Assembly: GCA_030390025.1 (NCBI GenBank)
Contig: CM059432.1
Coordinates: 57,042,001-57,106,000 of the forward strand
Direction: 5' to 3'
Origin: Squalus acanthias
Taxonomy: Eukaryota
Length of the DNA: 64,000 nucleotides
In this document: one piece after another, positions 1 to 64,000 of the stretch
How positions within the stretch are numbered: position 1 is the first letter of the stretch
Layout: each line of letters begins with the position of its first letter
The notes under the pieces: generated by a model
Told to the model about the DNA's origin: nothing
The model's input: the letters and a program-made list of their open reading frames with translations, nothing else
Databases searched by the model: none
Translations under genes and position numbers: made by a program

Positions 1-27
1 TACCATTAGCATCTGTGTAACAACAAT

Positions 28-714
28 GGCCTGGATTTTCCGGGGCCTATGACCATGTACACACAGCGTACATGGTCGTACATGCTCCGCAAGTTCCGGG
101 TTTCCGCACGAAAACCCGGAATTTGCAATCTGTCAAGATTCTGCTTAACCGATCGTACAAATCCACAGGAAATGGACATTCGCTGGTGCATTTGCCCAAC
201 TACTGCCCACTAATCTCTTACACTTTCTTTTACCTGCATAAGGTTTAAATAAATATTAAAATAATTTTTTACAATTGATTTAAACATTCAAAAACCTTTA
301 AAATTAGCTTAGGTTATTTTTGGCCCCTTTAAAAAATGTTTACATTTATTTTTCAAAAAATTAAATTTTTGTTTTAAATGTTTGATTAAATTGTATTTTA
401 ATTAATTTTGAACATGTGATGATTTATTTTTATTTAACTGCTGTGAAAGTGTTTTTTGGGTGATTCCTTTCAGCTTATGGGGATTCCGTACGTAAGTGGA
501 ATCCCCATAAGCATAATGGGAATCCCCCTTTGTGATTGGTTGGGCCGGCCCACGTGATCCCAGGGACGCTTGCGAACCGCATGCGCCCCTGGGATACATG
601 GGCCTTTACACAGGCCCAGGAGCGCAAGTGTCCAGAGACACCAGGTAGGTGCGTACTTTTCTTGCGGTTCAAAGCGTTCGCCTGTGACAAGCCTCCGACC
701 GCAATTTCCACCCC
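28..714 (-). mobile_element. Harbinger-type MITE, hairpin-rich family, copy A (reverse orientation to copies B-D)
   Basis: Imperfect TIRs GGCCTGGATTTTC / CAATTTCCACCCC, flanks AAT/ATT. Shares the GGATCACGTGGGCC..CCAAT..AAGGG core and AT-rich centre with copies at 8957, 23237 and 63346. Confidence 0.8.
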
Positions 715-3700
715 ATTATAAAGGAGCTATTAGAGTCCTCTCCTGTGGTGGTGTCATTGCTTTGGCACTGTGAATGGTTAATGTAGAGTAATTGATGGGA
801 GTCCTCCTTTGTACAATTTTTTTAGATATTGTAGTATCATCTCATTTTTAACCACCAATGAAAATTGTTTATCATTTATTAAGATGTCTTTATGCGTGCA
901 GTATTTAACTTCTCTTTTGTAACAGTGTCCAAATGTTTGTATGGTTTCATATGTTGGTAAGCTGACTAAGGCAGTAAATGATTACCTACATTTTAAATAA
1001 AAACAAGCAATGCATCACTGGAGTTGACTGGTATACTGGACAGTTGCTGCTGTATGCCTGATAAAGTGTCCATTTCTACATTGTGCCTGTCATACTCGGC
1101 TTTCATTATTTACATCGTGATGCTAGTAGTTGTGTATGGTTTAATCAGGCACAGGATAGAATAGCTAAGTATGGCAATATCTTAATCAAATAATAACATT
1201 ATGAAATGAAAAATACAAAGGAGTTGAGGTGAAAGTAGGGAGGAGCAATTATTTCTTCAGTTGATTAACCATAACATTTTGATCAAGCACAGCTACAGTT
1301 GATTTCTCAATTAAAATTCAGTTTCAACTCTGTAAATGAAAATAACTCCTATCCAATGACTTTTATTTGTTTTAGTTTTGCATTATTAAGCAGTCACAGA
1401 AATTTGAATTTGTTTTATCCTCTGACGTCTATATCCATTCCTTTCCCAGTTTTGTTGGGACTGATCACAAGCTTATAATAGTTAATCAAAATCTAGAACA
1501 ATGAATTAGTACCCAATTCATTAAAGATTGCACAGCTTATTTTAGGGATGATTTCTAAAATATATTCATGAGACATACTTTTAGGCAGTATTTTATGGTG
1601 TGGTACATTGATATGTCTCTGTTTTCCTGTTTTCAACGTGCCTCTTTTTCATAAACCTCTGAGCAGTTGTGCTGACACAATTTGTGATAGAAATGCTACA
1701 TTTAATTGTTCTAGAATATATCTACCTTTGTGTAAAAAAACATGGTGTGCTCCTATAACTTTCCTGTGTTCTCCCTCCACAAATATTATGTGATGTTTAA
1801 ACTTGTTCTCTCTTTATTCGTCTCCCCCAAAGGACCGTTTCAGATTAAGAGTTAAATTAATTATTAATTATTTTATGTGCCAACATTTTATGGCTATATT
1901 TAGAAAGTTTCCACAATAGACCCAAGACCTTATGTTTCCAAACTATCGTCAAACATTAACAGGCATATTTGAATTTCCAGTTCATTCCAGTTCATTTACT
2001 TCATGTCATCTGAGGTTGGCTGATATATTGGGAGATGCCATGATTCATGTACACTGTAAATTTATGTAAAATCTGCCTCCTCTTTATTTTATAAAGATTT
2101 GTCAAAACTTTTGTGTGTTCTGGATGTTGGCATTTTAAAAAAAATCTAAAAATGTCACCGATACTGATTGTACAAATATTGTAGGATACCAGTAACATTT
2201 AATGCACATATATTTAAAATGTCAAATTCTTACCACCTTTAACATTGCCATTCATTTTGAATTTATATGTTGGAGATTATACATCAGGGCCGGGATTGGG
2301 GCAGTCTAAGAGTGTCTTTTGTAGTCAACCATGATTGAATAGTAAAGTTGGATAGATATTCAGACGTTTCATTTAATTAACTTTGGAGATCAGGGAGTAT
2401 TTCAGGAAAATTTTGTCCGAGGAGAGTAAATAACTTGTTTGAGGTTAACTTATGCTCATTGCATTTTTCCTGTGTTCTTATGTAAAATGTTAGGATATTT
2501 TTTGTATGAACAGTAAAGCAAAAATAAACTGGCACTATGAAATATATCTAGAGCCTCGTAATTCAGTCTTCATGTGCTTACCTCATAGAGTTACCTCATA
2601 ACATGCTAATCTGCATTAATTCACTCTAGAGATTGTACTCACAGTCTGTTTGTTGCTGGGTAAAAGCAATTAATAGATGCAACATGTTGATGCTGGTCCA
2701 TTTCTCGTCACATTGGCTGCAGTGTCAAACAGAGGAACTTTTTAAGTAAGTAAAGCAAGAAAGTTAACGAGCAGTACTTTATCTGTCAAATTGCAAAGGA
2801 AAATTGAACATGGAAAGAAATGGGGTGTGTAATGATGTGACCATTTCCACAAAGACTTAACAGATATAATTTTATCAGAAGTACCTTCTGCCCAATCAGC
2901 AATACTACAAGTAAATGAAGTAGCTTTGCAGTAGACTAGTATGAATACATTTTCAATCCCATTTGTGTACTTTTCAGGCCCAAGATTTTGCAAGCATTTA
3001 TTGGTCCATATGTTACCAATTTCAGAAATGCAAATGACTTTAACACTCCACCTGTCTTTCAGCTCTGATTCTGGAGTCCTGAGAGCCCTCCTGTCAAGTA
3101 CTGTCCATATATAGCCTGCTACTGTTCAAAAACTGATTTAGCACAGGCCACCCCAGTGTTCCCACAGCTGCACTGCAGTGATACCTCCTGCAGTAATAAT
3201 TGTGCTCAGAATCTTGAAATAAAAAAACCATTAAATATTTTTGTCTTTCCTCTTGGGTTTGTTGTCACTTTTTTTCTGCAGACTGTGGCAAATTTATAAA
3301 TTCAACATATGTGAAACTGTAGGTTTTGTTGTGTGTATATACCTTTTATTTTTGCACATTGGGACCAAACATCCATCAAAAATAAAATAAAGTATTGCTT
3401 CCTCAGTCCTCCATTTTTGAGATTTAGTTACAGCAACCACTTATTAAATTGCCATAAATAATTGAAATCAGAGCTGGATTCATATAGAAGTGGAAGATTT
3501 CTAATGAATGTGTAACAGCTGCTCTAATGGATTGGCACTATTACCAAATCAGTTGCTTCATCTTGCCGTATAGAAATCAACATATTTTCTATTACAGCTT
3601 TTTCTTGAAAACAATCCAATGATTATTAGAACCAAATACGTGCATTCAACAGTTAGTGCTCTTGAGCTTTGGCAGGCTCCTCTTGTGTATGCGTTCACAC

Positions 3701-4555
3701 TAAAAGGAAAAGAGGTTTCTGTGGTTCTCAGACCTGCTGCATTCACTCTAAGCAAAGAAATAGCCGTGTCAATTATTGAAAACACTTACTTAAGTTCCTT
3801 ATATTTGGAATTTCATCCCACAAACCTGATCTTTAATAGTATCAAGTTATTCCAACAGTTTTGATTGCAAGTGGTTGAGGGATTTCCAAGCTTTGGTTTG
3901 GCAGTACCATAACGTGTGGTATTTATAATCGAACTCTTGTGGGAGGTTTTAAACTATTACAATTGAAAGATTTAATTTAGAATCACTCCGAGTGATAGTC
4001 TAATTCTGCTTAAATGTGTTGGTGTGAAGGTTGGTTCATAGTAACTTATTGTCAATTTATCAAATAGCTCTGTCGTACTGTGTCTAGTGAATTTAAAGCA
4101 TTTTCTGTAAAATGCAGAGTCAGACACAGGATAGTTAGATGTAAGTTTCTGTAAATAATTCTATAAATAATTTTGTTTGTAAAATCGAGGTGTTTCAGCA
4201 TTTTTGATTTACCAGTTTGGAGTCTATATTCATTTAAGCATATTTTTGTTCAGTTTTGAAATGAAGTGCATCCTTTACACATTGTAAAAGTAAAGCGAAG
4301 CTTGATTGGCTCGAGAAAAGGTGTGGGTCGATTTTCAATGTAAGTCAGTTCCAAATAGTTAAAAACTGGTTCAAATCTCACCAGAATAATAATGAGCTAA
4401 TAGCACTCCATTTTCATGGTCTATTGGCATAATCATTCACAGCTTCAGGTGCAGATTTAGATGTGTGCAAGAGCCACATTAGTGGTGAAAGTGGAAAATT
4501 GTATGTTGGTGAAATTTAACAGGATGCAAATAATTAAAGGTAAGCACCAGAACAC

Positions 4556-5145
4556 GAGGAGAAAAATTCTTGCAGCATTTGAAAGAACTAAAAGGCATTT
4601 GATCCATTGGCAGCTTTGGCAAGGCTGAAGGGACGGGGCAGCTAAGAAGTGGCAGGCTGAAATGAAGGGAAATGAAATGCAGCATGCTGGCATAAGTCTG
4701 CAAATACTACGGCAGTCCAGTACCCAACCCCTCCGCCCACCGCTCCCCCCTGCTTCTGATGGCCACAATGGTACCTGACGCATGACGTCGTCTCACAGTG
4801 TGCCTTCATGAGTGGAAGATCCACCCAGAGGTGACTCAGAAATATTCAAGATTTGGGAATGCGTAGTCATACCTTCCCGTGACAACCACCAGATCCTAGA
4901 TTTCTGCTTGAGGACAGGAGCCATATCAGCTAATAGGCTAAAACATTTCTTCTTTTTCTACTTGTTGCCTCTGTTTCTCCTGAGCCCCCAATATTGCAAA
5001 AGATGCAAGTAACCTTTTATTTACCTTGCAAACCATGGTTCTCGGAAATTTTGGTAGTGAGCAGGACAGTATTCAACTGCCCCTCAGAAGAAATCTGGTG
5101 CAAGATATTCCATCCATTGCCTATGTATGGATGAAATCTAGCCCC
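4556..5145. mobile_element. Degenerate Harbinger-type MITE
   Basis: GC-richer island ending in GAAATCTAGCCC, resembling the AAAATCCAGCCC terminus of other elements here. Left end uncertain. Confidence 0.4.
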
Positions 5146-5541
5146 TCTTGCAGTTGGTAGGTTAAATATTGCATCCAAACCTAGGAACACTTTAGTTGAT
5201 AACTTGGTTATTGAAATGTGATGACTGTTAAGGCAACATCTCCAACCTTCAACAGTAGATGAACTTGGTTAGTTGACCCAGGGCATCCAGTTTGTGCAGT
5301 GGTGTTACACAAAGTAGGTTTGCCTAATCTCATTTGATGTCCTTCACATTCTGGAGTATTTATTAAAAATTGGTTTAAAACGCAGTTTTATTCAGATTAA
5401 TATTACAGCTAATGTGGTTCTGCATGATCTGTTTATGTTGTTTAATTTATGCAAGCTTATTTTGAAATTGTACCCATATAGGGCTATTCCCAATTTGGAT
5501 TTCATTCTAGTTCTTTACAAGTTAATGTGTTCACCATTCAA

Positions 5542-6370
5542 GGGCTGGATTTTGTCAATGGGGACGTGATGGAGGCGGGACTCCCACTTTTTGGGTTGTA
5601 GTCCCGCCTCCATCGACTTGTGGCCAACCCACTGTATTTTCCCTTGATTGACCTTGTTAAGCCCACCCAGCGGGCTCAGCAAGCCAATTAAGGGCCACCC
5701 GGCAACAGGTGACATCACAGATTGACATTTCATCTGTTAAGAGCTTTTGACAGATGAAATATCAGCGTTTGACAGCTCCTTGAAGCTGTCAAACACTGAC
5801 AATCTGTCCTCTAAGTTAATTCCTTTCTCTCAGGCTGATTTAGAGATCTCTGCAGAACAAAAAGCAGAGGCTGCAGCTTTTGACAGCTCAATGGCCATTC
5901 TGCTTTCTGTGCCGGTGAGATTTCTGACTCCCGACACCTGCAGGAGGAAGTTAAAGTAAGTAAAACTTTTTTCCACACTTTACACTTACCTTACACACTT
6001 ACCTCTGCACACATGCACCCATCACTCATCTGCCCACCGGATATATCGACCCCTCCAACCCCTGCAGACCCACGGTCCACCTCGCTAAAACGGCGTGGTT
6101 CAGACCTGTCGGGAAGCCCACACTTCAGGGCTAAAAATAGGGATTCGGCAAAAAACTGCCTGTTAACTACCTGTTAACAGGCAGTTTATTAGCACTAATC
6201 CCCTTCCCGCCTCGGGGAGGCGGGTCCCAGCACAGGTCGGGTACCCGCCTCCTGTGAAACTGGCATGGAGGCGGGTTGGGGGCGGGATGTGTTCGGGACC
6301 CCCGAATCTGCTATTTTCCCACCCCACACGCCTCCAAACCCGCCTCCACGGGTCAATGAAAATTCTGCCC
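5542..6370. mobile_element. Harbinger-type non-autonomous element
   Basis: TIRs GGGCTGGATTTT / AAAATTCTGCCC with exact 3-bp TSD CAA (5539-5541, 6371-6373); internal palindromes. Confidence 0.85.
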
Positions 6371-7291
6371 CAAGTCTCTTCTCTTTGAACATGTGATTGT
6401 AACTTTCTTACTTGGAAAACTGCACTGTTGTTAGTACTGGTTTCAGCTTAGAAAGTTAGTGTAGATCAACTAGATTTGATTTAACATACCACCTAGGCTG
6501 TCCTTAAGAATCATCTGCAGCTCCAACCAAAAGTTGCTTCCCAGTTTTATTTGGGTCAAGACATTGTTGTCCCCTTTGTTTATCTACCACCATACCAGCC
6601 ATAAATGTAGCATTGCTTTTACTATTAGGGAGCTCAAGTCAGTATATTTCAACAATTTTTTTTTCCCGATTGTGCAAAGACCAAAGCCAAACAAGTGACC
6701 AATCAACTTATGGTTAAGTGGATGGTTGTTTCAATGATGCATTGCTTCATCTTGCAAGATACAAGGCTAGGGGCTGGTTCAAGGTCATTCTTTGCTCAAT
6801 TTCTGGTTATTTCTCAATCAGCTTCTGATTGATAATACTTGTAAGGTTGCCACATGGAGTAATCATCACAAGTTAATTAAGTGTTGCTGTTTATATTTGA
6901 CCACTGCATGTGATAATGCCTTTTTCATGTTGGCCCTGGCAGTTGTTGTTATGGCCCAACAAGACTTCTCCCTGAATTGACACCACTTTGGTGTGCTCTG
7001 ACAATGTTTGGAGGATGGTTAAATGAAAAAGATAGATTATCAACCTTATAAGGTTTCCTTCCCTGTGCTCAAATAACATGCATCATCTACACACCACTAT
7101 ATTATCCAACTATACCATCAGATTCTGTAAAGGTGGTGTTTTTGGAGGGGGAGGGGTTAAGGGATTGATAGCTAATTAATTCAGTTAATCTGCAAGTAAA
7201 AAAAAAACCTAGTGCAATAGTGCATGTCTTGGGGCTTTATCGAGTGCGGGAGTGCGGCAGGGGATATCTACAATGTCATGATATTTATGGG

Positions 7292-7763
7292 CATCACCCC
7301 TGTGCTCGCTGACCTACATTGGCTCCCAGTTAAGCAACACCTCGATTTCAAAATTCTCATCCTTGTTTTCAAATCTCTCCATGGCCTCGCCAATTCCTAA
7401 CTCTGTAATCTCCTCCAACCCCACAACACCCCCCCCCCCCCCCCCGAGATATCTGCGCTCATCTAATTCTGCCCTCTTGAGCATCCCTGATTATAATCGC
7501 TCAACCATTGGTGACCATGGCTTCTGTTGCCTAGGTCCTAAGCTCTGGAATTCCCTGCCTAAACCTCTCCGCCTCTCTACCTCTCTTTCCTCCTATAAGA
7601 CGCACCTTAAAACCTACCTCTTTGAACAAGCTTTTGGTCACCTGCCCTAATTTCTCCTTGTGTGGCTTGGTGTCAAATTTTTTGTCTTATAATACTCCTA
7701 TGAAGTGCCTTGGGACGTTTTACTACGTTAAAGGCGCTATATAAATATAAGTTGTTGTTGTTG
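7292..7763 (+). mobile_element. L2-clade LINE, 3' fragment
   Basis: Encodes ITPVLADLHWLPVKQ...GPKLWNSLP...KTHLKTYLF; ends GGCGCTATATAAAT..AG(TTG)n. Confidence 0.9.
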
Positions 7764-7778
7764 TCATGTTAAACATAT

Positions 7779-7905
7779 GTGACTGGAATTTCGTGGGGAT
7801 TCTCCAAATTGTCTGCCATAAATCCACGGAAACCCTGGCGTAAACATCCGTTTCTGTCCCAAGTTATGGCGGGAGATTAGGGAACCCCTTCAGAAATTCT
7901 ATCAC
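7779..7905. mobile_element. Short MITE-like element
   Basis: Inverted ends GTGACTGGAATTTC / GAAATTCTATCAC; shares AAGTTAYGGCGG with 26140-26269. Confidence 0.5.
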
Positions 7906-8544
7906 GTGGTTTTTCTCAGAACCAATCAAACTAGATTATACTCCATTTGACGTGTTAAGGATGCATATCATTTGAAGAATTAATGAGTCCCTACAGGGTA
8001 GATCATTTGTATTTTAATGCATTAATTCTGCCTATCTAATCTTGTTAAATCATTACTGTTTAAAATATATACAGTTAACAGCAACCATCTCTGGATTCAC
8101 AGTCCATCTAGATCAGAGGTCTTAAAAGTGAAAGTACTGAACATTTGCTGATTGTAGTGTATTTGTGTTTGACATGCCAAAATACAGAGGAATAACTGAT
8201 GATTTTGAATGTAGGAAAATGAGCTGAAACTGCCAAATGGATGACTAGAAAAAGATACTGTAGGTTAGGAGTGAGCTTCAGTAATTGTCTGGTAGTGTCA
8301 AAATGAAAGCCTCAAAAAATGTTGCATCAGTTCTGGCACAATGTTGAGCTTATTTCGAGCATCAGTCAATTGAGCCTATGCAGCGGGTTTAGTTGAGTAG
8401 ATTTGCTGGCCATGTCAAGTTTTCATGTCTATAGGCAGAAAGATTGATTGCAATCCCACATCATCCTATAGTCTGCGAATGTTTTACATTATTGGCTAAA
8501 TTCTATGGGGTCGAAATTCCAATTTGCATGCTCCACCAGCGGAA

Positions 8545-8920
8545 CTACTACAACAACAACATCATCATGTATTTATATAGCGCTTTTAACATCATAAAAC
8601 ATCCCAATGCGCTTCACAGGAGCATTATAAAATAAAATTTGACACCAAGCCACATAAGGAGATATTGGGGCAGTAAAAGAGGTAGGTTTTAAGGAGCGTT
8701 CGTAAAGGAGGAAAGAGAGGCAGAGAGATTTAGGGAGGAAATTCCAGAGCTTTAGGATCTTGGCAGCTGAAGGCACGACCACTAATGGTGGAGCGATTAA
8801 AATCGAGGATGCTCAAGAAGCCAGAATTAGAGAATTGCAGATATCTTGGAGGGTTGTGGGGTTGGAGGAGATTACAGAAATAGGGAGGGGCAAGGCCATG
8901 GAGGGACTTGAAAACAAGCA
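8545..8920 (-). mobile_element. L2-clade LINE, 3' fragment
   Basis: (CAA)n tail on + strand; minus strand encodes LVFKSLHGLAPPY and LWNFLPK; same family as 7292. Confidence 0.9.
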
Positions 8921-8956
8921 GAATAGGGTGTAAGTCCACTGATGCCCAAAGATATA

Positions 8957-9614
8957 GGCCCTGAATTTCCGATCGGAGCCTTCCTGCGGGCGGATGCCTC
9001 CGATCGGAAAAAAATCTACGGAACTACCTGCTGGTTCGCAAGTGCCCCGGGATCACGTGGGTCAGGCGAACCAATCAAAGAAGGGAATCTCCCTTCATAC
9101 TTTTGACAGTTCTGTCCCTACAGACCTGTCAAAAGTATGAATGGGGATCACATTTAAAAACACACTAAAGCATTAAATAATCTTTTTTCTAAATTACATA
9201 ATTAAAATTAATTAAAATTCCATTTAATTAAATATTTTTTAAATTAATTATTTGAGAAAAATTAAATGTTTTTACGGGGCTAAAAATAAACTTACCTTTT
9301 TGAAGAGTATTTTTAATTTATAAATGAGTTATTAAATTTAATTTTTCTATTTTATAACACTTTTAAGCTGGTAAAAGCAGGCTTTACACCTGCTTTTACC
9401 AGACGTAAGAATTCTATGGCCTTTCAGCGGGCGGAAGTTGTGCAAAAAGCGCAAATCTCCACCCACAGAGGCACTTTTCCCAGGCAGGCGGATGATCTGT
9501 CAAGAGAATCCTCTGTCAAAAGAAGGCTTCGCATGCCTGAAAGCTGCACTTGTGAGGCCCCTACGGGTGCGTACACACCTCGTATGCACCCATGGGGATC
9601 GGAAAATCCATCCC
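8957..9614 (+). mobile_element. Harbinger-type MITE, hairpin-rich family, copy B
   Basis: TIRs GGCCCTGAATTTCCGATC / GATCGGAAAATCCATCCC; collinear with 23237-23981. Confidence 0.85.
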
Positions 9615-10314
9615 AATGACTCTGCCCCTAATTGCAGAGATCAAGGTCATTAGCATAGTCGGGCAGGCCATCGGTGCCTGCAAGCAGTACCAAGAACGGT
9701 AAAGTGGTGCACAACCCAGGCTGAATACAACAGTGACTTTCAACATTCTTCGGTTCTAAAGGGGAGCCAGTGCCAGAAAAAACAAAGATAATCAATCTTC
9801 ACTGTGATTGATTATCTTTGTCTGTGGGACTTTTTGGGACCTTTCTTAGGGACTCAACAGAACTGTCGCCCACAATTTTGCACCCTCCCCCAATTTTCCC
9901 CCAGCACCGGAATCTTCCATAAGGGTACAAGTGGGGCAGAAGCCCAATCAACTGAGTTATCCTCCATGATGGTTAATTGCCACAGAAGATAAAATGTTTA
10001 AAGAACTAGTCTAATGTATTTATGGCCATTAACATTTAAATTCTAGTACTATCATACAATAGAACCTTTTGATAGTAATGATTATAAATGCAATGGAAAT
10101 TAATAATTGAAGTGGACTGTCTAAAGGGACGAATGGGAATGTGAAACATTCTTTATAATATTCTATAGGACTAAGTGTTTTATAAAAGGCACTTTAGAAA
10201 GACACATTTAATGTACATGATTCCTGATGAATTCATTTTACCTTTGAGCTATTTTCATAAAATTATATTAATTAACCATTTTTGATAACCTATCAATACA
10301 TAGCTTCAGTTTTC

Positions 10315-11320
10315 ATATGAACAAATGAAAATGAAGGACAGGAAAAGACCAGCTGGTTAACCAAGTCTGTCACATTGTGTTTTTCTACAACTTATGCACA
10401 CCATGATCCCCCTAATCTAATGTACTGTAGCACCCAGATTTTTCTCTCGCTCCACAGACTTGAGCATGAAACATTGTATGATGCACACATGCTTGACATT
10501 GATCCTTTCCACATGCAAATCACGACATTTGTCCATATTAGATGGCATCTGCCCAATGCAGGCCCAATCTCTCATTGCATTTATATCTGCCTGGACCGGA
10601 ATTTTTAAGTTCTGAAATATGATATAAGGAGACTCTTGTATAAGAAGCTCTTCTGCTACCCTGATCCTTGCACTCCTGCACTCTTTTTGTCTAACAGATG
10701 TAAGTTCAAGTGAAGAAGGCCCTTTGGCCAATTTGATCTTCTCCTTGCAGAGTACACCACCCATCATAGCATCTACTTGTGCCATAAATGAGTCCTGCTC
10801 CTCCCACCAATTAATTCCAATTGTTGATCACCTTATAAGAAATACTTCCTTATGTCTGTCATGTCTGTCATAAATTTGCCTTTCACAATCCTGATCCTGT
10901 GCCCACTTGTCCTGTTGCCTTGTCATATCTGAAAGTATTGTTTTGAGTTTACTGTATTCCTTTGAGTATCTTATATATCTCTGTAAAGTCCCTCTGAGAT
11001 GTCTCTTTTCAAGGCTGTAGAGCCATAGCTTATCCAGTCATTCCTCATAAGTCTTCCTCTGACACCAGGGATCAGCCTCATTACACACATCTGCACTAAT
11101 TCTAGGGCTCTTACACAGTGACAACCAGAATTATATATGGTATTCTAGATGCAAACTGGCCAGGGCACTGCATGGCTTCAGAATGACTTCTGGGGATTGG
11201 AACTCAACTTATTTGGCAAAATAGCCAAGCTACCTATTTGCTTTGTTCGCTTCACCTCATTGTATTGAGACATGGTGAGCAATGATCCCTAGGTCTCTAT
11301 CAACTTCCACCTTGGCAATT
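10315..11320 (-). mobile_element. Old, heavily decayed CR1 LINE 3' region
   Basis: 10800-11300 aligns loosely by eye to the CR1 ORF2 C-terminal regions at 12850-13290 and 18400-18950. Confidence 0.55.
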
Positions 11321-11374
11321 CTATCACAAATATAAGTAAGGTGAAAGTAAGAAAGAGATATAAGTAAGGTTAGG

Positions 11375-11558
11375 GAAAGAAAGAAAGAAATAACTTGCAT
11401 TTATATAGTGCCTTTCACATCCTCAGGATGTCCCAAAGCACTTTACAGCCAATAAATTACTTTTGAAATATGATCACTGTTGTTTCGTCGGCAATAATAG
11501 CAGCCAATTTGTACACCAAGTCCCACAAACAGCAATGAGATGAATGACCAGTTAATCT
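11375..11558 (-). mobile_element. DeuSINE/SacSINE1-like SINE, 3' part
   Basis: (GAAA)n tail then ACTTGCATTTATATAG...CCCAAAGCACTTTACAGCCAAT; reverse complement of the tail at 45700-45812. Confidence 0.75.
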
Positions 11559-12117
11559 GGTATCGCAGGTGAGCTCGTTGGAAGTATAAGTTTATCTTTT
11601 CACTATTTTCCGCCCACCGGAGTATTTCCACAGTCTACATGCCTGTGCATATTTAAATGGCGGGGTCAGCGCCACAACCTCAAGATAGGCGGCAATCCTG
11701 CTCCCCTCGGTTCCAGTGACACAGCAGCACCATCAGAATGTTAGGCCTGAAGAGTATCTGACCTTTTTGTCGATTGTGTAAATCAAGTATTATGTTACTA
11801 TTTTATTCCTATCTTTCTGCTTATGTGTAACATCTTGTAAATAAATCTATTTGTTTTAGCTTGAGCAGCAAAGTCTGATAGTGTGATATTTATCACATTT
11901 CAGACTAGATGAGAGAACATGGTGGACATCCCATGTGGTCTCTGGTGTGACATACAGTAGCTAAGAACTAATTGTCCTATAGCATGCTAACCTGCTCACA
12001 GCCTGCATAAGGGTGCAGATTTCAATTCATAGTTGACTCAATCTGCTTATGCAAACCACCTTTTTGCTGTCAACACATTTTATAATTGGTCAGAACAAGC
12101 TTGAGCCCTAACAATCC

Positions 12118-12390
12118 TATCTGCCTATTCAGACAGATGTTAATGTTCCCATGACACTGTTGAAAAGAAGCAGGGAGTTCTGCTGGCATCCTGGGCAACA
12201 TTTCTCTTTCAACCAGTCCAGCCAAAAGCGAATAGTCACCTCATCGTTGTTTGTGAGGAAAAGGCTGCTGGATTTGACTACATAATAACTGTCACTACAC
12301 TTCAAAGTAATTCACTGCATGTGAACAGCTTTGAGACATTCTTGAGAAATGTAATGAGATGCTATGTAAATGCAATTTTTTCTTTCTTTC
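12118..12390 (+). mobile_element. DeuSINE/SacSINE1-like SINE, 3' half
   Basis: Matches 45570-45812 and 43082-43198 (CACTACACTTCAAAGTAATTCA...TAAATGCA..TTTCTTTC). Confidence 0.7.
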
Positions 12391-12540
12391 AATTACATAT
12401 GATGTTACATGAAGGTTACAACTGGTGCATTGTGTACTCCAGCATTTCTTATAAATGTTCACAATAATAAAATATATCCTTTCAAAAGAACAATTAACTT
12501 TTAAAAGGCTAATGCGGATACATTTGTCAGATTTGAATAA

Positions 12541-13291
12541 AACATAAGAACATAAGAAATAGGAGCAGGAGTAGACCAATCGGCCCCTCGAGCCTGCTCC
12601 GCCATTCAATAAGATCATGGCTGATCTGATCCAACCTCAACTCTAGCGAACACAAGAAGTACGAGCAGGACCCGGCCACTCAGCCCCTGGGCCCGCTTCG
12701 CCACCCACAGGGCCTTGACCGATCCGAACTCAAACTCATGTCCAATTTCCAGCCCGCTCCCCGTAACCCCTGATTCCCTTTACTTCTAGGAAATGGTCTA
12801 TTTCTGTTTTAAATTTATTTAATGAAGTAGCTTCCACAGCTTCCTGGGGTAGCAAATTCCACAGACCCACTACCCTCTGAGTGAAAAAGTTTTTCCTCAT
12901 CTCAGTTTTGAAAGAGGAGCCTCTTATTCTAAGATTATGTCCCCTAGTTCTAGTTTCACCCATCATTGGGAACATCCTCACTGCGTCCACCCGATCAAGC
13001 CCCTTCACAATCTTATATGTTTCAATAAGATCGCCTCTCATTCTTCTGAACTCCAATGAGTAGAGTCCCAATCTACTCAACCTCTCCTCGTATGTCCACC
13101 CCCTCATCCCCGGAATTAACCGAGTGAACCTTCTTTGTACTGCCTCGAGAGCAAGTATGTCTTTTCTTAAGTATGGACACCAAAACTGTATGCAGTACTC
13201 CAGGTGCGGTCTCACCAATACCCTATACAACTGCAGCAATACCTCCCTGTTTTTATATTCTATCCCCCTCGCAATAAAAGCCAACATTCCA
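12541..13291 (-). mobile_element. CR1 LINE, 5'-truncated, relatively young
   Basis: ORF 12736-13287 (LYRVLVRPHLEYCIQFW...FFTQRVVGLWN) is the CR1 ORF2 C-terminus; (TTCTTATG)n tail. Confidence 0.95.
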
Positions 13292-14300
13292 TTGGATGTT
13301 TATTTCAAAATCGCTTACTCAACTACTAATTCAAACAGATTGTGGCAATCTGTTTATTCTGTCTGGAGACACATACCTTGTGTTCCTTGGCACAATCCTT
13401 CCTTACACAAGAGAAGTTTAGTGATTAACTTACAATCTATATTTTTTCAATTCTTTATAAATAACCCATATTTTCTGACTACGGTGGTGGTGTATTATTT
13501 ATTGTAATACATTTATGAATTCTTATTATGTGGGTGGAGAGGAACTTGTTCAAAGCCAATCAAGGTAACTTTGTACAGCAGGGATCCCTACAATAGTGTT
13601 TCCCTCCACTCACATAATATAGCTCATGACATCTGCTGTTGTAAAGTACTTTGCATAATTTATAACGTGTAAGCATTTATCATTCATATAAATATTGGGA
13701 AAAGTTAGATTTAATCCTAACATGGAAATATCTAGACGTTTTTGCAATATCTGCAGGAATGTTCCAAAACAGAAGTCCTGTCCAGAAGTTAGAGACAGGG
13801 ATGCTTAATGCTTTGAGACTGGGGAATGTGGTCATGTTCTGAAAGACACTGGAAGCTGTACATGTACAATAAACTCACAGAATACCATCTACATATGGAA
13901 CTCTTGGCCACACAATGCTGCATCCACTATTCAAAATGATGACGTGCTGCAGTTTGAAGGGCTTTTTTAATTGTTGGGACCGTACAATGATTCAAAATAG
14001 GCTGACTTTGATCTACCCTGTGCAATAAATAGCATTCAGGAAAGACAGTTTTCAGAGCAGAGCAGACAGCTAGATGCTAACAATAGCAGCAATTGAAAAG
14101 CTATTTTTCAAGAATTTTACTTCTCTCAGTAACTACAGTTTATTAATCCATTGGTGAAAACAAAAGATTCATCAGAGCTTGTACAGAAGCCTATGGGTAT
14201 TTTAAGAAGAATTCTTTTGAACTTTTTGTCAAGGTAGTTTGTTCTGATCGGGTAATCAGTGAATATTGCCTATGATCCATTCAGATGTTATAAACAAGAT

Positions 14301-15087
14301 GGCAAAAATCTTCCTGGAAAAATAATGGCGATTTAACGATGCATGCCGTTATTCATGTGCAAATCGGCCAGCTAGTTCAGGGAAAGAAGAGCTATGCCGT
14401 GAGTTGTGAATCTCAAGAACTTGCTGGTCAATTTACCCGGTCCACTGTTGCACAAACGGCAGCTCACCCTCAACCTCCTCATTTTTAAGAACTTGCTGGA
14501 TTTGCACATTAATTGCCCATTAAACTCCACATAAAGTTGGGGCTCATATTGAACAGCGTCAGTACCCTTTTAATGGCATGATATTTGTTAATGCAATGCC
14601 AATCAATCTCCCTGGCCCTAAAAGGGAACAATTTAAACTGTTGAGTCTCATTCGTGCATGTAGTAAAATTCTTCTTAGAGATTTAAAAAATGTCACATTT
14701 ACATTTTTTAATTGTTTTCTTACTTTCCTTTCTGTCTCTTTTTCTCTGTCTCTTAATCCAATCTTTCTTTCCCTCTCTCTCTCTCTCTTTCTCTTTCTGT
14801 ACCTGATTTGACTCTAATTCACCCTCCTTCTCCATCGTTCCTCTGTTTCTTTCTCAATCCTTAAATCTCATTGGTTAAGGAGATAGACGGTTGGTCCCAT
14901 TATTCACTACTTCTCCATTGCCCTCGCTGCACCGTTAATTCACTCAGTCTCCATTGCTCTCGCTGCACCGTTATCAGCTCGCACTTCTAGCAAGCTCCGG
15001 GGAAAATTATATTCGAGCTGAAGAGTGCAGAAGAAGTCTCACTAATGGTGCACATGACGAGATGCGCCATTTCAGCAAGATTTGGCC
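14301..15087 (+). mobile_element. Harbinger-type MITE, second family, copy 1
   Basis: Ends GGCAAAAATCTT / CAAGATTTGGCC, flanks GAT/AAT; collinear with the element starting at 61607. Confidence 0.75.
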
Positions 15088-16189
15088 AATTATCTTTTGT
15101 TTTTATCCTGTAGAAATATACTGAAATGTTAGTTTCTCCTTCCAGCTGATGAAACAGTTTTGTTTATACTGTGGAATGTTTTCACCAACAAGAGAGAGAA
15201 AAATGTGGCAGTAATAGCAAGGGAATGATTTGACAGTAGCCCATTGGCCTCTTGCACCCCCCCCCCCTCCCGCCCCCCACTGCTCTTCCAGCTACTTTGC
15301 AATCAGTTTCAACAACGTATATACAGCGATATATGGCACTTCTGGATGAGTGTTACCCTAATGTAATAAAAAAACTAAAGCAAATATCTATATTCTCCAA
15401 CAATCACATACTGTCATTTCCCCCCCACCCCCCAAGTTCCTTTTCTGAACCTATGTTTCTATGAACCTTGCCGAAAAGAGCCATGTATAAGGTGGGTCCC
15501 ACTGAAGCTGTGTAGAGGTGGGAGGCAATGAAGCAATTGGGCTGTTAGGGTCATGATAATTTGCCATAACATCATCTATGCTGGCAGGGAACCTAACTTC
15601 AGTGTTATTCTAAATTGTTGTGTTTATAATGGGTAATGGGAGACATGTGGCCCAGAGGTTTTTTTTCCCCACCTTGTTACCATGATTTCATGGTTGCTGC
15701 TATAAATAACATACCATAAATTAATAAAATGTTGTTTGGAGTAAAGGTAGCATTACCCCACAACTTTGTAACCTTGCACTTGTGAAGTACACGTGCATCA
15801 TTGTTAGAAACTTTTAAGTTAACATTCTGTTTAATGCAACTGCAGCACTTTTTCATTTTAGTCTTTTTTGAGGTTCTAATAAAGATTAATTGCATCAGTG
15901 TTACTTATCTCAAGTGTATCAGTATGAACAATATGTTAATTAAATCCTCATGGTCTCTCTAGAATAGTCAATGCAGCAAACAATCTTGTGCTCGAATGTA
16001 TGTGTGTGTATATATTACATACACACAATCTTTGTTTGTTGTATTCCTTGAAATTCTGGCAAGCAACTTAATTTCATGTATATTGATAAATGGAGTGTTG
16101 CTTTTTTTGTTCATTCAAGTTGTAGCTAGGAACTGAACAATTAGAATGTGAAAATAGTATGTTTGCGTGAAATCTACTCAAATAACAGC

Positions 16190-16425
16190 AATTTAGAATT
16201 ATGTAGAATTTTACAGCACAGAAATAGGCCATTCGGCCCAACAGGTCTATGTCGGTGTTCATGCTCCACACAAGCCCTCTCGCACCTTACTTCATCTCAC
16301 CCTATTAACATATCCTTCCATTCCTTTCTCCCTCATGTACTTGCCTAGCTTCCCCTTAAATGCATCTATGCTACTCGTCTCAACCACTCCATGTGGTAGT
16401 GAGTTCTATATTCTCACCACTCTCT
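16190..16425 (-). mobile_element. CR1 LINE 3' end
   Basis: Near-copy of 18199-18425 (CACAGAAAYAGGCCATTCGGCC...TTCTCACCACTCTC). Confidence 0.9.
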
Positions 16426-18198
16426 TGAGTAACTTGTGCAAAAAGAAGTATAACAATTATACTGTCTATAATAATCAGAATAATAGAAAAGATATGATTT
16501 AAGCAACTGAGCCATTCTTTTCTTATTGACCATCTTAGTGATGTGAGCGCTAAGAAATTAGGATGAAACACAGTCTTTGGAGTTTGATGTCCAAGAGTCA
16601 ATATAAATAGCTTCAGTGGTGAAGACTGGACAGATTATTCCATCTAAACGAGCAAGGAGGGACAACATATTTGGTGAGAGTGGTTTAATGAGGGCTGCAT
16701 AAGCTGTCAAGTTGGTAGTATAAATCTATATGGATAGTTTAAAGGTAACAAAAAATACAATTTTCATGAATTTACTGCAGAAAAGAGAACCCTGTCTTCT
16801 GCTGTTTTCTTCTGCCCAGTTCGTTCATCCATTGTCCACCCAGCCATCCCTCCTTCTCTCTAACACTTAATTATGCATTTATTATCAATATGGTAATGAA
16901 ATTGTTAATTTGCATTTAATTCCACTTACCTTGCATAATATGAAGTCATAGAGTGAGGATTTGATGCAAAATGTAATTTGGTAGCTTAATTAGGGTACTA
17001 GCAATTAAGTGGCATTTTGCTTAATAGCACCTCCACGAGAAATGGATGTTTAACTAATACTATGGATTGCTGGATTATTTGGCAGTTTAAAGGTCATTTT
17101 ACAAGACTCTGCACTCAGCATGGAGCCTTGCTAGATGGATGCACAATTCACAGAATCAGCCCATATTATTGATCATTTTCATCCTATCCTTAAGAAAGTT
17201 ACCTTCTGTCAACTGGTCGGCTGCTCTTACATGGGTACATATTAAAGTTATGGAAACTTCCATTAACTCTTAAATTATCCATGACCTTGAAAATTCTAGC
17301 CTTATCCATGCTGCCAGTATGGCCTTGGTATGGCTGTTCCACTAGTAATCTTGCAACGTACCTCAAAAACTCTGCTCTTGAACACTTTAGTGAATCATTA
17401 TTGAGTTCCAGTTCTAATTAACTCATGAGATGTCAGTTCAACATATTACTTTATTAGTCAAAAGTCCATGCAAACTTAATTAGATACTATATTAATAGAC
17501 AAGAGTCTATCAGACCTAATCTAATGCAAGCTGTAATTAAGCAGGTAACTGCATACTCACGCTTGGGACACTCAGCTGGGTTCAGATGCTTCTCCTGTTC
17601 TCCCGAAGTGACAAGATTTCAAGAGCTTTTTCCATTCTTTATACCCATTTCATTGCTCACATACGGTCACATTTGTGACTTCTACAATTTACTTAAGACA
17701 GCAAGTTTCAGCTTGTGACCCTTGGATCATTAAGTTATAACTTTGTTGGACATTTTATGACCCTTAAGTTATCAAACAGATTACTGAACATGAACAATTA
17801 TAGGGGCTCTAACCTCATCAATATCCTGTTCCATCATCTAAAGTTATCATCCTTATAGACAGTTGACAACTATCTTTCACTACACATGTCTGTGCCAGAA
17901 TGCCTTCCTGGCAGCAAGTAAAGTAAGAAACTTGTGATTCCTGTTTGTTTGCCGAAGACGTTTTTATCCTGAGTTCTGGATTTCAGAAAGGCCAACTTTA
18001 TTTACCCATATTGCATCGTTTTATCGTACACATAATTCATGCATTATCCGTTCTGCTTTGATTTCAGTAAAAAAAAACTACAACAAATATCTATATTCTC
18101 CAACAATCACATACTGTCATTCCCTTGGACTTTGCCAGGGTCTGGCACTGTGAAATTCGAAACAAGTTAGCATCATACTGCCTCCCACCAAAGTTATG

Positions 18199-21100
18199 TT
18201 TACATAGGATACAGGCACAGAAACAGGCCATTCGGCCTAACCAGTCCATGCCGGCGTTTATGCTCCACTCGAGCCTCCTCCCGTCTTTCCTCATCTAACT
18301 CTATCAGCGTAACCCTCTATTCCTTTCTCCCTCATATGCTTATCTAGCCTCCCCTTAAATGTATCTCTACTATTCGCTTCAGCCACTTCCTGTGGTAGCG
18401 AGTTCCACATTCTCACCACTCTCTGGGTAAAGAAGTTTCTACTGAATTCCCTATTTGATTTCTTGGTGACTATCTTATCTTGACGGCCTCTAGTTTTGCT
18501 CTTCCCCACAAGTAGAAACACTCTGTGTGCGTGTGTGTGTGTGTGTACTCTATCAAAACCTTTCATCATTTTAAAGATCTCTATTAGGTCGCTGCTCAGC
18601 CTTCTCTTTTCAAGAGGAAAGAGACACATCCTGTTGATCCTTTCCTGATAGATGCAACCTTGCATTTCTGGTATCCTTGTAAATCTTTTTTGCACCCTCT
18701 CCAGTGCCTCTATATCCATTTTATAATATGGTGACCAGAATTGTACCCAGTACTCCCAAGTGTGGTCTAACCAAGGTTCGATACAAGTTTAGCATAACTT
18801 CTCCACTTTCCAATTCTATCCCTCTTGAAATAAACCCTAGTGCTTGGTTTGCTTTATTTATGAACTTATTAACCTGCGTTGCTACTTTTAGTGATTTGTG
18901 TATTTGTACTCCGAGATCCCTTTGCACTTCTATCCCATTTAGATTCTTATTTTCCAAGAATTATGTGACCTCCTCATTTTTCTTACCAAAATGTAATACC
19001 TCACATTTATCTGTGTTGAAATTCATTTGCCAATTATATGCCCATTCTGCAAGTTTATTCATGTCGTCTTGTAATTTGTTACAGTCCTCTTCAGTATTGA
19101 CAAACCTCCCCAATTTGGTGTCATCCGCAAATTTAGAAATTGTGTTTTTGATTCCAAAGTCTAAATCATTAATGTAAATTGTGAACATCATTGGTCCCAG
19201 CACTGATCCTTGTGGAATACCACTTTCCACCATCTGCCACTCTGAATAGCTACCCTTTACCCCTACTCTCTGCTTTCTGTCTTGAAGCCAGCTAGCTTTC
19301 CATTCTACTACTTGTCCCCTGACTCCGCATTCTCTGACCTTATTCATTAGTCTATTATGTGGTACCTTATTGAAGGCCTTATGGAGATCTAGATAAATTA
19401 CATCTGCATTACCCTTGTCTACTCTCTCTGTTACCTCTTCAAAGAATTCAGTGAGGTTGGTCAAGCAAGACTTTCCCTTTTGAAATCCATGCTGACTATT
19501 CATTTTTGGTTTCTAGATGTTCTTCCATATTCTCCTATAGTAGGGATTCCATTATTTTTCCTACCACCGATGTTAAGCTGACTGGTGTATAGTTCCCTGG
19601 ACATATTCTATCTCCCTTCTTAAATATAGGTATTATGTTAGCTATCCGCCAGTCCTCTGGCACTACACCTTTTTCTAACAAATTATTAAATATGTGTAGT
19701 AATGCCTCTGCTATCTCTTTTCTAGATTATCTTAAAATGCACAGATGTAATCCGTCCAGACCAGGGGTTTTATCCTCTTTGAGTTTGATTAGTTTATTTA
19801 ATATTTTTCCTCTTTTTATTTTAAATACAGTTATATCATTTCTAATCTCATCTTCCGATGTCATGTCCACCTGATCTGTCTCCCTGGTAAATACTGAAGT
19901 GAAGTAACTATTCTTTCTGCCATTTCGCTATTGCTGACTGTGATTTTATCTTGTCCATCCCTTAGTGGCCCTATTCCCATCTCAACTTTCCTTTTTTTAT
20001 GAATATGCCTGTAGAATATTTCACTATTTTGTATTATGTTCCTTGATAATTTAATTTCATAGTTCCTCTTTGCCTTCCTAATTGTTTTTTTGACTTCTCG
20101 CCTAATCTCTTAGTATTCTCCCTTGTCAGGCTCTCCTGTGCTGTCCATGTACTTAGTGTATGCCTCTTTCCTTATCTTCAATTTTTCCCTGATGACTTTA
20201 TTCATCCATGGTGTCTCATTAGTGTTTAGCTTGTTCTTTTTTAGCAGAATATATTTTTCCTGGACTCTGTTGAAAACCGTTTTAAATGTTTCCCATTGCT
20301 GTTCTACATCATTGTTTGCCAATATTGTCCATTTTATTCTCAGCCCTTCAAAATCAGCTTTTCTCTAATCTATTACCCTGGTCTTCGTCATACTTATGTC
20401 CTTCATAATTATTATCTTTTTATTCATTTCTGGAATGTGGGCATCATTGACAAGGCCAGCATTTGTTGCCCATTCCTAATTGCCCTTGAGAAGGTGGTAG
20501 TGAGCCGCCGCCTTGAACCGCTGCAGTCCGTGTGCTGAAGCTACTTCCATAATGCTGTTGGGGAGGGAGTTCCAGGACTTTGACCCAGTGACGATGAAGG
20601 AACGGCGATATATTTCCAAGTCAGGATAGCGTGTAACTTGGAGTGGAACTTGCAGGTGATGGTGTTCCCATGCACCTTTCTGCTCTTGTCCTTCTAGGTG
20701 GTAGAGGTCATGGGTTTAGGAGGTGCTGAAAAAGAAGCCTTGGCGAGTTGCTGCAGTGCATCTTGTAGATGGTTCACACTGCAGCCACGGTGCACCAGTG
20801 GTGGAGGAAGTGAATATTTAAGGTGGTAGATGGGGTGCCAATCAAGCAGGCTCCTTTGTCCTGGATGGTGTCGAGCTTCTTGAGTATTGTTGGAGCTGCA
20901 CTCATCCAGGCAAGTGGAGAGTATTCCATCACACTCCTGACTTGTGCCTAGTAGATGATGGAAAGGCTTTGAGGGGAGTCAGGAGGTGAGACACCCTCCT
21001 CAGAATACCCAGCCTCTGACCTGCTCTTTTGTAGCCACAGGATTTATGTGGCGGGTCCAGTTAAGTTACTGGTCATTGATGAAGCAGCTGAAGATGGTTG

Positions 21101-22790
21101 GGCCTAGGACACTGCCCTGAGGAACTCCTGCAGCAATGTCCTGAGGCTGAGATGATTCACCTCCAATAACCACAACCATCTTCCTTTGTGCTAGGTATGA
21201 CTCCAACCAGTGGAATGTTTTCCCCATGATTCCCATTGACTTCAATTTTACTAGGGCTCCTTGATGCCACACTCGATCAAATGCTACCTTGATGTCAAGG
21301 GCAGTCACTCTCACCTCGCCTCTGGAATTCAGCTCTTTTGTCCATGTTTGGACCAAGGCTGTAATGAGGTCTGGAGCCACGTGGTCCTGGCGGAACCCAT
21401 ACTGAGCATCGGTGAGTAGGTTATTGGTGAGTAAGTGGTGCTTGAGAGCACGGTTGACGACACATTCCATCACTTTGCTGATGATTGAGAGTAGGCTGTT
21501 GGGGCGGTAATTGGATTTGTCCTGCTTTTTGTGGACAGGACATACCTGGGCAGTTTTCCACATTGTCAGGTAGATGCCAATGTTGTAGCTGTACTGGAAC
21601 AGTTTGGCTAGAGGCACGGCTAGATCTGGAGCACAAATCTTCAGCACGACAGCCGGGATGTTGTTGCAGCCCACAGGCTTTGCTGTATCCAGTGCACTCA
21701 GCCGTTTCTTGATAGCATGTAGAGTGAATCGAATTGGCTGAAGACTGGCTTCTGTAATGGTGAGGACCTCAGGAAGAAACTGAGATGGATCATCCACTCG
21801 TCACTTCTAGCTGAAGTTGGTTGCAAATGCGTCAGCCTTGTCTTTTGCACTTACGTGCTGGGCTCTGCCATCATTGAGGATCGGGATATTCATAGATCCT
21901 CCTCCTCCCGTTAGTTGTTGAACTGTCGAATCTTAAAGCGTATTATATTATGGTCACTATTGCCTAGATGCTCCCCTACTTTTACTTCTCTTATCTGCTC
22001 TGGTTCATTCCCCATTACTAGATCCAGCAGCAAATCCTCCCTCGTCGGGCTTCTTCCATGTTGGGTTAGAAAGGGTCCTGTACACATTGCATGGACTCCA
22101 TTCCCTTATTCCCTTTACCTACCTCTTCTGGCCAATTAATTTCGGGGTAGTTGAAATCCCCCATGATTATTATTCTATGTTTTTTATTCATTTCCCTAAT
22201 TTGTTTGCATATTTCTTCCTCTGCCTCCCTTTCACTATTAACTGGTCTGTCGACTACCCCTAACAGTATGATTGATCCTTTATTATCTTTTATCTCTATC
22301 CACATGGATTCTATTTCTGTCTTACTGATAGCTGCGTCACTTTTTTCTACTGCCATTATGTTATCTCGAATAAGTACAGCCACTCCACCTCCCCCTTTTT
22401 CCTCTCTCTATTTTCTAAATATGTTATACCCTGCAATGTTTAATTCCCAGTCCTGATTTTTCTGTAGCCTTGTCTCCATAATCCCGACTATATCTGGTTC
22501 CTCGTAACGTATTATTGCCTCCAGTTACCCTGTTTTATTATGGACACTGTGTGCATTGCTGTACAGACAGTTTAACTCATTCTTAATAGCAGTTCCTCTC
22601 ACTTTGTTTTTAATCATCTTTTTACACTCCTGTTCTATAACTCTATTTATTCCCTTGCCATCTATGTTCTCCCTTAGTTTAGTCTGTCCTATGCTCTCCT
22701 TTCCTGTTTCTTTTATATTTAGGCTGGTTTCATTTCTTGTGGATCTCTCACCCCATCTTACTAGTTTACAGTCGGCTTCCTCTCAAATCA
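18199..22790 (-). mobile_element. CR1 LINE with nearly complete but disabled ORF2 (APE endonuclease + RT), interrupted by another LINE
   Basis: Endonuclease IIIMGDFNYP (22066-22383); RT QHGFQKGKSCLTNL, PQGSVLGP, KFADDTKL (18961-19503); C-terminus 18291-18957; multiple stops and frameshifts. Confidence 0.95.
20416..21927 (-). mobile_element. CR1-group LINE of a distinct family (type B), nested in the CR1 above
   Basis: ORF 21066-21797 (NYRP, LDIKVAFDRVWH, PQGSVLGPTIFSCFIND). The host reading SDHNIIRFKI|IIMKDI rejoins across it. Same family as 52275 and 54545. Confidence 0.9.
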
Positions 22791-23236
22791 TTCTGTCCAT
22801 GCTGTAGTTGGCTCATCCTGTGACTCTTTTTCCAAAACATAAGAGTTTCCCAGGACTTCATCCTATCTCTCACTCTGTTCCCTCTTCATATGAATAACCT
22901 CCATTAATAATCCAATCCCATATATTCTTTTGCTATTGACTCTACCGTGGACTAATCAATTGCCTACAACTTCCACACACTCAATTCTGACGACCTCCAG
23001 TCTTCTTGCAGAGCAGTGGCTGAATCACTATAAGTTGATCTTCACCATATATTTGAACAAAGCAATGAAACATTTTCAGTTCTTCAGAGACATAGAGCTA
23101 AAAATTCCGTGGTTCCACCAGAAATGCAATACAGCGGGACTTCTGGCTGCCTGCTGGAGAAGATGTTGACCCCCTATTCCAAATACTGTACAGAGTCAAT
23201 TTAATAATTTGCATGGGGTGGTGGGGTGGAGATCAT

Positions 23237-23981
23237 GGCCCGTATTTTCTGATCTGAGGCTTCCTGCGTGCGGAGGTCTCCGATCTCTCAAAATCTAAGA
23301 ACTTACCTGAGGGCTCCCGAGGTGTGTATACTTCCGTTCCTGGGCCTCTCCAAACTCGAAATGCGCGGGGCCCACGTATCTCAAAGGTGCAGCGGTTCGC
23401 AAGCGTCCCTGGGATCACGTGGGCCATGGGGAGCCAATAGGAGAAGGGAATCTCCCTTCATACACTTGACAGATAGACCTGTCAAATATATGAGTGGAGA
23501 ACACCCCAAAAACACAGTAAAACATTAAATACATTTTTAAAAAACCACCACTTTTTTTAAATGAGTTGAAATTACAATAAATTAAATATTTTAAACAAAA
23601 ATTTAATTTTTTGAAATAAATAATGAAAGTTTTTTACAGGCCTAAAAATAAACTTACCTTTTTTTAAAGTATTTTTAAATGATAAATGAGTGAAAAAAAT
23701 TTTTTTTTACTTTTTCAACTGTTATGCTGGTAAAAGCAGGCCTTATGCCTGCTTTGACCAGGCGTAAGAATTCTAAGGGTTTTCTGTGGGCGGAGGTTCT
23801 CCAGAAAGCGGAACTATCCGCCCGCAGAGGCTCTTCTCTAGGGCAGGCATCCGATCTGTCAAGAGCATTCTTGACCTATCGGAAATGCCGGTTTTCAGCA
23901 CATGTACTTCGCATGCCTGAAACCGGCATTTCCGATGTCCCTACGGGTGTACACACCCGTAGGCATCGGAAAATACGGCCC
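23237..23981 (+). mobile_element. Harbinger-type MITE, hairpin-rich family, copy C
   Basis: TIRs GGCCCGTATTTTC / GAAAATACGGCCC; exact TSD CAT (23234-23236, 23982-23984). Confidence 0.9.
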
Positions 23982-24382
23982 CATGTCTGTGCAGGTGCAA
24001 CAGAGGTATTCATCTCAAGGAAGTGCAGGAAAATTGGAGTGGTACCCTGCTGTTCTAATTAGAGGAGCCAGAGACCTTATGAAAACCAGTTCCTCCATTA
24101 CTGAAGGTAATCAATCCCCTCCAGTATCGATTAGCTTTCAGTCTTTACATTTCTGGGCATGTCTTCCACTGGTCCTAATGAGGGGAAACTGGGCAGATTT
24201 CCCCAGATAGCCTGTGAACACCCCCAGACATGCTTACCATTATTGGCTTCATCTTACTCCTTCTTTATCTATCAACATTCTTGATGTCACTATTTCCAAA
24301 TGGAACCACCACATCTCCATTGCTAGAGCCGCCTCAAAGAAGCTCGATATCCTCTTTTATGTTAAATGTTTTGTCAGAACTT

Positions 24383-24510
24383 AGTTCTGACCAAGGACCC
24401 ACACCTGAATCATTAACTTGCCCGATCTCTCTACAGATTCTGACTGACCTGTTTTCAGCATTTTCTGCTTTTGTTTCAGATTTTTAACTTCTGCCGATTT
24501 TTGCTTTTTG
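24383..24510 (+). mobile_element. Decayed Penelope-like terminal repeat
   Basis: AGTTCTGACC...CCTGAATCATTAACT...CAGCATTTTCTGCTTTTGTTTCAGATTT matches 47137-47236 and the reverse complement of 46522-46653. Confidence 0.75.
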
Positions 24511-25004
24511 TCTATAAAGCCTAAGTTGTGTGGAGACTCTTCTAGCATCTTTGTCACACTCCTGGACAGAGTACAAGAAAAAGTTTGTCCTCTGAGAGAC
24601 AATCCCTCTCTTACTTCCAGCCCCTATCTTTCCTTGTCAGAACCTTTCTAGTGTTTCTCCATTTTATCATAACTGTTATGGTAAATGCGCCTTTAAACTT
24701 TTCTCTCTCATTCCTGCAGCCTTTCCCTAACCCCTCTATGTTGAAATCAAGACTTGTCATGCAGTCTCCTCCTCTAAGTCATTCTTTATAGAATCTTAAA
24801 ACTATGGAGCTTGTTGCCTTTGTCAGCCTTTTCTCCTACAATCTTCAGGCTTTTAAACCACAACTTTGTCATCACCACTTTCTGCTTGACCTTTTAACGA
24901 TGCTTGTTTCCTGCACAATGGATCTTATCCTTCACCTGGACGTCTCAATAAGAAAGATTACTATTAAATAATCCTTGCTGTAACTGTTATATGCCAGCAT
25001 CTCG

Positions 25005-25118
25005 ATATGTTGATGGGGTTAGATGAAGAATGAAGGGTGGAGGCTCGTGCGGAGCATAAACACGGCATGGACCAGTTGGGCCGAATGGCTTGTTTCTGTG
25101 CTGTAAATACTTTGTAAT
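25005..25118 (+). mobile_element. CR1 3' tail fragment
   Basis: GGAGGCTCGTG.GGAGCATAAAC...GGCCGAATGGC.TGTTTCTGTGC is the reverse complement of 18210-18300. Confidence 0.85.
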
Positions 25119-26139
25119 CTCGGGGATGTAACATTCATTGTTTGTGGCTCTGTTGTTTAATTATGAACTCAAACGAAGCACCCCTGTACAATTTGTGTTC
25201 TCCAAGACACTATATCGTATTGAAAACATTCTTAATCTCCTTGTAATAACCACTGTTCTGACTGGATTTTATTCCGTTGACTTCCATATTAAGAGCCATT
25301 TAAAAAAAAAATTACATTCATGTCTAAACTGTGATGGGATTTAAGTCCTCAGAGGTTTTAAAATCCATTAATGCCTTAGTTTGGTTGGTTACTTTGTTAT
25401 GTTTATATTTTATATCAAATTAAAGTTGAAGTAATGGGGCAGTGAATAAGTTCTAGCAAGTTTAACTTATATTTTGTGATATTACAAAAATATAACTGTA
25501 GATATTTCAAATCTATTAAACACTATAATGCTTTTGGAAATTCAGTCATAAATGTTTCATTTCAGTAACATTCACTGGCAATGACCATTAAAAGGTATTC
25601 TGTGTAAAATACAGCTTATTTAAATGATGGAAATAAAGTAGTAATATAAAGTGCTGTACTTTTGTTGAAAAACAATTATGGAACACATTGTGTTGCTTCT
25701 ATTCAGAATTCATCAAAGTGGAATTACTGTTTGGAGAATTTTAAAGGGATTGCTTAGTCATTAACTACTAACAGCTCTATTGTAGGTTTAAACCTGAACT
25801 TTCACTAGCCCCATGGATGATAAATCACTTTAAACTACAACTTAAATGGAAGCCTGTTCAATGAGGAGAAAGAAAAGTCAAAAACATAATTTTCATGTTT
25901 TTTTGTGACTCACTATATTGCCATGCTCCATGTTTTGCAAACACAAAAACATTTCAAAACTTTTTTTCAGGAAAATGGTAGCCCTTTAAAGAATTTAAAT
26001 CGGATTTATTCCTGATAAAATTCACATCTATCCCCACAAGCTTATCAGATACTATACACTTTACCAGAAATAAACTTCAGGTATGTGGTACAGAAAGTGA
26101 GTTAATTTGTTTGAAAAGCTATTGTTTTTTAGTTACCCC

Positions 26140-26269
26140 AGAAGGGTTTCTAGAGACTCTCAAAGAGGTTCTCCCAATGGGTTTCCGAGGCTCTTTCGCT
26201 TAAGTTACGGCGGAAGTTCGGGAGACAACCGCCTCCCCACCCCGCATCCTCACCAGGAAATTCTCGGCC
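26140..26269. mobile_element. Short MITE-like remnant
   Basis: CpG-containing island ending GGAAATTCTCGGCC; related to 7779-7905. Confidence 0.4.
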
Positions 26270-26869
26270 TATATATTTAACATAAGTATTATAATTCGAC
26301 CTGGTTTCATTCTTTTTTTGCCCCTAGTTTCTTTTTTAAATTGCTGATTTTGGTTAAACTTGAAAAATTAGAGCTCCCTAGAGACAGCATCACAGCCATC
26401 AAGTGTTAAGAACATTCCCTTTATCTGTAAGTGATCAATTACAAAAAAAGTTTTTGGCATATTAATTAGGATTTGGAAAAGCAAAGTCTAAAGCAATGTG
26501 TCTGCTGACAGACAGCAAAAATTTAATTAATTGAATAATTTACAAACTTTAACAAAGCATATATTACAGTATTCTAATACTAGAACACTGCTTTTGTAAT
26601 ATTATCAAAATGCTGCCAGGCTTCAATCTTTGCAAGGCATAATTGGCTTTGTATTCTCCCTACTTGTGGAATAACCAAATGAAACCAGAAATACTGCTGC
26701 AGTAGAGAAAGATTTTGTAATAAAATGTAATACATGCCGGTGAATTTCAGAGTGGTACAATATTTTATTGTATAAATAAATACTTCCAAATAAAAGGCTC
26801 TGCTATCCCAAATAGGATGATGTTGTACACTGTGTCCTGAGAGATGAGCTTTCTCTTTTATTACTGTCA

Positions 26870-27228
26870 AACTGACAAGCTGAGGAATGGTGGATGGACT
26901 TTAATGTGGATAAATGTAAGGTAATGCATATTGGAACAGGAATCTCTTGAAGGGTACTCAAAGTAAAGGTGGGGATAATTATTGACAGTTCAATAAAACT
27001 ATTCAGTTAATGTGAAGCTTTGATCAACTACCTAACCTTAAAGACGAAATTATTTATTTAATAGGTCCATATCGTGAAGTGCCTCTCAATCCTCCCTTGT
27101 TTTATATTATGTAACTTGCCAGTCAGGGCTGTTTAGAAAATATCAGTTTATTATGTTAGTTATGTGGAGAGTCTAGAGAAGCTGGGATTGTTCTTCTTAG
27201 ATCAGAAAGGGTTAACGGAGATTTAATC
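26870..27228 (+). mobile_element. Two small CR1 ORF2 scraps
   Basis: MDFNVDKCKVMHIG at about 26895-26936; LEKLGLFFLDQKGLTGDLI-like sequence at about 27170-27228. Confidence 0.6.
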
Positions 27229-27369
27229 ATTCCTTCTTCCCTCCTTCCTTTCTCTTTCATTCCTGCCGCCCTGCCTCCTTTCTTTTTTCCTTCCTCTCTT
27301 GTTTCCATCCTCCTTTCTTTTCTTTCATTCCTCCCATTTTTCCTTTTTTTTACTACTATTTTTCAGTTT

Positions 27370-27590
27370 TTCAAGCTGGAGAGGAAAAAGAGCTTAAGGA
27401 GGGGCTTTCAGAAAGCAGAGTCGAGCTGGCTGAATGCTCTGGAGCCAATGGTGTAATGAAGAGAGTTTGATGCAGAGTAGGCCAGACAAATACAGGAGTG
27501 GGTCTAAGGCTGGCAGAGGGTGCAAAAGTTTGATGGGGTGAGGCCTTGGAGGGATTTGAAGATGAGGATAAGGATTTTAAATCCTTTGTG
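27370..27590 (-). mobile_element. Old L2 LINE, 3' part (continues at 31080-31720)
   Basis: Minus strand reads FKILILIFKSLQGLTP, the L2 C-terminal motif also seen at 30105-30563. Confidence 0.7.
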
Positions 27591-27593
27591 TTT

Positions 27594-30500
27594 GAATCAT
27601 AGAATCGTTGCGGCACAGTAGGAGGCCATTCGACCCGGTGAGCCTGTGCCAGCTCTCTGCTCGTCCCAATCTCCCCCCCGGCCTTTCCCCATAACCCTGC
27701 AAATTGTTTTCCTTCAGCTACTTATCTAATTCCCTTTTGAAAGCCATGATTGAATCTGCCTCCACCACTCTTTCGGGCAGTGCATTCCAGATCATAACCA
27801 CTCGCTGGGTAAAAAAGCTTTTCCTCATGTCGCCTTTGAATCTTCTGCCAATCACCTTAAATCTGTGTCCTCTGGTTCTCGACCCTTCCACCAATGGGAA
27901 CAGTTTCTCTCTCTCTACTCTGTCTAGACCCATCATGATTTTGAACACCTCTATCAAATCTCCTCTCAATCTTCTCTGCTGTAAGGAGAACAACCCTAAC
28001 TTCGCCAGTCTATCCACGTAACTAAAGTCCCTCATCCCTGGAACCATTCATGTAAATCTTTTCTGCGCCCTTCTAAAGCGTTCACATCCTTCCTAAAGTG
28101 CGGTGCCCAGAATTGGACACAATACTCCAGTTGAGGCCGAGCCAGTGTTTTATAAAGGTTCATCATAACTTCCTTGCTTTTGTACTCTATGCCTCTATTT
28201 ATGAAGCCCAGGATCCCGTATGCTTTTTTAACCACTTTCTCAACCTGCCCTGCCACCTTCAACAATTTGTGCACATATACCCCCAGGTCTATCTGTTCAT
28301 GCACCCCCTTTAGAATTGTACCCTTTGGTTTATATTGCCTCTCCGTGTTCTTCATACCAAAATGTATCACTTCTCACTTTTCTACGTTAAACTTCATCTG
28401 CAACGTGTCCGCCCATTCCACCAGCCTGTCTGTGTCCTCTTGAAGTCTATCCCTATCCTCCTCACTGTTCACTATACTTCCAAGTTTTGTGTCATCCGCA
28501 AATTTTGAAATTGTGCCCTGTATACCCAAGCCCAAGTCATTAATATATATCAAGAAAAGCAGTGGTCCTAGTACCGACCCCTGGGGAACACCACTGTATA
28601 CCTTCCTCCAGTCCGAAAAACAACCGTTCACCACTACTCTCTGTTTCCTGTCACTTAGCCAATTTTGTATTCATGCTGCCATTGTCCCTTTTATTCCATG
28701 AGCTTCAGCTTTGCTGGCAAGCCTATTAAGTGGCACTTTATCAAACGCCTTTTGGAAGTCCATGTACACCTCATCAACCACATTGCCCTCATCAACCCTC
28801 TCTGTTACCTCATCGAAAAATTCAGTCAAGTTATTTAAACACGATTTGCCTTTAACACTTCCGTGCTGGCTTCCCTTAATTAATCCACACTTGTCCAAGT
28901 GACTGTTAATTTTGTCCTGGATTATCGTTTCTAAAAGCTTCCCCACCACTGAGGTTAAACTGACCGGCCTGTAGTTGCTGGGTTTATTCTTACACCCTTT
29001 TTTGAATAGGGGTGTAACATTTGCAATTTCCCAGTCCTCTGGCACCACACTCCTATCCAAGGAGGATTGGAAGTTTATGGCCAGTACCTCTGCAATTTCC
29101 ACCTTTACATCCCTCAGCATCCTCGGATGCATCCCATCCTGGTGACTTATCTACTTTATGTACAGCCAGCCTTTCTAGTAACTCTCTCTTATCAATTTTT
29201 ATCCCATCCAATATCTCAACTACCTCCTCTTTCACTATGACTTTGGCAGCATCTTCTTCCTTGGTAAAGACAGATGCAAAGTACTAATTTAGTACCTCAG
29301 CCATGCCCTCTGCCTCCCTGCGTAGGTCTCCCTAATCGGCCCAACCCCTCCTCTTACTACCCATTTACTATTTATATGCCTATTGAAGACTTTTGGATTT
29401 CCTTTTATGTTAGCTGCCAGTCTATTCTCATACTCCCTCTTTGCCCCTATTATTTCCTTTTTCCTTATGATACTATGATCACTGATCACTAAATGTTCCC
29501 TTACTGAAACTTGATCCACCTGACCCACCTCATTCCCCAGAACCAGATCCAGCAATGCCTCCTTCCTCGTTGGGCCAGAAACGCACTGATCAAGAAAGTT
29601 CTCCTGAACACACTTCAGAAATTCTTCCCTCTCTCTGCCCTTTACACTATTACTATCCCAGTCTATATTAGGATAATTGAAGTCCCTCATTATCACTACT
29701 CTATAGTTCTTGCACCTCTCTGTAATTTCCCTGCAAATTTGCTCCTCTATATCCTTCCCACTAGTAGGTGGCCTATAGAATACACCTAGTAGTGTAATGG
29801 CACCTCTTTTTTTTTTAAACTCTACAACAACAACTTGTATTTATATAGCGCCTTTAACATAGTAAAGCGTCCCAAGGCGCTTCACAGGAGTATTAAAAGA
29901 CAAAAAATTTGACACCGAGCCACATAAGGAGAAATTAGGGCAGGTGACCAAAAGCTTGGTCAAAGAGGTAGGTTTTAAGGAGTGTCTTAAAGGAGGAAAG
30001 AGAGGTAGCTAGGCGGGGAGGTTTAGGCAGTGAATTCCAGAGCTTAGGGCCTAGGCAACAGGAGGCACAGCCACCAATGGTTGAGCGATTATAATCAGGG
30101 ATGCTCAAGAGGCCAGAATTAGAGGAGCGCAGATAGCTTGGGGTGGGGGGTTGGGCGGGTTGTGGGGCTGAAGGAGATTACAGAGATAGGGAGGGGCGAG
30201 GCCATGGAGGGATTTGAAAACAAGGATGAGAATTTTGAAATCGAGGCGTTGCTTAACCGGGAGCCAATGTAGGTCAGCGAGCACAGGGCTGATAGGTGAA
30301 CAGGACTTGGTGCGAGTTAGGACATGGGCAGCCGAGTTTTGGATCACCTCAAGTTTATGTAAGGTAGAATGTGGGAGGCCAGCCAGGAGTGCGTTGGAAT
30401 AGTCAAGTCTAGAGGTAACAAAGGCATGGATGAGGATTTCAGCAGCGGATGAGCTGAGGCAAGGGCGGAGACGGGCGATGTTACGGAGGTGGAAATAGGC

Positions 30501-31080
30501 GTTCTTCGTTATGCTGTGGATATGTGGTCGGAAGCTCATTTCAGGATCAAATATTGACACCAAGGTTGCGAACAGTGCGGTTCAGCCTCAGACAGATGTT
30601 AGCTAAGAGGGATGGAGTCGGTGGCTGGGGAACGGAGTTTGTGGCGGGAACCGAAAACAATGGCTTTGGTCTTCCCAATATTTAATTAAACTCTAACCGA
30701 ATCGATTCTGTCCTTGACCACTCCAGGACATCCTCTCTCCAGCACTGTAATATTCTCCTTAATCAATACTGCCACCCCACCTCCTTTCTTTCCTTCCCTA
30801 TCTTTCCTGAACACCTTATATCCAGGAATATTTAGTACCCAATCCTGCCCTTTTTTGAGCCAAGTCTCCGTTATCGCCACAACATCATATTCCCATGTGG
30901 CTATTTACGCCTGCTACTCACCAACCTTATTTACCACACTTTGTGCGTTTACATGCATGCACTGTACCCTATCTTAGACCTTCTTGTGTTCTCTCTTAGT
31001 CTGACCCCACCAAATACCGTACTATCTCTCGCTCTAGTGCCAGCTGTATCTCCCACTCTTTTGTGCACCATGTTTCTCCT
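27594..31080 (-). mobile_element. CR1 LINE, disabled ORF2 with internal deletion, interrupted by L2
   Basis: GAATCATAGAATC tail; RT/C-terminal ORFs 27718-29235; endonuclease at 29289-29800 and 30686-30960 (AITETWL, GYKVFRKDR). Confidence 0.95.
29825..30685 (-). mobile_element. Young L2 LINE nested in CR1 endonuclease region
   Basis: ORF 30105-30563 (HAFVTSRLDYSNALLAGLP, LHWLPVKQRLDFKIL); (CAA)n tail; flanked by TTAAACTCTA at 29815-29824 and 30686-30695. Confidence 0.95.
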
Positions 31081-31720
31081 CGTGTTGGGAGACGAGGAGC
31101 AAGAGAAGGTCTCGGGACCCAGATAATAGATGACCAGGAATGTATGGGATTGGAGACAGGCGGTTGAATTTTGAACAAGTTGGAGTTTATGCAGTGGGGA
31201 GTATGTTAGGCCAGAAAGGAAGGTTTTGGAAAAATCTGGACAACAGAGGAGAGGTGATGAGGAGGAGGGTGTGACTGACCATGTTAAACGCCACAGAGAG
31301 TTTGAGAGGGATAATGAGGGACAATGTACCAGGGTTGCAGTCACAGAGGATGTCATTTGTGACTTTTGCCAGGGTAATCTCAATACTATTAGTAAGTCAG
31401 AAGAATTCAACCAGTCAATTTTGGGAGAGAAGGACACAGTACTGGGAAGCAATGATTTGTTCAAAAACCTTAAAAAGGAAAAGGAGGTTAGAGATGGAGC
31501 AGTTGTTGGAGAATGAACAGGTCTAGGATGGCATTTGCGGAGGGGAATAATGACCATTTTTTAAAGTGTGAAGGACAGTGTGAAAGCAAAAGGAGCAATG
31601 AACAATTTTCGAAAATGCGATGTCATGAAAGCTAATTGACTGTTCAGGATTTAGATGGGAAAAGGATTGAGGGAGTGGGAAGTGGGTCCAATTGGGAGAT
31701 GAGCAAAGTTCTTTTTTGGG
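31080..31720 (-). mobile_element. Old L2 LINE, RT region
   Basis: Minus-strand frames give KVTNDILCD and LHKLQLVQNSTA, typical L2 ORF2 motifs. Confidence 0.75.
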
Positions 31721-31823
31721 CATCTGCTCTGGCTTTTAGACGTTTGCATGAATGACTAGGTTAGTGGTGAACTGAATGTACCATAAGTTAGATTCCAATG
31801 TTTGCCCAACAGGTGTAACTATT

Positions 31824-32579
31824 GGCCCCTAATTTGCGGTCAGCGGCGAAGCAAAGGTGTTCGCTGCTGGCCCCGAAGAAAGCTTTCCACAAAGATCTTG
31901 CGATCTCTGTGGTGAGAAGTTCGGCTTTTTCGACATGCAGTTGAAATCAGTGGAAGTTAATGGGGAATCCCTAACACGAGCTGCTGTGACGTCAACAAGC
32001 TGTCTGAGCAGTCAAAATGCAGAAATCATTACAGACTGAGAACCAGGAAGTGAGTAAGCTCCTTTGTTTCTAACTTTTAAAAAATGTTGTAGTGAGCAAA
32101 ACAAAGATTGAGGCTCTCACATGGGGAAAAGGTAAATCTGAAATAAAGATGAACAAACTCTTTAAAAAAACAAAAACAAAAATTTAAGTTTCTTAAAAAT
32201 TGTAATTTTTATTAAAATGGATAAGTTTGACACTCCACAAAATTAAAATTAGCTTTTCAGGGCCATAACATTTGTTTAGCAGTAAATACGTTGTTAAAAT
32301 CCCAGTTACACCTAATCCAAAAGGGTCCAACTTTTAATGGGGTATTTAACAGTGATATTACCGTGGAAGAGCCAAAGTTTGCGTCAGTTTCCCTGATTTC
32401 CCTGATTACGCTGATTGCCGGCTGTGGGGGGGCACAGCGCAGCCAGTGTCGGAACAGCGAACTTCAGGATTTCCGCGTTAGGATGCGCATGTGCTACATC
32501 CTGAAGTTGCGGTCAGTTTCAAAGGAGTAATAACAGCGAACGCTATTCACTCGTTATTACCCACCGGAAATTATAAGCC
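31824..32579. mobile_element. Harbinger-type MITE, third family
   Basis: Ends GGCCCCTAATTTGCGG / CCGGAAATTATAAGCC, exact TSD ATT; GC-rich arms around an AT-rich centre. Confidence 0.75.
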
Positions 32580-34305
32580 ATTGTATTTAATCATTTCTAC
32601 CGCCATCTTTCTCTCTTCATGGTGGCATTGACTTTTGAAAGTTTTAAATTCTGTAAGCAGTACTGCAGAAATTCAGATGCTATAACACTTGAGTAGCTGT
32701 TTATGTAGTAACCTCACAAATCCTGATGAGGACCCCTGATTTCATTGGTTATCGTGCAGACACTTTCAAATGTAGAAAAAAACCTATTTGCAAGCAATTG
32801 ACTCAATTATTTATGAAAATATTTTGTTTCTTGATATTTAAAACATTTTAAAAAACTGAATTTCAAAATCTACAATTCAGTTGGAAATGTTTAAGAAATA
32901 TGCTTTTCATTTTTAACATTTCTGCAGTTTTATGTCCGTGTTTTGCATGCCAAAATGAATATTACACATACTGCATTTTTGCGGAGTTGGCTTTGAAACA
33001 GTCCAATCAAATATCTCAAGATATATTGGCACTTAAATGCTCTAAGACATTAACAGCTAACCATTGCTTTTATAGAGAATAATTGGAAGAAATAACAGGG
33101 CAATAATTTAATCAAAGCATTCAGGTGAATTTATAAACCACAAAAGTGAAACTTGCGTGCTTATAACCATCGCCTGAACCATGAAATCATATTCCACCTT
33201 TGAAACCATTCCCTGACATCTGATTTTGTTTGTAAAATATTTTGTTTATTTTAAGTGGAGGCGTTGTTAGTAAAGGATGAAATCATCAGAGCAATAGTGA
33301 GAAAGGATATTGGCTCAGAAAATCAAGATGTAGAATCAGTCTGGGTGGAGCTAAGAAGCACCAAGGGGCAGAAAACATTGGTGGGAGTTGTATATAGGCC
33401 TCCAAACAGTAGTGGTAATGTAGGGGACGGCATCAAACAGGAAATTAGCAATGCATATAACAAGGGTACTGCAGTAATAATGGGTGACTTTAATCTACAT
33501 ATAGACTGGCCAAACCAAATTAGCAATAATACTGTGGAGGACGAATTCCTGGAATGTGTATGAGATGGTTTTTTAGACCAGTACGTTGAGGAGCCAACTA
33601 GGGAACAGGCTATCCTAGAATCGGGTATTGTGCAATGAGAATGGGTTAATTAATAATATTGTTGTGCGGGGTCCTTTAGGGAAGAGTGACCATAACATGG
33701 TAGAATTCTTCATTAAGATGGAAAGTGAAGTAGTCCAATCTGAAACTAGGATCCTAAATCTAAACAAAGGAAACTACGAAGGTATGAGGAGAGAGTTGGC
33801 TATGATAGATTGGGGAGCTTCATTAAAAGACATGACGGTGGATAGGCAATGGCTAACATTTAAAGAACGAATGCATGAATTGCAACAGTTATACATTACT
33901 TTCTGGCGTAAAAACACAAAAGGAAAAGCGGCCCAACCATGGCTAACAAAAGAAATTAAGGATAGTATTAGATCCAAAGAGGAGTCATATAAAGTTGCCA
34001 GAAAAAGTAGCAAGCCTGAGGATTGGGAGCAGTTTAGAGTTCAGCAAAAAAGGACCAAGAGATTGATTAAGAGGGGGAAAATAGAGTATGAGAGTAAACT
34101 TGCAAGGAACATAAAAGTGGACTGTAAAAGCTTCTACAAGTATGTAAAAAGAAAAAGATTAGTGAAGACGAATGTAGGTCCCTTACAGTCAGAAACAGGA
34201 GAATTTATAATGGGGAACAAGGAAATGGCAGAGCGATTAAACAAATACTTTGGTTCTGTCTTCACAGTAGAGGACACAAATAACTTACCAGAAATACTGA
34301 GGAAC

Positions 34306-34474
34306 AGCATTAGTGCCTTAAGAGAGGTGTGTAGCGCCTGATTTAGCATTCAATCACCTCCAGGGGCAATAGAAGCCAAGTTTTCAGCCGGAGGCGATAA
34401 TTAGCATCAGGCGCTAAACTTTGTGCCCAGCCGATAATTGCGCCCCAAACGGGGCGTTATCGAATTTCTCCCCC
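34306..34474. mobile_element. One-ended MITE fragment inside CR1 ORF2
   Basis: Non-CR1 sequence between ...EILRN and QGSSEKEEL; ends GAATTTCTCCCC (Harbinger-like terminus); no matching left terminus. Confidence 0.7.
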
Positions 34475-36036
34475 CAAGGGTCTAGTGAGAAGGAGGAATT
34501 AAAGGAAATAAGTATTAGTAAAAAAATAGTGCTGGAGAAATTAATGGGACTGAAAGCTGATAAATCCCCAGGGCCTGATAATCTGCATCCCAGAGTACTA
34601 AAAGAGGGTAGCCATGGAAATAGTGGATGCATTGGTTGTCATCTTCCAAAATTCTATAGATTATGGAATAGTTCCTGCAGATTGGAGGGTGGCAAATGTA
34701 ACCCCACTATTAAAAAAGGAGGGAGAGAGAAAACAGGAAACTACAGACCGGTTAGCCTAACGTCAGTAGTAGGGAAAATGCTAGAGTCTATCATAAAGGA
34801 TGTGATAACAGGACACTTAGAAATATCAACAGGATTAGACAAAGTCAACATGGATTTATGAAAGGGAAATCGTGCTTGACAAACCTACTGGAGTTTTTTG
34901 AGGATGTAACTGGTAGAATAGATAAGGGAGAACCAGTGGATGTGGTGTATTTGGATTTTCAGAAGGCCTTTGATAAAGTCCCACATAAGAGGTTGGTGTG
35001 CAAAATTAAAGCACTGGGATTGGGGGTAATATACTGGCATGGATTGAAAATTGGTTAACAGACAGGAAACAGAGAGTAGGAATAAATGGGTCTTTTTCGG
35101 GGTGGCAAGCAGTGACTAGTGGGGTACTGCTGGGATCAGTGCTTGGGCCCCAGCTATTCACAATATATATCAATGATTTGGATGAGGGAACCAAATGTAA
35201 TATTTCCAAGTTTGCTGATGACACAAAACTAGGTGGGATAGTGAGTTGTGAAGAGGATGCAAAGAGGCTTCAAGGCGATTTCGACAAATTGAGTGAGTGG
35301 GCAAATACATGGCAGATGCAGTATAACGTGGATAAATGTGAAGTTATCCACTTCAGTAGGAAAAACAGAAAGGCAGAGTATTATTTAAATGGTGATAGAT
35401 TGGGAAATGTTGATGTACAAAGGGACCTGGGTGTCCTTGTACACCAGTCACTGAAAGCAAACATGCAGGTACAGCAAGTAGTTAGGAAGGCTAATGGTAT
35501 GTTGGCCTTCATTGCAAGAGGATTTGAGTACAGGAGCAAGGATGTCTTACTACAGTTATACAGGGCCTTGGTGAGACCACACCTGGAGTACTGTGTGCAG
35601 TTTTGGTCTCCTTACGTAAGAAAGGATATACTTGCCATAGAGGGAGTGCAGCGAAGGTTCACCAGACTGATTCCTGGGATGGCAGGACTGTCGTATGAGG
35701 AGAGATTGGGTCGACTAGGCCTGTATTCACTAGAGTTTAGAAGAATGAGAGGGGCTCTCATTGAAACGTATAAAATTCTGACAGGGCTAGACAGACTGGA
35801 TGCAGGGAGAATGTTTCCCCTGGCTGGGGGGTCTAGAACGAGGGGAAACAGTCTCAAGATACGGGGTAGGACATTTAGGACTGAGATGAGGAGAAATTTC
35901 TTCACTCAGATGGTGGTGAACCTGTGGAATTCTCTACCACAGAAGGCTGTGAAGGCCAAGTCACTGAATATATTTAAGAAGGAGATAGATAGATTTTTAG
36001 ACGCAAAAGGCGTCAAGGGGTATGGGGAGAGAGCAG

Positions 36037-36119
36037 GAACCTGAAACAAAAGCTGCAGAGCATTACCTATGTTTTTCTTTGCTGAAAGCAGGAAGTTTGG
36101 CAGTATTTACAGTAGTATG
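36037..36119 (+). repeat. 83-bp direct duplicate of 36743-36825
   Basis: 81/83 identical by direct comparison. Confidence 0.97.
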
Positions 36120-38050
36120 AGATAGAGAATCAGCCATGATCATATTGAATGGCGGAGCAGGCTCGAAGGGCCGAATGGCCTACTCCTGCTCCTATTTTTC
36201 TATGTTTCTATGTTTGATGTCAGTTTTGGGGCCAACAGTAGCACTCTATACACTTTAAATTTAAGCTATGTGAGGGTGTTGAAGCGCATCAATGACTATT
36301 GTATGATTGCTGGAAGTTTACCGACAAACAATTGACACTTTATTTCCCAGGATGCCTAGTTTGTATTTAGACACTGTGGAAGCTTTTTATATGTTTTGTT
36401 TTAAATTTGTGATCCTTTTGTAAAGCTATGATGTTGGTGTTAATGCTGCATCACATGATTTGCTTTCTGTCATTGCCAATTACAATCCTGATGACATCAC
36501 CAATACTGCTGAGGATGGCGCCTCTCTATTGTCGTGGCTACCCATACCGAGCCTGTGGACCCAAGGACCTGGAAAGGTCTGCTGGTTATCGGAAAAAGAA
36601 AGCATCCTCTCTGCTTACTGAAAGACCTCGAGACCTTTCCAAGGACTCACATAAACACTCTTAATGCCTGTATGACCAGGCACACTGCTTGGCTGAGAAA
36701 TGCCAGGCATTAATTCCTGGACAAACATTACTCATGTTCCCAGAACCTGAAACAAAAGCTGCAGAGCATCACCTATGTTTTTCTTTGCTGAAAGCAGGAA
36801 GTTTGGCAATATTTACAGTAGTATGTAATGAAGTATGTTTTGTTGAAAAATACTATTTGGTAATATATCTCTTTCCCACAAGAGTTTGTGTCCGCGTGAA
36901 GAAAAAAAAAGAACAAACCTGTGTCACACTAAATCAAAATATATTAGAAACTTTCAAATTGATGCTCAGCAGCTGCAGTTTTGTTTCAGGAAACTGGTGT
37001 CAGAGAAAAGAAATATATCCTTCAGAACAGAAGCAGTATTTTTATTTTAAACCACAGAAATGTGTTAAAATCGCAGGCTTTAACCACTCCCAATGCTTTG
37101 TACTTACAAAATGTTTTTGCTCCTTTCCTGAGTCTAACACAGGTTCCTGCCTCTCTCTTTCTCTCAGTCCCTGCTGACATGAATGATTCTGTTCCTTGAG
37201 GAGCTTTCAGTCACTTGCACTGTCCACTGATATCATTCTCCATACAAGGAGAGAAATCAATTTTCTATTTATAACATTATCTCAGACAGTTGTTGCTGAG
37301 ACAGGCCTGTCTGCTCTACACCACAGTAATGCAATTTGTACCAGTTCAGCCCTAAAGGATTCATTCTATTTGTATACATGGCACAATGTGCTGCTCCCAG
37401 TTTGTCTTTCATGTTCAACGCACTGTTATCATTCTTCAAAGCCTTATTTAGTAAATTGTTTTTAAAAAGGTGTAGCTTCAATGAATTAATCACTTGCTTG
37501 AAAGACACTAGTGTGCAACTTGAGAGATGCTAAATATGGAAATAATAAGGTAGGTGCAAATCAGTGATGCAGTCATTGTATTGTTTACTTTCAAAAGGGA
37601 TGTAATGAGAGACAGTTATTTGAATTAGAATTCACTACTTAAAGCTTAACTGCACAGCATGTTTAAATAGAATATTTACACTTGACAGCAGATTTGTACA
37701 CGGTGGTTATATATTCATGAATTAATATGGAACAAATATGTTTATCTCTAACTCACAAAAATAGATACTTCAGTAGTATAGTTTTATTTTTGCAACTACA
37801 CCATATGCCTTTTTAGATCTAATGGCCTGTGTTGGTCTAGTTGGGCATGTTTCATGGGTTCAATTTACTCCCTGTTCTTCAGAATATACATGTGTATGTG
37901 TCTCCATTTTCATGTTACTGCAGTTCACTTTCTTGTGTACGTGACTCCAGTTTTGCTTCTTCCTCATTGTCATGCTAAGAGCAGAAAGTGTACTGTATAT
38001 AGTGGAATGCCGTTGAGTGTGAGCGTCTGGTACTCCGGTAGTTGACAGCA

Positions 38051-38358
38051 CAGGAACATAGGAAGGATCATAGGAAGATAGGAACAGGAGTAGACCATTC
38101 AGTCCATCGAGCCTGTTCTGCCATTCAATCAGATCATGTGCACCTTAACTTCATTTACCCACCTTTGATCCATATCTCTTGATACCCTTACCTAACAAAA
38201 GTCTATCAATCTCAGTCTTGAAAATTTCAATTGACCCAGCATCTACAACCTTTTGAGGGAGAGTTTTCCAGATTTCTACTGCCCTTTGAGTGAAACTGTG
38301 CTTCCTGATTTCATTTCTAGCTCTAATTTTAAGATTGTTCTGGATTCTCCTACCAGAC
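38051..38358 (-). mobile_element. CR1 3' end
   Basis: GGAACATAGG-type tail; minus strand encodes RNEIRKHSFTQRAVEIWKTLP. Confidence 0.9.
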
Positions 38359-38364
38359 AAAAGG

Positions 38365-38808
38365 TTGTAACTAGCAGAATAGATAAGGGGGAACCAGTAG
38401 ATGTGGTGTATTTAGATTTTCAGAAGGCATTCGATAAGGTGCCACACAAGAGGTTATTAAACAAAATTAGGGCTCATGGGATTGGGGGTAATATACTAGC
38501 ATGGATTGAGGATTGGTTAACGGACAGAAAACAGAGAGCAGGAATAAACGGGTCATTTTCGGGTTGGCAGGCTGTAACGAGTGGGGTTCCACAAAGATCA
38601 GTGCTTGGGCCACAGCTATTCACAATCTACATCAATTATTTGGATGAGGGGACCAAATGTAATATATCCAAGTTTGCCGATGAGTGGGAATGTAAGTTGT
38701 GAGGAGGATGCAAAGAGGCTTCAAGGGGATATAGACAGGCTAAGTGAGTGGTCAAGAACATGGCAAATGGAATATAAGTGTGAAGTTATCCACTTTGGTA
38801 GGAAAAAC
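38365..38808 (+). mobile_element. CR1 RT fragment, head-to-head with the preceding 3' end
   Basis: VTSRIDKGEPVDVVYLDFQKAFDKVPH...KFAD...HFGRKN; closely similar to 34906-35366. Confidence 0.93.
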
Positions 38809-41800
38809 ATTCACTCCTCAACATTCTACTCCAGGGAATACAAACAAATCTGGCGATTTTCTCCAGGTAGGTGGGTTGGAGCACAGAGCTGGATTCCCTA
38901 CCTTAAACCATTGAGAATTGGGAGTCCTTCCTTGGTATGGAGCGCAGAAGGGAGAAGGTAAACTGAAGATAACAGCACAGAGAGATCACGTGTCTCTGTA
39001 TGAGCACCGCTTCCCTCAGGACCACTTTAATGGAAAAAGGATATCACTTGCTCAATGTGAATGTTGTCACGAAAATGGCAGTGACCAAGTTATCAAAGCA
39101 GGTGTTTCTGCTATTACAGTATTATTTAATTAGAAGTCTTACTTTTTTGTTTGTTCTTTGTTTTGCTTTGGCAATTTTCAACTAGGTGACTATGCTATCT
39201 TGGTCTTGCAGGGAAATGAAGACACACTCGTGATGTGTTTCACATATTGTGATTGGTTCGCTGGCTGGCTGTAGGTTTATGGGGATTGAGCTAAATTTTG
39301 ACATTTGGTCCTAAAATTAACCAGTCAGAAAATGTATTGGCTTGATTTGAATTTCATCATCTGCCCATTAAGTCTAATGATTCTGTGGCTCAATATTTTT
39401 CCCTAGATTATTAACTTAATGAAAATATATTTCAGCACATAAAGCCAGCATTAGCAATTGAATGACTGGCAAACGGCCAGTGTGATCACTGGCACAGAAT
39501 AATTATAAATAAAATACAGACACTGTAAGTGATACATTATTCCAATATTGTTTACATCACCAACATGATTTCAACAGAACAGAAGAAAAAAAGTCATTTT
39601 TCAAAGTCATCTGCCTCCCCACCTCGCCCCCAGAAAGGAAAATGATTGGACTGCTATTTCCTCTGTTTGTTTACATGGTAGTAAGGGGTGGCTGCACCAA
39701 CTGTTTACTGGATATTCACTGTATTGTCTCAGTGGAAGTGTCACTTTCCTCCCCTGTAATGTTAGGATGAGGCTAGGATCAATGGCTTTCACCTTAAATT
39801 TAATGTTCCTTGCTACTTCTGCAGAGCTCTGTTCAGGTGGTAAAGGGATGGTGTCCTTAAAATGGATGTTCTTGGAAGAGAAACTTGCTGCCAGGTTTCT
39901 GAGGGATGTCCTTGTGAATTTTGATGTAGTTCGGATCCAATTGTGTTCAGCAAGTATGTTGTTCAAAGTAGCTTTTTGTGTTTGTGCATTTTTCTGTTGT
40001 TCCATTTTGTTAAGTATTACTGGGAACTATTTCATTTTCCACATAACTGGTTAATGCTATCAAACTTATTGAAACCTATGAGGTTCAGTATTCACATTCA
40101 TTTTATAGAAGGCAGAGCAGTTGCACTTGACAAGCCTCACTTGCCTCCAATTCATTTCTAGTTGGAAAGGCTCTATCTATGTAATCTATACAAAAAAATC
40201 GACAGTAAACAGTCTGAAGGATGTTTTAAGGGGACTTGAATTATGATTAAAATACACTTAGTTTTTGCATCCTAGTGATATTCCCAGCATCATTCTGAAC
40301 CATTTTTTCAAAAGATGAGTTGCTTGTGTGTGTTCACTTTGTTTTTCTCTGGATGGGACTATTGTTTTAATAAATGAGTTCATTGTAAACAATAAAGGCA
40401 AATATGTTCTCAATGAGATGGCATTATAAAGGATTAATTAATCACCTGTGCATCTCTCGGGCTCAGTCTGCAATGTGTTACTAAAAAACCTGCTATAAAT
40501 CCATTGAGTCTGGGGAGATGAGGCTTAGAGCCATTACAACACTGCTGACTAACATCACAAAAAGACTGTGGTTTATTTTCTGGGCAGTGTGGCTTCTGGC
40601 ACAGGTGTAGAACAGCTGTTGAAGGACAGGAAAATCTGGCTCAGATTCAATAGCTAGAACTACACTGCTTCTCTGCCATAGGCTATGTTTCAACAGGCCT
40701 TTTAGAATATCCTAGAGGTGTTACAAAAATGAGTCATTGCTTCATTTAAATATTATACTACTTTAAATGAAGGCTGGCATGATTTTCTATCCCTTTAAGC
40801 AGGATTATGTTGAGTCCATCTATAGGGGTCTGTGGGAAGCTCTATGGATGATAGTACTCTTTAAAAAGTCAGATGCTTTTGACATTTTTAAAAATATTTT
40901 CCTGTTTACAGTACATTTCACTAATGATTTTTGTTGGTCGTTGGCTAGTCATATTAAAATGAATAATGATGGTTGGTATTAGAGTGCCACAGATACAGTA
41001 TTTCACGTGGGTGAAGTGGTACAAGATGAAAGAAGGAATGCCTGAGTCGAACTGTGACATTTATTATGTCATAAACCATATCTTTTACAGTGGCGCACTT
41101 ACCTGGCTGCGAATGTGGGAAACTGTCAGCACAGAGCCAACTTAAGATTGGTACCATCAGATGCAAGGATACCTGCAGTCATCCTGCACCATAGGGATAG
41201 TACTGATAGTGGCAGTCAAGGTCATTTCATCTTTTTGCCACTACATTCTTTCAGATTATCATAGAGATCCTCTGAAGTATGGTCAATGTGCTGTCCATGC
41301 ATGTATCAAACATGTGACTTATGCATAGATCAGCAACACCTGCACTTACATCTCCTTTTCCACTGGATAGCAACAGCAGCATAATATGGCTGCCCAATGT
41401 CATCGCACTGTTCCATTTCCTAAAGGAGAGAGGTCATTGATGACAGCATGTTGGCATTCTGCAGACCATTCTGAGTATCGGTAAGTTACTGTGCAGCTAA
41501 GTTATGTTGCAATCATTTTGTGTGTGAAACCCATTGAAGATGTGATTGTGGCAAGGGTTTTAGTAGTAAGTTGCAGCTTGAATGTTGCTCTGCTTGAGTA
41601 TGAACATACATAGTACAGATTGACATGCAGTACTTCGAGCTATCTAGCTGGTGAATGATACTGTTCAGTAGTCTTACCGTGACAACTTATTAAGGTGTAC
41701 CAGCTTCTTAACCTGTTTCTAGGTTGTGCAAGTACTGTACACCACCTCCTGCTTGGATTTTATACTGCTGTCCTCTGGAGTGCCTAACAGAATAACCCTC

Positions 41801-43081
41801 TTTGCACTCACCTCATACAGTCGTACCGCCACTTCACCAACCATCAAACAAGCGTTTGGGTGCTGCATCACATCAACCTTTGGCCAGAGACTATTTTGTG
41901 CCTCCACATTTATTTCACATTCCTTTGGGCTTTTCCAGACACATCTTTGGTTCCATACAGCTTTTTGGAAAGGCTGAAAAATACTCTTAAAATACTGCAT
42001 CTTTTTCAAAAGCTGAAACCGTTTTTCTCACTTATTTGACTACTTACTTTTAAGTGACTGCAGCCCTTTAAGGCCTGATAGGTGTACAATTTCATTACTG
42101 CCCCCAAACACCCCACACTTTGGGGAAACTCTCAGCACCAGGCACAAAATGATCAGGATTACCTTGCATAAGTAATGAGGGTCAACCTCAAGAAATCCTG
42201 CAAGCTCAGCCCAGCACAACTTTGATAAGCAATAAGCTGGCTGCTCTCCAGTTTTTGTTTCTACATTGGGACTGGTGCTTCAAACTTGTTACACATGTGC
42301 ATCATATTTTTCCAGAATTTAACTGTTCTTGACAGCAGAAAGGTCAAGCTTAGTGTTTTGAAATAAAATGTGTATGTATCGGGCTCGCTCCCATCAGTGA
42401 TAGATGTCTACATTTTGATGAGGAAGCTGATTGCCAGCTTGTTACGGTTTTGCCGTGTAACTTTTGGGCTTTCTGTCACTCACCTTCTCAAAGTCTGAGT
42501 GTAATGTTTCAGTTCTACAGCTGTTTCGTGCTAATGTTGTTTTACATGTTTGTTGCAACGATTTTATTTAATGGTAACTATTGCAATAGATTAGGCTGTT
42601 AAGAATGAGAAAATAAGAGCTTTTTGCATTTAAAGGACCATTTCAATAATGTGTGTGATTTATTTCTTCAAACAGCAGGTTTCTTGCTTAAAGCAAATTA
42701 AAGTAATTTACTATTCCTTCAGTCCTGGTTCTCTCAGGGCATACATATTCAAGTACATGTATTTCTATTGTAAGGAATTGATGTAGTATTGACAGGGAAC
42801 TGAACTAATGTTTCTCCATTTGAAACCTATGTGTGGTTGCTAATGTACTGTCATATGTCATAAGATTTCAGAGGAAAGTATTTGTTTTGTGAATGTGAAA
42901 GAGCAGCTCCAGCATAAAATTACAGAATGATAGCATGAGAATAAAGGACAGGTAGCATTTTCTATTTTTTTTTGACAAAGTTGCATTTGACTCTGCAGGA
43001 AACTGGAGATCATGCACTTTGTCTTTCAAATGACCAGTTCAGTGAAATCACTTACAATAGATTTAAAGTTACTGTGCTAGT

Positions 43082-43198
43082 ATTTCCGACATTACAACAG
43101 TGACTACACTCCAAAAGTACTTCATTGGCTGTAAAGTGCTTTGAGATATCCGGTGGCCGTGAAAGGCGCTATATAAATGCAAGTCTTTCTTTTTTCTT
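43082..43198 (+). mobile_element. DeuSINE/SacSINE1-like SINE 3' tail
   Basis: CATTACAACAGTGACTACACT...GGCGCTATATAAATGCAAGTCTTTC; L2-type tail. Confidence 0.8.
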
Positions 43199-43479
43199 TA
43201 ACTGATGATTCATCCAATCTTTTTGCACTTCTGACTGGATTGCCGATATGGTTCAACACTTGTCTGCAGTCACATGTTTTTGTGTATTCTGTATCAGTTC
43301 TATATTTAGCTGTAAGTGTTGAAATGTAGAACACACTCAACAGAAATACAGAAAAAGATGATGCAAAATTGAAGAATTATTGAATAAAGAATCCTGACAG
43401 CTTAACTTTAAGCTTACAAGACATTTAAAGTAAGCTAATAAACAGACACCAAAGATTTTCTCCACAGCACAATTGGGAA

Positions 43480-43740
43480 AAGCACTGCTCAGTGTGGAAC
43501 GGAGCCCTATAGAACAGGAAGGTCCCATGCTCAGACTGTGGTATGTGTTGAGTTAGCTGATCTCAGTCAAAGTGACAGTAACTGTGCTACAAATGGGCTC
43601 AATGCTGAAATCTAGGAAGGGGAAAAATCAGCTATGATTCCCAGTGACTCTTGCTGGAGAGTGTAAGTGTGCAGAAATCAGGTGAGAATCAGATTGTGAT
43701 ATCCCACACATTCCAATAGCCTTCTGATACCCATTGTCTT
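43480..43740 (+). mobile_element. Old SINE-like interspersed repeat, copy 1
   Basis: Loosely collinear with 59420-59660 (GAGCC..CAGG...GAGTTAGCTGA...GCTACAA.TGG.CTCA...AAAAATCA). Confidence 0.55.
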
Positions 43741-45404
43741 GAGGGTTACTCATTAATTTTCGTTTCGTGCTTCTAGTTCACTCTGTTTCTATATGTATGT
43801 ATCTATCCCTAAGTGTGTTTATATCATTCACTCTGTGTTTCTCTTGTGAATGGAAGCCAGAGCCTTAGGTGAGGTGGGTTTCTAGTAGTGCCAGGACTCT
43901 GTTCTGAAAATCACTGGTCTAGACAATTGTTGGTGAATATGAAACTGTATCCCACAATGAAGGGACTGTTAGGGACAGAGCAAAAAGAAGAGAGGGTAAA
44001 GCACAGAGGCTCAGTAATGAGTTAAATTCAGAAGGAATCGAAACAAGGAAAGTGAAACCACAAGAAAAAACTGCAGTAATTCAATAAAGTAAAGGCTCAA
44101 TCAAATACGAAGAAATTTGCTAGCAACCTTTAGTGTGAAGTTACTAGAAAGTCTTTTTATCTTCAAGAGGGTGAAAGAAAACAAGTTAACTTTAATTATG
44201 ATGAAACACTGATCAATTGACACACTACAATGAGATTGCCAAGGGAGACGAGGAAGAACTTTAAGAAACACTGAATTATTTATTAATTTGAGACTATATC
44301 CCAAGATGATGTTGAGAAGTAAGCAAAACCCAAAAGTACTGAACAATTTGATTTTTTTTTAATATAAAAGTTTATAATGAACTCTTGTTACAATTCATTT
44401 ACTGATTAGCATAAGTCTTCTCTACTATTAAACTATGAAAATCTGCTTTTACACTTGGCCTTTGATCTAGCTATAACAACTTAAATTGATGCAGAATTAT
44501 ATTTTTTTTACTTAGGGAAACATTAAGGATGTGCCAAATTACATTTTGCTCCTTTCCTTTGGAATATATGTTTACTTTCCTCCACTATTTCTCCTGTCAT
44601 AAGCTCCCATGATTTGTGACTTTTATAACCAACAGAGACTAGCTTTCAAGCCTCCACCAACTCTACACTGTAGAAAGCCAGCAAATAGGAAATTATTTTG
44701 GTGCTCGCACAGGTGATCTATGTTTTTTTCTCTCTCTCCCTCTCTCACAGTACTTGGCCATGTGGCAGCACAGTTGAAATTTAGAACTCACCATCTGAAT
44801 GAAAAACAATGTTCTTCCACTTTGGAGCTCCAAATTGCCAAGTCATTCCAATATTTCAGCTTTCTGTATGGGTGTTTTAATTTTATGACCTTGCTGTTTT
44901 TTCCTGAACAAATTTTTCTTTTTCTCTTTGCTATAATAATGTATTGGACATCAAATAGCTTTCTTCCAACTGGGAAACCTAAGATAAAATTGTCTGAACA
45001 ATGCTATCAACATCCTTCACTGTGTTGAATTTTATTAGACTACACTCTTGTTTGTTTCAGTTATATTTGTAGATACACTGCCGCCACTAAAATCATTTAC
45101 ACAGAATTAAAAGTTCTGCACAGCAGTAACAGTGAAAGCACTAAAACCCTTCTCCAGTTTAATTTCAAATCAACATTGTCCATTTCCTGTTCAAATTAAG
45201 GATTTAAATTGCAGCATGCTGACATCATCAGAATGCAGTGAGTGCATCACCAATCAAAACTAGCAAGTTAAAAATAGTATTCTTCTCCTTGGGTGTTATG
45301 CTATCTGTGTGTGTTTTTTTTAGCAACTTTTATTTTATTCTGAATGTACAAAAACCGTGTCTGTTATCTTCTGGTCCAGCACATTGTGCCTGAAAGGCAT
45401 TAAT

Positions 45405-45812
45405 CTTAGCTCAGTGGTCGCACTCTCACCTCTGAGTCAGAAGGTTGTGGGTTCAAGCCCCACTCACAGACTTGTGCACTTAATCTAAGCTGACACTTCA
45501 GTGTAGTAGAGGGAGTGCTGCACTGTCAGAGGTGCCATCTGTTGGATGACACGTTAAACTGAGGCCCCTCTGCCCTTTCAAGTAAAAATCTGATTTTAAT
45601 ATTCAAATAGAGGGGTAGTTCTTCAGGTATCTTGGCCAACCAACATGGCTAAAACAGATTATCTGGTCATTTATTGCTGTTTGTGGAACCTTGCTGCTGT
45701 ATTTGCCTATATTACAACAATGGATAAACGTCAAAATTACTTCATTGGCTGTGAAGTGATTTGGGAAGTCCTGAGATCATGAAAGGTAATCAATACAAGT
45801 ATTTTATTTCTT
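45405..45812 (+). mobile_element. Near full-length tRNA-headed DeuSINE (SacSINE1-like)
   Basis: A-box TAGCTCAGTGG, B-box GGTTCAAGCCC, Deu-like core GAGGTGCCATCTGTTGGATGACACGTTAAACTGAGGCCCC (matched from memory), L2-type tail. Confidence 0.8.
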
Positions 45813-46616
45813 TTAAAAGACCCTAAAACAAATTCTGCAGCAAATTGAAAGTATTTAGAATGTTAATATAAACATTTTGTTGCAGGGATATTCAGCACGA
45901 AAGCTATGGCAATTTTTAATTCGGAATTTTGAAGAACTAACTATTTCCTGATTTGGAGAGCGTTTTATTGATGTTTCTAGATTATTTTGCTTTGGAGATT
46001 CTGTAATTGTATTGGACAAGCACTGGATTCTCCTTCCGAGAGTCCTGAGTTCAGATCCCAATTCAGGTGCCATTGAGTTCGCCTCTTTGAGTGTGTATCT
46101 TACCCATTTTGGAAAATGTTTAGAAGCAGCTATCCTTAGTTCAGTGCACCTGATATGTAGCAACTGAAACTGTCTGTGGAAGCGTCCGTCTAATAAACTA
46201 TTGTAGCCTCTTGCTACGATATGTAGCAGGAAGCCAGCATAACTTTTTTTTAAATATAATTTTTCCAAATGTATATTTATCCTAAGATCTTTCTTGGATT
46301 TACATTTTTATTGCTGAGAGGACAGGCAGGCAAACAACCTAAGCTCAGGTATCTGTAAATGTCCCATTTGGCCCATTACTAGGAGACATCAAGTATCACA
46401 CAAGTAGGACACCCCTATTGAATTTCCACCTGCCTACATAGGGAGATGTTACAGTTTCACAATGCAGCTTGTATTAGAAGCTGAACGTATTAGGGGATTG
46501 AATCTGTACATTCTGTGGCAAAAGCAAAATACTGCAGATGCTGGAAATCTGAAACAAAAACAGAAAATGCTGGAAATGCTCAGCAGATCAGATAGCATCT
46601 ATAGAAAGAGAAACAG

Positions 46617-46653
46617 AGTTAACGTTTCAGGTCGATGACCTTTCCTCAGAACT
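46617..46653 (-). ncRNA. Minimal type I hammerhead ribozyme motif, core intact
   Basis: Minus strand reads AGUU-CUGAGGA-A-AGGUC-AUC-GACCU-GAAAC-GUU-AACU: stem I AGUU/AACU, 5-bp stem II, palindromic ACGU stem III. Confidence 0.8.
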
Positions 46654-47136
46654 GGAAAAAGTTAGAGATGTAACAGATTTTAAGCAAGTACAGAGGTAGG
46701 GGGAGGGGAGGAAAGAACAAAAGGGAAGGTCTGTGATAGGGTGGAAGGCAGGAGTGATTGAATGACAAAAGGGATGATTGTACAAAGCAAAAGGAGTTGG
46801 TAATGGGACAAGTAAAGAAACAAAAGAGGAGTCTAGAAGAGGTGTAAATGGGAATGGCAGAATCATCAACAGCTGAAAAAATAGGGGCAGATGTTATGGT
46901 CTGAAATTGTTGAACTCGATGTTGAGTCCAGAAGGCTGTAGAGTTCCTAATCGAAAGATGAGGTGCTGTTCCTCGAGCTTACGTTGAGCTTCATAGGAAC
47001 AGTATACGAGGCCGAGGTTAGAGTGGGAGTGGAGCAGAGAATTAAAGTGAAAGGCGCCGGAAGCTCAGGGTCACGCTTATGGACTGAATGGAGGTGTTCC
47101 GCAAAGTGGTCACCTAATCTGCGCCTAACTTTTTCC

Positions 47137-47173
47137 AGTTCTGACGAAACGTCATCGACCTGAAATGTTAACT
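47137..47173 (+). ncRNA. Hammerhead motif, degenerate copy
   Basis: AGUU-CUGACGA-A-ACGUC-AUC-GACCU-GAAAU-GUU-AACU; one stem II mismatch and one C>U change. Confidence 0.65.
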
Positions 47174-47972
47174 CTGTTTCTCTCCACAGATGCTGTCTGG
47201 CCTGCTGAGCATTTCCAGCATTTTCTGTTTTTATTCCATACTGTGGCAATGAGTCAAAAGGTGTGCTGCTATAATTTTTGCAGTTAATTTTTTAATTGAT
47301 TTTTTTTTTACGACTGCATTCCTCATTGCTTCACTTAGTCACAGTGCACTTTGCTCAATTTTAATCTTGCATTCTACATTGGCATGAAATGATTAGATTT
47401 AGGGATCCCCCTTCTATATGGAAAAAGCTATGTCAATCTATTTAGTGTGTTCCATTCACACACAGAGGTATATTGACACAATCTTAGTTTAATGTTCCTC
47501 TTGGAAGATTAAAGCTATTTTTGCCATCCATAAATTCACTAGGCAGCATGAAGTCAGCTGAATTCATAGATAGTCAGGGCCTGAGCTACAGAGAAGCTAA
47601 TTACTTGTGTGGAATATGAGTTATTGATTTACGTCCCACTTCAGATAAATTGAAAAATGCAGCATTTGGCTAAGCAAGTATATAACTGTGAAGCTGGTAA
47701 TCCAATAAATACAATGTTTATGAAAAATGGATTGATTTAATCATCACAGTAAGTAAATATTAGTCAGTGATACTTTCATTACTGGCCTAATAATACTGAT
47801 CCTGCTATTGCTGATATTAATGCTTTCTTTCTGTTATACTGGGCTGGATTTTAATGCCCAGGAGCGCATGCTTTGGGCGTTAGGCTGTGTGCAAGTAAAC
47901 TGACCTCGGGAGAGGCAGGTTGCCACTTAACATATGGTAATCGCTCAATTAGAGCGATATTGACATGGGTTT

Positions 47973-48582
47973 TAGGAATATAGGAAGGAATATAGGAACA
48001 TAGGAACAGGAGTAGGCCATTCAGCCCCTCGAGCCTGTTCCACTATTCAATGAGATCATGGCTGATCTGCATCCTAACTCTATCCACCCGCTTTAGCTCC
48101 ATATCCCTTATTACGCTTGGCTAGCAAAAATCTATTGATCTCAGATTTAAAATTATTAATTGAGCTAGCATCTACTGCTTTTTGTGGGGAAGTTTTCCAC
48201 ACTTCTACCACCCTTTGTGTGAAGAAGTGTTTCCCAACTTCCCTCCTGAACGACCTGGCTCTGATTTGAAGGTTTTTGTCCCCTTCTGCTAGACTCCCCT
48301 GCCAGCAGAATAAGTTTCTCCCTATCTACGCCATCAGTTCCTTTCAAAATCCTAAAAACCTCAATCAAGTCACCCCTTAACCTTCTATATTCCAGGGAAT
48401 ACAAGCCTAGTTTATGTATAATCTTCTCATAATTTAACTCTTGGAGCCCTGGTAACATTTTGGTGAATCTGCGCTGCACTCCTTCCAATGCCAATATCTC
48501 CTTTCTAAGGTGCGGTGCCCAGAACTATATACAGTACTCCAGATATGGTCCAACCAGGGCTTTGTATAGCTGTAGCAAAACT
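47973..48582 (-). mobile_element. CR1 3' fragment nested in Harbinger
   Basis: ORF 48165-48494 (LEGVQRRFTKMLPG...RLRGDLIEVF); GGAAYATAGG tail. Confidence 0.93.
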
Positions 48583-48589
48583 GCACCCT

Positions 48590-49632
48590 CCAACCTGGAC
48601 TCTCCACTGCTGTCCCTGACTCCACCATCTGCTCTTGTTCACTTGTGAAGTGCAAGTCACCATGTGAAACCTGACTATCTCTCTAACTATTGCCACCGAA
48701 GTGCGAGTATCTGAGCTGGTACATAGTCTGTATATATAATGTAACAGTGCACCCTCAGAGGGAGTGAGCTCCTCAACCACCTTTGATGGATGCATGAAGG
48801 CCCTGTGGGAGATAAAAGACATGAATGAGTTCTGTCAAGGAAAGCATGTTTGAAGTTCTCATTATGCACATGATCATATTTCACTCGCTGTTGTCATCAA
48901 GTCAACATGACTGAGTGGTGTATGCCATGTGGCTGCCTGATATTTAATTCTATCACCAGGTAGCTGGCAAGCCCCTATCTCGGACAGCCAGGCACATCGA
49001 GACTCCGCTGATCTCCACTGCCCACTCCTCTGTAGCTGTTAATTGCGAGACCTGTGGAGGTCCACCTCCAGTTCTCTGCATCTCCCTGCTGTTCTGTGCT
49101 CTCTTCTCCTGCAAGGAGGGAAAGGAGCGACCTATGAGTGAGAGTATTGGCATGTGTTCACTTGATGGATGGAGAGCATTTCTTGAGGGTGACTATGAGG
49201 GATAGGCATGACATCGCATAAGGTTGAGGGTGAGTGTCAGTGGTGGATGGATAGATGGGGATGTGAGGAAGTGTATAGACGGAGAGGGATGGGTGCACCT
49301 GCAAAGTAAGTTGGTGTGAGGAGTGATGTGCTGGAGTAGGCTTGAGAAGGCAGAGTGAGGGGGTTGGGGTGATACGCACATTAAAATGCAGGGCAATGTG
49401 CCATTGCTCTCACTTTTCCTGCCCTGCTTAGGTCATTGAAGCGCTTACTTCATTCAATCCAAGAGAGTGGCACCACACTCCCGCTGCTGACTTCCTCGGC
49501 AACCTCAAACCATGTCGTCTTTGTCTCACCAGGTAGGGAACAGTATCTCCCTCCAGGTCCTCACAGTCCCCAGCAGCACATCCAGGGAGGCGTCAGTGAA
49601 GCAGGCGCAGCCTTTGCCCATCTCGATTCCAT
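48590..49632 (-). pseudogene. Harbinger Myb/SANT-like DNA-binding gene (NAIF1-related family), multi-exon, disabled
   Basis: Exon 1 reads AAP-FTDASLDVLLGTVRTWREILFP / TKTTWFEVAEEVSSGSVVPLSWIE*SKRFNDLSRAGK then GTGAG. Exon 2 follows TTGCAG: EKRAQNSREMQRTGGGPPQVSQLTATEEWAVEISG. Probable exon 3 follows CCCACAG near 48800. Confidence 0.85.
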
Positions 49633-50739
49633 TCCAACACTTCTTTCTCTCCCCATGACAATGGCAACTGCTTCACTGGCAAGTTTGGACTGTCCCTTTA
49701 AATACTGGAGTTGAGATCACATTATGCGGGTTGTCATCACGCCTGCTGATGCTAATTGGACAGGAAACCAGGAAATCAGATGTTAATGAAGTGGCTGCGT
49801 TAAAAAGCCACTGACAGACACGCTGCACATATTTCCGTGTTTCCCACGTGCTATTGGGCCCTCCCACTCTCAGTGCGTCTGTGCATTAAGGTCCAATGCA
49901 CTAACACAGCTAGTTGAGTTTGAATGTAAATTGAGGCTGGTATTTGATCCTGGGCTCTCTGGGAATCCAACATAGTCCTAAAGTTGTTATGGGTATGCCC
50001 TCGTTTAAAGATATTGTTTAATTTCATTGATGCCACCTAATGTTTAAATTCCTCAGTCTAAGGAATATTTAAAAATACTTTTCCTTGTGCACCTTCTGCC
50101 ATTAAATTATGTTTATACTGTCTGTTTTGTGCCAAAGTGAGCCTGGCAGAGATTCAATTCTAGAGTGAAATTGATGATGTAAACCCTGGCAACCTGCTCA
50201 TACTAGCACAAAGATTTGTCACTTCCCAGCACAATAACTGGATGTGTTGTACTTTAAATATTGATCCAGTCTGAAGATGGTATCTCTAACATTGACATGC
50301 AGTGAGATTGCCCAGCAGCAAAAATTCAGAGTAAATAGTGATATTACTTGTACCTGACTGTTGTCTTGTTAAATCCATTTGGTAATGCCTGACTGTTTTA
50401 TTCAAGGTTTTGCAATACCTTGCTGGAACAAAGCATGTAAACTAGGCACCTCTGATTAGTTTTTTTAGTGAGGGAGTAGGTTGCAGTTATGCAGCTTTCC
50501 TTTCTTGATAAGTTTACCTGAAAATAAAATAGATTAAAAAAATGCTAACTCTAAGAAAGTGAAACCTCTAATTGAAACCAGCAAATATCCAATCATTCTA
50601 ATTAAGCAGACCCAATAGAAAATCTGAAATATTAATCAGTTCCTAAGCAAATGCTCCTTTGATCAAATATTTTCTATTTTTGCATCGATTAAGGTGAGGG
50701 ATGACAGTGCTGGGAAATAAATCACTTCTCTACTTTTCA

Positions 50740-51070
50740 CTATAGTGTCAGCATCAAACACACTTGGGACTGATGTAGCTCAGGATAAGCGCAGAGTGCG
50801 GCTCCTTCTGCATCGCCTCACCAATGTGCTTTACCTCGACCTGTGAAGAACACCCCAAGCTGTACAAGTGTGACATTTTCATTTCCTACTCCATCCATTC
50901 TTGTGGTCTTCCTGAATGGTTTAGTGCCAAATTAGAGGCTGTTCTGTTTTGCAGGCCCATGTCCATTAAGGAACTCAGTTGTGTCCTTATTTGCACAGGA
51001 ACCTTAGAGATGGCTGTTGTTTGGGTTACGTTCAAGTCCATGTTCCAGAGATGAAAGGACTGTACAATAA
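50740..51070 (-). mobile_element. Ancient LF-SINE-related SINE
   Basis: Minus strand has, in order, CCTTTCATCTCTGG, AGTTCCTTAATGGACA, AATTTGGCACTAA and CAGGTCGAGGTAAAGCACATTGGTGAGGC, matching my recollection of the LF-SINE consensus. Confidence 0.55.
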
Positions 51071-51329
51071 CCTACTGCACAACCCAGTCCCACCTTGAAC
51101 AATGCTCCATTAACAGGCTGCCAAATAAATATCATGTAATATATAATATTGTGTTTGGGTCAATTTTGCAATGGATATATTGTATTGAACTGATACGTAA
51201 GTGACTAAGATAAGACACATAAGTTACAGAGAACTTCATTTTTAATTCCCATCCCTCCTTCCTCGTCCAAAAATAACCATGCTGGTAAACCTTCATGTTC
51301 AAAGATGAAGACACCAGTGGGAAACAGAA

Positions 51330-51695
51330 TCACTCTTAATCACCAGACGGGATGTCTATTAAGGTCAACACGAGAGCACCAAGCTGTCCAATATGTTTCA
51401 CTGACTTAAACAGCCCGTTGACTGGCTACTGCTGATCATGTTTCACCTGTTGCCACTTCTCCTTCAGGAGATCAGTGCACTGGTACCTGTATAAGTTGAC
51501 ACTGCTATGCATCGCTGCTTGACCGCTATTACAATCAGTTGCAGATCTTTTCCAACTGCCAACATTGATATTACATCATTTGAGGCTGTGCTTGGGCATT
51601 TCCTTACATCTCTTGCTTCCTACCCTGCTTTTGCTTGCCCTGTTCCAGCTCACTGTATAAGATCCTTTTTGACATTATGGAGTCTTCATCCAGAA
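51330..51695 (-). mobile_element. Ancient RTE-clade LINE, C-terminal fragment
   Basis: Minus strand MSKRILYSELEQGKQKQG / KRCKEMPKHSLK*CNINVGSWKRSATD fits the RTE pattern PKxLLYGELxxGKR..RxKDxLKxxLK..IxxxxWExxAxDR. Confidence 0.7.
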
Positions 51696-52269
51696 TAACA
51701 CAATCCTCAGACTGAATAGGAACCATCTTGTTGGGGTTTCCTATAGATACTTACATATCAAGTTCCTCTGAAAACTCTCCAAAAATTAAAAAAATATATA
51801 GTTCTTCATTTTTAATGGGTGCATCTATTGGCTTAGTCACAGGTAAGTGAACCTCAGAGCAATCGTAGCAAATGTAAGGAGCAGAAAAGTGTACCAATTA
51901 CTTCTCTGTTCAAGTTTTACATTTTTCGGTTCCTTTTTGGCATCACAATTTTTTCAAACATACCATCTCACCATTAAGGGAATGAAAAATAGAAGATAGT
52001 ACAAATTCTGAAATATAAGTGTGTATGTTATACAGTGAGTTTAGTGATGATGTGGTTTATATAATAATATGACTGCCGATGAGTATTGTATTACCAGTCA
52101 GACCTCTACCAATAAAGCTACTAATCCTCCAACAGATGGCTTTTTCATTACTGCAAATAGGACTAAAGTCTTTCCACAGAACCCTCCTCTGCAGGAGATG
52201 GTATGTGTTTAAACACTGTACTTGATCCCCTGCAGCCAAGATTTAAATCCATGCAAAAGGGATTATGAT

Positions 52270-53510
52270 TTTTTTTTATTATTCCTTCAGGAAATGTGGG
52301 CGTCGCTGGCAAGGCCAGCGTTTATTGCCCATCCCTTGAGAAGGTGGTGGTGAGCCGTCTTCTTGAACCACTGCAGTCTGTGTGTTGAAGGTACTCCCAC
52401 AGTGCTGTTAGGGAGGGAGTTCCAGGATTTTGACCCAGCGACAATGAAGGAATGGCGATATATTTCCAAGTCAGGATGATGTGTGACTAGAAAGGAAACT
52501 TGGAGGTGATGGTGTTTCCATGTGCCTGCTGCCCTTGTCCTTCTAGGTGGTAGCAGTCGTGGGTTTAGGAGGTGCTGTCGAAGAAGCCTTGGCGAGTTGC
52601 TGCAGTGCACCTTGTAGATGGTACACACTGCAGCCATGGTGCACTGGTGGGGAGAGTGAATTTTTAAGGTGGTGGATGGGGTGCCGATCAAACGAACTTG
52701 TCTTGGATGGTGTTCAGCTTCTTGAATGTTGTTGGAGCTGCACTCATCCAGATAAGTGGAGAGTATTTCATTGCACTCCTGACTTGTGCATTGTAGATGA
52801 TGGAAAGGCTTTGGGGAGTCAGGAGGTGAGTCAGTCGCCGCAGAATACCCAGCTTCTGACCTGCTCTTGTATCCACAGTATTTATGTGGCTGATCCAGTT
52901 AAGTTTCTGGTCAATGGTGACCCCCAGGATGTTGATAGTGGGGGATTCAGCAATGATAATGCCGTTGAATGTCATGGGGCGGTGGTTAGACTCTCTTGTT
53001 GTAGCTGGTCATTGCCTGGCACTTGTGTGGCGCAAATGTTACTTGCCACTTATCAGCCCAAGATTGAATGTTGTGCAGGTCTTACTACATGTGGGCATGG
53101 ACTGCTTCATTATCTGAGGAATTGCGAATGGAACTGAACACTGCAATCATCAGCGAACATCCCCACTTCTGACCTTATGATGGAGGAATGGTCATTGATG
53201 AAGCAGCTGAATATGGTTGGACCTCGGACACTGCTTTGAGGAACTCCTGCCGCGATGTCCTGGGACTGAGATGATTGGCCTCCAAAAACCATAACTATCT
53301 TCTTTTGTGCTAGGTATGACTCCAGCCAGTGCAGAGTTTTCCCCTGATCCCCATTGACTTCAGTTTTACTAGGGCTCCTTGGTGCCACACTTGGTCAAAT
53401 GCTGCCTTGATGTCAAGGGCAGTCACTCTCACCTCACCTCTAGAATTCAGCTCTTTTGTCCATGTTTGGACCAAGACTGTAATGAGGTCTGGAGCTTAGT
53501 GGTCCTGGCG
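52270..53510 (-). mobile_element. CR1-group LINE type B, 5'-truncated
   Basis: GPTIFSCFIND..MFADD, ILGVTIDQKLNW, KSWNSLP; same 3' end as 20416 and 54545. Confidence 0.92.
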
Positions 53511-53698
53511 TAAGACTTAGCAGAAGTTTGGCATGTTGGGCTAAGGGAAGGGAGGTAAGCGGCAGAGGCAGCTGAACGGATGGTCTCAATCTTAATAACA
53601 AAGAAGTCCCTGAGCTCCTCTCACGTGTTGGAGGCGAGGGTGGAGGGGGCAGGGGAGAGGAGTTTAAGGAAGTGGTTTGTAGTGGAGAAGAGCTGTTC
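53511..53698 (-). mobile_element. Internal L2 ORF2 fragment abutting the type B LINE
   Basis: Minus strand QLFSTTNHFLKLLSPAPSTLASNT*EELRDFFVIKIETIRSAAS is the L2 linker between endonuclease and RT. Confidence 0.75.
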
Positions 53699-54544
53699 TA
53701 GATGTTTCGTGAGACTTAAGTCAATTTATTTTCACAAGATCACAATACTTAGCGAGCACAAACAGACACCGTGTAAAGAGAAAATATGCTGGCATATCCG
53801 TCAGTAAGGGAAGTCACTTGTATAAAGGCTCATCAGTGACAAATATAGGGCTCTATTTGATGTACTTCTGTTTCACTTTTGGCTCCTGATTTTTGAGCGT
53901 GCCATAAATGGAATGGCATGATTGTGTAGCATTTCGTTGCTGTGGCATGGAATAGTGAGATGTAGTTTCACGCCCATACTTCCTCACAGTATGGGTGAGG
54001 AATACAGTGAGGAATTCACAGTACCAAATTAAAAAAAATGCTGCTTCATATGGCTGTGTTGGAACAGTTTATTATATAAGCTCAGATCTTGTTTTGCAAA
54101 TCACTAACTAAAATGGATGCAACTGAGTGCAATTGCCAAAGTGAGAACAAGTTCAGTGACTTGAAAGACAAGACTGAGATCTGCTGCAGGTCCAGTTTAC
54201 TTTGACTACGTCACCAAATTTTGATCTGTTTATATAATCTCCAATGCTATTTGGAAGTATAGTGGAACCTTGTTACATGCAGTACATTGGAGCAGGCAAA
54301 AAAGTTGTTCACAACATGTAACACGATTGGGGGGTGCCAATGCTCATTGAATTATACTTTATATTGAGACTTAAAAAACAATGCATATTATTTATATCAC
54401 ATTCAAATGTTTAAGTTAAATATACCGTCAATACTCGTTAGGTAACATGTTTCCACTAAATTGTATTTACAAGGAGTTCAGTCTTCCTTGATTTTACAGC
54501 TAAAGCATCGCATTGTCCTGTAGTCAATTTGTTGTCTTCCTATA

Positions 54545-55589
54545 TTTTTTTTAATATATTCATTCCTGGGATGTGGGTGTCGCTGACAAGGCCAGCATTT
54601 ATTGCCCATCCCTAATTGCCCATGTGAAGGTGGTGGTGAGCCGCCTTCTTGAATCACTGCAGTCCGTGCGGTGAAGGTACTCCCATAGTTCTGTTAGGAA
54701 GGGAGTTCCAGGATTTTGACCCAGCGACAATGAAGGAATGACGATATGTTTCCAAGTCAGGATGGTGTGTGACTAGGAGAGGAACTTGGAGGTGGTGATG
54801 TTCCCATTTACCTGTTGCCCTTGTCCTTCTAGGTGATAGAGGTCGCGGGTTCAGGAGGTGCTGTCGAAGAAGCCTTGACGAGTTGCTGCAGTGCATCTTG
54901 CAGATGGTACACACTGCAGCCACGGTACGTCGGTGGTGGAGGGAGTGAATGTTTAAGGTGGTGGATGGGGTGCCAATCAAGCGGGCTGCTTTGTTCTGGA
55001 TGGTATCGAGCTTCTTGCGTGTTGGAGCTGCACTCATCCAGGCAAGTGGAGAGTATTCCATCACACTCCTGACTTGTGCCTTGTAGATGTGTAGATGGTG
55101 GAAAGGCTTTGGGGAGTAAGGAGGTGAGACACTCGCCGCAGAATACCCAGCCTCTGACCTGCTCTTGTAGCCACATTATTTATATGGCTTGTCCAGTTAA
55201 GTTTCTGGTCAATGGTGACCCCCAGGATGTTGGTAGTGGGGGATTTGGTGATGGATATGCCATTGAATGTCAAGTGGAGGTGGTTAGACTCTCGTTTGTT
55301 GGAGATAGTCATTGCCTGGCACTTGTGTGGCGCGAATGTTCCTTGCCACTTATCAGCCCAAGCCTGAATGTTGTCCAGGTCTTGCTGCATGCAGGCATGA
55401 ACTGCTTCATTATCTGAGGAGTTGCGAATGGCACTGAACACTGCAGTCATCAGTGAACATCCCCACTTCTGACCTTATGATGGAGGGATGGTCATTGATG
55501 AAGCAGCTGAAGATGGTTGGGCCTAGGATACTACCCTGAGGAACTCCTGCAGCGATGTCCTGGGCTGAGATGATTGACCTCCAACAACC
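54545..55589 (-). mobile_element. CR1-group LINE type B, 5'-truncated
   Basis: ORFs 54654-55450 (MQQDLDNIQAWADKWQ, ILGVTIDQKLNW, MEYSPLAW). Confidence 0.92.
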
Positions 55590-56635
55590 TTATATGCTTT
55601 CAGTAGATAAATATGGCACAAAATCAGGCATTTAGGTATTTAAAATGGTGCATTGTAAATCAGGCATTTTATGTATTGAAAATGTTGCATTCTACATAAG
55701 TTTTGTGAAATGATGAAAATATTTAAGTTGAGTACCAATGATAAAAGGAGCTTGGCATTAGTTTTGTAACTTAGCAGTGTTTTAGTTACATAGACATTCA
55801 TGAGAGCCCATTATTTCATGACACCACAACAAGAGATGATAAGTCATACTGTTAATGCAGCAATTTTATCAAACAAAATATATTTAGAAAACAAAATACA
55901 TGAATTCCTTTCCAACAGATGCTAGCTGTACTCAGTCCTATTAATTGTCTGTTAACACTTGTCACAAGACTGCTACAGTTTGATTTTATCCTTGGAAGAT
56001 ATTAAGTACAGTATAAAGCTTAGTCTTGTTAAATGCCACGTGCAGTGCAGTATACAGCCTTCAAGCAGCCTCTACCTTTTATTTCTGTCTTTTTACTTTC
56101 TTGAGGTGTTTCATGTCAGCACTTAATTGGCAAGGCAACAACCCTAGCGTGAATTGGGACAACAGTGAAAATCAAGGGTTGCTTTAGTTTCTGTTTTTTT
56201 TTATTTCCCTGAACTGATATCTATATTGGTCGTCAGAGCATGAATTATTTCCTTCAGGTATCCAAAGAATTTATATTTCAGTGCCACAGACTGAACTTTT
56301 TATGATGAATTGCAGCACAGACTGGTTCCATAGCCTTAACCTTTTTCCAGCCTCCTCTTCTGATTTTGCCCAACACTGTCATTATAATCAAGGGCCTTTA
56401 TCTAGTTCCCACATGCTTCTCGATATCCCTAGCATGAACCTTTCTGCCTCAGACACCAAGAGAAAAACCATGAAAATGAAAATGTTTGCTTCATTGCTTT
56501 GTGGTCATGATGTCAAGTCAGTGGACTGACTGAAATCTGAATTCAATTTGGATGAAGAAGGCATTTCAGCTCATTTGATCTCTTTTGTAAATACCGACCC
56601 TGACATCTGCACATTTGTTAATGTCCACTTAAGCA

Positions 56636-56812
56636 GGTTGACAGGATTTGGGTTTAATGTCCCTTCCAAAGGATTTCACTTCTAACAATTGAACACTCCC
56701 TGACTACTGCAGTACTCATGGGAGTGTCAGCCGAGATTTGTGCTTTTGATCTGGTCTGATGCTTGAAATCCTAACCTGACTCTAAAGTGGGAGTGAAACT
56801 GACTGAGTCATG
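56636..56812 (-). mobile_element. Decayed DeuSINE-like SINE, 5' half
   Basis: Reverse complement resembles 45405-45570 (ACTCAGT...GAGTCAG...TTCAAG...GCTGACACT...GGGAGTG...CATTAAAC). Confidence 0.6.
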
Positions 56813-57135
56813 CTCACACTCCCTTTGGTAGTCACTAGTTTTTAATTTTGCCAGTTGTGGCTGCCAGTTTGCAATCATTTTGATTTGAAACTAAGCTGCC
56901 TTCACAAGTTTTAGGAGAAATGGAAATGGAAATCGTATCAGTATTCATGAATGGGGATGACCTCTTGTAAAACATGGAATTGCAAACGTTATTAAGTGTG
57001 TTACAGAAGCAAAATACTGCGGATGCTGGAAATCTGAAATAAAAACAGAAAATGCTGGAAATACACAGCAGGTCAGGCAGCATCTGTGGAGAGAGAAACA
57101 GAGTTAACGTTTCAGGTCGATGACCTTTCATCAGA

Positions 57136-57168
57136 AGTTCTGACGAAAGGTCATCGACCAGAAACGTT
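57136..57168 (+). ncRNA. Hammerhead motif disrupted at its cleavage triplet
   Basis: AGUU-CUGACGA-A-AGGUC-AUC-GACCA-GAAAC-GUU; the stem I partner AACU now lies at 58945-58948. Confidence 0.7.
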
Positions 57169-58941
57169 AGGCTGGATTTTCCCTGCGGAGGCGGGATGGC
57201 GGCGGGAGAGCTGGTTGACTGCTTCCGGTCCCCCTCCCATCTGCAGCCGCTCTCTGAAAAAGATTTTCCGTAAATTGGCCTTGTTAAGCCCGCCCTGCGG
57301 GGTTCCTGGCCAATTAACAGGAAGCGGATCTGATGACGTCATTTGATGATGCGTCATCAGCCGGTTTCCTTAAAGGGACCATGGCCACATTGATTTTGAC
57401 AGTTGTGCTGTCAGTGTTCTGCAGCATTGAGGTGCTGAAAACACTGACAAGCACTACACAAAGGTGCACGTCTGCACCCAGGCTCACGCATGACTCCCTC
57501 CAAATGCTTATGGAGAGAGTCACAGCACGCAGGGAGATTCTCTTCCCTTCCCATGGGTGGAAGAGACCTCCCCAGAAGATCAACGCAGCCTGGTTGCACA
57601 TTGCACAGGAGGACACAAGCAGGGATGTCGTCAGGAGGACCAGGCTGCAGTAGCGCAAACATTTCAATGATCTCAGTAGATCACGAAACATTACTGCAAA
57701 GCCACACCCAACCTCATCCTCCTGTGCCACTCATCACATCCCCATCACTCTGCCTTCCATACCCTACTCCTGCCAACTTACCTTGCACCTCCACCCATCC
57801 CTCTCTATCTACATTATCACTTCCCCATCTCACTAGCCACCCCTCACACTCATCCTACTGCAAGCATACCAACTAACAACACACAAGGGTAGGCACTTGA
57901 GAGATCTAGCCAATGTTCATTTGAAGTTTCTGTTAATGTGTTGTCATCCATTGAAATCTATATTTTCAACATTTCACGTTATTGGACAGATCTGTGTGCA
58001 CCTTGAGAAGTGTCTTAGTGAGTTCCAGTGAATGTTGAGACATAACTACCCGCCCCCCCCCCCCTCCCCCCACTATTGTGATGAGTGTGATAGGAATGGC
58101 TTGGACATTATAGGGATGCTTTATGGTGCTGGTGTGGGATGGTGTCAACCTGGCGCATCATGTGGCAGCCAGGGTGTACAGCGTCAAGTGAAGTAAATCT
58201 GGCCATGGTGATGCCATTGCTGACCTCCTGGGCAGCAATGTTGTCAGGTGCTGATGCCCTGTGTCCTGTGCAGCATCAGGTGATGGCGGAGAAGGTTGTT
58301 GTTGGTGATAATGGTTTGCCTAGTGATGTGGGTGTTGGGGCTGATCGTGGAAGGATTGAAAGGACCAACATGTGATTTTTTTCAAGGGCACCGATGTTGC
58401 TGGAATAGATGGCAGCTGCAGTTGAGATGACAGAAGTGATCTGTCACTGGTGAGAGAGGTTGTTCCAATGAGGTGCCACTGGATATACAGTTGGCTCTAA
58501 ACACTTGCAAGCTAAAGAAATCTCTATGTCTTACAAATGCAGTTAACAACAGTTTCTGAGTTCTGAAACTGAACAGCTGCAACATGGTATCCTTTATACC
58601 ACTTCTGCAGCTGTCAGGTTATCAGATAAATCAGAGCAGACTCAACTCACGACAGGGTGAGCTGGCGTGTTCCCTGAGCAGCGGGTAACCCGTGGGGAGC
58701 ATGTAAAATTACAAGGTAGGCTCAAAATAGCGTTAAATTGGCTTTTAACAAGCCATTTAATTATCTAAATTGTCTCCTCCACCGCTTGGTGTCGTGTCAG
58801 TCTGCGCAGACAGACGCGATACCTGGGAGACTCGCGTGGAGGCGGGTTGACAGCGGGTTTCCTACCCGCTGTCAATCTTTGCTATTTTGACAGCGGACCC
58901 GCCTCCAAACCTGCACTCCGAGCGCTGGCAAAATCCAGCCC
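57169..58941 (+). mobile_element. Internally deleted Harbinger transposon (1773 bp)
   Basis: TIRs AGGCTGGATTTT / AAAATCCAGCCC, exact TSD GTT; Myb remnant on + strand. Confidence 0.92.
57460..57683 (+). pseudogene. Harbinger Myb/SANT-like domain exon with premature stop
   Basis: SAPRLTHDSLQMLMERVTARREILFPSHGWKRPPQKINAAWLHIAQEDTSRDVVRRTRLQ*RKHFNDL; homologous to the exon at 49415-49632. Confidence 0.88.
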
Positions 58942-59419
58942 GTTAACTCTGTTTCTCTCTCCACAGATGCTGCCTGACCTGTTGAATATTTCCAGCATTT
59001 TCTGTTTTTATTTATTATTAAGTGTTTTTTCTGTTGGTACGATTCCGTGTATGCTTTTACTTCTGGTAAAAGGGTTTCCAAGGCTATTAATTGCTATTAA
59101 TTTTGAAACATTTAAAATAAGTTATGAACAAATCATAGATGAATTTCTTTAAAGCGACTGTAATGTTTTGATGCAGTATTGGACAAAGGCTTTCATGTTG
59201 TTTTATTGAATGTAGCAGTTCTTGGTTGAGAGTGTTGACAATCTGCCAAGGACCTTATAGAAGACAGATGATGGGGTAAAATGTGAATGCTTTAACATTG
59301 GGTTACAAACTTCTATAATATCCCATTCTTAGTTTATTTTTGCCCGTGAGACTTGATATAAAAGAACTGTGAATGAAATTGCTGTTAACTGGAATTAGGT
59401 TTTGGCTCCCCTGATAGCA

Positions 59420-59660
59420 CATGCTCACCAGTGAGTAGCTGAGCCATGCAGACCAGGTTTGATGAATTATTTGTGCAAAGTTAAAAGACTGCAGCTAGGG
59501 CAGTGGCAGAGTTGCTGCAATTGGCCTCAGCGCCCTGAGTTAGCAATTTAAAAAAAATCAACTTGGGTCTCCCACTCCTAAACTCTATCCTATAACTACT
59601 GTTGGAGTGCACACGTGTGGCTGAGGATAGTATTGGGCTGGGCTGTGCTCTCCACTGGGA
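59420..59660 (+). mobile_element. Old SINE-like interspersed repeat, copy 2
   Basis: Collinear with 43480-43740. Confidence 0.55.
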
Positions 59661-62067
59661 CAAATTAGTCTAAAAATCAGAAGGAGAAATGTTTAATCAC
59701 ACCATGAGCACAAATCCTAATATCCTGATTCATAAGTCTTGGGACTCTATATTTGAATACTGAAAAATTCCAACAATTCATTCTGTTTCTGTGCTAGTTA
59801 TAACATAACCAAAGGCAACTTTGTGGATACTTGACTCTTGTCCAGATCGCGAGTTCAAGGATAGTCTGTAAGTCACATTCCCCTTGATTTGGGTTGAGTA
59901 AGTTAAACTTTCATCTGTTCTACAAGATGCAGTGTCACAAAATTGCAAAATGAGAAATCCACACAGGTAAAGTTTTCTGCTTACCCAATCTGAAGTAGGC
60001 ACACTCTCCCCATAGAGACACACCAACTTGTTTAAATCCAGAGAGTTTAGGTACAGGTTGGTAAGAGCCAAGCCGTAGGGAACCCAAGTGTGCACAGAGG
60101 GTACTGCTGGAGTTTAACTAACTAAAATTGCACAGTATACCAGCACAGAAAAGCGAAAGCTTCCCACTGCTTGTCCAGCCATGATGACCCTACCTGTTCA
60201 GCCGCTGGCTTGAACGGTTATCTGAAGCCTAGAATCCAAGCAATATGTGACAGTATTCCTTGCTTTCCCCGCCCCTGCCCACAGTTCCATTAATGGCCAG
60301 ATTGTCTGGTTCATCATCAACCAACCCTGGAGTACTGCAGAATTCCCTACTTTGGATGTCGGTTGACCAAATCTAGTATGGAGAGTTGACTTTTTTCCAC
60401 TCTCCCATCATCAACATTTCATCTCGGAACTGTATCTCTCACCTCCATCCCCTCCTCTCTCGTTCACAGAGGAAAGGTACTAGTTGGTCATTCAGCAGCT
60501 GAATGGCAGATACCAGGAACTCCTCATGATTGGCATGGTGAGCAGCGCAATTTGCCATAAAGTACATTGCCACCCTAATTTTAGCCCAAGCATAGCCAGT
60601 TAAACACTGGTTCCACCAGTTGGAGATGCAGAGTTCCAGCCGAAGATGTTTGCTTCTGGGCCTATATATATGAGCTTGTGCTCCCATAACCAGCTTCCAG
60701 GTAACACCTTCCAGCAACATCTCAAAATGTCCTGATCTGCTATTATAACTGCCATTCAGTTTCAGTATACTGAAAACACCTATGATAGGCAGCTGTCCAC
60801 TTGTCAGCCACCTTGATGTTCTAAATGTCCAATGTCGAATGCCATATAGCAGGCTTACACATCACCAACTGTTTAATCCCGGGTTTAGCAAAGAGTGTTA
60901 CAAAAGTGACTCCCTCTTCAGGATACACAGTAGTGGGTTATGTAGGCCAGGGCAAGATGCCCTGTTTTTGGGGAGAGGAGACACAGCTTGAACTCTGCTT
61001 TCTGGCACATAATTAGACAGGCATTATCTGCAACTCAAACGATCATTGCACTTCAGAAAAAAAGTAACTCATTGTGTAAAATGCATCGTGAATGTCACTA
61101 TATAAATGCAAGCCACATATATTATGTAACTGGCTGGGGAAGGATGTGTGGTAATAAAAAATCTTCAATGTGAAACAAGCCAACCATGTTCCACCCCATA
61201 GTGGGGCTCATTTTCTTGTCCTCATTTCCAATAATACCAATTTTACTTTCTCTTTTTCATGTATTTATTCTCTGTCTCTGCGCTGCTCTTATATAGATGC
61301 ATGCACACTGTCTAGATACCATTCTCTCTTCAAATACCATTTACCAATCTGTCATTGTGAATCTCATTTATTCTTTCTGCGCTTCCCATTTAATGTCTCT
61401 GAAGATTCCATTTACTCTCTGTCCCTTCATAGACCCATATTTAGTTAACATATATGGCCAGCTTAATACTGAGTCCTTTTAACGCTTTACTCCGAGTGGA
61501 AGATAAAGGTAAAAAACAAATTTAAATAAAACACTTAGGCTGCATTTACACCACAACTGTAGAGTCAGTGCAAAGTGGTTTCCTTCACACCAGTGCTGCA
61601 GTTATAGGGCCAGAATTTGCTGGCAAAATAATGGCGCATTAAAGATGCACACCATTATTAGTGTGTTGAAAAAATGAGCAATTTGTGGCAAGGAGGAGAT
61701 ACGGCGTGAGTTGCATATCACCACAAATTGCTGGACGATTTGTGCCACTCCGCCATTAGCCTCGCAAAAACGGGATCTCGCTGTCAATCTCCCCATGAGT
61801 TCCAAGAAATTGCTGAATTTGTGACGTAAATACGAATTAAACTCACCGCAGAAAGTTAGGGCTGGTATTTCATGACATAAGAACCCTTTGAATACGAGAT
61901 TTATGTTCCTGCAATGCCACTCAACCTCGAAAGCCCAGAAAAGGAACAATTGAAACAGTGGAGTCTCACTCCTGCCGGTAATAAATTGTTCCTAGAGGTA
62001 TTGTAAATTTAAAAAGTTGAAATTCTTTTCTTACCTTTCCTTTCCGTCTCTTTTTTTCTGTGTCTGT

Positions 62068-62388
62068 CAACAACAACTTGTATTTATATATTAGCACCTT
62101 TAACATAGTAAAACATCCCAAGATGATTCACAGGAGTGTTACCAAACAAAATTTGACACCGAGCCACATCAGGAGATATTAGGGCAGGTGACCAAAAGCT
62201 TGGTCAAAGAGGTAGGTTTTAAGGAGTGTCTTAAAGGAAGAAAGAGAGGTAGCGAGGCGGAGAGATTTAGGAAGGGAATTCCAGAGCTTAGGGCTTTGGC
62301 AGCTGAAGGCACGGCCGCCAATGGTGGAGCGATTAAAATCAGGGATGCTCAAGAGGCCAGAATTGGAGGAAAGCAGCTATCTCGGAGG
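62068..62388 (-). mobile_element. L2 LINE 3' fragment
   Basis: Near-copy of 29825-30140 including the (CAA)n tail. Confidence 0.92.
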
Positions 62389-62501
62389 CCCTTTCTTTAT
62401 TTCTCTTCCTCTATCTATCGCACTTTCAGCAATTTGCAGCGCAAAATTAATTGGAGCTGAAGGGTGAGGGGAAAAAAATCAACTCTCAGCACTCACTGCA
62501 A

Positions 62502-62540
62502 GATAGAATCATAGAAAGTTACAGCACGGAAGGAGGCCAC
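62502..62540 (-). mobile_element. Minimal CR1 tail
   Basis: ATAGAATCATAGAAAGTTACAGCACGGAAGGAGGCCA; compare 27594-27630. Confidence 0.7.
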
Positions 62541-62966
62541 AGTGTCAATGCATCCTGAATCCAGCCTGACACTGGAATGAAGCTGAGTGAGGCTTTCTAA
62601 GGAGGTCATCTCACTTCATTGCTCTCCGGAGCCAGTTTGCCTGATTTATATTTTACAGTGTAAAAATTCTAGGAATGCCGTTACACCACTGGAAATTCAA
62701 TTGGGTGGAACTTCCACCTGCTACTTTGGCCTCCTCATGGCCCTGTCCCAAATCCCAGGATGGAGTTGTTAACATAATAGGGATGATGCCAGTAGTGGCA
62801 CAACAGAGCCACCATACCCATTGCAGGAAGTGGAATCTTAGTCATACCATGCTACTCTGAGAGGGGGAGGCACTGGCCAGTCGGTCTGAAGACTTAAAGA
62901 GCTGTAAAATAGCGGAAGGGGTCTCCCACGGTGGTAGGTCTACATCCTGGACTGTGTGGTCTTCAA

Positions 62967-63025
62967 AAACAACAACTTATATTTATATAGAGCCTTTAAC
63001 GTAATAAAACATCCCAAGGTGCTTA
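62967..63025 (-). mobile_element. Minimal L2 tail
   Basis: AACAACAACTTATATTTATATAG...AAAACATCCCAAGG. Confidence 0.8.
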
Positions 63026-63345
63026 ACCTTCTTTGGTTCTGTTTGAAGAGGGGCAACTTGAAACATATTAGTACTTTCAGCAGATTAGGGTTATCAAGCG
63101 TATCTCGTGGGATTTTTGCCTGCTAGACATGCCCCCAAATTTCTGCCAGGACATGGGGGATGGACAGAAAGTGTCTGCCCTTCTCTCGTGTGCAGAATTT
63201 CCTATTTACCTGTAAATCGAGAAGAAACCTGGCGGATCCAGGTTCTGCCCAAATTCCGGTGCCTAAGTCTAGACTACCCCAGTATCTTTTTTGACACACT
63301 TTAGCCTTTAGCCACTAAATGAGATGATTACAGATTTTTTTTTAT

Positions 63346-64000
63346 GGGCCTGAATTTAGGACTGAGATGAGGAGAATTTTCTTCAGTCAGACGGTGGTGA
63401 ATCTTTGGAATTCTCTACCCCAGAGGATTGTGGAGGCTCAGTCGTTGAGTATATCCAAGACAGAGATCGATAGATTTTTGAATATTAAGGGAATCAAGGG
63501 ATATGGGGATAGTGCAGGAAAGTGGAGATGAGGTAGAAGATCAGCCTTGATCTTATTGAATGGTGGAGCAGGCCCAAAGGGCCAAATGGCCTACTCCTGC
63601 TCCTATTTCTTATGTTTCTTATGTTCTTATGAATTGCGATCGGAGGCTTCCCGTGGGCAGATATCTCCGATCATCAAAACATCTACGCATTTACTTGGTG
63701 GTCCAGGGGATATGGAGGCTTGCGATCCTGGGCCTCTCCTGGTAGAAATGCATAGAGGCCCACTTATCCCAGGCGCGCATGTGATTCGTAAGCGCCCCTG
63801 GGATCACGTAGGCCAGCCCAACCAATGAAAGAAGGGAATCCCCATACATACTTATGGGAGTTCTGTACGTACGGAACTGTCATAAGTATAAATGGGGATA
63901 ACTTAAAAAATACACGAACACATGAAATAAATAAATAAAAAACATTACATATATAAAATTAATTAAAATGGCATTTAATTAAATATTTTAAACAAAAATT
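63346..64000 (+). mobile_element. Harbinger-type MITE, hairpin-rich family, copy D (runs off window; TIR split by CR1)
   Basis: GGGCCTGAATT at 63346 rejoins GCGATCGGAGGCTTCC at 63636; body matches copies B and C. Confidence 0.85.
63357..63629 (+). mobile_element. CR1 3' fragment inserted in the MITE TIR
   Basis: Matches 35876-36215; (TTCTTATG) tail; flanked by TGAATT at 63351-63356 and 63630-63635. Confidence 0.93.

Follow-up and report, generated by a model that had tools for sequence, protein, structure and literature searches.

How the Myb/SANT protein and the long subterminal regions contribute to Harbinger transposition is only partly known, and we know of no experiment that shows Harbinger proteins reading structure. 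Harbinger elements are characterized by two genes, a 3-bp target duplication and an extended target preference (PMC2836001, PMC4482050). Han et al. 2015 group them by the duplication: TWA for strict PIF/Harbinger, CWG or C|TNA|G for NuwaI and NuwaII, and ANT for Pangu (PMC4482050). As far as the available parts of these papers describe them, non-autonomous PHIS/Harbinger elements such as Tourist-like MITEs and Harbinger3N_DR have short TIRs starting with G, a 3-bp duplication and a target preference (PMC4482050, PMC2836001, PMC9710019, PMC9179366), as do the elements treated here; also common to both are the lack of coding capacity and a Myb/SANT-bearing relative with like ends (PMC4482050, PMC2836001, PMC9710019). 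Subterminal binding motifs have been described for the known systems, whereas the present family carries covarying hairpin chains (PMC4482050, PMC9710019); the model cited for Harbinger3_DR is one of sequence-specific Myb binding to a 9-bp subterminal motif (PMC9710019). In the portion of PMC9179366 at hand, Harbinger is undetected in elephant shark, and other cartilaginous fish are proposed for checking.

A structural likeness in print is Harbinger-N12A_XT of Xenopus tropicalis, which is likewise a vertebrate Harbinger MITE with internal palindromic repeats and whose printed consensus, judged by eye, holds a 17-bp local hairpin near each end (PMC12676858). It is a 342-bp whole-element fold-back, whereas the family here has 14-bp TIRs and non-homologous left and right chains; the likeness is one of description, and the available part of that account contains no covariation analysis that we saw (PMC12676858). 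A process that maintains hairpins is template switching, recognizable by multiple compensations and by inverted loops (Monttinen and Loytynoja 2022, PMC8794818). The same footprints, namely adjacent compensations, stem copying and loop inversion, are met in the present elements. The available text of PMC8794818 does not contain the word "transpos", and accounts of the process concern rRNA, microRNA loci, and inverted repeats of bacteria (PMC8794818; Lavi et al. 2018, PMC5941160). The setting here is the end of a DNA transposon.

Single-stranded DNA mobile elements, such as IS200/IS605, REP/RAYT and the Helitron with its 3' hairpin, keep a structure while the letters of the stem change. They depend on HUH enzymes, have one or two strand-specific hairpins, and have no TIRs with 3-bp duplications. 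These elements serve as a working likeness under the best explanation only. The present family is not a member and was rejected as such, since it has TIRs, 3-bp duplications and nine stems, and shows no strand bias.

The window, the whole stretch of 64,000 nucleotides that was analyzed, is repeat-rich vertebrate-type DNA from Squalus acanthias with decayed LINE reverse transcriptase frames. The original prediction was of four related MITE copies, and their homology is borne out (blastn E 1e-22 to 1e-94; pairwise difference 23-37%), giving a density of four copies in 64 kb. Copy A (28..714, minus strand) is complete, belongs to an A-type subfamily, lies opposite in orientation to the other three and is flanked by the triplets AAT/ATT. 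Copy B (8957..9614, plus strand) is complete apart from the H2a/H2 5' block, and its duplication has decayed to ATA/AAT. Copy C (23237..23981, plus strand) is complete with nine of nine hairpin modules and an exact 3-bp duplication, CAT/CAT; its edges coincide with a depth step of family contigs. Copy D (63346..64000, plus strand) is cut by the window end, so that only its left part is present, and is interrupted just inside its left TIR by a piece foreign to the MITE, a CR1 LINE 3' fragment (about 63358..63628, plus strand) that matches at 81% the end of an RVT_1 reading frame at 35873-36039. The same six letters flank this piece (63352-63357 and 63629-63634), a possible insertion duplication or microhomology.

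Informative sites in 266 columns favor the tree ((A,D),(B,C)), with 18 sites against 5 and 4. D was considered as a mosaic of A and B and rejected: its single A-like block, at columns 101-200 in a part that B lacks, is explained by shared descent. The CpG observed/expected ratio is 0.84-0.91 in the copies (28-714, 8957-9614, 23237-23981, 63629-64000) compared with 0.34 in the window, which is high for old insertions. Outside the element, 170 bases downstream of B, stands a 16-bp perfect AT-rich hairpin (9782-9821), and the sequence leading up to it looks, by eye, like that downstream of C (about 24050-24115).

There is strong support for regarding these copies as an old, very high-copy family of non-autonomous DNA transposons, a PHIS (broad Harbinger) MITE of 660-750 bp, moved in trans by a predicted DDE transposase with a Myb/SANT partner and leaving a 3-bp duplication at a loosely palindromic target. 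The three complete copies measure 658-745 bp, and their longest ATG frames reach 65-86 aa. Each end is a TIR of 14 bp. The TIR of A at 28..41 (plus strand) matches its partner at 701..714 (minus strand) at 9/14 positions and is identical at 12/14 to each end of element F, discussed below; the left TIR of B (8957..8970, plus strand) matches its partner (9601-9614) at 9/14 and that of C (23237..23250, plus strand) its partner (23968-23981) at 12/14. The target duplication is exact in C, holds at 2/3 letters in A and 1/3 in B, and is exact in three further window elements, E, F and G. The flanks of these six elements fit the pattern A-N-N-Y..R-N-N-T at 21/24 positions (P = 2e-6). No group of Han et al. 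fits the six elements consistently, because the triplets CAT, AAT/ATT, CAA, GTT and ATT are not TWA, CWG or consistently ANT: the TWA duplication of strict PIF/Harbinger and the CWG or C|TNA|G of NuwaI and NuwaII each occur in 0/6 elements, and the ANT of Pangu fits A, G and one side of B, unlike C, E and F.

Related elements lie elsewhere in the window. Element E (5542-6370) has Harbinger-style TIRs, a CAA/CAA duplication and a strong chain of hairpins (z -10.7) whose building units are a recurring GGAGGCGG word and pairs of TTGACAG. Element F (57169..58941, plus strand) belongs to another family than the four copies, and no claim is made that it mobilizes them; it has like TIRs, matching the ends of A, B and C at 9-12 of 14 positions, hairpin-rich ends, and a GTT/GTT duplication inside a SINE whose uninterrupted copy at about 47162 has one GTT. 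At about 57480-57680, F holds a Myb/SANT remnant; with one stop read through, it scores 22.2 bits as Myb_DNA-bind_5 (PF13873), above the cut-off of 21.7 (E 1.3e-4). One subterminal hairpin is common to E and F. Adjoining the site of F, a 15-bp perfect stem (57115-57159) consists of two head-to-head SINE pieces. Element G (31824-32579) is a 756-bp TIR element with an ATT/ATT duplication, an AT-rich core and weak folding (z -2.2, -2.5). A probable decayed Harbinger-style element in 47841-49900 has a TIR-like start at 47841, no recognized right end and a LINE piece within; a Myb-like remnant seen by eye near 49420-49630 on its minus strand gave no Pfam match, and 12 frames of two candidate elements, F and that at 47841, matched no transposase family. 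At 61607-62000, a TIR-like start followed by a 12-bp stem (61677-61732) is likely a truncated relative.

The abundance of the family was gauged from contigs of four of 21 public runs (X1, X6, X11, X16) aligned on 22900-24300, which covers copy C only. Summed contig depth in X1 is 1.3e5-1.7e6 inside C compared with 15-160 in the flanks, a contrast of about four orders of magnitude that is not a calibrated copy number, and the steps fall at the TIRs. X6 and X11 behave like X1; X16 covers the C-type parts poorly, and its loose ends are A-like. Contigs of X11 bridge both junctions of C while differing at 30/419 and 25/352 letters, so the insertion predates the split from X11. The junctions are not bridged by X16 contigs, and those of X6 extend fewer than 31 letters across them and were left out of the bridge count. 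A pattern scan for further copies gave one locus in viral contigs, four in metagenomes and none in prokaryote genomes; in all five loci the match is confined to the pattern, and they were treated as chance rather than as family copies.

Both GC-rich ends of the element are chains of local inverted repeats. Folding of homologous segments yields nine modules: H1, H2a, H2 and H3 to the left of an AT-rich core and H4 to H8 to its right. All stems first named are present at the stated coordinates, but the list was incomplete, and its assertion that the hairpins occupy equivalent positions is upheld, as they fall in homologous alignment columns. The core (9150..9360 in B, plus strand; about 225-450 in A and 23505-23720 in C) is described as a region only, with no conserved fold claimed for it.

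On the left, H1 lies just inside the left TIR as a 13-bp perfect stem in B (8966..9010, plus strand), with homologues at 662-704 in A, 23247-23289 in C and 63634-63676 in D, and has two compensated pairs between A and B. H2 is a long stem containing the word CACGTG (547..604 in A, minus strand; 23369-23425 in C, 63757-63814 in D); its sequence is conserved, with no compensated pairs, and overlapping the 5' arm of this stem is the short H2a. B has lost that arm through a deletion and instead has a replacement stem of 8 bp at 9032..9073 (plus strand). H3, adjacent to the CCAAT motif, is a perfect stem of 15 bp in A (472..513, minus strand; predicted as 473-512) and of 16 bp in B (9094..9141, plus strand), where 7/16 pairs are compensated against A. 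The variants foreseen beside CCAAT in C (23450-23501) and D (63848-63889) are present as imperfect stems.

On the right, H4 is a 14-bp perfect stem in B (9368..9402, plus strand; 23727-23761 in C). This is the CTGGTAAAAGCAGG hairpin that B and C were said to share: shared it is, but it is conserved in sequence rather than covarying, and in A its 3' arm is deleted. H5 (23783..23828 in C, plus strand; 9424-9469 in B) has one compensated pair between B and C, and A retains a different 3' arm (about 168-182). H6 (23850..23883 in C, plus strand; 124-157 in A) is decayed and has no compensated pairs, as is true of H2 and H4. H7, a 17-bp perfect stem in C (23878..23936, plus strand) that was correctly located beforehand, as was the 10-bp stem at 94-121 within its homologue in A (88-127), has 2/12 pairs compensated. 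In B, a near-tandem duplication of a 13-letter word (9497-9524) takes the place of the H6 3' arm and H7 5' arm of C. H8, inside the right TIR, occupies 48..80 in A (minus strand) and has five adjacent compensated pairs against 9562-9594 in B. The prediction had paired the A stem (51-77, 10 bp) with that of C (23940..23963, plus strand, 11 bp); both stems are present, but the B hairpin is the better homologue, because the H8 of C has been shortened by a private 13-bp deletion. A loose end behind 23950 in the family contigs shows H8 with the full loop that C has lost, and indicates a paired change between the H8 stems of C type and B type. In sum of losses, A is without one arm each of H4 and H5, and B without one arm each of H2 and H7; no single hairpin thus appears indispensable, unless these losses followed insertion.

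Stems of this kind are heavily concentrated in the family. Perfect stems of at least 9 bp number 20 in the 2462 bases of the four copies and 24 in 56724 bases outside TIR elements (P = 2e-16), a density about 19 times higher, and those of at least 12 bp number five and three, respectively. Seven arm segments fold with z-scores of -2.1 to -9.9, compared with -0.05 +/- 1.2 for 38 background windows.

The central claim of the original prediction was that the stems change in sequence while remaining paired. Pair counts among the four copies were taken from gap-free registers, with helices and registers chosen from folds of the same four copies. Between A and B, 47 pairs could be compared: 20 are unchanged, 14 are compensated as Watson-Crick pairs, one is changed on both sides and broken, 11 are changed on one side and one is a shared mismatch. 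The 15 two-sided changes compare with 8.9 by permutation (P = 2e-4). Compensation is also significant between A and C (14/87, P = 0.004) and between B and C (3/73, P = 0.014), and is non-significant in the comparisons with D (A-D 4/55, P = 0.10; B-D 1/34, P = 0.08; C-D 2/51, P = 0.32). Under independent drift from a perfect stem, 1.4-4.6 of the 47 pairs would be compensated (P at most 2e-4) and A would remain 39-54% paired; A is actually 81% paired (77/95). Most compensations sit on the branch of A, as judged from four copies only. The shuffle, permutation and slid-register controls used here ignore the relatedness of the copies.

These results bear on whether the pattern is an artefact in which chance palindromes and misaligned, non-homologous hairpins mimic covariation. 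The sequences are few and the helices were chosen from the data, as such an account would have it. Yet the alignments of H1 and H8 are gap-free and bounded by invariant flanks, and the concentration of stems (P = 2e-16) is foreign to chance. In H3, aligned over four copies with RNAalifold, 10/27 consensus pairs changed on both sides, a count matched in 0/500 shuffles and against 0-2 in slid registers; for H8, which compares two sequences only, the five adjacent compensations were matched in 17/500 shuffles, with 0-1 in slid registers. The chance that the pattern is artefactual is therefore close to negligible. The stems are homologous, their covariation exceeds the controls, and two of the three outcomes that would have told against the prediction are thus not borne out in full.

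Covariation of this kind can be set against the literature. The hairpin-rich architecture is not new, because the palindromes of Harbinger-N12A_XT are in print (PMC12676858) and the ends of E and F are hairpin-rich as well. Any premise that MITEs lack internal folds is accordingly too strong, and the description of the locus as under-described holds for the covariation across such a chain, for which no report was found, and not for the palindromes. In the open-access literature, with Dfam and Repbase outside the scope, no description of covarying internal hairpins in a eukaryotic cut-and-paste MITE was found, and the available parts of PMC5753468, PMC3014272, PMC9179366, PMC13668399 and PMC10760457 contain nothing on them.

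The fate of pairing within individual insertions differs from that between subfamilies. From one subfamily to another, the letters of a stem are replaced as fast as those of the element at large, but in complementary pairs; once inserted, copies lose pairing. Arm divergence between A and B is 0.44, compared with 0.37 over the element and 0.35 in the AT core, so the turnover of stems is not slowed. In the resident copies, 63/352 pairs (18%) are broken or wobble, with an excess at CpG sites (23/72, compared with 40/280 elsewhere; P = 0.001). Intact pairs per copy amount to 76-85%, where 77-87% would be expected under 7-12% uncorrected drift. Decay is patchy: across 27 helix copies the mismatch counts are overdispersed (P = 0.028), a pattern compatible with a degree of correction in resident copies.

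The contigs give a view of the family beyond the window. Majority corrections of C at 23494, 23501 and 23832 (95-99.9% of depth in X1, X6 and X11) each restore Watson-Crick pairing at a mismatch or wobble (3/3). These belong to the four in-element differences of C among the 40 listed out of 183, most of which lie in the flank; the fourth, 23429, is a majority in X16 only and falls outside the helices. The orphan 3' arm of H5 in A finds a partner in X16: a 5' arm in an A-like loose-end consensus (132 contigs) is complementary to it, by eye, at 12/13 positions and departs from the B/C stem at two of the paired sites. The differences of A are hence at least partly features of a subfamily.

Selection at the level of RNA, with the stems folding in a transcript (promoter or 5' UTR, small-RNA precursor or host-exapted RNA), would also produce covariation. 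The element contains CCAAT, CACGTG and splice-donor-like words, the B-sense strand gives the more stable fold in 5/7 segments with RNA parameters and 6/7 with DNA parameters, and three G-T pairs against one A-C pair are, by eye, common to several copies. Over all pairs, however, the G-T excess is absent (22 G-T, 16 A-C; P = 0.42), there were no matches at gathering score in the window to the 4227 families of Rfam, the chains stand at both ends although a non-autonomous cut-and-paste element needs no RNA, and the resident copies decay. We regard this explanation as highly improbable. Because resident copies decay, with enrichment at CpG and no bias between G-T and A-C, pairing was probably kept in the mobile lineage and not by a host RNA function.

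The explanation we prefer, whose chances we judge to be even, is that paired arms were favored by selection on mobile elements and that block changes arose by template switching. Paired arms would be selected in the lineage of copies that later transposed, at the level of DNA and with no strand preference. The benefit may be a hairpin, a cruciform or symmetric sites that aid assembly of the Myb-transposase complex on the ends; alternatively, paired arms may aid copying of the element in gap repair. Short template switches between arms could deliver multi-base paired changes in one step, and such switches would account for the blocks of four to five adjacent compensations, the locally copied words and an apparent loop flip. 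Three occurrences each were counted in A for a 9-letter word of the new H3 arm, within 479-527, and for a 7-letter word, within 54-84. The 7-nt loop of H8 matches between A and B at 5/7 positions when flipped and 1/7 directly, in one of eight loop comparisons over three loops. Since the mobile lineage also lives as chromosomal copies, which are mostly uncorrected, a factor linked to mobility would favor paired arms. These observations suggest that hairpin symmetry itself, beyond the sequence of binding sites, mattered while the element was mobile. A stronger version, that the ends of vertebrate Harbinger-type elements must fold because the Myb-transposase complex or a copying step recognizes an ordered hairpin or cruciform array, is held only tentatively and is on balance unlikely. 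Were it true, selection would act on the shape of subterminal regions, as it does on a structured RNA, within a double-stranded DNA cut-and-paste system thought to rely on motifs only.

Mutation alone could have a similar outcome if functionless inverted repeats were re-perfected by template switching, mainly in gap repair after excision, so that the arms evolve in concert. Unslowed stem turnover is equally predicted by pure homogenization, and the neutral-looking rate at which letters change goes together here with block changes, copied words and a flipped loop. Decay is patchy, several perfect stems of 13-17 bp persist in old copies, and the H3 of D looks half-converted, its 5' arm sharing two letters with A and its 3' arm with B. 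As far as the available parts of the sources show, inverted repeats are preferentially corrected in bacteria (PMC5941160), and break repair in yeast raises mutation 1,000-fold, quasipalindrome events included (PMC12891019). On the other hand, the 18% of broken pairs in resident copies is close to the uncorrected expectation, so passive correction would be slower than point mutation for most helices. Mutation alone also leaves unexplained why unrelated Harbinger-type families have hairpin-rich ends (E and F, weakly G) while the core and background are poor in hairpins, and why the number and order of modules persist over 37% divergence. It is possible but rather unlikely as a full account. Of the two causes originally offered, structure selection and template switching, both survive in narrowed form: a role at the level of RNA or host is unsupported, and template switching as the sole, passive cause is weakened by decay near the uncorrected expectation, even as the block changes and patchy decay fit it.

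The family has tens of thousands of apparent copies, several subfamilies and insertions that more than one species carries, which makes it a natural experiment on selection for structure versus homogenization by template switching, and the contrast that would separate them is between paired changes among consensuses and one-sided changes among orthologues. If shape is selected, a structural layer is added to cut-and-paste recognition, with a bearing on the engineering of mPing/Harbinger vectors. If mutation alone is responsible, template switching could be tested on a large neutral set of sequences, and the family would caution against reading covariation as proof of a functional RNA. Either way, abundant Harbinger-type elements are documented in a cartilaginous fish, the question left by the available part of PMC9179366.

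Binding-site sequence offers a further explanation, in which each stem is a pair of head-to-head sites for Myb/SANT or a host factor, subfamilies track different partners and folding is incidental. The word TT[C/G]CG[A/G] occurs 17 times in the 2462 bases of the four copies and 26 times in 58180 background bases, and sits just inside six of seven available ends. Its form switches with the subfamily in H1 and H7 alike, from TTCCGA in B and C (three each) to TTGCGG/TTCCGG in A (three each). TTGACAG occurs eight times in the four copies and eight times in E and F, and family E is built on one word used 6-8 times in both orientations. The 9-bp subterminal Myb motif cited for Harbinger3_DR would be a precedent (PMC9710019). 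These words, TT[C/G]CG[A/G] just inside the TIRs and TTGACAG, may be candidate sites for partner proteins embedded in some stems.

As an account of the stems as a whole, paired binding sites are distinctly unlikely. The enrichment of TT[C/G]CG[A/G] comes partly from the high CpG content of the copies. Recurring words explain about three paired changes, and the biggest changes, seven pairs in H3 and five in H8, lie outside them; the H3 of A is perfect despite the loss of TTGACAG in both arms, and stems of 15-27 pairs are longer than a 9-bp site. One fixed motif behind all arms, an outcome that the prediction had named as telling against it, was looked for and rejected, because arms of different hairpins within one element share no more than shuffled arms do (P = 0.08, 0.95, 0.46). 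Among the other words of the element, some complementary to the 5' splice-site consensus recur in B and C (9290-9298, 23303-23311 and 23651-23659).
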